Positions 1 through 38,649 of a DNA stretch of 38,649 nucleotides are shown here, piece after piece. The stretch is taken from NCBI GenBank assembly GCA_041164045.1, contig JBEAQD010000021.1:1-38649 (forward strand). The letters are read 5' to 3'. Within the stretch, counting starts at the first letter, position 1. Every line of letters begins with the position of its first letter. The notes under the pieces are model-generated. The model ran no database searches. It saw only the letters and a program-made list of their open reading frames with translations, and was not told the origin of the DNA. Source of the stretch: Candidatus Parcubacteria bacterium (GTDB taxonomy: Bacteria; Patescibacteriota; Minisyncoccia; SW-4-49-11). The position numbers and the translations under genes were made by a program.

Positions 1-657
1 GAACTTCTGACAGCGGGAGATACCGTTATCGATGGAGGTAATAGCTACTTCAAAGATTCTCAAGCCCAAGCTGAATTATTAGAATCTAAAGCTATTAATT
101 TTATTGATGTGGGAACTAGCGGAGGACTCAAAGGAGAGCAAATTGGGTTCTCACTGATGATAGGTGGCCAAAGAGAGTTGGTAAATTCATATAATTCATT
201 ATGGGAAGCTCTAGCAGCTCCTGAAGCTTATACTTATATTGGAGAGGCTGGTTCAGGACATTTTGTCAAAATGGTACATAATGGAGTAGAATATGGAATT
301 ATGCAAGCTATGGCTGAAGGTTTTGAATTAGTAAAAAGTGGACCATATCCTAATTTAGATTTACAACAAGTCTCCAAAGTTTGGAAAAATGGCTCTATAA
401 TTAGGTCTTTCTTGATGGACTTAGCCTATGAAGCTTTCCAAAAAGATGCCAACCTTGACTCTTTGTCTGATTATGTAGATGATAATGGTATGGGTAGATG
501 GACAGTAGATACAGCTATTGAGCATGCAATACCTGCCCCAGTTATTACGGATGCAGTATTTACTAGATTTCGCTCTAGACAAGATGAATCATTTGCTGGG
601 AAGACTTTAGCTGCCTTAAGAAATGAATTTGGTGGACATGAGGTCAAAAAGAAATAG
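1..657 (+). CDS. gnd: 6-phosphogluconate dehydrogenase (decarboxylating), short Gnd/YqeC-like form; 5' end lies outside the window
   Basis: Frame 1 is open from base 1 (ELLTAGDTVIDGGNSYFKDS...IDVGTSGGLKGE), so the ORF-track Met at 109 is internal. GGNS and VGTSGG motifs and the C-terminal region are typical of the 6PGDH family. TAG stop at 655-657. Confidence 0.8.
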   Translation, partial: ELLTAGDTVIDGGNSYFKDSQAQAELLESKAINFIDVGTSGGLKGEQIGFSLMIGGQRELVNSYNSLWEALAAPEAYTYIGEAGSGHFVKMVHNGVEYGIMQAMAEGFELVKSGPYPNLDLQQVSKVWKNGSIIRSFLMDLAYEAFQKDANLDSLSDYVDDNGMGRWTVDTAIEHAIPAPVITDAVFTRFRSRQDESFAGKTLAALRNEFGGHEVKKK

Positions 658-660
658 TCT

Positions 661-1206
661 TTAATTGAGACTATATTCTTTGATTAATTGATTATACTTT
701 TGATTTTGCTCGGCAATATCTTTGAGCTGACCATCACTAATGGGAAAGTCAAAACAATCTGGAGTATATTCTTTTTTATCTTTACAGTTATCTTTGACAT
801 CTGTATAAAAAGCTGTTTCTGTATCTGATTGTTCCATACTTTCTATATCTACTGATAATATCTGAATAGATTTAGCAAAAACCTCTGAAGTAACTTTTAT
901 ATATTGCTCATTATCCTCTCTTTTACTTAATTTATATTCTGCCTGATTACAGGAATTTTCCCCAATACATTCTCTGAGAACTAATTCTTTTTCTCCAATA
1001 GATAAGACACATTTTACATCCTGCAAATCTGTTTTACCACAACCCTCACCTATCAATTTAGCTTTAGTTAAACCTGTACGAGAGCTAAAAATAGCAAAAA
1101 CAGCAGTCACTATCACTACTACTAACACAGCAATAATATTGCGGAATGTTCTCTGATTACTTAAATTTTTAATAGTTGATGGAGGCAAGTCTATTCTATC
1201 GGACAT
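661..1206 (-). CDS. Hypothetical membrane-anchored Cys-rich protein
   Basis: 181-aa ORF with one N-terminal hydrophobic helix (IIAVLVVVIVTAVFAIF) and several Cys in the predicted external part. It overlaps the upstream glutaredoxin-like gene by 16 nt, suggesting co-transcription. Confidence 0.5.
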   Translation of the reverse strand: MSDRIDLPPSTIKNLSNQRTFRNIIAVLVVVIVTAVFAIFSSRTGLTKAKLIGEGCGKTDLQDVKCVLSIGEKELVLRECIGENSCNQAEYKLSKREDNEQYIKVTSEVFAKSIQILSVDIESMEQSDTETAFYTDVKDNCKDKKEYTPDCFDFPISDGQLKDIAEQNQKYNQLIKEYSLN

Positions 1207-1478
1207 ACTTTTGGAGTATTATCTTGTGGCATTGATTCTGTTTTAGAGTAATTAGCATATAAATATTCTACAATTGCATCTGATTCATATAACATCACAC
1301 CCTTTTCTTGGTCCACTAAAAATGGAACTTGGGCTTTGCCTCCTAATTTTAGCATAATTTCTCTCTGAGCTGAGCCAGTTTTAGAAATACGACAAATAAA
1401 ATCTAATTCTAATTCATTCAAAGCCACTCTAACCTTGTGGCAAAAAGGACATTCTTCTCTTTGATATAATTCTAACAT
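1191..1478 (-). CDS. Glutaredoxin-family / GST N-terminal-like thioredoxin-fold protein
   Basis: 95 aa with a CPFC active-site motif near the N-terminus, followed by VPFL and the YESDAIVEYL pattern typical of glutaredoxin-like proteins. Confidence 0.7.
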   Translation of the reverse strand: MLELYQREECPFCHKVRVALNELELDFICRISKTGSAQREIMLKLGGKAQVPFLVDQEKGVMLYESDAIVEYLYANYSKTESMPQDNTPKVCPIE

Positions 1479-1540
1479 ATATTTTAACCTAATTTGATAA
1501 TACTTATATTATATCATAAAAAATATTATCTTGATAAATA

Positions 1541-1570
1541 GAAAAAGAGACCTGCATAAGCACAGGCCTC
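1541..1570 (-). terminator. Rho-independent terminator downstream of 1588..1980
   Basis: On the minus strand, GAGGCCUG-loop-CAGGUCUC followed by UUUUUC. The single non-Watson-Crick pair is a G-U only in the minus orientation. Confidence 0.55.
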
Positions 1571-1587
1571 TGGGGATTGGGAAATAT

Positions 1588-1980
1588 CTATTTCCCAAAA
1601 ATCTTGATATGAGGGCGAGGTTTATTTCTTCCCTTATATTTATTTTTCCTTCTTAGCTTTGCCCCCTTCGAGACTTCTTCAGGCTTAGGCTGATCTATCT
1701 CCTGAACTAGAGTTCCTGTTGCCATACCATCTTCAACTACATTAGCATTGGAGGGATTGACAAGATTTTCGTAAGCAAGAAGTTCTTGTTTTATAACTAT
1801 CATCCATTGCTCAATATCTATAGGTACTTCTGAGATATTAATTTTTTTTAAAATTGAAAAAGGAACTATATGTCCTGCACAAGTCGTACTACATCGATAT
1901 ATTGTCCAATATGATGGTCGTACAGCTTTATTGGTTTGCCCTGACCAAACAGGTCGTTCTAAAGGAATAAGACTAGTCAT
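1588..1980 (-). CDS. Hypothetical protein with a strongly basic C-terminal tail
   Basis: 130-aa ORF with a TTGACA-17-TATATA promoter upstream (2005-2033) and a terminator downstream. No family recognised. Confidence 0.45.
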   Translation of the reverse strand: MTSLIPLERPVWSGQTNKAVRPSYWTIYRCSTTCAGHIVPFSILKKINISEVPIDIEQWMIVIKQELLAYENLVNPSNANVVEDGMATGTLVQEIDQPKPEEVSKGAKLRRKNKYKGRNKPRPHIKIFGK

Positions 1981-2004
1981 TTGCTTTAAGCAGATTCAAT
2001 AATT

Positions 2005-2033
2005 TATATAACACATTCCCAAACATTTGTCAA
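2005..2033 (-). promoter_or_regulatory. Sigma70-type promoter for 1588..1980
   Basis: Minus strand reads TTGACA (2033-2028), 17-nt spacer, TATATA (2010-2005). Confidence 0.55.
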
Positions 2034-2061
2034 TATTTAACTACAAAATATAATTTATAAA

Positions 2062-2090
2062 TAAAAAAGCCCCCCTCTATGAGCGGGGAC
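2062..2090 (-). terminator. Rho-independent terminator downstream of crtE
   Basis: Minus strand has a CCCC...GGGG(GG) hairpin followed by CUUUUUUAUUUAU. Confidence 0.5.
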
Positions 2091-2103
2091 TGAGATAGTT
2101 GAG

Positions 2104-3027
2104 TCAGGTTTTGTCCCGACTCGTTATGTAATCAGCCAAAGCCAATAGTGGTTTTGCTCTTTCATCCCAAGGAGCTAATGCCTCCTTAGCCTCTAGTATC
2201 AACGCCTTGGCCCGCTCTCGAGACCCATCAAGCCCAAATAACTCGGGATATGTTGTCTTATCAGCAGTCAAATCCTTGCCGGCGGTTTTGACAAATATAT
2301 CGCTAATGGCATTAAAATCTAGAATATCGTCAGTAATTTGGAAAGCTAGACAAATACAACTAGCATATACTCTTAGAGCCTCCAACATATCGTTGTTTGC
2401 CCCTCCAATAATGGCTCCACTGACCACACTAGCCTGTAACAGTGCTCCAGTCTTATGAAGGTGGATGTACTCAAGTATGTCAATATCTAACTCCTTGCCT
2501 GCACATTCCAAATCTACCACTTGACCTCCCATTAGCCCTCTAGCCCCCGAGGCAAGAGAAAGCTCACCAACTACAGCCAGCAACCGCTCGGCTGGAATGC
2601 CGGGACTGCGATGTGACACCATCTCAAAAGCTCTGGCGAACAAAGTATTGCCGGCTAGAATTGCATTAGCCTCACCATATACCTTATGGTGAGTGGGTCG
2701 GCCACGACGCAAGTCAGAATTATCTATTGGGGGTAGGTCGTCGTGTATCAGCGACATGGTATGAATCATCTCAATTGCCACAGCCGTGGGCATAGCCAGA
2801 ATAGGATTCCCTCCAGCTAGCTCGCAAGCCGCCAAGCAAAGAATCGGCCGAAGTCTCTTAGCACCAGCCAATAGTGAATACCTCATCGCTTCCCTGAGTT
2901 TTTCGGGAAACTCGGGTTCTGTACCTAGCGAGGTGTCAAGGTCTGCCTCCACTTGCAATCGAGTTGTTTCCAGATAAGTGGCGAGATTAAAGTCTGAATT
3001 TTGTTGAGACAGTCTTTTCTGAGCCAT
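2104..3027 (-). CDS. crtE: Geranylgeranyl diphosphate synthase (type II trans-polyprenyl synthetase, CrtE-like)
   Basis: 307 aa. Motifs present: GKRLRP-type (AKRLRPIL), first Asp-rich (LIHDDLPPIDNSDLRRGRPT), GQVVD, KTGAL, second Asp-rich (FQITDDILD), KTAGKD. From memory, end-to-end colinear with cyanobacterial CrtE. Visibly higher G+C than flanking DNA. Confidence 0.85.
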   Translation of the reverse strand: MAQKRLSQQNSDFNLATYLETTRLQVEADLDTSLGTEPEFPEKLREAMRYSLLAGAKRLRPILCLAACELAGGNPILAMPTAVAIEMIHTMSLIHDDLPPIDNSDLRRGRPTHHKVYGEANAILAGNTLFARAFEMVSHRSPGIPAERLLAVVGELSLASGARGLMGGQVVDLECAGKELDIDILEYIHLHKTGALLQASVVSGAIIGGANNDMLEALRVYASCICLAFQITDDILDFNAISDIFVKTAGKDLTADKTTYPELFGLDGSRERAKALILEAKEALAPWDERAKPLLALADYITSRDKT

Positions 3028-3096
3028 CGTAAAGAACTCCCTCTCGCCTAAACGAGAATAGATTGACCCTTACACTTATATCACACTATCCCCTGT

Positions 3097-3325
3097 TTGT
3101 CTACGATGCATCTCATCTTTTTCAGTTTTAAGGTTGAAATTTCTTCTATCTTCCTTAGGAGGGAGTTCCCGAAGGAGGAAGGTGGATAGAATATAATTTT
3201 TAGATCAGTCCACGACCGGCACTTCGTGCCACCCTCGCCGGAGAGGGATAAAAATGTATCCCACCCCGTCCAGCAGAGCTGTACACTCCTCAAGAGGGGA
3301 ATTAGCTCATTACACCACCCACTTC
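3097..3325. repeat. GC-rich mosaic hairpin repeat locus R1
   Basis: Contains the modules GTGGATAGAAT...TCCAC, GGCACTTCGTGCC, CCCTCGCCGGAGAGGG and GGGGAATTAGCTCA, shared with loci at 5795, 9588 and 31521. Its left end is the 23-bp motif TTGTCTACGATGCATCTCATCTT. Confidence 0.75.
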
Positions 3326-3389
3326 TCATTGAATAAAATCAATAAATTTGATATAATTAATTCAATATATAGCTTAATATAACTAAACT

Positions 3390-5759
3390 ATGCCTCTTGA
3401 ATCCAAATATGAAATCACGGAACGCGAAGCTCATTGGCGAGAATTCTGGGCTAAACAAAATATCTATGCCTTTGATGAAACATCAGACAAACCAATTTTC
3501 TCTGTAGACACTCCCCCGCCTTATGTCTCGGCAGACCACTTACATCCTGGCCATATTATGAGTTATTCTCAAGCTGAATTTGTAGTTAGGTTCAAGCGAA
3601 TGCAAGGCTATAATGTCTTTTATCCCATGGGTTTTGATGATAATGGACTCCCAACTGAGAGACATGTAGAGAAAAAATATAAAATCAAAAATAAAGACTC
3701 TATCAGCAGATCTGAATTTGTAAAATTATGTCTGGAAGAAACTCAAAAAGGCATTCAAACCTATCGTAATCTCTGGTCATTATTGGGAATTTCTGTAGAC
3801 TGGTCAAAGACTTATTCTTCAATCAATACTCACTCTCAGAAAATCTCCCAATGGTCATTTTTAGATTTATATAGGAAGGGTCTTCTCACACAGAGAGAAG
3901 ACCCTATTATGTGGGATATTAGCTTCCAGTCAGCTCTAGCCCAGACCGATTTGGAAGACTCCGAGCAAGACTCCCACTTGAATGACATTGTTTTTACCTC
4001 TCAGGAATCAGGAGAGCAACTCATTATTGCCACCACTAGACCGGAACTTTTACCAGCAGCGGTAGCTTTATTCTTCCACCCTGAAGATAGTCGTTATCAG
4101 CATCTAATAGGAACGAAGGCTATTACTCCAATTTCTGGACATACTGTGCCCATACTCACTGATGAGACAGTAGACAAAGACTTTGGAACTGGCTTGATGA
4201 TGGTTTGTACTTGGGGAGATAGCGAGGATATTGCTAAATGGAAAAAATATAATCTAGAGACTAGGTTGATTTTTAATCAAAAAGGGATTTTGAATGAATT
4301 AGCTGGTAATTATGCTGGTGGACATATTATCAAATTAAGACAATTAATTTTAGAAGATCTAAAAAAGCAGAATTTACTCGTCAAACAAACTCCTATCACC
4401 CATACCGTCCAAGTATCCGAGAGGTCAGGAACTCCGATAGAATTTATCTTGACTAAACAATGGTTTATCAATGTAGTAGAGCATAAAGAAGAATTATTAG
4501 AACAAGGTAAAAAATTACATTGGTATCCTAAGAGAATGTTCTCTATATATGCTGACTGGGTAAGTTCACTCAAATGGGATTGGTGTATTTCTAGACAAAG
4601 ATATTATGGAGTCCCAATTCCAGTCTGGTATCACAAACAAACTGGAGAGATTATAATACCTCAAGAGGACGAATTACCAGTAGACCCAACTGAATATACT
4701 CCTCGCGGGTATAAGGCCGAAGATTTAATACCTGAACAAGATGTATTAGATACTTGGATGACATCATCTATGTCGCCTGAAATTGGAGCGGGTCTAGTAT
4801 CCAACCCTGAGCTTACTGCTAAACTATTCCCATCCAGCCTAAGACCCCAAGCCTTTGAGATTATCCGAACATGGCTATTTTATACAGTCACTAAAGCCTA
4901 TTTTCATCATAATACTCTACCCTTTAGTGATGTGATGATATCTGGACACGGCCTAGATAATCAAGGGCGAAAAATTAGCAAGAGACTTGGAAACTTCACC
5001 CCACCGGAGCAAACTATTGCTAATTACGGAGCTGATGCTATGAGATATTGGGCTACGGGGACAACTTTAGGAGAGAATATTCGCTTCAATGAAGAGGAAA
5101 TCAAAAAAGGTAAGAAAACCGTCAATAAACTATTCAATGCCGGTAAATTCGCTGAAATGCATCTCCAAAACTTCACTTTACCAGATCAAGCTCCAGAATT
5201 AGAGCTAATTGACAAATGGATACTAGCTGAGCTTAATCAAACCATCACTCTTGCTACTGAGAGCTTCGAGCAATATGAATATTACAAAGCCCGAACCGCC
5301 ATAGACCAATTATTCTGGAATAAATTCACTGATTATTATCTCGAGCTGATCAAATATAGATTATATGATGAGACTCCTGAAGGTCAAAACTCCCGTCTAG
5401 CAGCACAATATACTCTGTATGTATATATTAAGAGTTTACTTAAATTATATGCCCCAATTCTGCCATTTATCACCGAAGAGCTGTATCAAGGGCTATTTTT
5501 AGAAAATAATACTCAGAATACCAGCATACATACTTCCAATTGGCCACAAAGCAATACAGCTTGGCAATTATCTGAAGAAGAGAATAATTTAATGACAGAT
5601 ATACTCGCCGTAGTAGAAGCCGTCCGAGCTTATAAATCACAGAATAGCATTTCACTGGGTAAAGAAATTGAAAGTTTTACATACACCTCCACTCAAGATT
5701 TAAGCCCTTATGAAAATTTCCTAGCCAAAGCCCTCAGGGTCGGTAAATTGATGAAGTAG
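3390..5759 (+). CDS. valS: Valine--tRNA ligase, archaeal/compact type
   Basis: 789 aa class I aaRS. HIGH-type motif (HLHPGH), KMSKS-type motif (KISKRLGN), TPPPYVS and GFDDNGLPTE blocks characteristic of the archaeal-like ValRS group. Confidence 0.8.
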   Translation: MPLESKYEITEREAHWREFWAKQNIYAFDETSDKPIFSVDTPPPYVSADHLHPGHIMSYSQAEFVVRFKRMQGYNVFYPMGFDDNGLPTERHVEKKYKIKNKDSISRSEFVKLCLEETQKGIQTYRNLWSLLGISVDWSKTYSSINTHSQKISQWSFLDLYRKGLLTQREDPIMWDISFQSALAQTDLEDSEQDSHLNDIVFTSQESGEQLIIATTRPELLPAAVALFFHPEDSRYQHLIGTKAITPISGHTVPILTDETVDKDFGTGLMMVCTWGDSEDIAKWKKYNLETRLIFNQKGILNELAGNYAGGHIIKLRQLILEDLKKQNLLVKQTPITHTVQVSERSGTPIEFILTKQWFINVVEHKEELLEQGKKLHWYPKRMFSIYADWVSSLKWDWCISRQRYYGVPIPVWYHKQTGEIIIPQEDELPVDPTEYTPRGYKAEDLIPEQDVLDTWMTSSMSPEIGAGLVSNPELTAKLFPSSLRPQAFEIIRTWLFYTVTKAYFHHNTLPFSDVMISGHGLDNQGRKISKRLGNFTPPEQTIANYGADAMRYWATGTTLGENIRFNEEEIKKGKKTVNKLFNAGKFAEMHLQNFTLPDQAPELELIDKWILAELNQTITLATESFEQYEYYKARTAIDQLFWNKFTDYYLELIKYRLYDETPEGQNSRLAAQYTLYVYIKSLLKLYAPILPFITEELYQGLFLENNTQNTSIHTSNWPQSNTAWQLSEEENNLMTDILAVVEAVRAYKSQNSISLGKEIESFTYTSTQDLSPYENFLAKALRVGKLMK

Positions 5760-5794
5760 GAATATAAAATTTGTAGTGGAGAGTTTTGTATTAT

Positions 5795-5945
5795 TATCCC
5801 TCTTTGGAGAGGGGTAACCGCTTGCTGTGGGTGTGGATAGAATGAAATCTTTAGCTCAATCCACCTCCGGCCACTCCCGTATAAATACGGCAGTGACCAC
5901 CTCCTCCAAAGGAGGATAGTTTATATAACTTTTCCCTACGATTTA
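5795..5945. repeat. GC-rich mosaic hairpin repeat locus R2
   Basis: The 49-nt block at 5795-5843 matches 9722-9770 with 2 mismatches. It is followed by GTGGAT..ATCCAC, CACCTCCTCCAAAGGAGGA and a CCCTACGAT end motif shared with 10097-10108. Confidence 0.8.
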
Positions 5946-5951
5946 ACAACC

Positions 5952-5980
5952 GAAAAAGGCACTGACAAACGATCAGTGCC
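5952..5980 (-). terminator. Rho-independent terminator downstream of the tRNA-like pair
   Basis: Minus strand GGCACUGA-loop-UCAGUGCC followed by UUUUUCG. A second hairpin, GAGGGAUUUGUCCCUC at about 5997-6012, precedes it. Confidence 0.6.
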
Positions 5981-6017
5981 AAAAAAAATGAATTATAGAG
6001 GGACAAATCCCTCATAA

Positions 6018-6086
6018 TCGGAGCGGCAGGATTTGAACCTACACCCCCTGCATTGCAGGTGCACTACCGAGCTATGCTACGCCCCG
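6018..6086 (-). tRNA. tRNA-like gene, tRNA-Ala-like body with a truncated anticodon loop (no assignable anticodon)
   Basis: Minus strand: CGGGGCG UA GCAU AGCUCGGUA GUGC A CCUGC AAU GCAGG GGGU GUAGG UUCAAAU CCUGC CGCUCCG A. The acceptor, D and T arms fold normally. The CCUGC/GCAGG anticodon stem closes only 3 nt. Confidence 0.55.
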
Positions 6087-6092
6087 ATGGAA

Positions 6093-6164
6093 CGCGGAGG
6101 GGTGGAATCGAACCCCCAACAATTGGGTTGTAGTTGCCCAACTGTCCTACCAGAGGACCCCCGC
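6093..6164 (-). tRNA. tRNA-like gene with a 9-nt anticodon loop, elongated anticodon stem and miniature D arm
   Basis: Minus strand: GCGGGGG / UCCU CUGGU AGGA / (CAG)UUGGG CAACUACAA CCCAA(UUG) / UU / GGGGG UUCGAUU CCACC / CCUCCGC G. Acceptor stem has one G-U. The T loop is canonical but the T stem has a G-A mismatch. No standard 7-nt anticodon loop can be drawn. Confidence 0.5.
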
Positions 6165-6178
6165 ATGAACCGCATATA

Positions 6179-6206
6179 ATTATACTTATATTTATAAATT
6201 TGTCAA
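6179..6206 (-). promoter_or_regulatory. Consensus sigma70 promoter driving the tRNA-like pair
   Basis: Minus strand TTGACA (6206-6201), 16-nt spacer, TATAAT (6184-6179). The first tRNA-like gene begins about 14 nt downstream. Confidence 0.65.
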
Positions 6207-6227
6207 GAGCTGAAGTGAGAATAAATA

Positions 6228-6256
6228 AAAAAATCCCCCGTCAAGCGACAGGGGGG
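6228..6256 (-). terminator. Rho-independent terminator of small-protein cassette A
   Basis: Minus strand CCCCCUGUC GCUU GACGGGGG followed by AUUUUUUUAUUU. Confidence 0.6.
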
Positions 6257-6273
6257 TAGGTAAAGTGGTTGGT

Positions 6274-6546
6274 TTAGTCTGGAGTAGGCCTACCAACCAA
6301 ATAAACAATATTGTTGGGATGTTGGGAGCGATGTTGAGAATATAAATTATCCAAAAAGAATTGCCAAGCAGCTTGGAATATAGGGTTTCTCTGAATAAAT
6401 TTTATATCTATACCTGATTCTAAACCTCTTTGTAGAGTTAAATGAATTAGATCACCCAAAACTTGATAATGATATCTATTATTAGGATACCTAATACAAT
6501 ATTGATATGCTAATTCTAACTGAGAAAAATCAGCTAACCTTTTCAT
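6274..6546 (-). CDS. Small hypothetical protein, paralog A (about 90 aa, C-terminal RPTP motif)
   Basis: Start taken at the ATG 6 nt after a GAGG Shine-Dalgarno. An in-frame GVG-position start (GTG at 6570) is an alternative. The ORF-track start at 6603 lies upstream of the predicted -10. Promoter, leader, N-terminus and C-terminus (LVGRPTPD) parallel 7414..7689. Confidence 0.5.
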   Translation of the reverse strand: MKRLADFSQLELAYQYCIRYPNNRYHYQVLGDLIHLTLQRGLESGIDIKFIQRNPIFQAAWQFFLDNLYSQHRSQHPNNIVYLVGRPTPD

Positions 6547-6574
6547 CCCAAACCTCGATGCAAAGGACACTATT

Positions 6575-6603
6575 TTTATAAGATATAATATTTTAATCTG
6601 CAA
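6575..6603 (-). promoter_or_regulatory. Promoter of cassette A
   Basis: Minus strand TTGCAG-17-TATAAA, followed by the conserved leader AATAGTGTCCTTTGCATCGAGGTTTGGGATG. Homologous to 7718-7746. Confidence 0.55.
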
Positions 6604-6628
6604 GAATATTTATTACATAAACTAATAT

Positions 6629-6657
6629 TTGACATGATTTATGTGATATCTTATAAT
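6629..6657 (+). promoter_or_regulatory. Perfect consensus sigma70 promoter for 6669..6965
   Basis: TTGACA (6629-6634), 17-nt spacer, TATAAT (6652-6657). The ATG lies only about 12 nt downstream, so the leader is very short. Confidence 0.65.
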
Positions 6658-6668
6658 AGCCATCGTCT

Positions 6669-6965
6669 ATGATGTCTTTCACTAAAATGAAACTCTGTGC
6701 TGAATGTGCTTTTCAACAGCTCATTCAAATCATAGCTAACAACTTTGAGGCTAGAAAATCTCAGAGTCTACCACCAATAACAATTGGTAGACTAAAAAAT
6801 AAATTTAATGATAACGATGGCAAAACACATTTGGAAATATTAACCAGAATGTTTACTCCATATACAGATGATAGCTATATAATTGTAGACAGGGGTGGGT
6901 ATATAGCAGTTGTACCACCTGGCGGAATATTAGCATCAAGAATAAGAATTACACATTATTTATAA
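6669..6965 (+). CDS. Hypothetical small protein (98 aa)
   Basis: ORF sits between a consensus promoter and a bidirectional terminator. No family recognised. Confidence 0.5.
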   Translation: MMSFTKMKLCAECAFQQLIQIIANNFEARKSQSLPPITIGRLKNKFNDNDGKTHLEILTRMFTPYTDDSYIIVDRGGYIAVVPPGGILASRIRITHYL

Positions 6966-6994
6966 GGCTAACTCATAACTATTGTTAGAAAACG

Positions 6995-7018
6995 CCCTCC
7001 AGAAATATCCCTGGAGGG
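6995..7018. terminator. Bidirectional terminator between convergent small ORFs
   Basis: CCCTCCAG-loop-CTGGAGGG perfect 8-bp stem, with T-rich sequence following it on both strands. Confidence 0.6.
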
Positions 7019-7019
7019 T

Positions 7020-7310
7020 TTATGTGCTTTTAGATTTAACTAGAGTAAAACCTAAATTTATAATAATTTGATTCTCTGCATCTGTGAGATATAATTTGTA
7101 TCCACATTGACCATATCTTCTATGATGTCTTTCTATTGTATGTTTTTGAGATCGTAGTAATTGATACATTTTTTGGAGCTCAGATCTATCTTTAATATCT
7201 TTATTGTTTCTTAGCATCTTATCCAATAAATCTATTATCTGCAGTAATTTCCAATTAATGTGGCTTCTCAGCTTTGGAGTTTGATTAGAAGTCATGAGTA
7301 ATATTAACAA
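7020..7310 (-). CDS. Hypothetical small basic protein (96 aa; alternative start at 7295, MTSNQ)
   Basis: ORF ending at the bidirectional terminator. No family recognised. Confidence 0.45.
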   Translation of the reverse strand: MLILLMTSNQTPKLRSHINWKLLQIIDLLDKMLRNNKDIKDRSELQKMYQLLRSQKHTIERHHRRYGQCGYKLYLTDAENQIIINLGFTLVKSKST

Positions 7311-7357
7311 AGATCAATATAATCTAATCATAAATTTACATTACTTGCAAATATAAA

Positions 7358-7391
7358 TAAAAAACCTCCCAAACCTTGAACGGTCGGGAGG
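7358..7391 (-). terminator. Rho-independent terminator of small-protein cassette B
   Basis: Minus strand CCUCCC...GGGAGG stem followed by UUUUUUAUUUAU. Confidence 0.6.
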
Positions 7392-7413
7392 AGTTTGAAG
7401 ATGTGAAGAAGTG

Positions 7414-7689
7414 TTAGGAAGGAGTAGGCCTAGATACGAGGAAATTGCTTTTTCTTGTATCTTGAGCTGTTGGGGTAGTCTTAGCAAGAATTTCACATGC
7501 TTGTCCGAGTACGGGGTACTGATCGAACAGGGTGGACAGTACTTGAACATTTTGCTCTCCCATTGTACTCACATACCGAAAAACATTGATGACTTGATCA
7601 TAAAGGGTTTTACCGTCATCAACTGAGTGAGATAGAATGTACTTATCGTAAGCACAAGAAACTTTAGAAACTAGAGAATTGAAATTCAT
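7414..7689 (-). CDS. Small hypothetical protein, paralog B (about 91 aa, C-terminal RPTP motif)
   Basis: Start at the ATG 6 nt after GAGG. The alternative in-frame ATG at 7713 sits only 4 nt after the -10. Ends LVSRPTPS. Shares promoter and leader architecture with 6274..6546. Confidence 0.5.
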   Translation of the reverse strand: MNFNSLVSKVSCAYDKYILSHSVDDGKTLYDQVINVFRYVSTMGEQNVQVLSTLFDQYPVLGQACEILAKTTPTAQDTRKSNFLVSRPTPS

Positions 7690-7717
7690 CCCAAACCTCA
7701 ACTTGAAGGACATTATT

Positions 7718-7746
7718 TTTATACACTAAAATCTTATTTTATGCAA
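7718..7746 (-). promoter_or_regulatory. Promoter of cassette B
   Basis: Minus strand TTGCAT-17-TATAAA, followed by AATAATGTCCTTCAAGTTGAGGTTTGGGATG. Confidence 0.55.
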
Positions 7747-7754
7747 ATATAGAA

Positions 7755-8519
7755 TTATACTTTTATATTGAGTTTTTTATACACCCACATCCAATACCCT
7801 ACTCCTACCAACACCAGCCACCAGAGTCCAAGCCAAGCTGAGATACCAATCCAAAAGCTCAAGCTCCAGAAACCAGACAGACTAAGCCAATAGGAAATAT
7901 TATTATCTATTTGTTTGTGATTAGCAAAAAGCAGATAGAATCCAGCAAAGGCTATAATACTGGTCACCATCCAACCAAAGAAATTCATCAATGGCACTCC
8001 ATAATACCAACCCTGTATTTCCCAAACCCAAAATCCTAAAGCCGTGGCTCCTGGATCAAGAATTAGATCAAAAGTCATCATCAAAATGGCTCCAATTAGA
8101 ATCTTGAGCCACACTTGTCTGATTTGCAACCTACTCACCAAGACCAAACTAAAGAAAAATATCGGTACCCAAGATAAACTCACTGTCCAAGGTACTAGCC
8201 CAAAGACTTTGAGATTACCAAGCACCTCACCATATACAAAATTACTATAGGGCCAACCCGTCGCAATAGCAAAAGATTCTATCAGAAGTGGATAGCTGAA
8301 CATGATTAATATTTTCCACCAATCTTGTCTCCAATTGAACCATTTTGATACCCCATATAATATAGGCAAGGCAATCAAAACATTAGTCACCTGCGAAATG
8401 ACTTGGAATATCCAAAATGGGAAAGGTAAGGCTTCTGGCCTAAAACTAAAATACACCACAAAAAATCCACTCAGGATTAAGATAATGGCTGGAATAATTA
8501 GTAATAATTTTTTCTGCAT
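7755..8519 (-). CDS. cruF: Polytopic membrane protein, carotenoid biosynthesis protein family (DUF422/CruF-like carotenoid 1,2-hydratase)
   Basis: 254 aa, about 7 TM helices. The blocks TGWPYSNFVYGEVLG..K..G.VPW and LDPGATALGFWVWE...YYGVPLMNFFGW match my recollection of the PF04240 signature. Divergently paired with a UbiA prenyltransferase, as in lyeJ-cruF loci. Confidence 0.55.
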   Translation of the reverse strand: MQKKLLLIIPAIILILSGFFVVYFSFRPEALPFPFWIFQVISQVTNVLIALPILYGVSKWFNWRQDWWKILIMFSYPLLIESFAIATGWPYSNFVYGEVLGNLKVFGLVPWTVSLSWVPIFFFSLVLVSRLQIRQVWLKILIGAILMMTFDLILDPGATALGFWVWEIQGWYYGVPLMNFFGWMVTSIIAFAGFYLLFANHKQIDNNISYWLSLSGFWSLSFWIGISAWLGLWWLVLVGVGYWMWVYKKLNIKV

Positions 8520-8553
8520 ATATGATATACTTATATTATATAATTATATCACA

Positions 8554-9393
8554 ATGAGTATTACTAAACTACTACGAATTTCTAGACCCAGATTTTGGAT
8601 TTATCTTTTAGGTCCTTATTTGATTGGAAGTATTCTTGCCTTTGAACCGATGCAAATTATCTGGCAGTGGCAATTTTGGCTTGGATTTGTCTACTTTACA
8701 CTACCGGCTAATCTCTTGATTTATGGAGTCAATGATATTTTTGATTATGAGACTGACAAACTTAACCCCAAAAAACAGAATTATGAAGCTCTAGTCACTC
8801 CGGCTGAACATACTTCGCTTTGGACTGTTATTTTGCTCACTAATATTCCTTTTATTCTAGCTATATATTGGCTAAACCCCTTGACTTTATTCGGGTGGCT
8901 TGGATTTATTATCTTGGGAGCACAATATTCAGCTTGGCCAATTCGAGCTAAGTCGAAGCCATTTTTGGATTCTATTTTTAATATTCTATATATTTTCCCT
9001 GGAGTGATTGGGTATGCTCTCTTGGCGAGTGAACTTAATCTGGACTGGAAATTATTATTAAGTGCTGGATTATGGACCATGGCTATGCATACTTATTCAG
9101 CTATACCAGATATTGAAGCTGACCGGGCTAGCTATACTCCAACTATCGCCACTGTACTGGGAGCTAAGTTGACCTTAGTGTATTGTTTTATCTGCTATAC
9201 TCTAGCTGGAATTTTGTTAGCCCAATTTAGCACTGTACTTGGGATTATAATTGCTATTGTATATGGATTTATGATTGGCTTTAGTTGGTCTCAAAATACC
9301 GCTAAAATCTTCAGATTATACACATATTTCCCAGCCCTAAACACAATAATTGGCTTGATTTTATTCTGGAGTATTGTGATTTGGTATAGGTAG
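8554..9393 (+). CDS. UbiA-family prenyltransferase, lycopene elongase (LyeJ/CrtEb)-like
   Basis: Start trimmed to MSITKLLRISRPRFW, because the ORF-track N-terminal extension overlaps cruF. Motifs NDIFDYETDKLNPKK (NDxxDxxxD), YSAWPIRAKSKPFLD and YSAIPDIEADR (second Asp-rich). Eight or nine TM helices. Confidence 0.7.
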   Translation: MSITKLLRISRPRFWIYLLGPYLIGSILAFEPMQIIWQWQFWLGFVYFTLPANLLIYGVNDIFDYETDKLNPKKQNYEALVTPAEHTSLWTVILLTNIPFILAIYWLNPLTLFGWLGFIILGAQYSAWPIRAKSKPFLDSIFNILYIFPGVIGYALLASELNLDWKLLLSAGLWTMAMHTYSAIPDIEADRASYTPTIATVLGAKLTLVYCFICYTLAGILLAQFSTVLGIIIAIVYGFMIGFSWSQNTAKIFRLYTYFPALNTIIGLILFWSIVIWYR

Positions 9394-9406
9394 CTTACAA
9401 AAACCC

Positions 9407-9439
9407 TTGACAAATTCTAAGAAATGTGGTATTTATAAT
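9407..9439 (+). promoter_or_regulatory. Strong promoter of candidate ncRNA-a
   Basis: TTGACA at 9407-9412, with TATTTA/TATAAT options 17-21 nt downstream. The 18-nt core AAAAACCCTTGACAAATT (9399-9416) is identical to 15968-15985. Confidence 0.6.
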
Positions 9440-9442
9440 AAG

Positions 9443-9566
9443 TATTGAGTTTAGAGACCAAAAACCCTACGAGCATCGCCTTGATGTTCATCAAATGGTC
9501 TACCTAAACCAATACACCTTATAATTTTCCACACACACTCCCCGGCTAAGGCCGGGGTCTTTTTTT
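9443..9566 (+). ncRNA. Candidate small structured RNA (ncRNA-a, about 120 nt), family unknown
   Basis: No ORF. 5' GUAUUG-GUUUAG-AGACC pairs with GGUCU-CUAAAC-CAAUAC, enclosing a UUGAU-GUUC-AUCAA hairpin. Ends in the intrinsic terminator CCCCGGC UAAG GCCGGGG UCUUUUUUU (9540-9566). Confidence 0.45.
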
Positions 9567-9587
9567 GCCAAATTATTATATTATAAA

Positions 9588-10108
9588 TCTCCCGTAGCGG
9601 AGGCTTTTTACCCCCTCTCATACATCGTTTGTGAGGGGGGCGATCTTTGTTCTAAAAATTCCCCTCTCCTCCCAAGGCGGATTTCATTGAGGGGTGCTCA
9701 TAGGGCGGGGTGGATGCATTTTATCCCTCTTTGGAGAGGGGGAACCGCTTGCGGTGGGTGTGGATAGAATTTACAATTCAAAATCTATAATGTATAACTA
9801 CAGATCAACTATTCCACCCCGTCCTCTCCTAAACAAAAGTATAGGAGGGACCACCCCTCAAGGAGGGGAATTTAGCTCAGTCCACATCGTCCATAAAGGT
9901 CATCTACTCCAAAGGGAGACAAAAATCTCAAATACCCTGTCCCCCTTTGGAGGGGGAAGCCTGCAAGGCGGGGGTGGATAAAACATAAGCTAGAGCTCAA
10001 TCCACCACCGGCACTCCGTGCCACCTCCTCCAAAGGAGGACAAAGTAAAAAACCATGGGCGACTGAAAGGTTGAGTACATCCGCCTCGGGCGTGACGCCC
10101 CTACGATC
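9588..10108. repeat. GC-rich mosaic hairpin repeat locus R3 (largest, about 520 bp)
   Basis: Concatenated hairpin modules. Shared blocks: 9722-9770 with R2; 9907-9926 identical to 31715-31734; 9939-9978 with 31610-31650; 9652-9700 inverted copy of 15824-15867. The end motif GGCGACTGAAAGG...CGCCCCTACGAT relates to the R4 TIR. Confidence 0.8.
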
Positions 10109-10123
10109 AAAATGAAACTTTAT

Positions 10124-11626
10124 CTACCCCTCTCCTCTCAATGGACTGTCTTGTTTTATTTTGGCTATTCTTTTATAGACCATCTCTGCACTAATCAGTT
10201 GGATGGGGACTCCAATACCTGGATTGGTTCCTGCCCCTACATAGTATAGATTTTTGACTTTTTTGGAATAATTATTAGGTCTGAAGATTGCAGTTTGATT
10301 AATAGTATGAGCAAGCCCAAGAGCTGTACCCTGATAAGCATTGTAATCTTGCTGGAAATCTTTGACACTATATAATCTCTTGTAAATAATTCTATTTTGC
10401 AAATCGGGTATATCCATCTCTTCTTGCATAATATTGAGAACCTTATCAGCATAGGCTTCTAATTGCTCCTCAGTATACTCGAGTCCAGCCGCAATTGGGA
10501 CAAGTATAAATAAATTCTCATCCTCAGCAGGGGCGACACTAGGGTCGGTCTTGGATGGAGCACAGACATATAGAGAAGGATCTTCTGGCCACATAGGATC
10601 ATCAAAAATTTGTTTAAAATTCTTCCTCCAATCTTGAGAGAATAAGAGGTTATGATGTACCAAGCTATCCACTTTACCTTTGATCCCAAGATACATAATA
10701 AGCGCTGAAGGAGCTAGGACTTTTTTATCCCAATATTTCTCATCATATTGGCGATGCTGGGCTGGTAATAGATTTAGCTCGGTATGAGTCATATCGGCAT
10801 TCGACACCACTATATCTGCTTTTATAATTTCACGAGACTCAAGCTCTACTCCTGAGGCCTTACCATTTTCTACAATAATTTGTCTCACTCCATTGCCACT
10901 AACCAAATTTACTCCATTTTTCTTGGAGATATTAACCAGAGCTTCAGTAATTTTATACATACCACCTTGTGGGTAAAAAACTCCCATATTAAAGTCAATA
11001 TGATTCATAATACTGTATAGAGCTGGTGTATTATAGGGAGAGCTACCGAGGAATACTAGAGGATATTGGAGAATTTTTTTGACTAAGTCATTTTTGAAAT
11101 ATTTACTCACATAGGAATCCATATCACTGAATACAGACAATTTGGAGCCTTCTATCATAGTCCTGAAGTTTATAAAATCAAAGATAGAGTCATAATTCTT
11201 ATACATAAAGCCATCTTTGGCAATTTCATATTGCTGTCGAGCTTTGTCTAAATATTCTTTTAATTTCTCTCCTGATCCTGGTTCTAACTCCTCCAAAACA
11301 GGGATATCCCGCTCTAAATCTGAGAACATATCGATAATTTTATTATCATCTTTGAAAAATATACGATAAGAAGGCTCTAGCCGAATCAAGTCCAAGTGAT
11401 CCTCTACCTTCTCCCCCATAAATTCAAAAAAATTCTCAAATACATCTGGCATCAGATACCAAGACGGTCCCATATCAAACTTGAATCCCTCAGCCTCAAA
11501 GATATTGGCTCGTCCTCCTAAATTAGAGTTTTTCTCATATAAACTCACTTCATATCCTTTCTTGGCCAAGATACAAGCAGTAGCAAGCCCACCAATTCCT
11601 CCACCGATAATAATTACTTTTTGCAT
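10124..11626 (-). CDS. Phytoene desaturase family FAD-dependent oxidoreductase (CrtI/CrtD-like)
   Basis: 500 aa. N-terminal dinucleotide fold IIIGGGIGGLATACILAKKGYEVSLYEKNSNLGGRA. C-terminal YYVGAGTNPGIGVP signature of the CrtI family. Confidence 0.8.
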   Translation of the reverse strand: MQKVIIIGGGIGGLATACILAKKGYEVSLYEKNSNLGGRANIFEAEGFKFDMGPSWYLMPDVFENFFEFMGEKVEDHLDLIRLEPSYRIFFKDDNKIIDMFSDLERDIPVLEELEPGSGEKLKEYLDKARQQYEIAKDGFMYKNYDSIFDFINFRTMIEGSKLSVFSDMDSYVSKYFKNDLVKKILQYPLVFLGSSPYNTPALYSIMNHIDFNMGVFYPQGGMYKITEALVNISKKNGVNLVSGNGVRQIIVENGKASGVELESREIIKADIVVSNADMTHTELNLLPAQHRQYDEKYWDKKVLAPSALIMYLGIKGKVDSLVHHNLLFSQDWRKNFKQIFDDPMWPEDPSLYVCAPSKTDPSVAPAEDENLFILVPIAAGLEYTEEQLEAYADKVLNIMQEEMDIPDLQNRIIYKRLYSVKDFQQDYNAYQGTALGLAHTINQTAIFRPNNYSKKVKNLYYVGAGTNPGIGVPIQLISAEMVYKRIAKIKQDSPLRGEG

Positions 11627-11718
11627 ACTATTACTAATTTAACTTATTCTATTTATATCATACCATAAATTAAGATATAAAAGTATGTTATAATATATTT
11701 GCTTTCTCTTGAGGGTAT

Positions 11719-11911
11719 TATGCCTGATTGGCAGTTTTTTCTAATCTGGTCCGCAGTAATCTTTATATTGGCTGCTATAAGCTTTAGATTTCATCTACTA
11801 ACCCCAGAAGATAAAAGAACTGAAGGAAGATTGCAACCTTTTAATTTTTTTCTTTTAGTGGCAATACCTATCTTAGTTTTAGCTTATGTACTATATTTGT
11901 TATCTAAATGA
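11719..11911 (+). CDS. Small two-TM membrane protein (63 aa)
   Basis: ATG at 11719 preceded by GAGGG at suitable spacing; the ORF-track start at 11699 is less likely. Two hydrophobic helices. Followed by a terminator. Confidence 0.45.
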
Positions 11912-11928
11912 TACTTATAATCAAAAAA

Positions 11929-11965
11929 GCCTCGGAGTAACACCTCACGAGGCTAATTTTTATTG
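11929..11965. terminator. Bidirectional terminator between convergent genes
   Basis: GCCTCG-loop-CGAGGC stem flanked by AAAAAA upstream and TAATTTTTATT downstream. Confidence 0.55.
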
Positions 11966-12017
11966 TTGTTATATCAAACTTATATAGTACTAATATTTTT
12001 GATTATTATATTGATTA

Positions 12018-12311
12018 CTATTCAACTACCGGCTCAGACATTTCTGGAGACATCATTACATTCTTAATCACATCTGAGTCCAAAGGATCGGTTACTTCTA
12101 AATTCTCCGCAGGCAGAACTTCTGATTCCACTGATCCTGAATTTGATGACACGGTATTAGATATAGGTTCAACCTCAGGACTAACGTTATTAAGAGTTTC
12201 AAACTCTAGATTCGAAAACTGTCCATAGAATAATAGAGACACAGAGGCAATGGTAAATACCAACAAGAGATAAGATGTAGAATTACTAATTTTAGTATGT
12301 AAGATTTTCAT
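12018..12311 (-). CDS. Hypothetical N-terminally anchored acidic protein
   Basis: 97-aa ORF with one N-terminal hydrophobic segment and a Ser/Glu-rich tail. Confidence 0.4.
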   Translation of the reverse strand: MKILHTKISNSTSYLLLVFTIASVSLLFYGQFSNLEFETLNNVSPEVEPISNTVSSNSGSVESEVLPAENLEVTDPLDSDVIKNVMMSPEMSEPVVE

Positions 12312-12441
12312 ATAGTTTATATTTATTAATTATTAATAATTATAAATACATTATATATCATATTATATTTTTATGCAATAGTTGTTAGACTGTAGCAAAA
12401 AAAGAATTTGTATGTTAAAATTTTAACAATCACTATAATAT

Positions 12442-13743
12442 ATGGTTAGAAAATTTATCAAAAAGCAATATAATAGCTCTCTTTTTAGAGGTGGCGTGAT
12501 TATGTTTATAAGCTCATTTGGCGTAGGAGCTTTGAATTATGTATTTAACATTGTGGTGGCGAGAATTTTGGACAAAGATCAATATGGTGCTTTTTCTAGT
12601 CTTTTTTCATTGCTAACTATTTTACTTATTATAGGTGGTGGGATTAGTTTAGTATTAATAAAATTCTCAGCTGTATTATATGCAAAAAAAGACTATCCTA
12701 GTTTAGCCTCATTTATCCGTACTTCTTTTTATTATTTAGGACTAGCTTCTATTGCCTTAATGATTGTATTCGGTATTGCTAGTCCATTTATATATGACTT
12801 TTTGAAATTAGAATCTTTTGGGCCATTGATTATATTAGCTCTATCTGTAGGATTAGCTTTGACTGGGTCAGTGGGTGGAAGTATCCTAAAGGGAATTCAG
12901 CATTTTGCTCAATCATCTGGCTCTAGTCTATTTGGAGCTATTATGAAAATAGTAGCATTGTTTATATTCACCCTACCATTCTGGCCAATGTCTCCAGTCA
13001 CTGGAGCTATGTTATCTGTGCCTGTTTCTGCTATTATGATGATATTACTGGATTTATTCTTCTTAAAGGATATTTTAGGCCAATATAATCCTAAAAAACC
13101 TAAGCTTCCTCATTTCAAATGGAGAGATGTATTACTTTACAGTATTCCCGCTACCTTGGCTGTCTTAGGAATTACAATGTTAAACTCAATCGATGTAATA
13201 CTAGCTCGAAATTACTTATCCCCAGAGGCTTCTGGAGATTATGCAGCTCTTGCCACTTTAGGTAAAATTATATTCTTCGCTACTTCCGCCATTCCTATGG
13301 CTATGTTCCCTATTGTATCAGCTCGCCATGCTGTCAATGAACCACATCGTAAAATGCTATTTGCTTCTTTTGGAGTTGTGGGATTAATGAGTTTAGTGGC
13401 TTTTGGGTTTTATCAGTTTTTCCCAGAATTGATTATAAAGATATTAATTGGAGAAAAGTTTTTGACTATTGCCCCATTATTAGGTAAATTTGCCCTAATT
13501 ATGGGAATGTATTCTCTGATCAATGTATTAGTCAATTATTATATATCTATTCAAAAATATACTCTGAGTATACTACCAATATTAGCTAGCCTAGTTCTAA
13601 TCGGGATGCTAGTTTATAAACCAAGCACGGTGGAGCAAATTGTCAATACAGTCTTCTGGAATATGACTGGATTATTTGTAATTACGATTATTGTAAGTAT
13701 TTATCAAAGTTGGAGTAAGAAAAAACAAAATTTGATAAATTAA
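12442..13743 (+). CDS. Oligosaccharide/polysaccharide flippase family protein (Wzx/MOP superfamily)
   Basis: 433 aa, about 12-14 TM helices. Overall pattern typical of polysaccharide biosynthesis flippases. Confidence 0.65.
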   Translation: MVRKFIKKQYNSSLFRGGVIMFISSFGVGALNYVFNIVVARILDKDQYGAFSSLFSLLTILLIIGGGISLVLIKFSAVLYAKKDYPSLASFIRTSFYYLGLASIALMIVFGIASPFIYDFLKLESFGPLIILALSVGLALTGSVGGSILKGIQHFAQSSGSSLFGAIMKIVALFIFTLPFWPMSPVTGAMLSVPVSAIMMILLDLFFLKDILGQYNPKKPKLPHFKWRDVLLYSIPATLAVLGITMLNSIDVILARNYLSPEASGDYAALATLGKIIFFATSAIPMAMFPIVSARHAVNEPHRKMLFASFGVVGLMSLVAFGFYQFFPELIIKILIGEKFLTIAPLLGKFALIMGMYSLINVLVNYYISIQKYTLSILPILASLVLIGMLVYKPSTVEQIVNTVFWNMTGLFVITIIVSIYQSWSKKKQNLIN

Positions 13744-13795
13744 AACTTTTGTGATATATTAGATTTACATTGTTGTTCTTTTTGGAGAATTACTT

Positions 13796-14110
13796 GTGAA
13801 AACACGAGACTCAAATAATGGAGGTCATAATAAACCAAACCCACCTTGGGGATTCAAAGAACAAAATCCCCGCAGTAAAATCGCTGAAGATGTAAGAAAA
13901 TTAATCATTAGTTTGATAGTAGAGTATCAAATTCAATACAATCAATATATCACAGCCATTGAAGTTTGGAAGGTATTTAATTCTCATCCTAGTATTAGAA
14001 ATCATAGAGACTATAATTTTCATTTATTAACGACTCTCCCTAATTGTCCAATAAAGGCGAAGTTAGATGTAGACAACGCTGGGAATATCATTGTAATCCA
14101 ACCCGAGTAA
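13796..14110 (+). CDS. Hypothetical small protein (104 aa, GTG start)
   Basis: GTG start 8 nt after GGAG. The terminator CCCGAGTA-loop-TACTCGGG TTTT overlaps the stop codon. Confidence 0.45.
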   Translation: MKTRDSNNGGHNKPNPPWGFKEQNPRSKIAEDVRKLIISLIVEYQIQYNQYITAIEVWKVFNSHPSIRNHRDYNFHLLTTLPNCPIKAKLDVDNAGNIIVIQPE

Positions 14111-14130
14111 CTACTGTGTACTCGGGTTTT
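14102..14130 (+). terminator. Rho-independent terminator
   Basis: Perfect 8-bp stem CCCGAGTA/TACTCGGG followed by TTTT. Confidence 0.6.
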
Positions 14131-14142
14131 AAGTTAAATACT

Positions 14143-14170
14143 AAAAAGCCACTATGCCGAAGCATGTGGC
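14143..14170 (-). terminator. Rho-independent terminator of the 14606..14185 two-gene unit
   Basis: Minus strand GCCACAUGC UUCG GCAUAGUGGC followed by UUUUU. Confidence 0.6.
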
Positions 14171-14184
14171 TCATAAAAATGTAA

Positions 14185-14424
14185 TTAAATTTTTATTTTA
14201 CGACTTATTTTTCGCCACAATAAGTACCAAATATTGATCCGCACTCCATTAAGCTCTAATATTGCTCTTTTATATCTTTTTTCCAGATTTATAAAGTATC
14301 TATCAAACTTATCTGGATCTTCAAAATATAATCTATCAAAACTTAATAATCGCCTATATTCAATTTGTGATTTCACATTTCTAAACAGCTGTCTAATTGT
14401 GACAAAGCTAGATTGTGATGTCAT
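14185..14424 (-). CDS. Hypothetical small basic protein (79 aa)
   Basis: Its start overlaps the stop of the upstream membrane peptide in an ATGA arrangement, indicating translational coupling. Confidence 0.45.
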   Translation of the reverse strand: MTSQSSFVTIRQLFRNVKSQIEYRRLLSFDRLYFEDPDKFDRYFINLEKRYKRAILELNGVRINIWYLLWRKISRKIKI

Positions 14425-14606
14425 GTTAAAATTCTAACAATTGAGGAGTTTTTATTGTCATTTTTATCTTGTTGCCAAGCTAAAAGAACTATACCAAAGC
14501 CTGAAATTAGTAAGAGTATTAATACACTGACACATGCACCAATGAAACTTATTCTTGATTGTGGTTGAAGTGGATTCGACATAACCAGATAAATGTCAAG
14601 GTACAT
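14421..14606 (-). CDS. Small single-TM membrane peptide (61 aa; alternative start MSNPLQ at 14582)
   Basis: Central hydrophobic helix FIGACVSVLILLLISGFGIVLLAW. ATGA overlap with the downstream ORF. Confidence 0.4.
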   Translation of the reverse strand: MYLDIYLVMSNPLQPQSRISFIGACVSVLILLLISGFGIVLLAWQQDKNDNKNSSIVRILT

Positions 14607-14649
14607 ATTTTATATAACATATCTCTAAAAATAAGACAAGTAATTAAAA

Positions 14650-14674
14650 ATCTGGCAACAGTGTGTGCCAGATT
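14650..14674 (-). terminator. Rho-independent terminator
   Basis: Minus strand AUCUGGCA-loop-UGCCAGAU followed by UUUUUAAUUA. Confidence 0.55.
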
Positions 14675-14693
14675 TTGATGTAGGATGTAGCAA

Positions 14694-14864
14694 TTAATCA
14701 TACACAATATTGCCACCCACTATGCGTGGAGGGTTTGTGCGATCCTGATATGCTCGCCTTGCCTCTTCACGCATAGTGGCTTGAATAAACTGGGTCAAAC
14801 GGATTTCTTTTTCTGTCCTACCAAGGGAATGATTACCGAACTCAAAATGATTTTGATGAGACAT
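14694..14864 (-). CDS. Possible 56-aa ORF (below the ORF-track cutoff)
   Basis: Translated by hand as MSHQNHFEFGNHSLGRTEKEIRLTQFIQATMREEARRAYQDRTNPPRIVGGNIVYD. Bracketed by the TTGACA-16-TAATAT promoter (14895-14922) and a terminator (14650-14674). Confidence 0.35.
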   Translation of the reverse strand: MSHQNHFEFGNHSLGRTEKEIRLTQFIQATMREEARRAYQDRTNPPRIVGGNIVYD

Positions 14865-14894
14865 TTTTATTATGCATTGGCATAGGCAAAAACT

Positions 14895-14922
14895 ATATTA
14901 TCACAACCAAAAAATTTGTCAA
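14895..14922 (-). promoter_or_regulatory. Sigma70-type promoter for 14694..14864
   Basis: Minus strand TTGACA (14922-14917), 16-nt spacer, TAATAT (14900-14895). Confidence 0.55.
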
Positions 14923-14978
14923 TAGCATATATGAAAGCCCCCGCAGTTTACCTACGGGGGCGATTAGAATCTAAGATA

Positions 14979-15254
14979 TTATTTCCAACATAGTCCCCAT
15001 CTCTGATACCAAGGCTTCTGCCTTATTAAAGAGCATCTTGCCTTTGGGTCATCTGGCTCTGGAAAAGTTTTGTCACTAAAAAATGTATACAAACCATTTT
15101 TTGCTAAAGATAATATGTACCCAGGATTGGGTGCTGACATAGTTGGTGTATATACCCTCAAAGCCAGTACCGAAACAGATATAAGGACATACGTTAATAT
15201 TGTTCTCTTACGCACTGGGTGTGATCGCAAATTTGAGTGTTCTTTGTTTTCCAT
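14979..15254 (-). CDS. Hypothetical small membrane-associated protein (91 aa)
   Basis: ORF with a TTTACA-17-TATAAA promoter (15281-15309) and the GCCCCCG...CGGGGGC terminator hairpin (14937-14961). Confidence 0.45.
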   Translation of the reverse strand: MENKEHSNLRSHPVRKRTILTYVLISVSVLALRVYTPTMSAPNPGYILSLAKNGLYTFFSDKTFPEPDDPKARCSLIRQKPWYQRWGLCWK

Positions 15255-15316
15255 GATTTTTGACAGCAGAGGTCGACATATTTATATCATATCTGACAAA
15301 CTTTGTAAAGTCTAAT

Positions 15317-15345
15317 TTGACAAATTAGATGATTTTGGGTATTGT
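15317..15345 (+). promoter_or_regulatory. Sigma70-type promoter, divergent from the 15281-15309 promoter
   Basis: TTGACA (15317-15322), 17-nt spacer, TATTGT (15340-15345). Confidence 0.5.
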
Positions 15346-15419
15346 GGATAGGTCTTTTGGGAGAGATTAACTTGGAAATTCAGGAACTAAAAACTAACAT
15401 AAAAAGGATTCAAGCTGAA

Positions 15420-15578
15420 ATGAGATTTTCAAGAAAAAATATATTAAAAAATCATAATCTAAAAGTAAAAATTGAATCTTTGAAACAAAAAATCAATGCT
15501 CTACTACAGTTAGAAGATGACTGGCTAACAGTACATTATAGCGAAGCAAGGTATATCCCTAAAAGAGTAAATCACTGA
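15420..15578 (+). CDS. Possible small coiled-coil protein (52 aa from the ATG; ORF open from 15342)
   Basis: The ORF-track start at 15342 lies inside the predicted -10. The first ATG (15420) follows AAGGA. Followed by the CCCACC...GGTGGG hairpin at 15585-15609. Confidence 0.35.
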   Translation: MRFSRKNILKNHNLKVKIESLKQKINALLQLEDDWLTVHYSEARYIPKRVNH

Positions 15579-15583
15579 TATAA

Positions 15584-15901
15584 CCCCACCCCCGACTTTT
15601 GGAGGTGGGATTAAAAATTTTTATATAAAGGTGGTTAAAATCAAGTTTAATCTGTGATAGTAGGGGCGACCTTTCAGTCGCCTGTGCCTTTGTATTCTAT
15701 CCTCCCTCGGGGGAGCTTTAAGTCCCTCCTATATTTATTTAGGAGGTGGGTTGTACCATAGGTGACGGAGGAGGACGAAATTCATAATTCATAATTTCAA
15801 ATTATTCCACCCTCCCCCTGCGGGCACCCCTCAATTTATCTCCCGTAGGGAGAGAGGGGAATTTTAGTACCAAATACAGTCTCCTGAAAGGTCGCCCCTA
15901 C
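15584..15901. repeat. GC-rich mosaic hairpin repeat locus R4
   Basis: Hairpin modules, including an inverted copy of the R3 module (15824-15867) and GGTGACGGAGGAGGAC (15761-15776), which is inverted at 16383-16398. Confidence 0.75.
15660..15901. mobile_element. MITE-like 242-bp unit with perfect 18-bp terminal inverted repeats
   Basis: GTAGGGGCGACCTTTCAG at 15660-15677 is the exact reverse complement of CTGAAAGGTCGCCCCTAC at 15884-15901. No ORF inside and no obvious target-site duplication. Confidence 0.45.
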
Positions 15902-15975
15902 AAAAAATTATAACAATTTTATATAGTAAAAATACAACCTTTTAAGCTATTTTATAAATATTATTTTAAAAACCC

Positions 15976-16004
15976 TTGACAAATTTAAGAAAGTATGATA
16001 TATT
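15976..16004 (+). promoter_or_regulatory. Strong promoter of candidate ncRNA-b
   Basis: TTGACA (15976-15981), 17-nt spacer, TATATT (15999-16004). Same 18-nt core as the ncRNA-a promoter. Confidence 0.6.
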
Positions 16005-16010
16005 CTTTTT

Positions 16011-16296
16011 AAGCTTCAGCTAAGCAGAAATGTCTACATAGTTTTTTTCTTATCAGATTGTATCTGAAAGATAATAACTGAGACCACTCTACTTAGAAGA
16101 AGCCCCATCCACGGTGTGGGAGACATCGCATGTCCCCCGCCACTCACCACTCGGAGCCCCAAAATGCCCCGATCCCCGCCCTAATAAAAACCATCTATAG
16201 GTCATAAAAAAACCTATAGACCATAATAACTCCGAGCTGTTTGCCCTGCAAACAGCTCACCTCGTTTATATATACCACCCCATAAGTGGTTTTTTA
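16011..16296 (+). ncRNA. Candidate structured RNA (ncRNA-b, about 285 nt), family unknown
   Basis: No ORF longer than a few codons. C-rich core. Hairpins: GGGAGACAU-CGC-AUGUCCCCC, UCUAUAGG...CCUAUAGA, an 11-bp GAGCUGUUUGC-CCU-GCAAACAGCUC (16235-16259), and long-range CUCGGAG/CUCCGAG. The terminal ACCAC...GUGGU UUUUU is at 16274-16296. Confidence 0.45.
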
Positions 16297-16354
16297 ATTT
16301 TGTTAAAGTTTTATATAGATGAACTTAAAGTCTTTGCTACGAAAAAATTTACTC

Positions 16355-16490
16355 TACCCCGTCGTAAATAAGATTTGCTCCTGTCCTCCTCCGTCACCTA
16401 CGGCGACACCTCCCCCCTGCCTACCGCAGGCAGGCAAGGGAGGACAATATAAACTATCCATGCTTAACGCAGGCAGGCAAAGAGATAACC
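16355..16490. repeat. GC-rich mosaic hairpin repeat locus R5
   Basis: GTCCTCCTCCGTCACC is inverted relative to R4. CCTACCGCAGGCAGGCAAGGGAGGACAA is shared with 31769-31795. Confidence 0.7.
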
Positions 16491-16509
16491 ATAAATTCAT
16501 AAATATCTC

Positions 16510-17199
16510 CTATCTATACTCCTTATGCCTCTCTAGATAATCTACTAGTCTCTCGGCTGTGTATCGGCTGGGGTCTAGGACTTGAGGGGTTTGGAATATA
16601 TCTTTAATTTGTTTTGAGATATAGCCATAATGAGTGCAGGCTAGTATTATATAATCGGGTTTAGTTTTAACTTGTTTTGACAGATTCTGTAATATTTTGA
16701 CTGACTGAGTATATTCTATATCTTGATTATATACATCTTTCTCTATACTATCTGCCAGATTAGTGCAGGATAGATAATCTAAGTTATAATTGAACTGAGC
16801 TAAGTATTCCTGATAAAATCCTGTCTGTATAGTAGCTTGAGTGGCTAAAAGCAAGCCTTTTTGAGACTTGAGCTGACTAAATTCATCTAAATATTCTCTC
16901 AATGGCACAGTCACTCCTAATACCTGCTTGGTTGGATGATTTTGTGGTAGCCAAGTTGATTGTATATATCTAATAGTGCTCACTGATGCGGTATTGCAGG
17001 CTAATACTACTAAATTACAACCTTGTCGGAATAGTTTTTCTACTCCTACTATGACTATATTTCTGATTTGATCTTGAGTTTTATCTCCCAAAGGTAGTGA
17101 TTCTCTATCCTGATAACAGATATATAGTATGTCTGCGATTGTTCCAAACATATCGGCAATTCTCTGACCTCCTAATCCTGTATCATAGAAGCCTATCAT
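16510..17199 (-). CDS. murI: Glutamate racemase
   Basis: 229 aa with DTGLGG, ACNTAS and ACTHY active-site blocks. Confidence 0.85.
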   Translation of the reverse strand: MIGFYDTGLGGQRIADMFGTIADILYICYQDRESLPLGDKTQDQIRNIVIVGVEKLFRQGCNLVVLACNTASVSTIRYIQSTWLPQNHPTKQVLGVTVPLREYLDEFSQLKSQKGLLLATQATIQTGFYQEYLAQFNYNLDYLSCTNLADSIEKDVYNQDIEYTQSVKILQNLSKQVKTKPDYIILACTHYGYISKQIKDIFQTPQVLDPSRYTAERLVDYLERHKEYR

Positions 17200-18083
17200 A
17201 AATTTTGTAATATATTTTGCATTATTTTCTCGGCTTTGATGCTATTAGGTTCTGGGTGAAACTCTAATTCTGTATCGTCTATTTGTATGCGATTATGGGC
17301 ATTGGATTGTATGCTATTGGATTTGATTTTTTGTCTTTGAATTAATTTGGCTAACTTATTCCAAATATCTATTGAGAAATGATTAAAAAACCATTCTAAC
17401 CAATATTTTATTCTATATGGTTGTAGTTGACTGAGAGTAGGATATTCTCTTGGGCTTGCTTGACTAAAATAATCTTGCCTCCAAGTATTAGCTTTCCAAA
17501 ATTTTTGTAATACATCTTGAGAAGCTTGTCCAATAGCTATATAATCGGAGTATAATTGTGAGGCATATAATGTATGGTCTAATCTTTCTAGATTATTGGC
17601 GGTAATATAGTGATTCAGGCAAAATCTATTCTCCTCTAGCTCTCCTGAGCGTCTAATGCCTAAAATTTGGGTTATTATAGTTAGCCAGAATCTAGCAAAC
17701 CACATTTTATTAGTATCAGTGACTATAAATATATCTATGTCACTACTTTTTTTGGCATTTCCTGTGCTAAAACTGGAAGAACCTGCTAAAAATATACCTT
17801 TTATATATGGAATACTAATTAGTAGCCGAGCATATTTGATTACTCGCCTATATCTTCTGATACTCTCACGACCTTTTTCTTGCCTGAGAGCTAAGAGTTG
17901 GTCAAAGTCCTCTATTAGACCATATAGTCCCTGAAATAATCTAATTTTGGAAATTTTGGCAAGTTCTGTAGTTAATTCCTGTATAGAGTAATTAGCACCA
18001 ATTTGATATCTATGTATTTCCTCCAAAGTCAATAATCTTTTTTGAGAGTTTGCATAAGCCAAAGTATAGAGTAATGGATGCAT
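17196..18083 (-). CDS. Nucleotidyltransferase-fold domain protein
   Basis: 295 aa. GSSSFSTGNAKKSSDIDIFIV matches the GS-x(n)-DxD minimal NTase motif. 4-nt overlap with the murI start. Confidence 0.55.
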   Translation of the reverse strand: MHPLLYTLAYANSQKRLLTLEEIHRYQIGANYSIQELTTELAKISKIRLFQGLYGLIEDFDQLLALRQEKGRESIRRYRRVIKYARLLISIPYIKGIFLAGSSSFSTGNAKKSSDIDIFIVTDTNKMWFARFWLTIITQILGIRRSGELEENRFCLNHYITANNLERLDHTLYASQLYSDYIAIGQASQDVLQKFWKANTWRQDYFSQASPREYPTLSQLQPYRIKYWLEWFFNHFSIDIWNKLAKLIQRQKIKSNSIQSNAHNRIQIDDTELEFHPEPNSIKAEKIMQNILQNL

Positions 18084-18119
18084 ACTTAATAAATTTTAAT
18101 TAACTTTATTATAGCATAT

Positions 18120-20963
18120 TTATAGCAATGGCTTTAGATATTTGGCTGTATAACTCTTAGGATTTGTAGCTATTTGTTTTGGACTACCTTCGGCGACAAC
18201 TGTTCCTCCTTTAGCTCCTCCCTCTGGGCCAATATCTATAATATGATCCGAACTCTTGATAATATCCAAATTATGCTCAATCACAAGAATTGTATTACCT
18301 TTATCTGCTAATTGATTAAGTACTCTTAATAATTTTGCGACATCCTCAAAATGTAATCCTGTAGTTGGTTCATCTAATATATACAAAGTCTTCCCGGTAG
18401 CTCGCTTGGACAATTCGGTAGCCAGCTTAATTCTCTGAGCTTCTCCTCCGGATAAATGTGGGGCTGGTTGTCCTAATTTCATATACCCAAGCCCAACATC
18501 ATAGAGGGTGGATAATTTGTCTTTTAAGCTTGGAATTGATTTAAAGAACTCTAAGGCTGTTTCTACATCCATATCTAAGACATCAGCTATACTTTTATCT
18601 TTATACAAAATTTGCAAGACCTCTTTATTGTATCTTTTACCATGACAATCCTCACAATCTACATAAATATCTGGTAAGAAATTCATTTCAATTTTTAGAA
18701 CACCATCACCCTTACAAGTCTCACATCGTCCACCTTTTACATTGAAACTAAATCTACCAGTCTGATAACCTTTCAGCTGTGCCTCTGGGGTTTTGGCAAA
18801 TAAATCCCTCACCACAGTGAATAATCCTGTATAAGTAGCTGGATTAGACCTTGGAGTTCTTCCAATTGGAGATTGATCTATATTAACCATTTTATCTATA
18901 TTCTCAAGACCAGTAATATCTTTAAACTTCCCTGGTAAATCTTTGGCTCCATATCTAGTATGAGCTATATGTTTATACAATATATCTTGAATTAAAGTAC
19001 TTTTACCTGAACCTGAGACTCCTGTCACACAGACCATTTTACCAAGCGGAATACTGACATCTATGTTTTTGAGATTATTCTCAGCAGCTCCCTTGATTAT
19101 AATAGACTGCCCATTACCTTTACGGTATTTTTTAGGAGGATTAATAGACCTTCTACCTGAGAGATATTCAGCAGTAATTCCTTCTTGCTTGATAAAATCT
19201 TGTGGATGTCCCTGAGCAATAATTCTCCCTCCAGCTGCTCCAGCTCCTGGACCAACATCAATTACATAATCTGAAGCTCTAATGGTATCCTCATCATGCT
19301 CTACTACAATCACCGTATTACCCAAATCTCGTAGATGTTGTAAAGTCTGTATAAGTCGATTATTATCTCGCTGATGCAGACCAATAGATGGCTCATCCAA
19401 AATATATAAAACTCCCATCAACCCAGAACCAATCTGAGTAGCTAAACGGATTCTCTGAGCTTCCCCTCCTGAAAGAGTATTACTAGATCTATCCAAAGTC
19501 AGATAATCTAGGCCTACATTGAGTAGAAATTTGAGTCTAGATTGAATTTCTTTGAAAATCGGAGTACTAATAGCTATATCTCTTTCATTAAAATATTCTT
19601 TGTTATTCTGAACTTTATCCACATAAGCAGACAACTCATCAATACTCATATTTACTATCTGATCAATAGTTTTATGAGCAACTTGTACAGCTAAAAACTG
19701 CTTTTTTAACCTTTTTCCATTACAAGTAGGACAAATAGTATTGAGCATATATTTTTCAATCTCAGCTCGAATAAATTCAGAGTCAGTTTCTTGATACCTT
19801 CTTAACAAATTAGGTATCACTCCCTCATAAGTACCTTCTACTATATGTGAACCTGAGCGAATTGGAACTTTGATTGGTGTTTCAGAGCCATACAATACAA
19901 AATGTAAATCTTCCGAACTCAAATTCTGAACTGGAGTTGTGAGACTAATGTCCCTAATCTCGGCTACTGTTTCCAAAACTTTCATATACCAACCAAAAGC
20001 CCCTTTTTGTTTCCCTATTCCCCAAGGCTTGATAGCTCCTTGATTAATAGTCAGCCTAGGGTTTGGTATGACTAAGTCTGGTGAAATCTCCGGAGTATAA
20101 CCAAGCCCATCACAAGTGCTACAAGCTCCATGCGGACTATTAAAAGAAAAATTTCTAGTCTCTAATTCTCCAAAACTCTCACCAGAATCCATAATATATT
20201 TTTCACTCATCAATTCATCGCGATAGATATTTTTATTCTTATCTAGAATTTCTGATACTATAAGCATTCCCTCACCTAATCTAAGAGCTATTTCTACCGA
20301 ATCCAAAACTCGAGAACTCTCAAAGCCAGATGGATCCAATAATCTATCTATTACTAATTCAATAGAGTGTTTTTTTTGTTTATCTAAGTTGAGTTCCAGA
20401 GCTTCTTCAGTTAGATAGATAATACCATCCACCCTCATCCTCATAAATCCATCTTGAAAGGCTTTTTGAATTACCCCCTTATGTTCTCCTTTTTTATCTC
20501 TAATAACTGGAGCTAAAATAATAATTTGCTTATCCTTGTATCTTGCGATATTATCCGCCATTTGCTTGGCATCTTGCATACGGATTAACTCTCCTGTCTC
20601 TGGATTAAAAGGTATACCAACTCTAGCATATAATAATCTCAAATAATCATAAATTTCTGTCACCGTCCCTACTGTTGATCGTGGGTTTCTAGACACACTT
20701 TTCTGGTCAATAGAAATAGCTGGAGATAAACCCTCTATTACATCTACATCTGGCTTATCCATCATACCCAAAAATTGTCTAGCATAAGCCGATAAACTTT
20801 CCACATATCTTCGCTGTCCCTCAGCATAAATAGTATCAAAAGCCAGTGAGGATTTACCAGAACCAGACAAACCCGTAATTACCACTAATTTATCTCGCGG
20901 AATACTAATGTCTATATTTTTGAGATTATGTACTCTAGCCCCTTTAATACGAATTTCATTCAT
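18120..20963 (-). CDS. uvrA: Excinuclease ABC subunit A
   Basis: 947 aa. Two ABC ATPase modules ([22 protein letters not shown]; LSGGEAQR twice) and zinc-finger Cys clusters. Confidence 0.95.
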
Positions 20964-20966
20964 AGT

Positions 20967-22502
20967 CTATTGTTTAGAGTTAATATTAGTACGAACCTTA
21001 GGAGTTACCCAAAATCCTAAATATTTACCAAATAAAAGCCTAGTCTGAGCTTCTATAGCTGGCAAAGCTCCTAAAAATATAGCCACAAATGGAATAAAAA
21101 TCCATTGTAAATACATCATAGTTGTTCGCCAGCGAGAATATCTCTTTGGTCTTGGAGGTAATAATAACATATTAATATAAGCTGTAACAATCAGTCCTGA
21201 TAGAGTAATGTTCATAATAATACTCGCATTGATAGGCAAAGTATGAGCAAATACAGTGTTTCGAAAAGTATCTCCCCCAAACCAAATAGGCACTAAAGGG
21301 AAAATAGCCAAAATAAAAGCTGAAGTAGCCCAAGTATAATGTCCTTCTATCATATTCCAGATTCTACGAATCCTATCCCCTAGTGGAGCTTTAGAATTAA
21401 TAGCATAAGATCTCATAGTAGTAGCTAAATTCTCAATTCCATAAGCCCATCTTCTCATTTGAAAATATTGATTCTTGAATGCTTGTACAGGATTATGTGC
21501 TTGTACCGCATCTAGCGAGACAGGAATATGAATTGGAATAACACTATAGTCTCCATTATAATAATTCACACATTTCCAATAAATAACCGAATCATCAGAC
21601 ACCATATTAACAGGCCAATAATTAACCTTTACCAAGGTCTTAAAACTCATAGAGTGACTAGAAAAAGTAACCATACGATCAAATCTAACTGATTCCATCA
21701 TATGCCAAAAGCTAGAACTAATAGCAACTACTCTAGTAAAAGCAGGAGCATCCCAAATATTATTATGATACATTGGTAAGGGCTGATAACTATGTTTATG
21801 AGGATTATCTGAAGCCAAGAATTCATAAGTCAAAGCTGCAAAATACTTTGGATGACTAACAGTATCACTATCAAATACTGAGATAATAGTCTTATCTATA
21901 GCAATGTTTTTTTGCTCCAAATATTCTTTCATCTTCTTAGCAGCATAGGTAGCATTAGCTCCTTTAGCCTTCATCTCACCTTCAATGCCATCTGGATGAG
22001 TTGTAATGATAAAGTCTCGGAAAACACCCTTGAATTTTTGCTTCAAATACTTTTCTTTTGTATGACGAGATTCTCCTTCTCTTTCCTCGGTAGCCACCAC
22101 CACAATCACCCTATCCAAAGGATAATCCATTTTAGTCAGAGATTTTATACTTTGAGCTAATACTTCAGGAGCCTCATCATAAGTCAAAAACATTATAATA
22201 TGATTAATAGAATCAAATCCATCAATAGCTTTAGCTTTATCTAACCAGTTAATTTTAATATCTTTTTTCATCTGCCTATAAGCAACTATAAGGTGAGCAC
22301 TCAAATAAATCGCCTTGAATAACCAATACAAATCAAATATCAATACAAATAAAGCCACCTGAAAAGGTAGTACAAAAGACAATCCAATCAAACCTATAAA
22401 AGTCCCCCATGCCAAAATAGCAGGCAACATTTCAAAAAATCTTTGCCAAAACCTTTGTTTAGGATTAGTCGTTTTAGGGTCAGGATAAATATACATACTC
22501 AA
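20967..22502 (-). CDS. Membrane-embedded processive family 2 glycosyltransferase
   Basis: 511 aa. N- and C-terminal TM helices flank a GT-A domain with DSD and a Q-x-x-RW type motif (FQMRRWAYG). Confidence 0.75.
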
Positions 22503-22873
22503 CTATTTATACTCAGAATTAACCATAAATAAATTACTAATAAACCAATACTCAAAATACTAGAGCCAAATATCCAATAGACTATTGTAGCTTGAACTTC
22601 TGGTTTAGTAAACTTTTTTTGAATATACAAAATTGCTAATCCATTGAGTATACTAAATAAAAATGCATAAATCAAATATTGCCATACATTATCTGGAGAT
22701 CCAATAAAAGTAATACCTTCATAAAAATTGAATCTCAAATTAATTAAAGCCCCTGCATATTGACTTTGTATTCTTAATACAATCAACAATATGGTAATAC
22801 ACATAACAATCACTAGAGCAATATATGTGACTGAGATAAGTAATTTTTGTTTAGATTTTAATAATTGTTTCAT
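22499..22873 (-). CDS. Hypothetical four-TM membrane protein
   Basis: 124-aa hydrophobic ORF with 4-nt overlaps to both neighbours. Confidence 0.5.
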   Translation of the reverse strand: MKQLLKSKQKLLISVTYIALVIVMCITILLIVLRIQSQYAGALINLRFNFYEGITFIGSPDNVWQYLIYAFLFSILNGLAILYIQKKFTKPEVQATIVYWIFGSSILSIGLLVIYLWLILSINS

Positions 22874-23163
22874 CTTATTCGAATTTGTAATCGCTCAACT
22901 TGAAATCTAACCACCTCAATCGTACTATTTAAAGCTTGAATAATATCAAATTCATATAATTTAATTTTCTGAGCTTCATAGTGAGAATTAACTACAATTG
23001 CAAGAGAGTTATGTTGCAAAGATACCGCCTCTGATGCTTTTAATTCTGCAAAATCAGTCTGTACTAATTCATTATAAAGCATACAAACCTTAGTACTCTC
23101 AATTTTGGAATACATATCTGAATTAGATGGATATTTTTTTTGTAAAACACTATTAATTCGCAT
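22870..23163 (-). CDS. DUF721 (DciA-like) domain protein, tentative
   Basis: 97 aa. The pattern LAIVVNSHYEAQKIKLYEFDIIQALN...VRFQV resembles the DUF721 signature (L.V.V.ss.wa.eL......I...LN). Confidence 0.4.
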   Translation of the reverse strand: MRINSVLQKKYPSNSDMYSKIESTKVCMLYNELVQTDFAELKASEAVSLQHNSLAIVVNSHYEAQKIKLYEFDIIQALNSTIEVVRFQVERLQIRIR

Positions 23164-23164
23164 A

Positions 23165-24745
23165 TTATTTTTTTATAACCTTACTATGTATTTTACCATT
23201 ATAAAATTGAGTTGTGAGAATATCTCCTTCTTTAATCTGATTAATATCTGTAATTATTTTATCATAAATTTTAGTAATACTATAGCCTTTTTGTAAAATA
23301 GATTGTGGATCAAAAGCAGACAATTTAGACTGTAATAAAGCCAATTTATTTTGAGATTGAGACAAAGCTGTAGCCATAATAAGATTCAAACTATGAACAT
23401 TATTATGCACACTATGGTGATATTGTTGAATTTCATTTAATTTTTGAAAAGTCAAGCTCTCTAGCTTTTGAATAGTGGTTCGGACTGTATCTGCAATGTA
23501 ACGAGTATATCTTTCTAGAATATGTAAATTTTGGTCTATTCTGGACTCTAAATTTTGCACCTTATACTGTATACTAGCTTGTAAAATTCTCTCTTTTTGC
23601 TCTACACTAATCTGCAACTCATCTCGATGGGGAGTCAACAACTCAGCCGCATTAGACGGAGTGGAAGCCCTCATATCAGCTACAAAGTCAGCAATAGTAA
23701 AATCCCTCTCATGCCCAACAGCTGAGATAATAGGCTTAATAGAAGTATAAATGGCTCTGGCTACCGACTCATCATTAAAAGCATGTAAATCATCCATCGC
23801 TCCTCCTCCTCTAGTCAATACAATCACCTCCACCTCTGGATAAGTATTAAGATTCTCAATTGCCTCAATAATACTATCCACCGCCCGCTCACCCTGAACC
23901 TGAGCATGATGAAAATACAAATTCAAGCCCCCCATCCTTGCTCCAAGTACTTTCATAAAATCCTTATAAGCTGCCGCATCTTGTGAAGTAATAACTCCAA
24001 TAGATTGAGGCATCTCGGGAATTGCTCTTTTGCGAGCCTCACTAAATAAACCTTCTGACTCTAATTTTTGCCTTAATAATTCAAATGCTTTGGCGAGTTC
24101 CCCTTCACCAGAGACCGCCAAAGTCTCCACCATCACACTAAAAATACCAGATTTAGGTGAAAGTCTCGGCTTCCCTGTAATAATAATCCGCATCCCATCC
24201 ACTGGGGAGATTCTAGATTTTCTCAAATTAGCAACAGTAGTAAAACATCTAATTTTTGCTTCCTTCTGTTCATCTTTTAGATCAAAGAAAACCCATTGAT
24301 TATTAGCAAAACTAGACATTTGAAAAGCTGACACCTCACCCTCAATTTGAACCGTTTGTTCTCCAATAATAGCATTGATTTGCTGGATAAAAGCCGAGAC
24401 ACTCAGAACTTCTGATGTAATAGCCGGAGTTTTGATCTTAAGCTCAGCATATTGAACCAAAGACTCTGGAATATGCTGCTGATTAGACTCTAGATACTGT
24501 TTGCCCTCAGCAAAATGAGTAAGAGTACGAATAGCCTCTTTTTTGACCAATATAGATGAATCCTGCAATAAAGGAATAATCAAATCAGAAACTCGTCCCC
24601 ACTCAAAACTAATCAAAGCTCGCAAAGAAGCCTGTCTATATGATGGCTTACTATGAGCCAAAAAAACTTGAATACTATACAAAGCCCGCTCTCCACGCTC
24701 CCTAATAATATCCTGAAAATAAGTATCTAATCGCTTACCTGTCAC
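23165..24745 (-). CDS. xseA: Exodeoxyribonuclease VII large subunit with an N-terminal extension of about 110 aa
   Basis: 526 aa. The OB-fold start LSVSAFIQQINAIIGEQ..VQIEGEVSAF begins near residue 113. This is followed by the catalytic core (ITSQDAAAYKDF, VLTRGGG, SAVGHERDFTIADFVAD) and a coiled-coil tail. Confidence 0.85.
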   Translation of the reverse strand: MTGKRLDTYFQDIIRERGERALYSIQVFLAHSKPSYRQASLRALISFEWGRVSDLIIPLLQDSSILVKKEAIRTLTHFAEGKQYLESNQQHIPESLVQYAELKIKTPAITSEVLSVSAFIQQINAIIGEQTVQIEGEVSAFQMSSFANNQWVFFDLKDEQKEAKIRCFTTVANLRKSRISPVDGMRIIITGKPRLSPKSGIFSVMVETLAVSGEGELAKAFELLRQKLESEGLFSEARKRAIPEMPQSIGVITSQDAAAYKDFMKVLGARMGGLNLYFHHAQVQGERAVDSIIEAIENLNTYPEVEVIVLTRGGGAMDDLHAFNDESVARAIYTSIKPIISAVGHERDFTIADFVADMRASTPSNAAELLTPHRDELQISVEQKERILQASIQYKVQNLESRIDQNLHILERYTRYIADTVRTTIQKLESLTFQKLNEIQQYHHSVHNNVHSLNLIMATALSQSQNKLALLQSKLSAFDPQSILQKGYSITKIYDKIITDINQIKEGDILTTQFYNGKIHSKVIKK

Positions 24746-24786
24746 AAATTTTATAATTATTAAATTTATATATTTATTATAACATA

Positions 24787-25081
24787 TAAAAAAGAAAGCG
24801 ACTGTGAAGTCGCTTATATGGGTTAAATATAATCTGCTCCCAAAAACTTGGGAGCTGGGGGGGGGGTAGGGGTATTTAGTTGTAGTACTGAGCTATTGCT
24901 CAGAATGTGACATCGGAAGCTGGTCCGACTGGAATGGTAAGGCAGTCATGCCTGCCCCTACGCCAAGGGAAGAAAGGCTTCGATGAGTTGAAAACCTTTT
25001 TGCCTTTGCGCCCTTTCCGTGGATGGAAGGAGGGAGCAGTATGCCGCTTGCCATGTGCCATGAATGCCACAAAGTATAGGC
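24787..25081 (-). ncRNA. Candidate structured RNA (ncRNA-c, about 290 nt), family unknown
   Basis: GC-rich island without credible coding potential. Minus-strand promoter TTGACA-17-TAAATT (25088-25116) and terminator AGCGAC-UUCACA-GUCGCU UUCUUUUUU (24787-24814). Contains a C10 run and the GCUCCCAA-GUUU-UUGGGAGC hairpin. Confidence 0.4.
24857..24866. repeat. G10/C10 homopolymer tract
   Basis: Ten consecutive G on the plus strand, inside ncRNA-c. Confidence 0.9.
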
Positions 25082-25087
25082 AAATTT

Positions 25088-25116
25088 AATTTATACCTTT
25101 TCTAAAATTTTGTCAA
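25088..25116 (-). promoter_or_regulatory. Promoter of candidate ncRNA-c
   Basis: Minus strand TTGACA (25116-25111), 17-nt spacer, TAAATT (25093-25088). Confidence 0.5.
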
Positions 25117-25161
25117 GCTTTATTAACTTTTATCAATTTTTAACAAAAGTTATGATTATAT

Positions 25162-26346
25162 TTATTTTATAATCTCATCCAACTTTAATTTCTCTACTAT
25201 CCATTTTCTAATTGTAGCCATATAGGCTGAATCCCCAATTACAACCCCACCAATAATTTCACCTTGTTTGTTGGTATTAACTTGCACATATCTATTCCCT
25301 TGTTCTATCACCACTGATTGCATAGTCTCAGGATTTAGCCGACATTGCCCAACAAAAGCAATCGCCAGACTAGTCTTAGGACAATAAGCTGGGATTAGAC
25401 TAAACTCCTTCATACTCTCTGGATGCACCATATTATATCCAGCCGTCATGCCTTGTAATGAAGCCTGGGCCCAAGTCCCTGAACCTGCATATTGAGATTG
25501 AGAAACATCATAGTATTCCACAATGTCACCCGCTCCAAAAACACTTTCATCCTCACTTTGTAAATACTGATTCACTCTAAGTCCTCGACCACAAAGATCC
25601 GCCGGCACAAAATCCTTATTCAACTCCAAGCCAATACCAACACACATAGCCTCCGTTGGGATGATTTCTCCAGAAATTAACTCAACTTCACTAATCGCAC
25701 CTGCCTGATTGCCTCTAATTTCTTTGATCTCACTTTCATAATAAATTTTAGCTCTCTTAGCTAAGTATTCATTTAAGATATTACCTCCAATTTGGTCAAT
25801 CATACCCTGCCAATACCATTCATCTCGGATAATCAGAGTCACTTCCTTACCTAAATTAGATAATAATTCTACAAATTCAATTCCAATAAATCCGCCCCCA
25901 ACAATAGTAATTTTATTTTTGCCCCTTATATAATCCCTCACCGCAATCGCATCATCCAAAGTCTGAAAAGCAAATACTCCTTGCAAATCTGACCCTACTT
26001 GAGATAATCTACGAGCCCGACCACCTGTGGCAATCAGAACTTTGTCATAAGCTAGAGCTTCTCCATTATCTAAAGTAATTGACTTTTCTTTAGGATCTAA
26101 ACTTTGTACCTTAGCTATAATTCGGTCAATATTCTGTGCTTGGAATTGATCCTCGCTCTTCAGCAACAAGTCTTCTGGAGACTTAATATCAGCCGCCACC
26201 TTTCCAATATTAACCCGAGAATAAACCGAATACTGCTCTTCCCCAATCAAGACAATACTAGCCTCTGAAGCTTCTTTGCGAATAGCCATCGCCCCATTAG
26301 CCCCCGCAATCCCCGCTCCAATAATAATGTAATTATAATGTTTCAT
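25162..26346 (-). CDS. FAD-dependent pyridine nucleotide-disulfide oxidoreductase family protein
   Basis: 394 aa. Two dinucleotide folds (IIIGAGIAGANGA and ITIVGGGFIGIEF) and the GAGDIV motif. Confidence 0.75.
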   Translation of the reverse strand: MKHYNYIIIGAGIAGANGAMAIRKEASEASIVLIGEEQYSVYSRVNIGKVAADIKSPEDLLLKSEDQFQAQNIDRIIAKVQSLDPKEKSITLDNGEALAYDKVLIATGGRARRLSQVGSDLQGVFAFQTLDDAIAVRDYIRGKNKITIVGGGFIGIEFVELLSNLGKEVTLIIRDEWYWQGMIDQIGGNILNEYLAKRAKIYYESEIKEIRGNQAGAISEVELISGEIIPTEAMCVGIGLELNKDFVPADLCGRGLRVNQYLQSEDESVFGAGDIVEYYDVSQSQYAGSGTWAQASLQGMTAGYNMVHPESMKEFSLIPAYCPKTSLAIAFVGQCRLNPETMQSVVIEQGNRYVQVNTNKQGEIIGGVVIGDSAYMATIRKWIVEKLKLDEIIK

Positions 26347-26424
26347 CGATTTTAAATTATTAACTATTATTTTTATTATAACATATCTTGATTTGGATTT
26401 TATAATATGATAATATTTTGGAGT

Positions 26425-26684
26425 TGTTTTTGAGGAAAAAGTTAGATGTCAAACAAAAATCTTTCTGATTTTTTTGAACCTTTGTCTGGTAGAGCCCACA
26501 GGAATACGCCGAGCGTATGTCCTGTTGGAGAACCTACCCTACCAGACACTCTCCCAACAAGATGTGGATCCAAAGCTTCACATCCAAACCTAACGACACT
26601 TGAGCAGGGTCGTCCTGATGAGGGATAATCAAACTCAAACATTCATACAAGACCCCTCAAATCGAGTTGGTCTTTTTTCTTTTA
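26425..26684 (+). ncRNA. Candidate structured RNA or leader (ncRNA-d), strand uncertain
   Basis: GC-rich island. 9-bp GUCUGGUAG/CUACCAGAC helix encloses ACAGGAAUACGC-CGA-GCGUAUGUCCUGU. GAUGUG...CACAUC hairpin. Plus-strand TTGATT-17-TAATAT upstream and AAGACC...GGUCUU UUUUCUUUU at 26649-26684. Confidence 0.3.
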
Positions 26685-26798
26685 CTAAATTTTAGAATAA
26701 TGTGAATTATTCGCACAGTATACGATCTTTTGTACTCCCTACACAAATACATAAAATATGCTATAATATTAGCATCTCGAGGAAATTGATTATCTTTT

Positions 26799-27233
26799 AT
26801 GAATAGTCAAACGGCACTAAGAATTAATCAATGGATAGATATAGTTCATAATCCTAATTATTGGGTTACCTTCTGGTTTATTGCTTTATATATTTTATTA
26901 GAGCCAAGGATTTTCCCAAATCGAAATATAATTCCTCAAAATAAATACGCTAAAACTATAATCTATACTAAATTCTTTATACTTATTTTTACTTTTATTA
27001 TAATGCTTTCCCAGAGTTTATTTGGGGGATGTCTGATTAATTCAGTTCAAAATTGCATTGCTAGGACTTATCTTGATCGAGAATATTGGTATCCTTTTGG
27101 CTTGGTCTTCCGAGAAAACTTTGACCCACAATATTGGATTTATCTCAGGTTATTTTATATTATATTAACTATAATATACGGTATTTGGATATATAAATAT
27201 TATAAATTTGTGATGAAAAGCTGGAGTAAATAA
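26799..27233 (+). CDS. Hypothetical four-TM membrane protein (possibly DUF2784-like)
   Basis: 144-aa hydrophobic ORF. Followed by the CCCTAC...GTAGGG bidirectional terminator at 27232-27263. Confidence 0.45.
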   Translation: MNSQTALRINQWIDIVHNPNYWVTFWFIALYILLEPRIFPNRNIIPQNKYAKTIIYTKFFILIFTFIIMLSQSLFGGCLINSVQNCIARTYLDREYWYPFGLVFRENFDPQYWIYLRLFYIILTIIYGIWIYKYYKFVMKSWSK

Positions 27234-27279
27234 AAACCCCTACCGCCTTGAGTGACAGTAGGGAGAGGATAGAAGGAAT

Positions 27280-27627
27280 TCAAGAGAAAGGATCTTCTCC
27301 GTCTATGCCACCTAAAGTGGATGGGGAATCTACCCCGTTTAGAGCAAAGAACTCCCAGGGATGAATAAAGTCATCATTAGTAAGAACCTCATACCACCCA
27401 GTCTCTGGATTCCATGCCCACATCTCATCCTCATCCTCATCTTCAAACCTGGAGTATAGACAACCCCCATCTATAAAACCAATCTCAGACTCAGGATTGA
27501 GTTGAGAGAGGAAAAGCTTGACATCAGAGCCAAGATAATAAAGCTCCTTGACGAAGCACTTTTTACTTGTATGCTCTTGAAGGGAGTTGATGACGGCATC
27601 AATAGCTGACTGAGATGCGAGATGCAT
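27280..27627 (-). CDS. Hypothetical acidic cytoplasmic protein (115 aa)
   Basis: Stand-alone ORF with a terminator. Acidic EDEDEDE stretch and Trp-rich C-terminal half. No family recognised. Confidence 0.5.
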   Translation of the reverse strand: MHLASQSAIDAVINSLQEHTSKKCFVKELYYLGSDVKLFLSQLNPESEIGFIDGGCLYSRFEDEDEDEMWAWNPETGWYEVLTNDDFIHPWEFFALNGVDSPSTLGGIDGEDPFS

Positions 27628-27815
27628 GGATTTTGAATATGCAACAACTCGATAAGTAAAGCATATTTTTTAACTTTTGTCAAATATTAGTGGCTAAATA
27701 TTCTGATTTATAAAGAAATATAATTTATAATTCATCATTCATAATTTATACCACCCCTTATTGCATTTTGACACTATTTGCAATATAATATGAGAGTTAT
27801 GTAAAATATTATATT

Positions 27816-28382
27816 ATGCTTTCAATTTCAGATATTAAAAAAGGTAAAATTATCGTAGTGGATGATAGTCCATTTTTAGTTTTATTTAGTCAATTATCCA
27901 AAAAAGGCCGAGCTGGCTCAGTGTTAACGGTCAAGATGAAGAATCTTATTACTAATAATACTCAAGAGCGAAATTTCAAACAATCAGATATGTTCCCTGA
28001 GGCAGATATTGCGGAATCCTATGTTGAGTATCTCTACAATGACGGGGAGCAATACCATTTTATGGATGAGAAAACTTTTGAGCAATATGCTTTTGATCTT
28101 GAAACTTTGGGTGAGAATACAGTTGGCTATTTACAAGAGGGAGCTAAAGTCAAAATTGTCACTTATAATGGTGAGCCGATTACTATCAATTTACCGCCTA
28201 AAGTAGTGCTAGGAGTGACTGAAGCTGTCCCAGCTATTAAAGGGAATACTGTTGATGCAGCTATGAAAATGGTAAAAGTTGAAACTGGTATAGAAGTAAA
28301 AGTCCCTATGTTTATCAATCAAGGTGATAAAATCCGTATCAATACTGAGACTGGTATTTATGAGGAAAAAGTGACAAACTAA
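27816..28382 (+). CDS. efp: Elongation factor P
   Basis: 188 aa. The N-terminal KGRAGSVLTVKMKN loop region and three-domain length are typical of EF-P. Confidence 0.9.
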   Translation: MLSISDIKKGKIIVVDDSPFLVLFSQLSKKGRAGSVLTVKMKNLITNNTQERNFKQSDMFPEADIAESYVEYLYNDGEQYHFMDEKTFEQYAFDLETLGENTVGYLQEGAKVKIVTYNGEPITINLPPKVVLGVTEAVPAIKGNTVDAAMKMVKVETGIEVKVPMFINQGDKIRINTETGIYEEKVTN

Positions 28383-30961
28383 CCCCAATAATCTTTGATC
28401 ACTGCTTCAACTTTGATTGGTATAGCGGCCTTATAAACCGACTCCATAATTTCTAGAATTTTATCTTTATATTGCTCAGCTTTGTCTGCTTTGACTTCGA
28501 AAACCAATTCATCGTGAACTTGTAAAATCATATAAATATTATCTTTGTCTGCTATATATTCATTAATTTGAATCATTGCTAACTTTATAATATCCGCTTG
28601 TAAGCCCTGAATTGGCATATTAACTGCTATTCTATCCAATAAGGCCTGGTTGCGAGGGTTTCTAATATCTATATTTGAAAGATCTCTAATTCGTCCATAT
28701 TCTGTCTGAGCATAACCATGCTTGCGAGCGAATTGCTTGAGAGATTCCATATAGTCATTTAGTTCTGGGTAGGCTTGACGATATTTATCGAGGAAAACTT
28801 GAGCTTCGGCTCTTTTTATTTTGAGATTTTGGGCTAAACTTGTAGCTCCCATCCCATAAAGAATTCCAAAATTAATAGTCTTTGCAAAACTTCGCATTTC
28901 TTTGGTGACTTCTTCGGTCTTGACTCCATAAACTCGCTGAGCTGTAGCGGTATGAAAATCTATATTTTGCCTAAAAATTTCTAACATAGCCTGATCTTGA
29001 GATAAGTGAGCCGCTAGTCTCAACTCAATCTGGGAATAATCACAAATTAACAAAGTCCAACCCTCCGGAGCTACAAAACAATTTTTGATTTGCCTACCAA
29101 GTTCACCTCGAGCTGGTATATTCTGTAGATTTGGATCTACTGATGACAATCTACCAGTAGCGGCAATGTTTTGCTGATAGGTGGTATGAATTCGCCCACT
29201 ATCATCCATCAAAGTTGGCAGACTATCTATATAGGTAGATTTGAGCTTAGCCACTTCACGATATTGTAAAATCAAGTCCACAATCTCGAATTCTTCACGC
29301 ATAGATTCTAAAGCCTGAGCTGAAGTAGAGACTTGACCTCCATTAGTCTTCTTGACTCCTTTGGCTGAAAGATTGAGTTTATTAAATAAAATATCCGCTA
29401 ATTGCTTAGGTGAATTAAGATTGAATTCCTCTCCTGCGATAGCATAAATATCTCTAGTCAAGGTAGTAATTTTATCCTCTACAAAAGTTTTAGTAGCTTG
29501 TAATTTTGACTCATCGAATAATACTCCCACTGCCTCCATCTTAGCCAGTACTGGCAAAAGTGGTCTCTCAATAGAATTATAAACCTCCTCAATATGTAAA
29601 GTCTGCATTTTGGATAAAATCAGATCATATAATTGATGCAGAACCAATTCCGGCTGAGCAGAATTATATCCTACTCCATAGGCTCCACATACCGCCTCTA
29701 GCGATAATTGTCTCTCACCAGGATTAATTAGATAGACCATTAGTATCACATCTTGCAAATTAGCTTTCAGTTCAAAAGGATATAATTTCCGAATAATAGG
29801 CTTGATATCAGCACAAATTATATTTTGCTCGGAAGCTAGTAATACTCTTAATTCCTTCTCGCTCAGTTTAGCTCTCTGCCCATTAGTATCAATAGCTATA
29901 TAGTTCTCTTGTTCAGCCCAAATAGCTAAAGGGAAATTCGTTAGCTGAGATAAATCGTGAAATTTTTCATCCTCCACACTCTCAGGCTTTGCGACTGGGG
30001 CTATATTAGTCTGTCCCCAAAAGCTAGTCTGAGACTTATGATTGTTGGCTTTTTCTAATTGGGTATTAAGTTCTTTGACCAGAGAATAGAATTCAAAATG
30101 TTTGAAAATTTGCTTTGCCTTCTCAACTGGGAAAGTATAGTCTATTGAGTCTTGCACCACCTCTCCAATTGGAGCATCAGTGATAATAGTAGCTAATTCA
30201 CGACTAAAAAAAGCTTGTTCTTTATTATTCTTGAGATTCTCAAATATAGATTTAGTCAGTGCTTCTCTATCCTCTTTGTCAATATCCTCAAATTTAGTAT
30301 ATTTATCTATAAATTTATAGATATTCTCTATGGTCTCAAATCTTCTCAATAAATTCACCGCTCGCAAATCACCAATTCCCGGCACTCCAGGAATATTATC
30401 AGACGGGTCTCCCTTCAGTCCCTTAAAATCACAGACTTGATCTGGGCGAATTTGGTATTTGGAAATTACAGCTTCAGTATCAAAAATCACCGTATCATTG
30501 ATACTTTTTCTCAAGGTATAAACCGAAATCTGGGGTTTAACTAATTGCATAGTATCCATATCCCCAGTTACAATAATAAGCTCATTGCTGGTCTTGCTAG
30601 TCTGCTTGGCAATAGTACCTATAATATCATCCGCTTCATATCCAGCTAGTTCTAAAATGGGTATTTCAATAGATTCCAACATTTCTTTGACCAAAGGAAT
30701 CTGATCATATAAATCCTGATCTGCCGCCACTCGATTAGCCTTATACGCCTCAAATTGATTATGCCGAAAAGTATCCCCCGCCACATCAAAAGCTGCTAAT
30801 ACAATATCCGGCTTAATATCCTTAATAACTTTTAACAAAAGCTTAGCATAACCATACACCGCATTTACCATCACCCCATCAGCAGTAGTAAAAGGAGGTA
30901 GAGCATGATAAGCCCTATGAATCACCGCATTACTATCTAGAATTACAATTTTTTTCTTCAT
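28379..30961 (-). CDS. polA: DNA polymerase I
   Basis: 860 aa. 5'-nuclease domain (GYEADDIIGT, LKGDPSDNIPGVPGIG). Central domain lacks an obvious DxE exonuclease motif. Polymerase motifs A (LICDYSQIELR), B (RSFAKTINFGILYG) and C (QVHDELVFE). Confidence 0.95.
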   Translation of the reverse strand: MKKKIVILDSNAVIHRAYHALPPFTTADGVMVNAVYGYAKLLLKVIKDIKPDIVLAAFDVAGDTFRHNQFEAYKANRVAADQDLYDQIPLVKEMLESIEIPILELAGYEADDIIGTIAKQTSKTSNELIIVTGDMDTMQLVKPQISVYTLRKSINDTVIFDTEAVISKYQIRPDQVCDFKGLKGDPSDNIPGVPGIGDLRAVNLLRRFETIENIYKFIDKYTKFEDIDKEDREALTKSIFENLKNNKEQAFFSRELATIITDAPIGEVVQDSIDYTFPVEKAKQIFKHFEFYSLVKELNTQLEKANNHKSQTSFWGQTNIAPVAKPESVEDEKFHDLSQLTNFPLAIWAEQENYIAIDTNGQRAKLSEKELRVLLASEQNIICADIKPIIRKLYPFELKANLQDVILMVYLINPGERQLSLEAVCGAYGVGYNSAQPELVLHQLYDLILSKMQTLHIEEVYNSIERPLLPVLAKMEAVGVLFDESKLQATKTFVEDKITTLTRDIYAIAGEEFNLNSPKQLADILFNKLNLSAKGVKKTNGGQVSTSAQALESMREEFEIVDLILQYREVAKLKSTYIDSLPTLMDDSGRIHTTYQQNIAATGRLSSVDPNLQNIPARGELGRQIKNCFVAPEGWTLLICDYSQIELRLAAHLSQDQAMLEIFRQNIDFHTATAQRVYGVKTEEVTKEMRSFAKTINFGILYGMGATSLAQNLKIKRAEAQVFLDKYRQAYPELNDYMESLKQFARKHGYAQTEYGRIRDLSNIDIRNPRNQALLDRIAVNMPIQGLQADIIKLAMIQINEYIADKDNIYMILQVHDELVFEVKADKAEQYKDKILEIMESVYKAAIPIKVEAVIKDYWG

Positions 30962-31042
30962 ACCTTTATATTATAGCATATAGTATTGTCATATAAAATA
31001 ATATGTGTTATATTGACCTTGTTCTTTGCATAGTATAAAACT

Positions 31043-31471
31043 ATGGGCTTTCAAGAATCTGGACACAGTTCAGCCTATATTACAAATATAGTCAATAAGC
31101 GGGTGGCTAGTTGGTTATCAATAAATCCTCCGAATAGAAAAAACTATGGTCTAATTATTAGATATAAAGATGATGATAATATCTGTAAGGAGTTGATAGA
31201 TGATAAGATTGAATTAGATGCCATATATAAAATCTGCAGAAGTAATGTAACAGATATGTTTTATCTACTGACTAAAATCTATATCGGTCAAGTTAAATAT
31301 GCCGACTTTATAAACTTTGTCAAAACAATAAGCAATAAATTGAATAAAATCAGAGAAACTCAGCAAGCAGTTAGGTCAGAAAAAGAAAGATTACTGAGAC
31401 TCAATAAATTAGAGATGGAAATCAGAAAAATAACAGCTAACGCTAGAAAAACACTTCTTATAACTCAATAA
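31043..31471 (+). CDS. Hypothetical protein with a C-terminal coiled coil (142 aa)
   Basis: ORF followed by a perfect terminator, ATCTCCC-loop-GGGAGAT TTTTT (31471-31498). Confidence 0.5.
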   Translation: MGFQESGHSSAYITNIVNKRVASWLSINPPNRKNYGLIIRYKDDDNICKELIDDKIELDAIYKICRSNVTDMFYLLTKIYIGQVKYADFINFVKTISNKLNKIRETQQAVRSEKERLLRLNKLEMEIRKITANARKTLLITQ

Positions 31472-31520
31472 TCTCCCCTTCATCTGGGAGATTTTTTCTT
31501 TACACTCATTAATCCTGAAT

Positions 31521-31815
31521 AAGATGAGATGCATCGTAGACAAGTTGTGACTTTTGTAAGTGATACATGAAAGTAGTTTATATAGTTATAAAAAATAGCC
31601 CTTAATTTTGTCCCCCTTCGGAGGGGAGAAGCCTGAAAGGCGGGGGTGGAGGTAGACAACTTTTAGGGTATACTATATTTTTAACCCTATCCACCCTCCC
31701 CCTACGGGTACTCCCTCCAAAGGGAGACAAAAATACAAGTTACAAAATTCAATCCACCCGCCTCCTCCCTACCTACCGCAGGTAGGCAAAGGGGGATAAA
31801 TTAACTCCTCCATCC
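31521..31815. repeat. GC-rich mosaic hairpin repeat locus R6
   Basis: Starts with the 23-bp motif AAGATGAGATGCATCGTAGACAA, the exact reverse complement of 3097-3119. Shares modules with R3, R4 and R5. Confidence 0.8.
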
Positions 31816-31871
31816 TTGAAAATTAGCTAATTTTATGGTATAATTATTACTAATAAAGTAATTATAAAGTT

Positions 31872-32405
31872 ATGGCTGGACATAATAAATTCTCTAAAAT
31901 CAAGCATAAAAAAGCTGCTACAGATAAACTCAAGGCTCAAAATTTTTCCAAAGTAGTTAAAATGATTCAAATTGCAGCAAGAAAAGGATCAACTGACCCC
32001 GCTATGAATCCAGAATTAAGATTAGCTTTAGAGAAAGCTAAGGAGGTCAATATGCCCAAAGATAACATTAATCGTATACTTGATAAAGCCGCCAATACCA
32101 GTGGGCAAGTGATTATGTATGAAGGTTTTGGACCTGAGGGAGTAGGTCTACTCATCAAGACTTATACCGATAATCCTAACCGGACCGTAGCTGATTTACG
32201 ACATATGTTATCCAAAAATGGGGGGAGCTTAGGTGCTAGCGGTTCAGTGATTTGGATGTTTGAAGAAATCACTCGAGAGCAAGAGTATAAGGTTAATATT
32301 CCTACCGAAATCACTCCTGAGTCTCAAGAGAAATTGGATAGTCTTGTAGAAATTCTAGAGGAATTAGATGATGTAGAAGAAATTTGGACTAGTGCTTCTG
32401 TCTAA
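31872..32405 (+). CDS. YebC/PmpR-family protein, short form
   Basis: 177 aa. N-terminal MAGHNKFSKIKHKKA and the YEGFGPEGVGLLI...DNPNRTVADLRH blocks are typical of the family. About 60 aa shorter than E. coli YebC. Confidence 0.8.
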   Translation: MAGHNKFSKIKHKKAATDKLKAQNFSKVVKMIQIAARKGSTDPAMNPELRLALEKAKEVNMPKDNINRILDKAANTSGQVIMYEGFGPEGVGLLIKTYTDNPNRTVADLRHMLSKNGGSLGASGSVIWMFEEITREQEYKVNIPTEITPESQEKLDSLVEILEELDDVEEIWTSASV

Positions 32406-32407
32406 TT

Positions 32408-32914
32408 ATGGATTCCAATGCTCCATATCGAATTTTAGGCATTGACCCGGGTACTGCCACTACTGGTTTTGGGATTATTGACACCTCTATCTCTAATGTC
32501 TTGGGGGTGGTGGATTATGGGGTTATTACAACTGAAGCTAACCTAACAGATGCCAAAAGATTAGCTATTATTGATGAGAGCTTAAAGCAACTTATTGCCA
32601 CTTATAAACCTAATATTATAGCAATTGAAAAATTGTTTTTCTTTCGTAATACCACTACTATTATCACAGTAGCTCAGGCTCGTGGGGTAATTTTACTCAA
32701 TGCAGAACTTCATAATTTACAATTATTTGAATTTACTCCGCTACAAATAAAGCAGGCCATTACTGGCTATGGCAAGGCTCCAAAATCTCAAATGCAACAA
32801 ATGGTAGCTACAATTCTTGGACTAAAGTCGATACCAAAGCCAGATGACGCCGCCGATGGACTTGCTGTCGCACTATGCTGCCAATCTAGTCTTGGATATT
32901 TACTCAAAACCTAA
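32408..32914 (+). CDS. ruvC: Crossover junction endodeoxyribonuclease RuvC
   Basis: 168 aa. ILGIDPGTATTGFGI, IAIEKLFF and DDAADGLAVAL catalytic acidic blocks. Confidence 0.9.
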   Translation: MDSNAPYRILGIDPGTATTGFGIIDTSISNVLGVVDYGVITTEANLTDAKRLAIIDESLKQLIATYKPNIIAIEKLFFFRNTTTIITVAQARGVILLNAELHNLQLFEFTPLQIKQAITGYGKAPKSQMQQMVATILGLKSIPKPDDAADGLAVALCCQSSLGYLLKT

Positions 32915-32919
32915 GATTC

Positions 32920-33057
32920 TTAATATCCCATTTGATAAGCTACTACAATCATAGAAGTGGTATAAGCAAAGGTAGCTATCGTAATTACACCTATTAAATC
33001 TAATAATATATTATATTTTAAGTCTGACTTTATTTGTTTTACCTTTTTTGTTGACAT
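32920..33057 (-). CDS. Possible 45-aa single-TM peptide downstream of zwf
   Basis: Translated by hand as MSTKKVKQIKSDLKYNILLDLIGVITIATFAYTTSMIVVAYQMGY. Below the ORF-track cutoff, with no other support. Confidence 0.25.
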   Translation of the reverse strand: MSTKKVKQIKSDLKYNILLDLIGVITIATFAYTTSMIVVAYQMGY

Positions 33058-33107
33058 ATACAATTATATTAATTAATACTATATTTTATATTATACCATA
33101 ATAAAAC

Positions 33108-34481
33108 TTATAAGTTATCCACAATTTCTGATGCTTTCGCACCGCCTGGATAATTTATAAGGTTTCTATTACTAATATTATCTTTATTAATTAGAATATC
33201 TACATAACTCCAAGCAGCTTCTATTTCATCAGCTCTTATAAAGAGTGACTGATCAGAGTCTATAATATCTTGAATTAGCCTTGCATAAGCAGACTGGCTT
33301 TTTTGACCAAAAGACTCCTCATAGGTGAAATGAAATTTGACAGGCTGGATACACATTCCTTTACCTGGAAATTTAGCATTAACTGTATAATAAACTTCTT
33401 CATTAGGCTGAATACTTATAACTAACTCATTTTTTTGCGGATTACATCCTTCATCAATATGGGTGAAGTATTTAAATCTAGGTTTGAATGATATTCTTAT
33501 TTCTGCTTTATTTTCTGATAACCTTTTTCCTGTAGAAATATGAATTGGAACATCCTCCCAACGAGGATTATCTATATATGTTGTTAATTTCACATATGTC
33601 TCTGTTTTAGAATTTGGGTCAACTCCTTCTTCCTCTAAATAACCCTTACTTTCCCCTGCTGAGACATACTGTCCTAATATAACATTTTGCGGGTTAATTG
33701 GTCGTAATGATTTTATTAATTTATGCTTTTCATCTCGAATATATTCTGCTTCCATTGATACTGGGGCTTCCATAGCTATCAGAGCTAAGGTCTGTAAAAT
33801 ATGATTTTGTAATATATCTTTAATTATTCCTGTCTTATCAAAATAATCAGCTCTCTTATCTATTCCTCGCTCTTCCCACACATCAATTTTAATTGACTCC
33901 ACATAATGATTATTCAAAAGTGGCTCAAACATACTATTCCCGAATCTCAAGGCCAAAATATTTTGTATAGTTTCTTTACCCAAATAATGGTCTACGCGGT
34001 AAATCTCTTCCTCTCTAAAATGTTCCGCTAATTTATAATTTAGTGCTTTAGCTGATTTCAAATCCGATCCAAATGGTTTTTCAAAGACTAATTTATAATT
34101 TATATTTTGATGAATGTTTTTAACTTCCGCCAAAGTATCTACTACATCATTAAATGCTTGAGGTGGTATTGCCATATACCAAATAACCTCATCTCCTGAT
34201 TGAATATTATATTGGTTGAAGAATTTATTTATTGTATCAATTTGACCAAAATCTATTTGAGCATATTCTAGTTTTTGAATAAAATCCAACTTACCTGTAA
34301 AATTAAACAAGCTATCTTGTACTAATTTTCTATAATCTTCTTGATTATATTCTTTTCTACCAGCACCTATAAACTTTATATCCGGTGTATAATAATTATA
34401 ATTAAATATTTCCGCTAAAGCTGGGTATAATTTGGTAGTAGCTAAATCTCCAGTAGATCCTGTAATAATAAAATACTTCAT
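33108..34481 (-). CDS. zwf: Glucose-6-phosphate 1-dehydrogenase
   Basis: 457 aa. GSTGDLATTKLYPAL, EKPFG and RVDHYLGKE signature blocks. Confidence 0.9.
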   Translation of the reverse strand: MKYFIITGSTGDLATTKLYPALAEIFNYNYYTPDIKFIGAGRKEYNQEDYRKLVQDSLFNFTGKLDFIQKLEYAQIDFGQIDTINKFFNQYNIQSGDEVIWYMAIPPQAFNDVVDTLAEVKNIHQNINYKLVFEKPFGSDLKSAKALNYKLAEHFREEEIYRVDHYLGKETIQNILALRFGNSMFEPLLNNHYVESIKIDVWEERGIDKRADYFDKTGIIKDILQNHILQTLALIAMEAPVSMEAEYIRDEKHKLIKSLRPINPQNVILGQYVSAGESKGYLEEEGVDPNSKTETYVKLTTYIDNPRWEDVPIHISTGKRLSENKAEIRISFKPRFKYFTHIDEGCNPQKNELVISIQPNEEVYYTVNAKFPGKGMCIQPVKFHFTYEESFGQKSQSAYARLIQDIIDSDQSLFIRADEIEAAWSYVDILINKDNISNRNLINYPGGAKASEIVDNL

Positions 34482-34554
34482 CCTAATTCAATTTTAGATA
34501 TTATATCAATAGACTACTCTAAACAAATTATATTGTCAAATAAAACTAATACAA

Positions 34555-35016
34555 TTATAATCCTAATGCTTCATCTGAATAAATGTCTTCTTCTAAATCT
34601 GAATCTATAGACTGTATTTCAGATTCTATTAAATCAGCTTCTATATTAGTGTTATCACTTACTGGAGTGGTTTCTATAGGATCATCCATAGGTGGTAAAG
34701 CGCATCCTACTCCTCCATCACCACACATCTCAGGCATAGGTATAGTCTCCTCAACCATATCGTCTGTCTGATACATACGATATACACTCACAGCTCCAAT
34801 GACTAGCGCAAAAAACACTAGAAACACAACAATTCCCCATAATAATGGTCTAGTGACAATATCTTTATTTACTATATTAGATACATTGTTACTGGAACGA
34901 TCAGTATACTGACTTGATGGGCTAGAAGGAGTAGCTTGTTCTGGAGGAAAAGAACTCAAACCAGAATTAGAATTAATTTGTTGTGGGTTTTGATTATTAT
35001 TGATATTATCTTCCAT
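34555..35016 (-). CDS. Hypothetical single-TM protein with low-complexity N- and acidic C-termini
   Basis: 153-aa ORF with a central helix LLWGIVVFLVFFALVIGAVSV. Confidence 0.45.
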   Translation of the reverse strand: MEDNINNNQNPQQINSNSGLSSFPPEQATPSSPSSQYTDRSSNNVSNIVNKDIVTRPLLWGIVVFLVFFALVIGAVSVYRMYQTDDMVEETIPMPEMCGDGGVGCALPPMDDPIETTPVSDNTNIEADLIESEIQSIDSDLEEDIYSDEALGL

Positions 35017-35037
35017 ATTTATAAATTTATATTAATA

Positions 35038-35823
35038 TTATTTAGGTATTACTTGGGTAGTACCATTTGGAATGTTAGTAGAATCTGGAGATGTACTTTC
35101 TTGAGGGCTTATACTTCTTAAATATGGAATGATTGTATCTTTGATGTATATTCTAATTTCTCTATCCTTAACTATTACTGATTGTAATTTTGATTTTCTA
35201 ATATCAACTTCAGTAGCTAATTGTGTTTGGTTATTACAAAATTCACCTTTGTTGACCTTAGTTCCAAATAGTTGAATATATTCTTGGTTAGCAACATTCA
35301 GAGTAGTGATTTTGTTTTTTAGCTCAGAAATATAAGAGTTATAAGTAGTTACATCTACTCCTCTTTCAACTAATTTGTTGGAAACATTCTCTAACCTCGT
35401 AGTTAATTTATTATATTTAGCTATTCTCACTTGAGATTTAGATGTGAAATTTCCTTGATGATTTAAAATTCTCATACCCACAGCTTCACATCTCTCTTTA
35501 ATTTTCTGTTCTCTTTGCTCTGAAGTCAAAGTAGACTGTGGAGAAGTCCTATTTTCTTGGTTAGTTATTCTTTGAGCAGGAACTGACTCTATAGTTTCTC
35601 TATTTGCTCTCTGTGATTGGGGGGAAAGTCTTTGACTATCTTGTCTCTGATTGCTAGAGTCTTCTCTATTTCTCATAGGGGCTCTTCTATCTCTACCTTC
35701 AACTGGGGTTTCTTGAGTTTGATTATTGGTGTCATCTTGTGCCAAAACTACGCCACTAACAGAAATCACTCCACCTATGATTGAGAGACTTGAGACAATA
35801 GCAATTTTAGATATTTTATTCAT
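35038..35823 (-). CDS. Hypothetical secreted protein
   Basis: 261 aa. Signal-peptide-like N-terminus, Q/R/S-rich linker and a helical C-terminal domain. Confidence 0.5.
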   Translation of the reverse strand: MNKISKIAIVSSLSIIGGVISVSGVVLAQDDTNNQTQETPVEGRDRRAPMRNREDSSNQRQDSQRLSPQSQRANRETIESVPAQRITNQENRTSPQSTLTSEQREQKIKERCEAVGMRILNHQGNFTSKSQVRIAKYNKLTTRLENVSNKLVERGVDVTTYNSYISELKNKITTLNVANQEYIQLFGTKVNKGEFCNNQTQLATEVDIRKSKLQSVIVKDREIRIYIKDTIIPYLRSISPQESTSPDSTNIPNGTTQVIPK

Positions 35824-35885
35824 ATTGATATTATTTTATAATTATATAAAAATTATATCACTACTAATTATTTTGTCAAATAAAA

Positions 35886-36173
35886 TTATATCCCAAGAGC
35901 CTCTCTTAATTCATCACTGACTTTCCATGGTGGATTAAAGGTAAGTTCAATATTTATGGCTTTTGGATTCAAGATAGACAGAGCGGTTCTTAACTCATCT
36001 TGCATTCTACCTCCAAAGGGACAGAGCGGAGTGGTATAAGTCATCAAGATATTAATTTCCTGCTCGGGAGTTACATCTATATTATAAATCAGCCCCAAAG
36101 TATAAATATCCAAGTGAACTTCTGGATCTAAAATAGTCTGACAAACTGCTATTACATCGTCTTTAGTAATCAT
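35886..36173 (-). CDS. DUF59 / SufT-like Fe-S assembly protein
   Basis: 95 aa. ILDPEV.LDIYTLGLIY and TTPLCPF blocks typical of the MIP18/DUF59 family. Confidence 0.75.
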   Translation of the reverse strand: MITKDDVIAVCQTILDPEVHLDIYTLGLIYNIDVTPEQEINILMTYTTPLCPFGGRMQDELRTALSILNPKAINIELTFNPPWKVSDELREALGI

Positions 36174-36179
36174 ATTTAT

Positions 36180-36887
36180 TTAGTCATTAAAGCCTCTTTC
36201 TTGTATTTTAGCTAAAGTTTCTACTCCCCCCTCTTCTGTGATTTCCCCATTTTTAATAATACTCACTCTGTCTGGCTTACTAGATAATTGCGCTAAATGA
36301 GTAATGATTAAGAATGTCATACCTGCTTTAGATAACTTTTCTAATTCAATTGACATTAGCTTAATTGCATCAATATCCAACCCTGAATCTGGCTCATCTA
36401 ATATGGCTAATTTGGGCTTTAAAATTATAAGTTGCAATAATTCTAATCTCTTTCTCTCCCCACCTGAGAAGCCATCATTGACATAACGTGATAAAGTATC
36501 TACTCCGAGCCCCAATTTTGTAGCCTCATCCAAAACCTTTTTTCTAAACTCCAATACATTTACCTTGCCATTGATAGCCTGATAGGAGTTTTTGAGTAAG
36601 CTCAAAATTGTCACTCCTTTTATAGCTGGAGGGTATTGCATAGATAAAAACAACCCAAGTTTAGCTATTTTGTCTGGGGCGAGTCTCGTAATATCTTGTC
36701 CCTCAAAAATAATCTCACCCTCCACCTCATATTCTGGACAACCCATTATAGCTAGAGCCAGAGTACTTTTACCGCTACCATTAGGACCCATCAGATAATG
36801 TATATGTCCTTTTTTAATCTCTAGACTAATATCTGAGATTATGGTTTTGTCGTCTTTTTTAACTATAAGATTTTGTAATTTTAGCAT
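36180..36887 (-). CDS. sufC: Fe-S cluster assembly ATPase SufC
   Basis: 235 aa. Walker A GPNGSGKSTL, signature FSGGERKR, Walker B LAILDEPDSGLD. Confidence 0.9.
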   Translation of the reverse strand: MLKLQNLIVKKDDKTIISDISLEIKKGHIHYLMGPNGSGKSTLALAIMGCPEYEVEGEIIFEGQDITRLAPDKIAKLGLFLSMQYPPAIKGVTILSLLKNSYQAINGKVNVLEFRKKVLDEATKLGLGVDTLSRYVNDGFSGGERKRLELLQLIILKPKLAILDEPDSGLDIDAIKLMSIELEKLSKAGMTFLIITHLAQLSSKPDRVSIIKNGEITEEGGVETLAKIQERGFND

Positions 36888-36911
36888 AATAAATATTGAT
36901 ACAAATTTATG

Positions 36912-37271
36912 TTATTTTAACACTTCCTGGGCTGTTCGTAAAGCTAAGGAAACACATTTAACCCGAGTTGGCTCCATCTCAATCCCTAGCCACTGATATA
37001 ATTCCTCTACTGTAATCTGAGCTAGATCATCTATTGTGAGCCCTTTTAATTTTTCTGTAGTAAGAGATGCCCCAGCAACACAGAGAGCACATCCAACCCC
37101 CTCAAAACTAACATCCTGCACCTTATTGTCTACAATATTTAGATACACCAAAATATCATCTCCACAATTAGCATTATGTCCATGTATTTTATGAGTGTGC
37201 TTGTCTAAAATACCTTTATTCAATGGATTACGGTATAAGTCTAAAATGTATTCACGATAAATATCCTCCAT
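36912..37271 (-). CDS. sufU: SufU/IscU-type Fe-S scaffold or sulfur acceptor (NifU N-terminal family)
   Basis: 119 aa with the three conserved Cys contexts NANCGDD, GVGCALCVA and RVKCVSL. Confidence 0.85.
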   Translation of the reverse strand: MEDIYREYILDLYRNPLNKGILDKHTHKIHGHNANCGDDILVYLNIVDNKVQDVSFEGVGCALCVAGASLTTEKLKGLTIDDLAQITVEELYQWLGIEMEPTRVKCVSLALRTAQEVLK

Positions 37272-37273
37272 AA

Positions 37274-38479
37274 TTATTGAAATTTAGTATAAATCTTATC
37301 CAAAGCCTGCATTAGGATATCTACTTCCCTTCTAGTATTATAAATCCCAAAAGTAGCCCTAGTACTACCAGAAATACCCAGAACCTGAGCAATGCCACTA
37401 GCACAATGCTGTCCTGCCCGCACACAAATATTCTCTTTAGCGAGTAAGTAAGCTATATCGTGAGTATGAATATTGTCTATTATAAAGGAAAAGCAGGCAA
37501 TTCTCAACTGCTCTTGTTCTCCACCTAAAACTTGTAGCCAAGGCCTCTCTGAGACTTGCTCCCAGATATACTGTACCAAATCTTGCTCATGAGATTGAAT
37601 ATACTCCCAACCAAGCTCCTGAAGCCAAGATATAGCTCTCGCTAACCCAATCACCTCCGCAATCGGTGGAGTCCCAGCCTCGAACCTTTGCGGAATAGGA
37701 GCATATTCTATATTTTTTAAATTCACATAATCCACCATATCACCCCCAGTCCGAGAAGGTGTCAATTGCTCTAAAAGACCATACTTAACCCACAAAACCC
37801 CCACTCCAGTCGGAGCATATAATTTATGCCCTGAGAAAACATAAGCATCCACACCAAAATCTGAAACGGACATCGGGATATGAGACACTGCTTGAGCCCC
37901 ATCTACTATACATAGAGCCCCTTTTGTATGAGCCTTCTTAGCAATTGCCTTTATATTATGAATTGTCCCGAGCACATTAGAAATATGCCCAATTACCACG
38001 ATAGCGGTATTATCATCAATCGTCTCCAGCAAAGCCTGCTCATCTAATGTATCTTCTTTGAGATAAATATATTTTATTTCTAGATTACATTTTCGTGCCA
38101 ATTCCCGCCAAGGTAGCATATTGCTATGATGCTCCGTCACTGGTATTATAATATTCTGCCCAGTACTTACCCGAGACCCCAACATCTCAGCCAACATATT
38201 TAGCCCATCTGTGGCTCCTCTAGTAAAAATAATTTCCTCAGTCCGATTAGCCCCTATGAATTCAGCAACTTTTACTCTCGCTCCCTCATACTCAGCCGTA
38301 GCCCGCTCTGAGAGATGATAAACACCTCTATGAATATTAGCCCTATAGCTCCTATAATAAGTATTCATAGCCTCCAAAACCACCTCCGGAGTCAAGCTCG
38401 ATGCCCCAGAATCTAGATAAATTAAATCCTGATTCAAAATCGGGAATTGCTCTCTAATTGTATAAACTTTATCCTCCAT
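37274..38479 (-). CDS. sufS: Cysteine desulfurase, SufS-type (class V aminotransferase)
   Basis: 401 aa. HISNVLGT, the PLP-lysine context SGHKLYAPTGVGVLW, and the active-site loop RAGQHCA. Confidence 0.9.
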   Translation of the reverse strand: MEDKVYTIREQFPILNQDLIYLDSGASSLTPEVVLEAMNTYYRSYRANIHRGVYHLSERATAEYEGARVKVAEFIGANRTEEIIFTRGATDGLNMLAEMLGSRVSTGQNIIIPVTEHHSNMLPWRELARKCNLEIKYIYLKEDTLDEQALLETIDDNTAIVVIGHISNVLGTIHNIKAIAKKAHTKGALCIVDGAQAVSHIPMSVSDFGVDAYVFSGHKLYAPTGVGVLWVKYGLLEQLTPSRTGGDMVDYVNLKNIEYAPIPQRFEAGTPPIAEVIGLARAISWLQELGWEYIQSHEQDLVQYIWEQVSERPWLQVLGGEQEQLRIACFSFIIDNIHTHDIAYLLAKENICVRAGQHCASGIAQVLGISGSTRATFGIYNTRREVDILMQALDKIYTKFQ

Positions 38480-38534
38480 ATAGATAAATTATACTAAATA
38501 TGTTATAATATGTGTATAGTAAATATAAAATTGT

Positions 38535-38649
38535 ATGGAAAAATTAGAATCTAAACAAGAAAGACCAATTTCTGAGTATTCATTCGGAGAAATTTTAGAT
38601 AAGATTTATACCTCAAATGGTGAGGGGGGGGGTAGAGATTTAACACAAG
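38535..38649 (+). CDS. Possible start of an ORF running off the window
   Basis: ATG at 38535 is open to the window end (MEKLESKQERPISEYSFGEILDKIYTSNGEGGGRDLTQ). Contains a G8 run. No further support. Confidence 0.2.
   Translation, partial: MEKLESKQERPISEYSFGEILDKIYTSNGEGGGRDLTQ

What the first reader, a model, noticed from the sequence alone, without database searches (positions are those of the whole stretch)
6018..6206. Two tandem, apparently expressed tRNA-like genes with non-canonical anticodon arms
Both minus-strand elements have 7-bp acceptor stems and canonical T loops (GGUUCAAAUCC and GGUUCGAUUCC).

The downstream one (6018-6086):
- It carries the tRNA-Ala-like anticodon stem CCUGC/GCAGG, but the stem closes only a 3-nt loop (AAU).
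- It is exactly 4 nt shorter than a normal tRNA and has no anticodon.
- Its G-U pair sits at 4:69 rather than 3:70.

The upstream one (6093-6164):
- It has a 5-nt D loop on a 4-bp stem that abuts the acceptor stem.
- Its anticodon helix can extend to 8-9 bp.
- It has a 9-nt loop, CAACUACAA.
- Its variable region is only 2 nt.

The pair has a near-perfect TTGACA-16-TATAAT promoter and two tandem terminators, which argues against dead pseudogenes. Possible roles:
- tRNA-derived regulatory or decoy RNAs
- substrates or primers for an unknown enzyme
- non-translational aminoacyl donors
- highly unusual decoders
Basis: seen in the sequence. Interest (0 to 1): 0.65.

Follow-up and report, generated by a model that had tools for sequence, protein, structure and literature searches.

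The report
Anticodon-less tRNA mimics in CPR bacterium
A tiny freshwater bacterium carries, behind a textbook promoter, two RNAs shaped like transfer RNAs that cannot read codons (one is a proline tRNA whose anticodon loop is replaced by a 3-base cap); relatives keep the tRNA shape but freely swap the lower arm, so these look like working tRNA mimics of unknown role and not dead genes.

Summary
On the minus strand, a perfect TTGACA-16-TATAAT promoter drives two tRNA-shaped genes, A (6093-6164) and B (6018-6086), followed by a conserved hairpin and a terminator.

- **B:** a tRNA-Pro body (C1-G72, A73, intact D/T core) whose 7-nt anticodon loop is a 3-nt cap.
- **A:** a compact tRNA-like RNA with a 9-bp lower helix and a 9-nt loop.

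The genome is a freshwater CPR (Paceibacteria) MAG. Fourteen related operons, all convergent with valS where the valS flank was recovered, have the same layout.

- **Loops:** none of the 14 in-group B elements has a 7-nt loop. They carry UUCG, UACG, UUAG, ACAU, AAU or UAU caps, or inserts of 35-95 nt.
- **Structure:** B's stems are 98.6% paired, and 10 of 21 pairs show compensatory changes.
- **Conservation:** B is 60-96% identical, while valS four-fold sites are 37-75% identical.
- **Outgroups:** forms at 64-66% ValRS identity keep only the acceptor/T-arm half, with CCA encoded.
- **Turnover:** A/B allele types do not follow the valS tree, which indicates cassette exchange.

They are selected, non-decoding tRNA mimics. 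My best guess is that they act through the acceptor/T-arm half as decoys or competitors. I could not test expression, maturation or function.

The parts
6179..6206 (-). Sigma-70-type promoter: TTGACA, 16-nt spacer, TATAAT
   Evidence: 12 of 12 consensus matches. The promoter plus the ATATRCGG leader is 82-93% identical across the 14 operons, against about 60% for the 40 nt upstream.
6165..6173 (-). Short 5' leader (GCGGUUCAU). The transcription start near 6172-6173 is inferred from the spacing to the -10 box.
   Evidence: Sequence. The leader motif TATAAT-N-ATATRCGG occurs once in the window, with 0.06 expected by chance. It is conserved in relatives.
6093..6164 (-). Element A: a compact tRNA-like RNA. 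It has a 7-bp acceptor stem, a small D arm, a 9-bp lower helix with the 9-nt loop CAACUACAA, a T arm GGGGG-UUCGAUU-CCACC with one G-A mismatch, and discriminator G.
   Evidence: Rfam tRNA 22 bits, below cutoff. The minimum-energy fold is cloverleaf-like. Same-type elements stand at the same operon position in L004 and L005. The A elements of L004, L184, L187 and L189 pass the Rfam cutoff.
6087..6092 (-). 6-nt spacer (UUCCAU) between A and B
   Evidence: Sequence. Relatives have spacers of 5-9 nt.
6018..6086 (-). Element B: a tRNA-Pro-derived RNA without an anticodon. It has C1-G72, G4-U69 and A73, the D arm GCAU/GUGC with a 9-nt loop, the stub arm CCUGC-AAU-GCAGG, a 4-nt variable loop, and the T arm GUAGG-UUCAAAU-CCUGC. 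No CCA is encoded.
   Evidence: Rfam tRNA 49.8 bits with a 3-nt loop. The custom model gives 78.5 bits. Covariation supports the fold. It is conserved well above the neutral level. It shares its 3' half and anticodon stem with genuine tRNA-Pro(UGG) genes.
5998..6013 (-). Conserved trailer hairpin GAGGGAUUUGUCCCUC, followed by the box UAUAAUUCA and a U8 run (5981-5988)
   Evidence: Fold. The sequence is conserved in the six genomes of subclade I.
5953..5980 (-). Intrinsic terminator: a 9-bp stem GGCACUGAU/GUCAGUGCC followed by a U run
   Evidence: Terminator scan. The trailer fold has z=-6.3. The stem shows compensatory changes in relatives.

Best explanation
A and B are two co-transcribed, tRNA-derived RNAs that natural selection keeps tRNA-shaped but that cannot decode.

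**What they are**
- B is a paralogue of tRNA-Pro. It keeps the acceptor stem (C1-G72, A73), the D arm, the T arm and the tertiary-core nucleotides. Its anticodon loop has been replaced by an inert cap: AAU here, and UUCG/UACG-type tetraloops or large hairpin inserts in relatives.
- A is a fast-turnover partner. Only its acceptor/T-arm 'top half' is kept constant.

**Inferred maturation (not shown)**
- The transcript starts about 8 nt before A.
- RNase P and RNase Z probably cut out the two RNAs. The CCA-adding enzyme would then tail them, because no CCA is encoded.

**Inferred action**
- They probably act through the acceptor/T-arm half as tRNA mimics.
- My leading specific reading is a decoy or competitor. 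It would occupy a protein that reads tRNA acceptor ends or elbows, for instance an enzyme or toxin that targets acceptor ends, or tRNA-Pro-specific factors.
- The lower arm is free to vary, and the alleles behave as an exchangeable cassette.

**My confidence**
- About 0.85 that they are selected, non-decoding tRNA mimics.
- About 0.3 for the decoy/competitor mechanism specifically.
For: **Shown**
- Both elements fold as tRNA-like cloverleaves.
- The operon layout (consensus promoter, leader, A, B, terminator) recurs in 14 operons of one Paceibacteria clade.
- None of the 14 in-group B elements has a 7-nt loop.
- B stems: 98.6% of cells are paired, against 42-52% when the partners are slid. 10 of 21 pairs carry double changes, including 3 of 5 in the stub stem. 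0 of 500 shuffles reach the observed values.
- B is 60-96% identical (mean 78%) between genomes whose valS four-fold sites are 37-75% identical (mean 51%, saturation about 30%). For window vs L005 the figures are 90% against 41%.
- The tertiary-core positions U8, A14, G15, G18-G19, T54-Psi55-C56 and A58 are invariant in B.
- Genuine tRNA-Pro(UGG) genes share B's 3' half and its CCUGC/GCAGG stem, but with the loop UUUGGGA.
- Outgroups at 64-66% ValRS identity keep the acceptor stem, A73, an encoded CCA and the T arm. In L193 the D and anticodon arms are plain hairpins.
- All 20 variants keep a 6-7/7 acceptor stem and a 3-5/5 T stem.
- Allele types do not follow the valS tree. L187 and L189 are 95.5% identical at neutral sites and have identical B, yet A's lower arm differs by at least 7 events in 30 nt. 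L002 and L006 have identical A at 74% neutral identity.

**Inferred**
- Processing and CCA addition follow from established knowledge that RNase P, RNase Z and the CCA-adding enzyme recognise the acceptor/T-arm half.
- A real tRNA-Pro must exist elsewhere, because valS alone uses 38 CCN codons.
Against: - There is no expression evidence: no RNA run holds the stretch.
- No partner protein was identified. The window is ordinary core chromosome. The PADLOC search and a fold search of the neighbouring small ORF gave nothing.
- Gene conversion from a genuine tRNA-Pro gene could in principle mimic purifying selection on B. It would not explain the conserved promoter or the compensatory changes in the stub stem.
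- I put the B alignment in register by hand, using N padding. That favours the structure somewhat.
- The window's own A scores below the Rfam cutoff.
- The decoy reading rests only on the pattern of variation.
Confidence: 0.55

Rival explanations
1. Scaffold or punctuation. The tRNA shapes serve only as RNase P/RNase Z processing signals and as stabilising scaffolds. The working part would be what they flank or display. One candidate is the conserved 3' trailer: a hairpin, an AAYUCAA box and the terminator, comparable to a 3'ETS-type small RNA. The other is the hairpins inserted in the lower arm, which would make this a natural 'tRNA scaffold'.
For: - The trailer is 72-75% identical within subclades and shares an AAYUCAA box just before the terminator.
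- The trailer fold has z=-6.3.
- The long B forms in L001, L010 and L002 all display a palindromic GGCGCC in a hairpin loop.
Against: - Most B alleles carry only an inert 3-4-nt cap, so they display nothing.
- The leader is only about 8 nt in the window, so there is nothing upstream to release.
- Full conservation of B's D arm and tertiary core goes beyond what RNase P or RNase Z needs.
- Two tRNA-like units would be redundant as punctuation.
Confidence: 0.2
2. Non-ribosomal aminoacyl carriers. Synthetases that read the acceptor end would charge A and/or B: ProRS through A73 and G72, or another enzyme. The charged RNAs would then donate the amino acid to a non-ribosomal transferase acting on cell wall, lipid or peptide. 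Lacking an anticodon, they would stay out of translation.
For: - C1-G72 and A73, the acceptor identity set of bacterial tRNA-Pro (my own knowledge), are invariant in every short B, in L002 and in all three outgroup forms.
- The outgroup forms encode CCA.
- Staphylococcal non-proteinogenic tRNA-Gly is a precedent (my own knowledge).
Against: - Bacterial ProRS also depends strongly on G35 and G36 (my own knowledge), and these are absent.
- The long B forms of L001 and L010 have G1-C72.
- A switches between Val-like, Gly-like and Leu/Ser-like bodies in close relatives. That is hard to reconcile with a fixed amino-acid cargo.
- No transferase gene lies nearby.
Confidence: 0.15
3. Decaying pseudogenes. 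These are redundant tRNA-Val/Leu and tRNA-Pro isoacceptor genes in a shrinking genome. They look conserved only because the loss was recent or because gene conversion from intact paralogues keeps them similar.
For: - A is canonical or nearly so in some relatives: Val-CAC in L121 and Val-GAC in L001.
- Other CPR genomes have normal tRNAs next to valS, in L035 and L038.
- CPR genomes are reduced.
Against: - Neutral sites are near saturation while B keeps 60-96% identity and 98.6% pairing, with compensatory changes even in the stub stem.
- The consensus promoter and the terminator are conserved.
- Related forms persist in outgroups at 64-66% ValRS identity.
- The caps are often the ultra-stable cUUCGg or cUACGg tetraloops, not random remnants.
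Confidence: 0.05
4. Unusual decoders, or tRNAs repaired after transcription. The odd loops would read codons by a non-standard mechanism, or editing or insertion would restore them.
For: Several A elements can be drawn with 8-9-nt loops. Expanded loops can decode in engineered systems (my own knowledge).
Against: - B's loops of 3-4 nt cannot present an anticodon.
- Loop lengths and sequences are not conserved between near-identical strains.
- U33 and R37 are missing in many loops.
- No bacterial insertional tRNA editing is known (my own knowledge).
Confidence: 0.02

Closest known systems
Canonical bacterial tRNA-Pro (Rfam RF00005; for example the tRNA-Pro(UGG) genes fetched as L195, L196 and L205)
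   Same: The C1-G72 and A73 acceptor end, the D arm with a 9-nt loop, the GGGUC variable loop, the UUCAAAU T loop, and even the CCUGC/GCAGG anticodon stem and the whole 3' half.
   Different: The 7-nt loop UUUGGGA is replaced by AAU, so B has no anticodon and cannot decode. The variable loop is 1 nt shorter in the window copy.
Bacillus cereus tRNAOther (pseudo-tRNA; PMC3399842)
   Same: It is a chromosomal tRNA-derived gene that does not function in translation and has been recruited to another role.
   Different: tRNAOther flanks a genomic island, is embedded in longer regulatory transcripts and is iron-regulated. Here there is a stand-alone two-gene unit with its own consensus promoter about 8 nt upstream, no island, clade-wide conservation and cassette-like allele exchange.
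Bacterial Y RNAs with a tRNA-like domain (YrlA, RF02553; PMC4201824)
   Same: They are non-decoding RNAs that mimic the tRNA D/T elbow and acceptor. The paper reports that tRNA-recognising enzymes process and modify them.
   Different: YrlA is a permuted mimic fused to a Ro60-binding stem and is encoded next to rsr. The Rfam match here is 19 bits against a cutoff of 69, and it spans the junction between A and B. No Ro60 gene is in the window.
mascRNA/MEN-beta tRNA-like RNAs and plant mitochondrial t-elements (PMC8457004; t-elements from my own knowledge)
   Same: They are tRNA-like cloverleaves with a truncated lower arm. RNase P and RNase Z process them, they receive CCA, and they are not used in decoding.
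   Different: Those elements sit at the end of a long functional transcript as end-forming signals, and they are eukaryotic or organellar. Here the tRNA-like RNAs make up essentially the whole transcript.
Streptococcus sRNA SpF41 (RF02435)
   Same: Its Rfam consensus is a tRNA-like acceptor stem and T arm with a 4-nt-loop hairpin at the anticodon position, followed by a terminator.
   Different: The score is 31.8 bits against a cutoff of 52, so B is not a member. SpF41 has an unpaired D region, and no paper I found addresses its function.
tmRNA tRNA-like domain
   Same: An acceptor/T-arm 'top half' is retained while the anticodon arm is replaced by other structure. The long B forms and the outgroup forms look like this.
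   Different: There is no G3:U70, no tag reading frame and no pseudoknots. ARAGORN calls no tmRNA, and Rfam tmRNA scores 7 bits on the T arm only.

Membership tests
Canonical tRNA (RF00005) | Score at or above the Rfam gathering cutoff (29 bits) | tested here: inconclusive
   B scores 49.8 bits and passes. A scores 22 bits and fails.
Canonical tRNA (RF00005) | 7-nt anticodon loop with U33, a 3-nt anticodon and a purine at 37 | tested here: not met
   B has a 3-nt loop (AAU) and A has a 9-nt loop. ARAGORN calls nothing in the window.
Canonical tRNA (RF00005) | 7-bp acceptor stem, 5-bp T stem and a TPsiC-type loop | tested here: met
   B has 7/7 and 5/5 pairs with the loop UUCAAAU. A has 7/7 and 4/5 pairs with the loop UUCGAUU.
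tRNA-Pro isoacceptor | C1-G72 and discriminator A73 | tested here: met
   These are invariant in the 10 short B alleles. They are also present in L002, L192 and L193.
tRNA-Pro isoacceptor | NGG anticodon (G35, G36) | tested here: not met
   B has no anticodon. Genuine relatives have UUUGGGA at this position.
   The window's B has G3-C70 and G4-U69. Pair 4:69 is G-C in 5 of 10 alleles.
tRNA pseudogene | Neutral decay: stems break and divergence matches that of neutral sites | tested here: not met
   98.6% of cells are paired and 10 pairs covary. B averages 78% identity against 51% at four-fold sites.
tmRNA (RF00023) | tRNA-Ala-like domain plus a tag reading frame and pseudoknots | tested here: not met
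   ARAGORN finds no tmRNA. Rfam tmRNA gives only 7.3 bits on a T arm.
YrlA Y RNA (RF02553) | Rfam cutoff of 69 bits, and a neighbouring Ro60 (rsr) gene | tested here: not met
   The match scores 19.1 bits across the A/B junction. No Ro60 domain occurs in the window's ORFs.
SpF41 sRNA (RF02435) | Rfam cutoff of 52 bits | tested here: not met
   The match scores 31.8 bits.
t-element/mascRNA-type processing signal | The tRNA-like fold lies at the end of a longer functional transcript, whose end it defines | tested here: not met
   The consensus promoter lies about 8 nt upstream of A. The only flanking RNA is the trailer of about 65 nt.
t-element/mascRNA-type processing signal | Cleavage by RNase P and RNase Z, then CCA addition | not testable with these tools
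   No RNA data are available. This is inferred only from the intact acceptor/T-arm half.
Non-proteinogenic aminoacyl-carrier tRNA | Charged in vivo and used by a non-ribosomal transferase | not testable with these tools
   There are no charging data. No Fem, MprF or L/F-transferase type gene is in the window.

The most novel reading that the evidence does not exclude
This Paceibacteria clade maintains a dedicated, highly expressed and recombinationally exchangeable locus of 'tRNA top-half' mimics. It would be a previously undescribed class of chromosomal bacterial ncRNA.

In this reading the mimics work in molecular conflict. They would act as decoys that shield real tRNAs, tRNA-Pro above all, from enzymes or toxins of phages, hosts or competitors that target the acceptor end. 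The lower arm and the partner RNA would diversify under arms-race pressure.

Earlier unchecked notes from this scan describe anticodon-less tRNA mimics in phages. If those hold, they would be the other side of the same biology.
Probability: 0.25. Interest if true: 0.85.

Novelty: new variant of a known kind. Interest (0 to 1): 0.66.

Why it matters
Non-decoding tRNA mimics are known only from a few scattered cases, such as tRNAOther, Y RNAs, mascRNA and viral TLSs. Here a whole bacterial lineage with a minimal genome pays to keep and strongly transcribe two such RNAs. The comparative data show which half of the tRNA is being used: the acceptor/T-arm half, and in B the whole core as well. The half that defines a tRNA's normal job has been discarded.

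This gives a clean natural experiment on tRNA functions outside decoding. It also flags a class of genes that standard tRNA finders either miss or mislabel: ARAGORN called relatives 'tRNA-???', Phe, Ile, Cys and Ala. If the conflict reading is right, the locus adds an RNA-based layer to tRNA-centred defence and counter-defence. The cassette-like allele exchange in an otherwise stable core-genome neighbourhood is unusual in itself.

Tried and rejected
- **Known RNA families.** tmRNA, YrlA, SpF41 and other Rfam families all score below their cutoffs.
- **Long B insert as an intron.** Rfam gives no hit on the L001 insert. Removing the insert would not restore a proline anticodon loop (my reading of the sequence).
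- **Promoter/leader scan of metagenome contigs.** It returned 102 stretches, but only L121, L143 and L167 were this operon. The rest were unrelated promoters, mostly from gut bacteria.
- **Viral contigs.** No B-like RNA with a 3-5-nt cap was found. The 13 hits to B's 3' half are tRNA-Pro genes or their 3' portions (normal UUUGGGA-type loops where complete), plus one tRNA with a CAU anticodon.
- **Neighbouring small ORF (6277-6546) as a partner.** It has no Pfam, NCBIfam or PADLOC family. AlphaFold predicts a four-helix bundle (pLDDT 77). It has no significant PDB fold match: the best is a HEPN toxin at E=1.2, and the Rx4-6H motif is not conserved. It lies next to the operon in only about half of the loci.
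- **G4:U69 as an alanine identity mark.** I rejected this because the pair is not conserved.
- **Literature.** Seven searches found no description of such RNAs in CPR bacteria.
Full report
**1. What is in the window**

On the minus strand, a 12/12 consensus promoter precedes two tRNA-shaped genes: TTGACA at 6206-6201, a 16-nt spacer, then TATAAT at 6184-6179.

Element B (6018-6086) matches the Rfam tRNA model at 49.8 bits (cutoff 29, E=6.7e-8). Only 3 nt stand where the 7-nt anticodon loop belongs. Its minimum-energy and centroid folds are the cloverleaf, with the arm CCUGC-AAU-GCAGG.

Element A (6093-6164) reaches only 22 bits. It folds with a 7-bp acceptor stem, a small D arm, a 9-bp lower helix closed by the 9-nt loop CAACUACAA, a variable region of 1-2 nt, and a T arm with one G-A mismatch.

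ARAGORN calls no tRNA in the whole 38.6-kb window.

Downstream lie a conserved hairpin (6013-5998), a U8 run and a canonical terminator (5980-5958). The trailer fold has z=-6.3.

The identical 321 nt occur in contigs of four independent metagenomes (lagoon, pond, freshwater, estuary). The odd loops are therefore not assembly errors.

**2. Organism and context**

The neighbouring gene, convergent with the pair, is a standard short-form valine-tRNA ligase (NCBIfam PRK13208, 978 bits).

I used it as an anchor in GTDB genomes. The window belongs to a freshwater CPR lineage labelled Paceibacteria, Parcubacteria or Minisyncoccia.

The rest of the window is core chromosome: gnd, crtE, cruF/lyeJ/crtD-type genes, uvrA, xseA, efp, polA, ruvC, zwf and suf. 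It holds no mobile element and no obvious tRNA-acting partner.

**3. The locus is a conserved operon with a variable lower half**

I recovered fourteen operons with the same layout. They came from genome contigs, one metagenome scan with the promoter/leader signature, and look-ups of ValRS homologues. The loci are the window, L001, L002, L004, L005, L006, L009, L010, L121, L167, L184, L186, L187 and L189. Where the valS flank was recovered, the operon lies convergent with valS. In L167 I did not find valS within the fetched locus.

The shared layout is TTGACA-type promoter, TATAAT-N-ATATRCGG leader, A, a 5-9-nt spacer, B, then the terminator. None encodes CCA.

None of the 14 B elements has a 7-nt loop. 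Its lower arm takes these forms:
- a 5-bp stem capped by UUCG (L004, L006, L187, L189), UACG (L005, L121, L186), UUAG (L167), ACAU (L009) or AAU (window);
- a 6-bp stem with a UAU triloop (L184);
- a 35-nt hairpin (L002);
- a two-hairpin insert of about 95 nt (L001, L010).

A is even more varied:
- canonical-looking tRNA-Val(CAC) in L121;
- Val(GAC) with U37 in L001;
- Val(UAC) with a weak stem in L010;
- a Val-like body with a 3-bp/3-nt stub in L002 and L006;
- a Gly-like body with a GGC anticodon and U73 in L167;
- an 8-nt loop in L186;
- extended helices with 5-9-nt loops, or a branched arm, in the window, L004, L005, L009, L184, L187 and L189.

**4. B is under structure-preserving selection**

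I aligned ten distinct short B alleles in register, padding the loops with N. On this alignment 98.6% of cells form standard pairs, against 42-52% when the partners are slid by 1-3 columns. Ten of 21 pairs show changes on both sides: 2 in the acceptor stem, 2 in the D stem, 3 in the stub stem and 3 in the T stem. No shuffle out of 500 reaches the observed values.

The tertiary-core positions U8, A14, G15, G18-G19, T54-Psi55-C56 and A58 are invariant.

As a neutral yardstick, valS four-fold degenerate sites are 37-75% identical between the same genomes (mean 51%, saturation about 30%). B is 60-96% identical (mean 78%). For window vs L005 the figures are 41% and 90%.

Promoter plus leader is 82-93% identical, against about 60% for the 40 nt upstream.

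A dead gene would not look like this. One caveat is that I set the alignment register by hand. Another is that gene conversion from an intact tRNA-Pro could imitate constraint, but it would not explain the promoter or the covarying stub stem.

**5. B is a tRNA-Pro derivative**

I searched viral contigs for B's 3' half. Most of the hits were bona fide tRNA-Pro(UGG/GGG) genes. They share C1-G72, A73, the D arm, the variable loop, the T arm and, in several, the CCUGC/GCAGG stem. They carry the normal loop UUUGGGA.

The G4:U69 pair is G-C in half of the alleles.

valS alone uses 38 CCN codons, so a real proline decoder must exist elsewhere. This is an inference.

**6. The family is older than the clade, and its conserved core is the top half**

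A covariance model built from B recovers all B elements at 64-92 bits. It also finds related units convergent with valS in two outgroups whose ValRS is only 64-66% identical.

L192 has two separately promoted units. One has exactly the window's acceptor stem (CGGGGCG...CGCUCCG-A), an encoded CCA, a 6-bp lower stem and a non-canonical 7-nt loop (C33, C37). ARAGORN mislabels it Phe. The other has an insert of about 100 nt.

L193 has one unit. It keeps CGGGACG/CGUCCCG-A-CCA and a T arm, but its D and anticodon arms are plain hairpins.

Across all 20 variants the acceptor stem has 6-7 of 7 pairs and the T stem 3-5 of 5. Every B and outgroup form has A73.

**7. Cassette-like turnover**

A ValRS tree splits the in-group into two subclades, but the A and B allele types are scattered across it.
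- The window (A Leu/Ser-like, B short) is sister to L001 (A Val-GAC, B with the 95-nt insert).
- L009 (B short) is sister to L010 (B with the 95-nt insert).
- The Leu/Ser-like A occurs in both subclades.

Close pairs make the same point.
- L187 and L189 are 95.5% identical at neutral sites and have identical B, yet A's lower arm differs by at least 7 indel or substitution events in about 30 nt.
- L002 and L006 share a 64/64 identical A at 74% neutral identity, but carry different B alleles.

One metagenome also holds a contig in which the conserved promoter and the 3' end of B flank 164 nt in place of the window's 125 nt.

The locus therefore behaves as an exchangeable cassette between conserved ends. 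Only the lower halves evolve faster than the background.

**8. Interpretation**

*Shown.* These are tRNA-derived genes under purifying selection for the tRNA fold, and their anticodon function has been removed. B cannot decode.

*Inferred.* RNase P, RNase Z and the CCA-adding enzyme mature them, since all three read the acceptor/T-arm half. They then act through that half.

I rank the mechanisms as follows.
- **Mimic, decoy or competitor** for a protein that reads tRNA acceptor ends or elbows (about 0.3 on its own). The inert stable caps, the invariant A73 and C1-G72, the high-consensus promoter and the conflict-like allele turnover favour it.
- **Scaffold or punctuation** for the conserved trailer or for displayed hairpins (0.2). 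The trailer's AAYUCAA box and the palindromic GGCGCC loops in the long forms favour it.
- **Non-ribosomal aminoacyl carrier** (0.15). The missing G35/G36 and A's changing identity weaken it.
- **Pseudogenes** (0.05) and **exotic decoders or edited tRNAs** (0.02) are disfavoured.

**9. Comparison with known systems**

No Rfam family other than tRNA reaches its cutoff: SpF41 31.8/52, YrlA 19/69, tmRNA 7/47.

Published analogues are B. cereus tRNAOther (PMC3399842), YrlA Y RNAs (PMC4201824) and mascRNA-type elements (PMC8457004). The elements here work like those in being non-decoding tRNA mimics, but they are not members of those families.

They differ in four ways:
- they are stand-alone units with their own promoter;
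- they occur as a pair;
- they derive from tRNA-Pro with the full core kept;
- they are conserved across a CPR clade with cassette exchange.

Seven literature searches found no description of such RNAs in CPR bacteria.

Earlier notes from this scan report anticodon-less tRNA mimics in phages. They are unchecked and I used them only as leads. A direct search found no B-like capped form on viral contigs.

**10. Verdict**

- **Observation:** confirmed.
- **First reading:** partly supported. The elements are not pseudogenes, but the isotype was wrong, expression is untested and the decoder option is excluded for B.
- **Novelty:** a new variant of a known kind.
- **Interest:** 0.66.

Noticed in passing
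L001:6527-6671, L010 (about 6455-6602), L002:6885-6985 (minus strand): The long forms of B carry inserts of 35-95 nt in place of the anticodon arm. Each displays the palindrome GGCGCC (AGGCGCCU) in a hairpin loop. This could be a kissing-loop or protein-binding motif. It is conserved in three lineages that are not sisters.
   Followed up: partly
window 5794-5838 and 9721-9765 (+): GC-rich hairpin repeat modules give sub-threshold matches to the Rfam 'whalefall-1' motif (26 and 29.7 bits, cutoff 37). They belong to the mosaic intergenic repeats of this genome, and similar modules flank the operon in relatives.
   Followed up: no
window 6277-6546 (-) and 7417-7713 (-): Two paralogous small ORFs (90-99 aa, ending in ...RPTP[DS]) each have their own promoter and terminator. 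Homologues sit beside the tRNA-like operon in about half of the related loci. The window protein is predicted as a four-helix bundle (pLDDT 77), with no family hit and no significant PDB match.
   Followed up: partly
L167:4590-4661 (-): Element A here has a tRNA-Gly-like body with discriminator U73, but its anticodon is GGC (alanine codon GCC) where GCC would be expected, and it has a G2-U71 pair. ARAGORN labels it tRNA-Ala.
   Followed up: no
L001:6682-6753 (-), L121:8126-8197 (-), L010:6609-6680 (-): At the same operon position, three close relatives carry Val-type anticodons with a different first base (GAC, CAC, UAC). All have discriminator G73, whereas the ordinary CPR tRNA-Val in L035 has A73. 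L001 also has U37. Their status as true valine decoders is doubtful.
   Followed up: partly
L192:5095-5170 and 5265-5400 (-); L193:4954-5032 (-): Outgroup relatives of the B family each have their own promoter and terminator and an encoded CCA. The L193 form has lost both the D-arm and anticodon-arm identity. ARAGORN calls the L192 form tRNA-Phe(GAA), although it has a proline-type acceptor stem plus C33 and C37.
   Followed up: partly
L191:2627-3252 (+): In one outgroup, a MazE-like/PIN (VapBC-type) toxin-antitoxin pair occupies the position just downstream of valS, where the in-group has the tRNA-like operon.
   Followed up: no
window 3390-5759 (+): valS is the short (789 aa) PRK13208-type ValRS, which is closest to archaeal-type enzymes. 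DPANN archaeal MAGs appear among its 50% identity homologues.
   Followed up: no
L081, L139-L141, L157, L165 (metagenome contigs): An unrelated set of contigs shares the same promoter/leader signature. It is followed by a structured leader RNA of about 100 nt (GCGGAGCAAGGGCGCAUUGAGGG...) and then a tRNA array.
   Followed up: no

Follow-up and report, generated by a model that had tools for sequence, protein, structure and literature searches.

Gene content of the locus

The stretch of DNA analysed here, referred to as the window, is 38.6 kb long with a GC content of 35.7% and comes from a freshwater lineage of Patescibacteria (Paceibacteria/Minisyncoccia; CPR). Its near relatives are MAGs labelled Paceibacteria, Parcubacteria, Minisyncoccia or Saccharibacteria, which together with the base composition bears out the small, AT-rich, host-dependent bacterium described in an earlier note on this DNA. 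Between positions 7755 and 11626 the window carries three genes of the bacterioruberin type (lycopene to C50), cruF, ubiA and crtID, designated the triad. These and a polyprenyl synthase gene lie at the coordinates and on the strands that the earlier note had given (Table 1). A spacer of 34 bp separates the divergent genes cruF and ubiA, and uvrA lies 6.5 kb from the triad.

Table 1. Coordinates of the triad genes, their motifs and neighbouring features in the window
Feature	Position	Strand	Details
Accessory GGPP-synthase-type polyprenyl synthase, GC-rich island	2104..3027	-	PF00348, E 1.3e-52
cruF-like, polytopic membrane protein, carotenoid hydratase family PF04240	7755..8519	-	254 aa
lyeJ-type UbiA prenyltransferase, putative lycopene elongase/1,2-hydratase	8554..9393	+	279 aa
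UbiA Asp-rich motif	aa 60-68, nt 8731-8757	+	NDIFDYETD
UbiA Asp-rich motif	aa 185-190, nt 9106-9123	+	PDIEAD
Variable spacer ubiA/crtID	9394..10123		promoter-to-terminator unit and GC-rich hairpin repeats
Promoter-to-terminator unit in the spacer	9407-9567		terminator 9540-9557
crtID, FAD-dependent phytoene desaturase/carotenoid 3,4-desaturase	10124..11626	-	500 aa
CrtID FAD motif	aa 8-13, nt 11588-11605	-	GGGIGG
Empty crtB slot, upstream of crtID	11627..12441		only a 97-aa unannotated ORF (12018-12311)

The CruF-like protein matches PF04240 (Caroten_synth) with an E value of 7.6e-37 and 127.7 bits (cut-off 25), in agreement with the family proposed for it from the letters alone. It retains all 23 columns that are conserved in at least 93% of 33 CruF sequences, and its identity is 67–92% to the proteins of 11 relatives but only 29–38% outside the lineage. 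The best NCBIfam matches are two bisanhydrobacterioruberin hydratase models, both below cut-off (100.8/154.7 and 87.4/300 bits). Because all three NCBIfam CruF equivalog cut-offs are missed, the protein may be, in its regiospecificity, either a C40 1,2-hydratase or a C50 side-chain hydratase.

Although the mechanically called ORF of the prenyltransferase opens at 8302, the ATG at 8554 is where all homologs and the family match begin. The protein matches PF01040 (E 1.1e-20), contains the NDxxDxxxD and PDIEAD motifs that had been claimed for it, and keeps all 50 columns conserved at 93% or more. It passes NCBIfam NF009516 with 260.2 bits (cut-off 205) and gives just 20–41 bits with the UbiA, MenA, MqnP, DGGGPS and homogentisate-phytyltransferase models, which sets it apart from the quinone and archaeal-lipid types, as the earlier note had expected; the related models NF010119 and NF009608 give 139–152 bits, under their cut-offs. 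JGI names a 78%-identical homolog lycopene elongase/hydratase. Identity to haloarchaeal and nanohaloarchaeal proteins at the lyeJ position is 35–40%.

The desaturase had been assigned to the CrtI/CrtD family. It matches PF01593 and NAD_binding_8, scores 508 bits with crtI_fam, and finds 4REP (CrtD, E 1.3e-72) and 4DGK (CrtI, E 4.6e-68) in the PDB. It also passes the equivalog NF058655, CrtID, a bifunctional phytoene/3,4-desaturase, with 656.3 bits (cut-off 640), and is thus more than a generic CrtI/CrtD. Haloarcula C0507 has CrtI plus CrtD activities (PMC11946383). Among window ORFs of at least 80 aa no match to a lycopene-cyclase family was found. A candidate for a cyclase, or for a C50-cyclase, is likewise missing: the short ORFs flanking cruF are hydrophilic and match no Pfam family.

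It is improbable that these families carry out another chemistry in the window. In such a scheme the product might be a hydroxylated C40 or mono-elongated C45 carotenoid, with CruF working as the 1',2'-hydratase known from cyanobacteria and Deinococcus, or UbiA might prenylate a non-carotenoid lipid. The sub-cut-off scores and low outside identity of CruF would fit such a reading, as would the NF009516 score of UbiA, which is below the 379–429 bits of four haloarchaeal or nanohaloarchaeal proteins at the lyeJ position of crtD-lyeJ-cruF clusters, and the bacterial clusters of this clade are, as far as we know, all uncharacterised. However, CruF scores higher with both bisanhydrobacterioruberin hydratase models than with that for gamma-carotene 1'-hydroxylase (58 bits), UbiA scores low with the models of quinone and lipid prenyltransferases, and exactly the crtD-lyeJ-cruF set of Haloarcula and Arthrobacter is inherited together.

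The polyprenyl synthase scores 420 bits with NF045685 CrtE (cut-off 460) and 334 bits with FPPsyn (cut-off 275). In the context EMIHTMSLIHDDLP, Met and Ser occupy positions -5 and -4 relative to the first Asp-rich motif, which we take, by the chain-length rule, to be the GGPPS type. The gene has a GC content of 47.7%, as compared with 35.7% for the window, and a dN/dS of 0.28; it is present in the window, L002 (with an in-frame stop at codon 11) and L003, and the site lacks it in L006–L008, L010, L012 and L025–L027. It is a horizontally acquired gene of one subclade. The GGPP synthase that the earlier note had associated with the triad is present, but lies in a GC-rich island outside the conserved unit.

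Conservation of the triad and the empty crtB position

The triad is syntenic, within the valS ... uvrA interval, in 11 of 11 species-level MAG relatives retrieved (contigs up to 425 kb). Between the window and its relatives, dN/dS is 0.02–0.06 for CrtID, 0.06–0.11 for UbiA and 0.11–0.16 for CruF, with dS from 0.4 to >1.5, and the genes are under strong purifying selection. CrtID is 88–96% identical in the relatives, a conservation on par with that of UvrA and ValRS. No frameshift or stop was found in the triad genes of 12 orthologous sets (window and 11 relatives), and the alignment columns show that the triad proteins retain all family-conserved residues. The GC content of the triad genes (36–38%) is fully ameliorated, which indicates an old acquisition. 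What the analysis establishes directly is that the genes belong to these families, are syntenic, evolve under purifying selection, have intact motifs and lie in a cluster without crtB.

The spacer between ubiA and crtID has a fold z-score of -7.2; relatives carry different inserts there, among them a PIN toxin-antitoxin pair, with PIN and 97-aa genes at this position in L025–L028. Such toxin-antitoxin genes and repeats, together with the loss of crtB, might be taken as signs that the triad no longer functions and is what is left of a decaying, horizontally acquired cluster. This is very improbable, being effectively refuted by the dN/dS values of 0.02–0.16, the intact frames, the retained residues and the conservation of CrtID.

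The earlier note had seen neither crtB nor a cyclase in the window, and profile searches of the window ORFs confirm this: SQS_PSY (crtB) has no match among ORFs of at least 80 aa, and a crtB profile run with --max has none among all ORFs of at least 50 aa. None of the 11 relatives has crtB at a distance of up to 10 kb from the triad, an absence that covers ~20–40 kb per genome where such genomes are near 1 Mb. No crtB remnant was detected in any frame of the window slot or of the upstream regions of 12 relatives. When protein and metagenome collections, as distinct from whole genomes, were searched for crtB, no member of the lineage came up. Elsewhere the two genes are neighbours: crtID adjoins crtB in 69 of 80 crtB-anchored metagenome loci, and in haloarchaea, L013/L014 and Pyrinomonadaceae, the prenyltransferase-recovered groups with a complete neighbourhood.

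These observations raise the possibility of salvage, in which an episymbiont that has no phytoene synthase relies on a pigmented host, or on its surroundings, for DMAPP/IPP and for an acyclic carotenoid such as lycopene, and CrtID (as a 3,4-desaturase), LyeJ and CruF would remodel these into the cell's own C45/C50 pigments. The clean loss of crtB from the ancestral cluster, with the other three genes still strongly purified over a long divergence, its usual place beside crtID and the failure of every crtB search to return the lineage are consistent with this. The nearest UbiA outside the lineage (69% identity) is a lone gene recovered in Lake Mendota on a contig that is genuinely of Cytophagales origin. 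The lake also yielded several MAGs of the window's lineage, and the match suggests that genes were exchanged with a lineage of Bacteroidota. Host-made retinal has been proposed for Saccharibacteria rhodopsins (PMC9296517), and CPR are reported to be without fatty-acid synthesis and C5 isoprenoid pathways, most freshwater classes having only C10–C20 prenyl-diphosphate synthesis (PMC9166423), a point that also weighs against a working pathway in the window, as it calls the DMAPP/IPP supply into question.

Nevertheless, salvage appears unlikely. The inspected part of each genome is small, the GGPP synthase beside the cluster in one subclade is best understood as supplying GGPP to an endogenous crtB, and the full CrtID equivalog fits de novo synthesis. 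In the likely hosts, lycopene is as a rule only a minor intermediate, and we know of no carotenoid uptake system. As the source of lycopene, we consider a crtB elsewhere in the genome more likely than a host-derived substrate.

A proposed C50 carotenoid pathway

The triad most likely represents a working acyclic C45/C50 carotenoid module. We put at about 0.68 the probability that it is a functional, vertically maintained module of the bacterioruberin type in freshwater Paceibacteria, derived from a four-gene crtB-crtID/ubiA/cruF cluster like that of a Pyrinomonadaceae (Acidobacteriota) MAG. We infer substrate, product and role by analogy, with the mechanism modelled on Haloarcula japonica and Arthrobacter; to our knowledge, biochemical data on bacterial members come from Actinobacteria only. 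CrtID would desaturate phytoene to lycopene. The LyeJ-type UbiA would then elongate a psi-end of lycopene at C-2 with the C5 unit of DMAPP and hydrate the 1,2-bond, giving a C45 intermediate into which CrtID would introduce the 3,4 double bond. Repetition of elongation/hydration and 3,4-desaturation at the opposite end would yield C50 bisanhydrobacterioruberin, and the CruF-type hydratase may add water to the C5 side chains to form bacterioruberin-like tetra-hydroxy C50 membrane pigments. If made, these would likely serve in photoprotection or oxidative protection and in membrane stiffening.

Comparison with known systems

In Haloarcula japonica, c0507-c0506-c0505 encode CrtD/'CrtID', LyeJ and CruF, which convert lycopene to bacterioruberin (PMC11946383, Yatsunami et al. 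2024; pathway of Yang et al. 2015, as cited there). The same three families are clustered in the window, and its proteins pass the CrtID and NF009516 models. However, identity to the haloarchaeal proteins is only 37–45% for CrtID and UbiA and 29–33% for CruF, which is under the haloarchaeal equivalog cut-off. The haloarchaeal crtD-lyeJ-cruF genes are co-directional and have crtB within 1–3 kb, whereas in the window cruF and ubiA are divergent, crtID lies beyond the variable spacer and crtB is absent from the neighbourhood.

The clusters of Arthrobacter agilis and A. bussei resemble the window in being bacterial, in grouping Lye, CrtD and CruF, and in their published distance from the archaeal enzymes; roles in membrane and cold adaptation have been proposed there (PMC9122864). 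At the sequence level, the similarity of the window UbiA to haloarchaeal lyeJ-position proteins (37–40%) matches that of Lye from bacterioruberin-producing Arthrobacter to Halobacterium Lye (36–37%; PMC9122864). In contrast to the window, Arthrobacter encodes CrtI and CrtD as two proteins and requires crtB, as shown by silencing, and it is free-living with a complete isoprenoid supply (PMC9122864). Corynebacterium glutamicum CrtEb is also a UbiA-family lycopene elongase leading to C50 products, as is putative for the window, but it acts with the C50 epsilon-cyclase CrtYe/Yf, without CruF or CrtD, to give cyclic decaprenoxanthin (PMC3598387); the window has no cyclase.

The earlier note had overstated how unexpected such genes are. 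lyeJ, crtD and cruF were described, and bacterioruberin proposed, in freshwater Patescibacteria from Lake Baikal (Haro-Moreno et al. 2023, PMC9948471), which agree with the window in phylum, class (Paceibacteria), habitat type, the three genes and interpretation, and the novelty of the triad is accordingly modest. The Baikal genes are mostly from read bins, on separate reads or with cruF distant from lyeJ/crtD, whereas the window has the three genes in one contiguous block between housekeeping genes, with synteny preserved in 11 related MAG species. The main text and one supplementary file of that study make no mention of crtB; within them phytoene occurs only in a figure legend, where LyeJ is called 'phytoene elongase'. 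Several further small-genome or CPR-named lineages have ids-crtB-crtI-ubiA clusters. Other lineages that are CPR-named or CPR-like have related clusters amid uvrA/uvrB/uvrC, photolyase and uvdE, just as the triad of the window lies near uvrA.

With the lone Cytophagales UbiA set aside, the closest relatives outside the lineage, also in NJ trees, are four-gene clusters of 49–56% GC (identity 59–63% for CrtID, 44–49% for UbiA and 31–38% for CruF). These Pyrinomonadaceae-type clusters, unlike the window, keep crtB directly upstream of crtID. One of them, in the Pyrinomonadaceae MAG L116 (Acidobacteriota, GCA_019694345.1), has a NUDIX-fused CruF of 429 aa, as compared with the shorter window protein, which has no NUDIX domain; in several metagenome four-gene loci the CruF reading frames span ~434–447 codons from stop to stop, similar in length to that of L116. 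The L116 cluster, which is uncharacterised, reads cruF(-) ubiA(+) crtID(-) crtB(-), and its first three genes have the same order and orientation as those of the window.

Assignment of the three carotenoid genes

All four open reading frames named in the earlier note are present as it described them (see the table), and its family assignments for the three carotenoid genes held up in profile searches. The desaturase, which it had called a member of the CrtI/CrtD family, is a 500-residue flavoprotein with amine-oxidase/CrtI architecture and an N-terminal FAD-binding motif, GGGIGG, at residues 8-13. It passes the equivalog model NF058655 (CrtID bifunctional phytoene desaturase/3,4-desaturase) over residues 4-483 with 656.3 bits, a small margin above the cut-off of 640, and is about equally similar to the solved CrtD (4REP) and CrtI (4DGK). 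Both desaturase activities have been demonstrated only for C0507 and D1086 of Haloarcula japonica; C0507, formerly designated CrtD, has CrtI as well as CrtD activity (PMC11946383), and we take NF058655 to rest on this finding.

The mechanically called reading frame of the prenyltransferase opens with an ATG at position 8302, but the true start is the downstream ATG at 8554, with which the 279-residue homologs all agree. The UbiA-family gene with two Asp-rich motifs that had been noted from the sequence is confirmed by a PF01040 match and by the motifs NDIFDYETD (residues 60-68) and PDIEAD (residues 185-190). All 50 of the 50 columns conserved at ≥93% among 62 homologs are retained. The protein scores 260.2 bits with NF009516 (PRK12875; cut-off 205) and just 20-41 bits with the models for UbiA, MenA, MqnP, DGGGPS, and homogentisate phytyltransferase, so that it does not group with the quinone or archaeal-lipid enzymes, the outcome that the earlier note had set against a lycopene elongase. 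NF009516 was calibrated on proteins out of genuine crtD-lyeJ-cruF clusters, with 429 bits for Halolamina and 379 bits for a Nanohaloarchaeota metagenome-assembled genome (MAG); other proteins gave 271 bits (Pyrinomonadaceae), 231 bits (a Flavobacteriaceae triad), and 210-222 bits (two other CPR-type clusters). The gene lies 34 bp from cruF and 730 bp from crtID, an arrangement kept in 11 relatives. A PDB search gave no useful structural relative for LyeJ or CruF.

The 254-residue CruF-like protein is a clear member of PF04240 (E = 7.6e-37; 127.7 bits, cut-off 25), as the earlier note had proposed, and retains 23 of the 23 family columns conserved at ≥93%. Its best NCBIfam matches are two bisanhydrobacterioruberin hydratase models, TIGR03460 (100.8 bits, cut-off 154.7) and NF041333 (87.4 bits, cut-off 300); the γ-carotene 1'-hydroxylase model NF045693 gave 58.3 bits (cut-off 400). 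Among the controls, the CruF of the Flavobacteriaceae triad also fails the equivalog cut-offs, and both haloarchaeal/nanohaloarchaeal CruF proteins scanned pass. Because no equivalog cut-off is reached, the protein is classed as CruF-like and its regiospecificity is putative.

Two small hydrophilic open reading frames beside cruF have similar C termini (LVGRPTPD and LVSRPTPS), are poorly conserved among the relatives, and may represent a small paralogous family. As C50 cyclase subunits they were ruled out by their hydrophilicity, the lack of a Pfam hit, and their weak conservation.

Positions of the features discussed, with amino acid identity to the window and dN/dS among related genomes
Feature	Sequence	Position (nt)	Strand	Identity (%)	dN/dS
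Polyprenyl (GGPP) synthase	window	2104-3027	minus		0.28
GC-rich hairpin	window	3231-3248			
GC-rich hairpin	window	5797-5814			
Small ORF (LVGRPTPD or LVSRPTPS type)	window	6274-6603	minus		
Small ORF (LVGRPTPD or LVSRPTPS type)	window	7414-7713	minus		
CruF-like protein	window	7755-8519	minus	67-92	0.11-0.16
UbiA (LyeJ type)	window	8554-9393	plus	76-95	0.06-0.11
Promoter-like pair with 127-nt unit	window	9407-9567	plus		
127-nt unit alone	window	9441-9567	plus		
Hairpin-rich part of ubiA-crtID spacer	window	9570-10123			
CrtID	window	10124-11626	minus	88-96	0.02-0.06
Slot upstream of crtID	window	11627-12441			
Stretch with short ORFs	window	14110-16510			
GC-rich hairpin	window	31611-31628			
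UvrA (comparison)	window			90-95	
PIN-domain toxin and partner gene	relative L025	11332-11995			
PIN-domain toxin and partner gene	relative L027	11532-12195			
Lone LyeJ-type UbiA	Cytophagales MAG L011	10001-10840			
crtD-lyeJ-cruF	Nanohaloarchaeota L018	548-3657			
CruF-NUDIX	Pyrinomonadaceae MAG L116	4693-5982			

Conservation of the locus and its surroundings

The window (35.7% GC) carries housekeeping genes for ValRS, UvrA, PolA, XseA, RuvC, EF-P, SufS/NifU/SufC, G6PD, and 6PGD. UbiA has 31 close relatives at 68-94% identity, followed by a gap down to 58% or less, and in the species-representative genome collection the MAGs of these relatives are titled Paceibacteria, Parcubacteria, Minisyncoccia, Paceibacterota, or Saccharibacteria. 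To judge from the isolate names, Lake Mendota is the source of several and Lake Zurich apparently that of one (ZE-Oct18). On the basis of the housekeeping genes, the GC content, and the titles and lakes of these relatives, the source is a freshwater Patescibacteria (CPR) lineage, which bears out the earlier guess of a host-dependent bacterium.

The three genes lie between valS and uvrA in 11 species-level relatives, whose contigs reach lengths of up to 425 kb. Their dN/dS values were calculated by the Nei-Gojobori method with dS ranging from 0.4 to above 1.5. Neither stops nor frameshifts were found in the orthologs of the window and the 11 relatives, and the genes are predicted from this sequence record to be functional. 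Their GC content (36-38%) equals that of the genome, suggesting that they are old residents.

The nearby GGPP synthase gene, which had been noted together with the triad, is indeed a polyprenyl synthase gene, but it is confined to a subclade. It occurs only in the window and the relatives L002 and L003, the gene being absent from this site in the others; it lies on an island of 47.7% GC, its dN/dS points to weaker constraint, and in L002 an in-frame stop interrupts it early. The protein passes an FPP-synthase subfamily model and scores 420 bits with the CrtE model (cut-off 460); its context EMIHTMSLIHDDLP is presumably of the cyanobacterial/plant GGPP synthase type by the chain-length rule. 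Judged from its sequence and distribution, the gene is accessory, recently acquired, and outside the conserved unit. No MEP or mevalonate genes were found in the window.

The ubiA-crtID spacer contains a promoter-like TTGACA/TATAAT pair followed by a 127-nt unit that forms a long hairpin and an intrinsic terminator, with a minimum free energy of -41.7 kcal/mol as compared with -20.8 ± 2.9 for shuffled sequences (z = -7.2). The unit also directly follows ubiA in two relatives (L001 and L012), its inner stem showing compensatory changes there, and the other relatives do not have it. No Rfam match was obtained for the segment, which may be a small RNA or a mobile unit of small size. The spacer has 46% GC against 36% for the genome, and its remainder is packed with palindromic, GC-rich hairpins of the type TCCCTCTTTGGAGAGGGG, which also occur at three other positions in the window. 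With up to three mismatches on the two strands, the TCCCTCTTTGGAGAGGGG pattern has nine matches at about five distinct sites (0.37 expected). Two matches to RF01762 (whalefall-1) in this part, at 29.7 and 22 bits, are below the gathering score of 37. A second stretch, of ∼2.4 kb, stands out in this small and elsewhere gene-dense genome: none of its open reading frames exceeds 91 residues, and no Rfam family matches it at E ≤ 0.1; parts of it are 80-90% identical in DNA sequence in the relatives L002, L005, and L001, and other parts are dispersed short repeats. Pieces of 30-80 nt from both regions recur at scattered, mostly intergenic sites in the relatives, and the spacer hairpins look like a REP/MITE-like repeat family. 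In several relatives, the spacer contains a PIN-domain toxin gene with a partner gene encoding 97 residues, and it appears to be an insertion hot spot.

Cluster ancestry and the source of lycopene

Outside the lineage, the triad proteins most resemble proteins of Pyrinomonadaceae/Blastocatellia and of four-gene clusters whose contigs have 49-56% GC, and sequence similarity makes an Acidobacteria-type ancestry of the cluster likely. In the Pyrinomonadaceae MAG L116 (GCA_019694345.1), the order cruF-NUDIX(-) ubiA(+) crtID(-) crtB(-) has the order and orientation of the window with the addition of crtB, the phytoene synthase gene. The CruF of L116 (429 residues) carries a fused NUDIX domain that the window CruF lacks, and four further loci (L099, L101, L102, and L105) have long CruF reading frames of 434-447 codons from stop to stop, which may be similar. 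Because the type-1 IPP isomerase belongs to the NUDIX family, such a fusion could provide the elongase with DMAPP. Among 80 crtB-anchored metagenome loci, crtID adjoins crtB in 69, with a LyeJ-type gene as well in 37 and cruF as well in 12; as many contigs are short, these counts are lower bounds.

The earlier statement that no phytoene synthase or cyclase is visible agrees with the lack of a match to either family among window ORFs of ≥80 residues. A crtB profile HMM, used unfiltered on all window ORFs of ≥50 residues, gave no match either; it recovered all expected crtB genes at the comparison loci, including that of L014, which tblastn had missed. With a Pantoea CrtB query, tblastn detected the haloarchaeal loci and L013, a locus outside the lineage, and nothing in the window lineage. 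In the 11 relatives, the profile gave no crtB match up to 10 kb away from the triad, and a search for crtB or a pseudogene in the slot upstream of crtID, covering the window and the upstream regions of 12 relatives, detected neither, the best E value being 0.8. In the protein database, a CPR crtB query gave 22 matches, none from the window lineage, and a 16-sequence profile with two Bacteroidota-like members recovered mostly Bacteroidota and not the lineage. A metagenome scan with the CPR crtB profile returned 80 loci, none more than 64% identical to any lineage protein. A donor-like crtB profile applied to the representative library did not recover the lineage among the clusters of 30 low-GC-type representatives; one candidate from this library, on a contig of 1.02 Mb, belongs to a different lineage of small genome size in which the ids-crtB-crtID-ubiA cluster is complete.

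Such complete clusters are also present in other CPR-named or CPR-like small-genome lineages. In neighbor-joining trees, which are weak in having no bootstrap values, the cluster genes of other CPR lineages form a clade separate from the window lineage, suggesting that CPR bacteria probably obtained clusters of this kind on at least two occasions. At four loci of other CPR-named or CPR-like lineages (L029, L030, L033, and L034), crtB-crtID-ubiA lies between or beside uvrA, uvrB, uvrC, photolyase, and uvdE genes, a recurring carotenoid/UV-repair linkage that may constitute a light-stress island.

We rate a crtB located elsewhere in the genome above a host-derived substrate, because only a small part of each genome is visible and a subclade has gained a GGPP synthase. 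The alternative is that the lineage has no phytoene synthase and that a pigmented host provides the ultra-small episymbiont with C5 units and with lycopene or neurosporene as an acyclic carotenoid, which CrtID, LyeJ, and CruF would convert to a C50 bacterioruberin-like membrane pigment. That crtB was cleanly excised from the cluster, that the downstream genes have long persisted after its loss, and that CPR bacteria are known from the literature to depend on host lipids and cofactors are all consistent with such import, but the small genome coverage of each relative and the acquisition of a GGPP synthase weigh against it, and we consider it unlikely. To our knowledge, no pathway that salvages and then tailors a carotenoid is known in any organism; if true, host dependence of CPR bacteria would have a chemical marker.

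A Cytophagales MAG from Lake Mendota (L011, JBIKRJ010000010.1) has a lone LyeJ-type UbiA that is 69% identical to that of the window, with no crtID, cruF, or crtB within 10 kb. In the neighbor-joining tree, this protein is placed as the sister of the window lineage. The contig is truly Bacteroidota (T9SS sorting domain, DUF4421, and trpE/G), and the GC content of the gene is that of the contig; this suggests gene exchange between freshwater Cytophagales and the window lineage and may hint at a Cytophagales host. In a Nanohaloarchaeota MAG, a DPANN symbiont (L018, JALDAN010000013.1, 45% GC), crtD-lyeJ-cruF lies at the very end of the contig, and no crtB is present in the 12.8 kb covered; this may parallel the CPR case.

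Proposed pathway and comparison with known carotenoid systems

In the most likely sequence of reactions, each assigned by homology with Haloarcula and Arthrobacter, CrtID would convert phytoene to lycopene and later introduce the 3,4 double bonds, the LyeJ-type enzyme would add C5 units with 1,2-hydration at both ends of lycopene, and CruF would hydrate the side chains to give acyclic hydroxylated C50 pigments. No lycopene-cyclase-type Pfam match was obtained in window ORFs of ≥80 residues. In the CrtEb/CrtYe/Yf pathway of Actinobacteria, by contrast, the C50 cyclase subunits adjoin the elongase, and none are beside ubiA in the window. Overall, the sequence features of the locus are those of a real and functional module of the bacterioruberin type in a CPR bacterium.

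That CPR bacteria carry the triad is not new, since lyeJ, crtD, and cruF have been reported in Lake Baikal Patescibacteria, with bacterioruberin proposed for cold-membrane adaptation (Haro-Moreno et al. 2023; PMC9948471). In the main text and one supplementary file of that report crtB is absent, the supplement also lacks K02291, and phytoene appears solely in a figure legend that names LyeJ "phytoene elongase." Chiriac et al. (2022), in a large survey of freshwater CPR bacteria, make no mention of carotenoids. New here are a locus that is contiguous, syntenic, and flanked by housekeeping genes; the analysis of selection on the triad; the CrtID assignment of the desaturase; the likely descent of the cluster from one of Acidobacteria type; the fact that crtB specifically has been lost from it; and the accessory status of the GGPP synthase.

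A strongly selected pigment module in a widespread lake lineage implies that membrane pigmentation matters even to minimal cells. Synthesis of lipids and of most isoprenoids is regarded as absent from CPR bacteria, and the clean loss of crtB makes the vague question of what they take from their hosts specific and testable, namely crtB elsewhere in the genome or tailoring of host carotenoids. Among uncultured bacteria, clusters of the bacterioruberin type (crtB-crtID-ubiA, in some cases joined by cruF) are far more widely distributed than the view of these pathways as belonging to haloarchaea and Actinobacteria would suggest.
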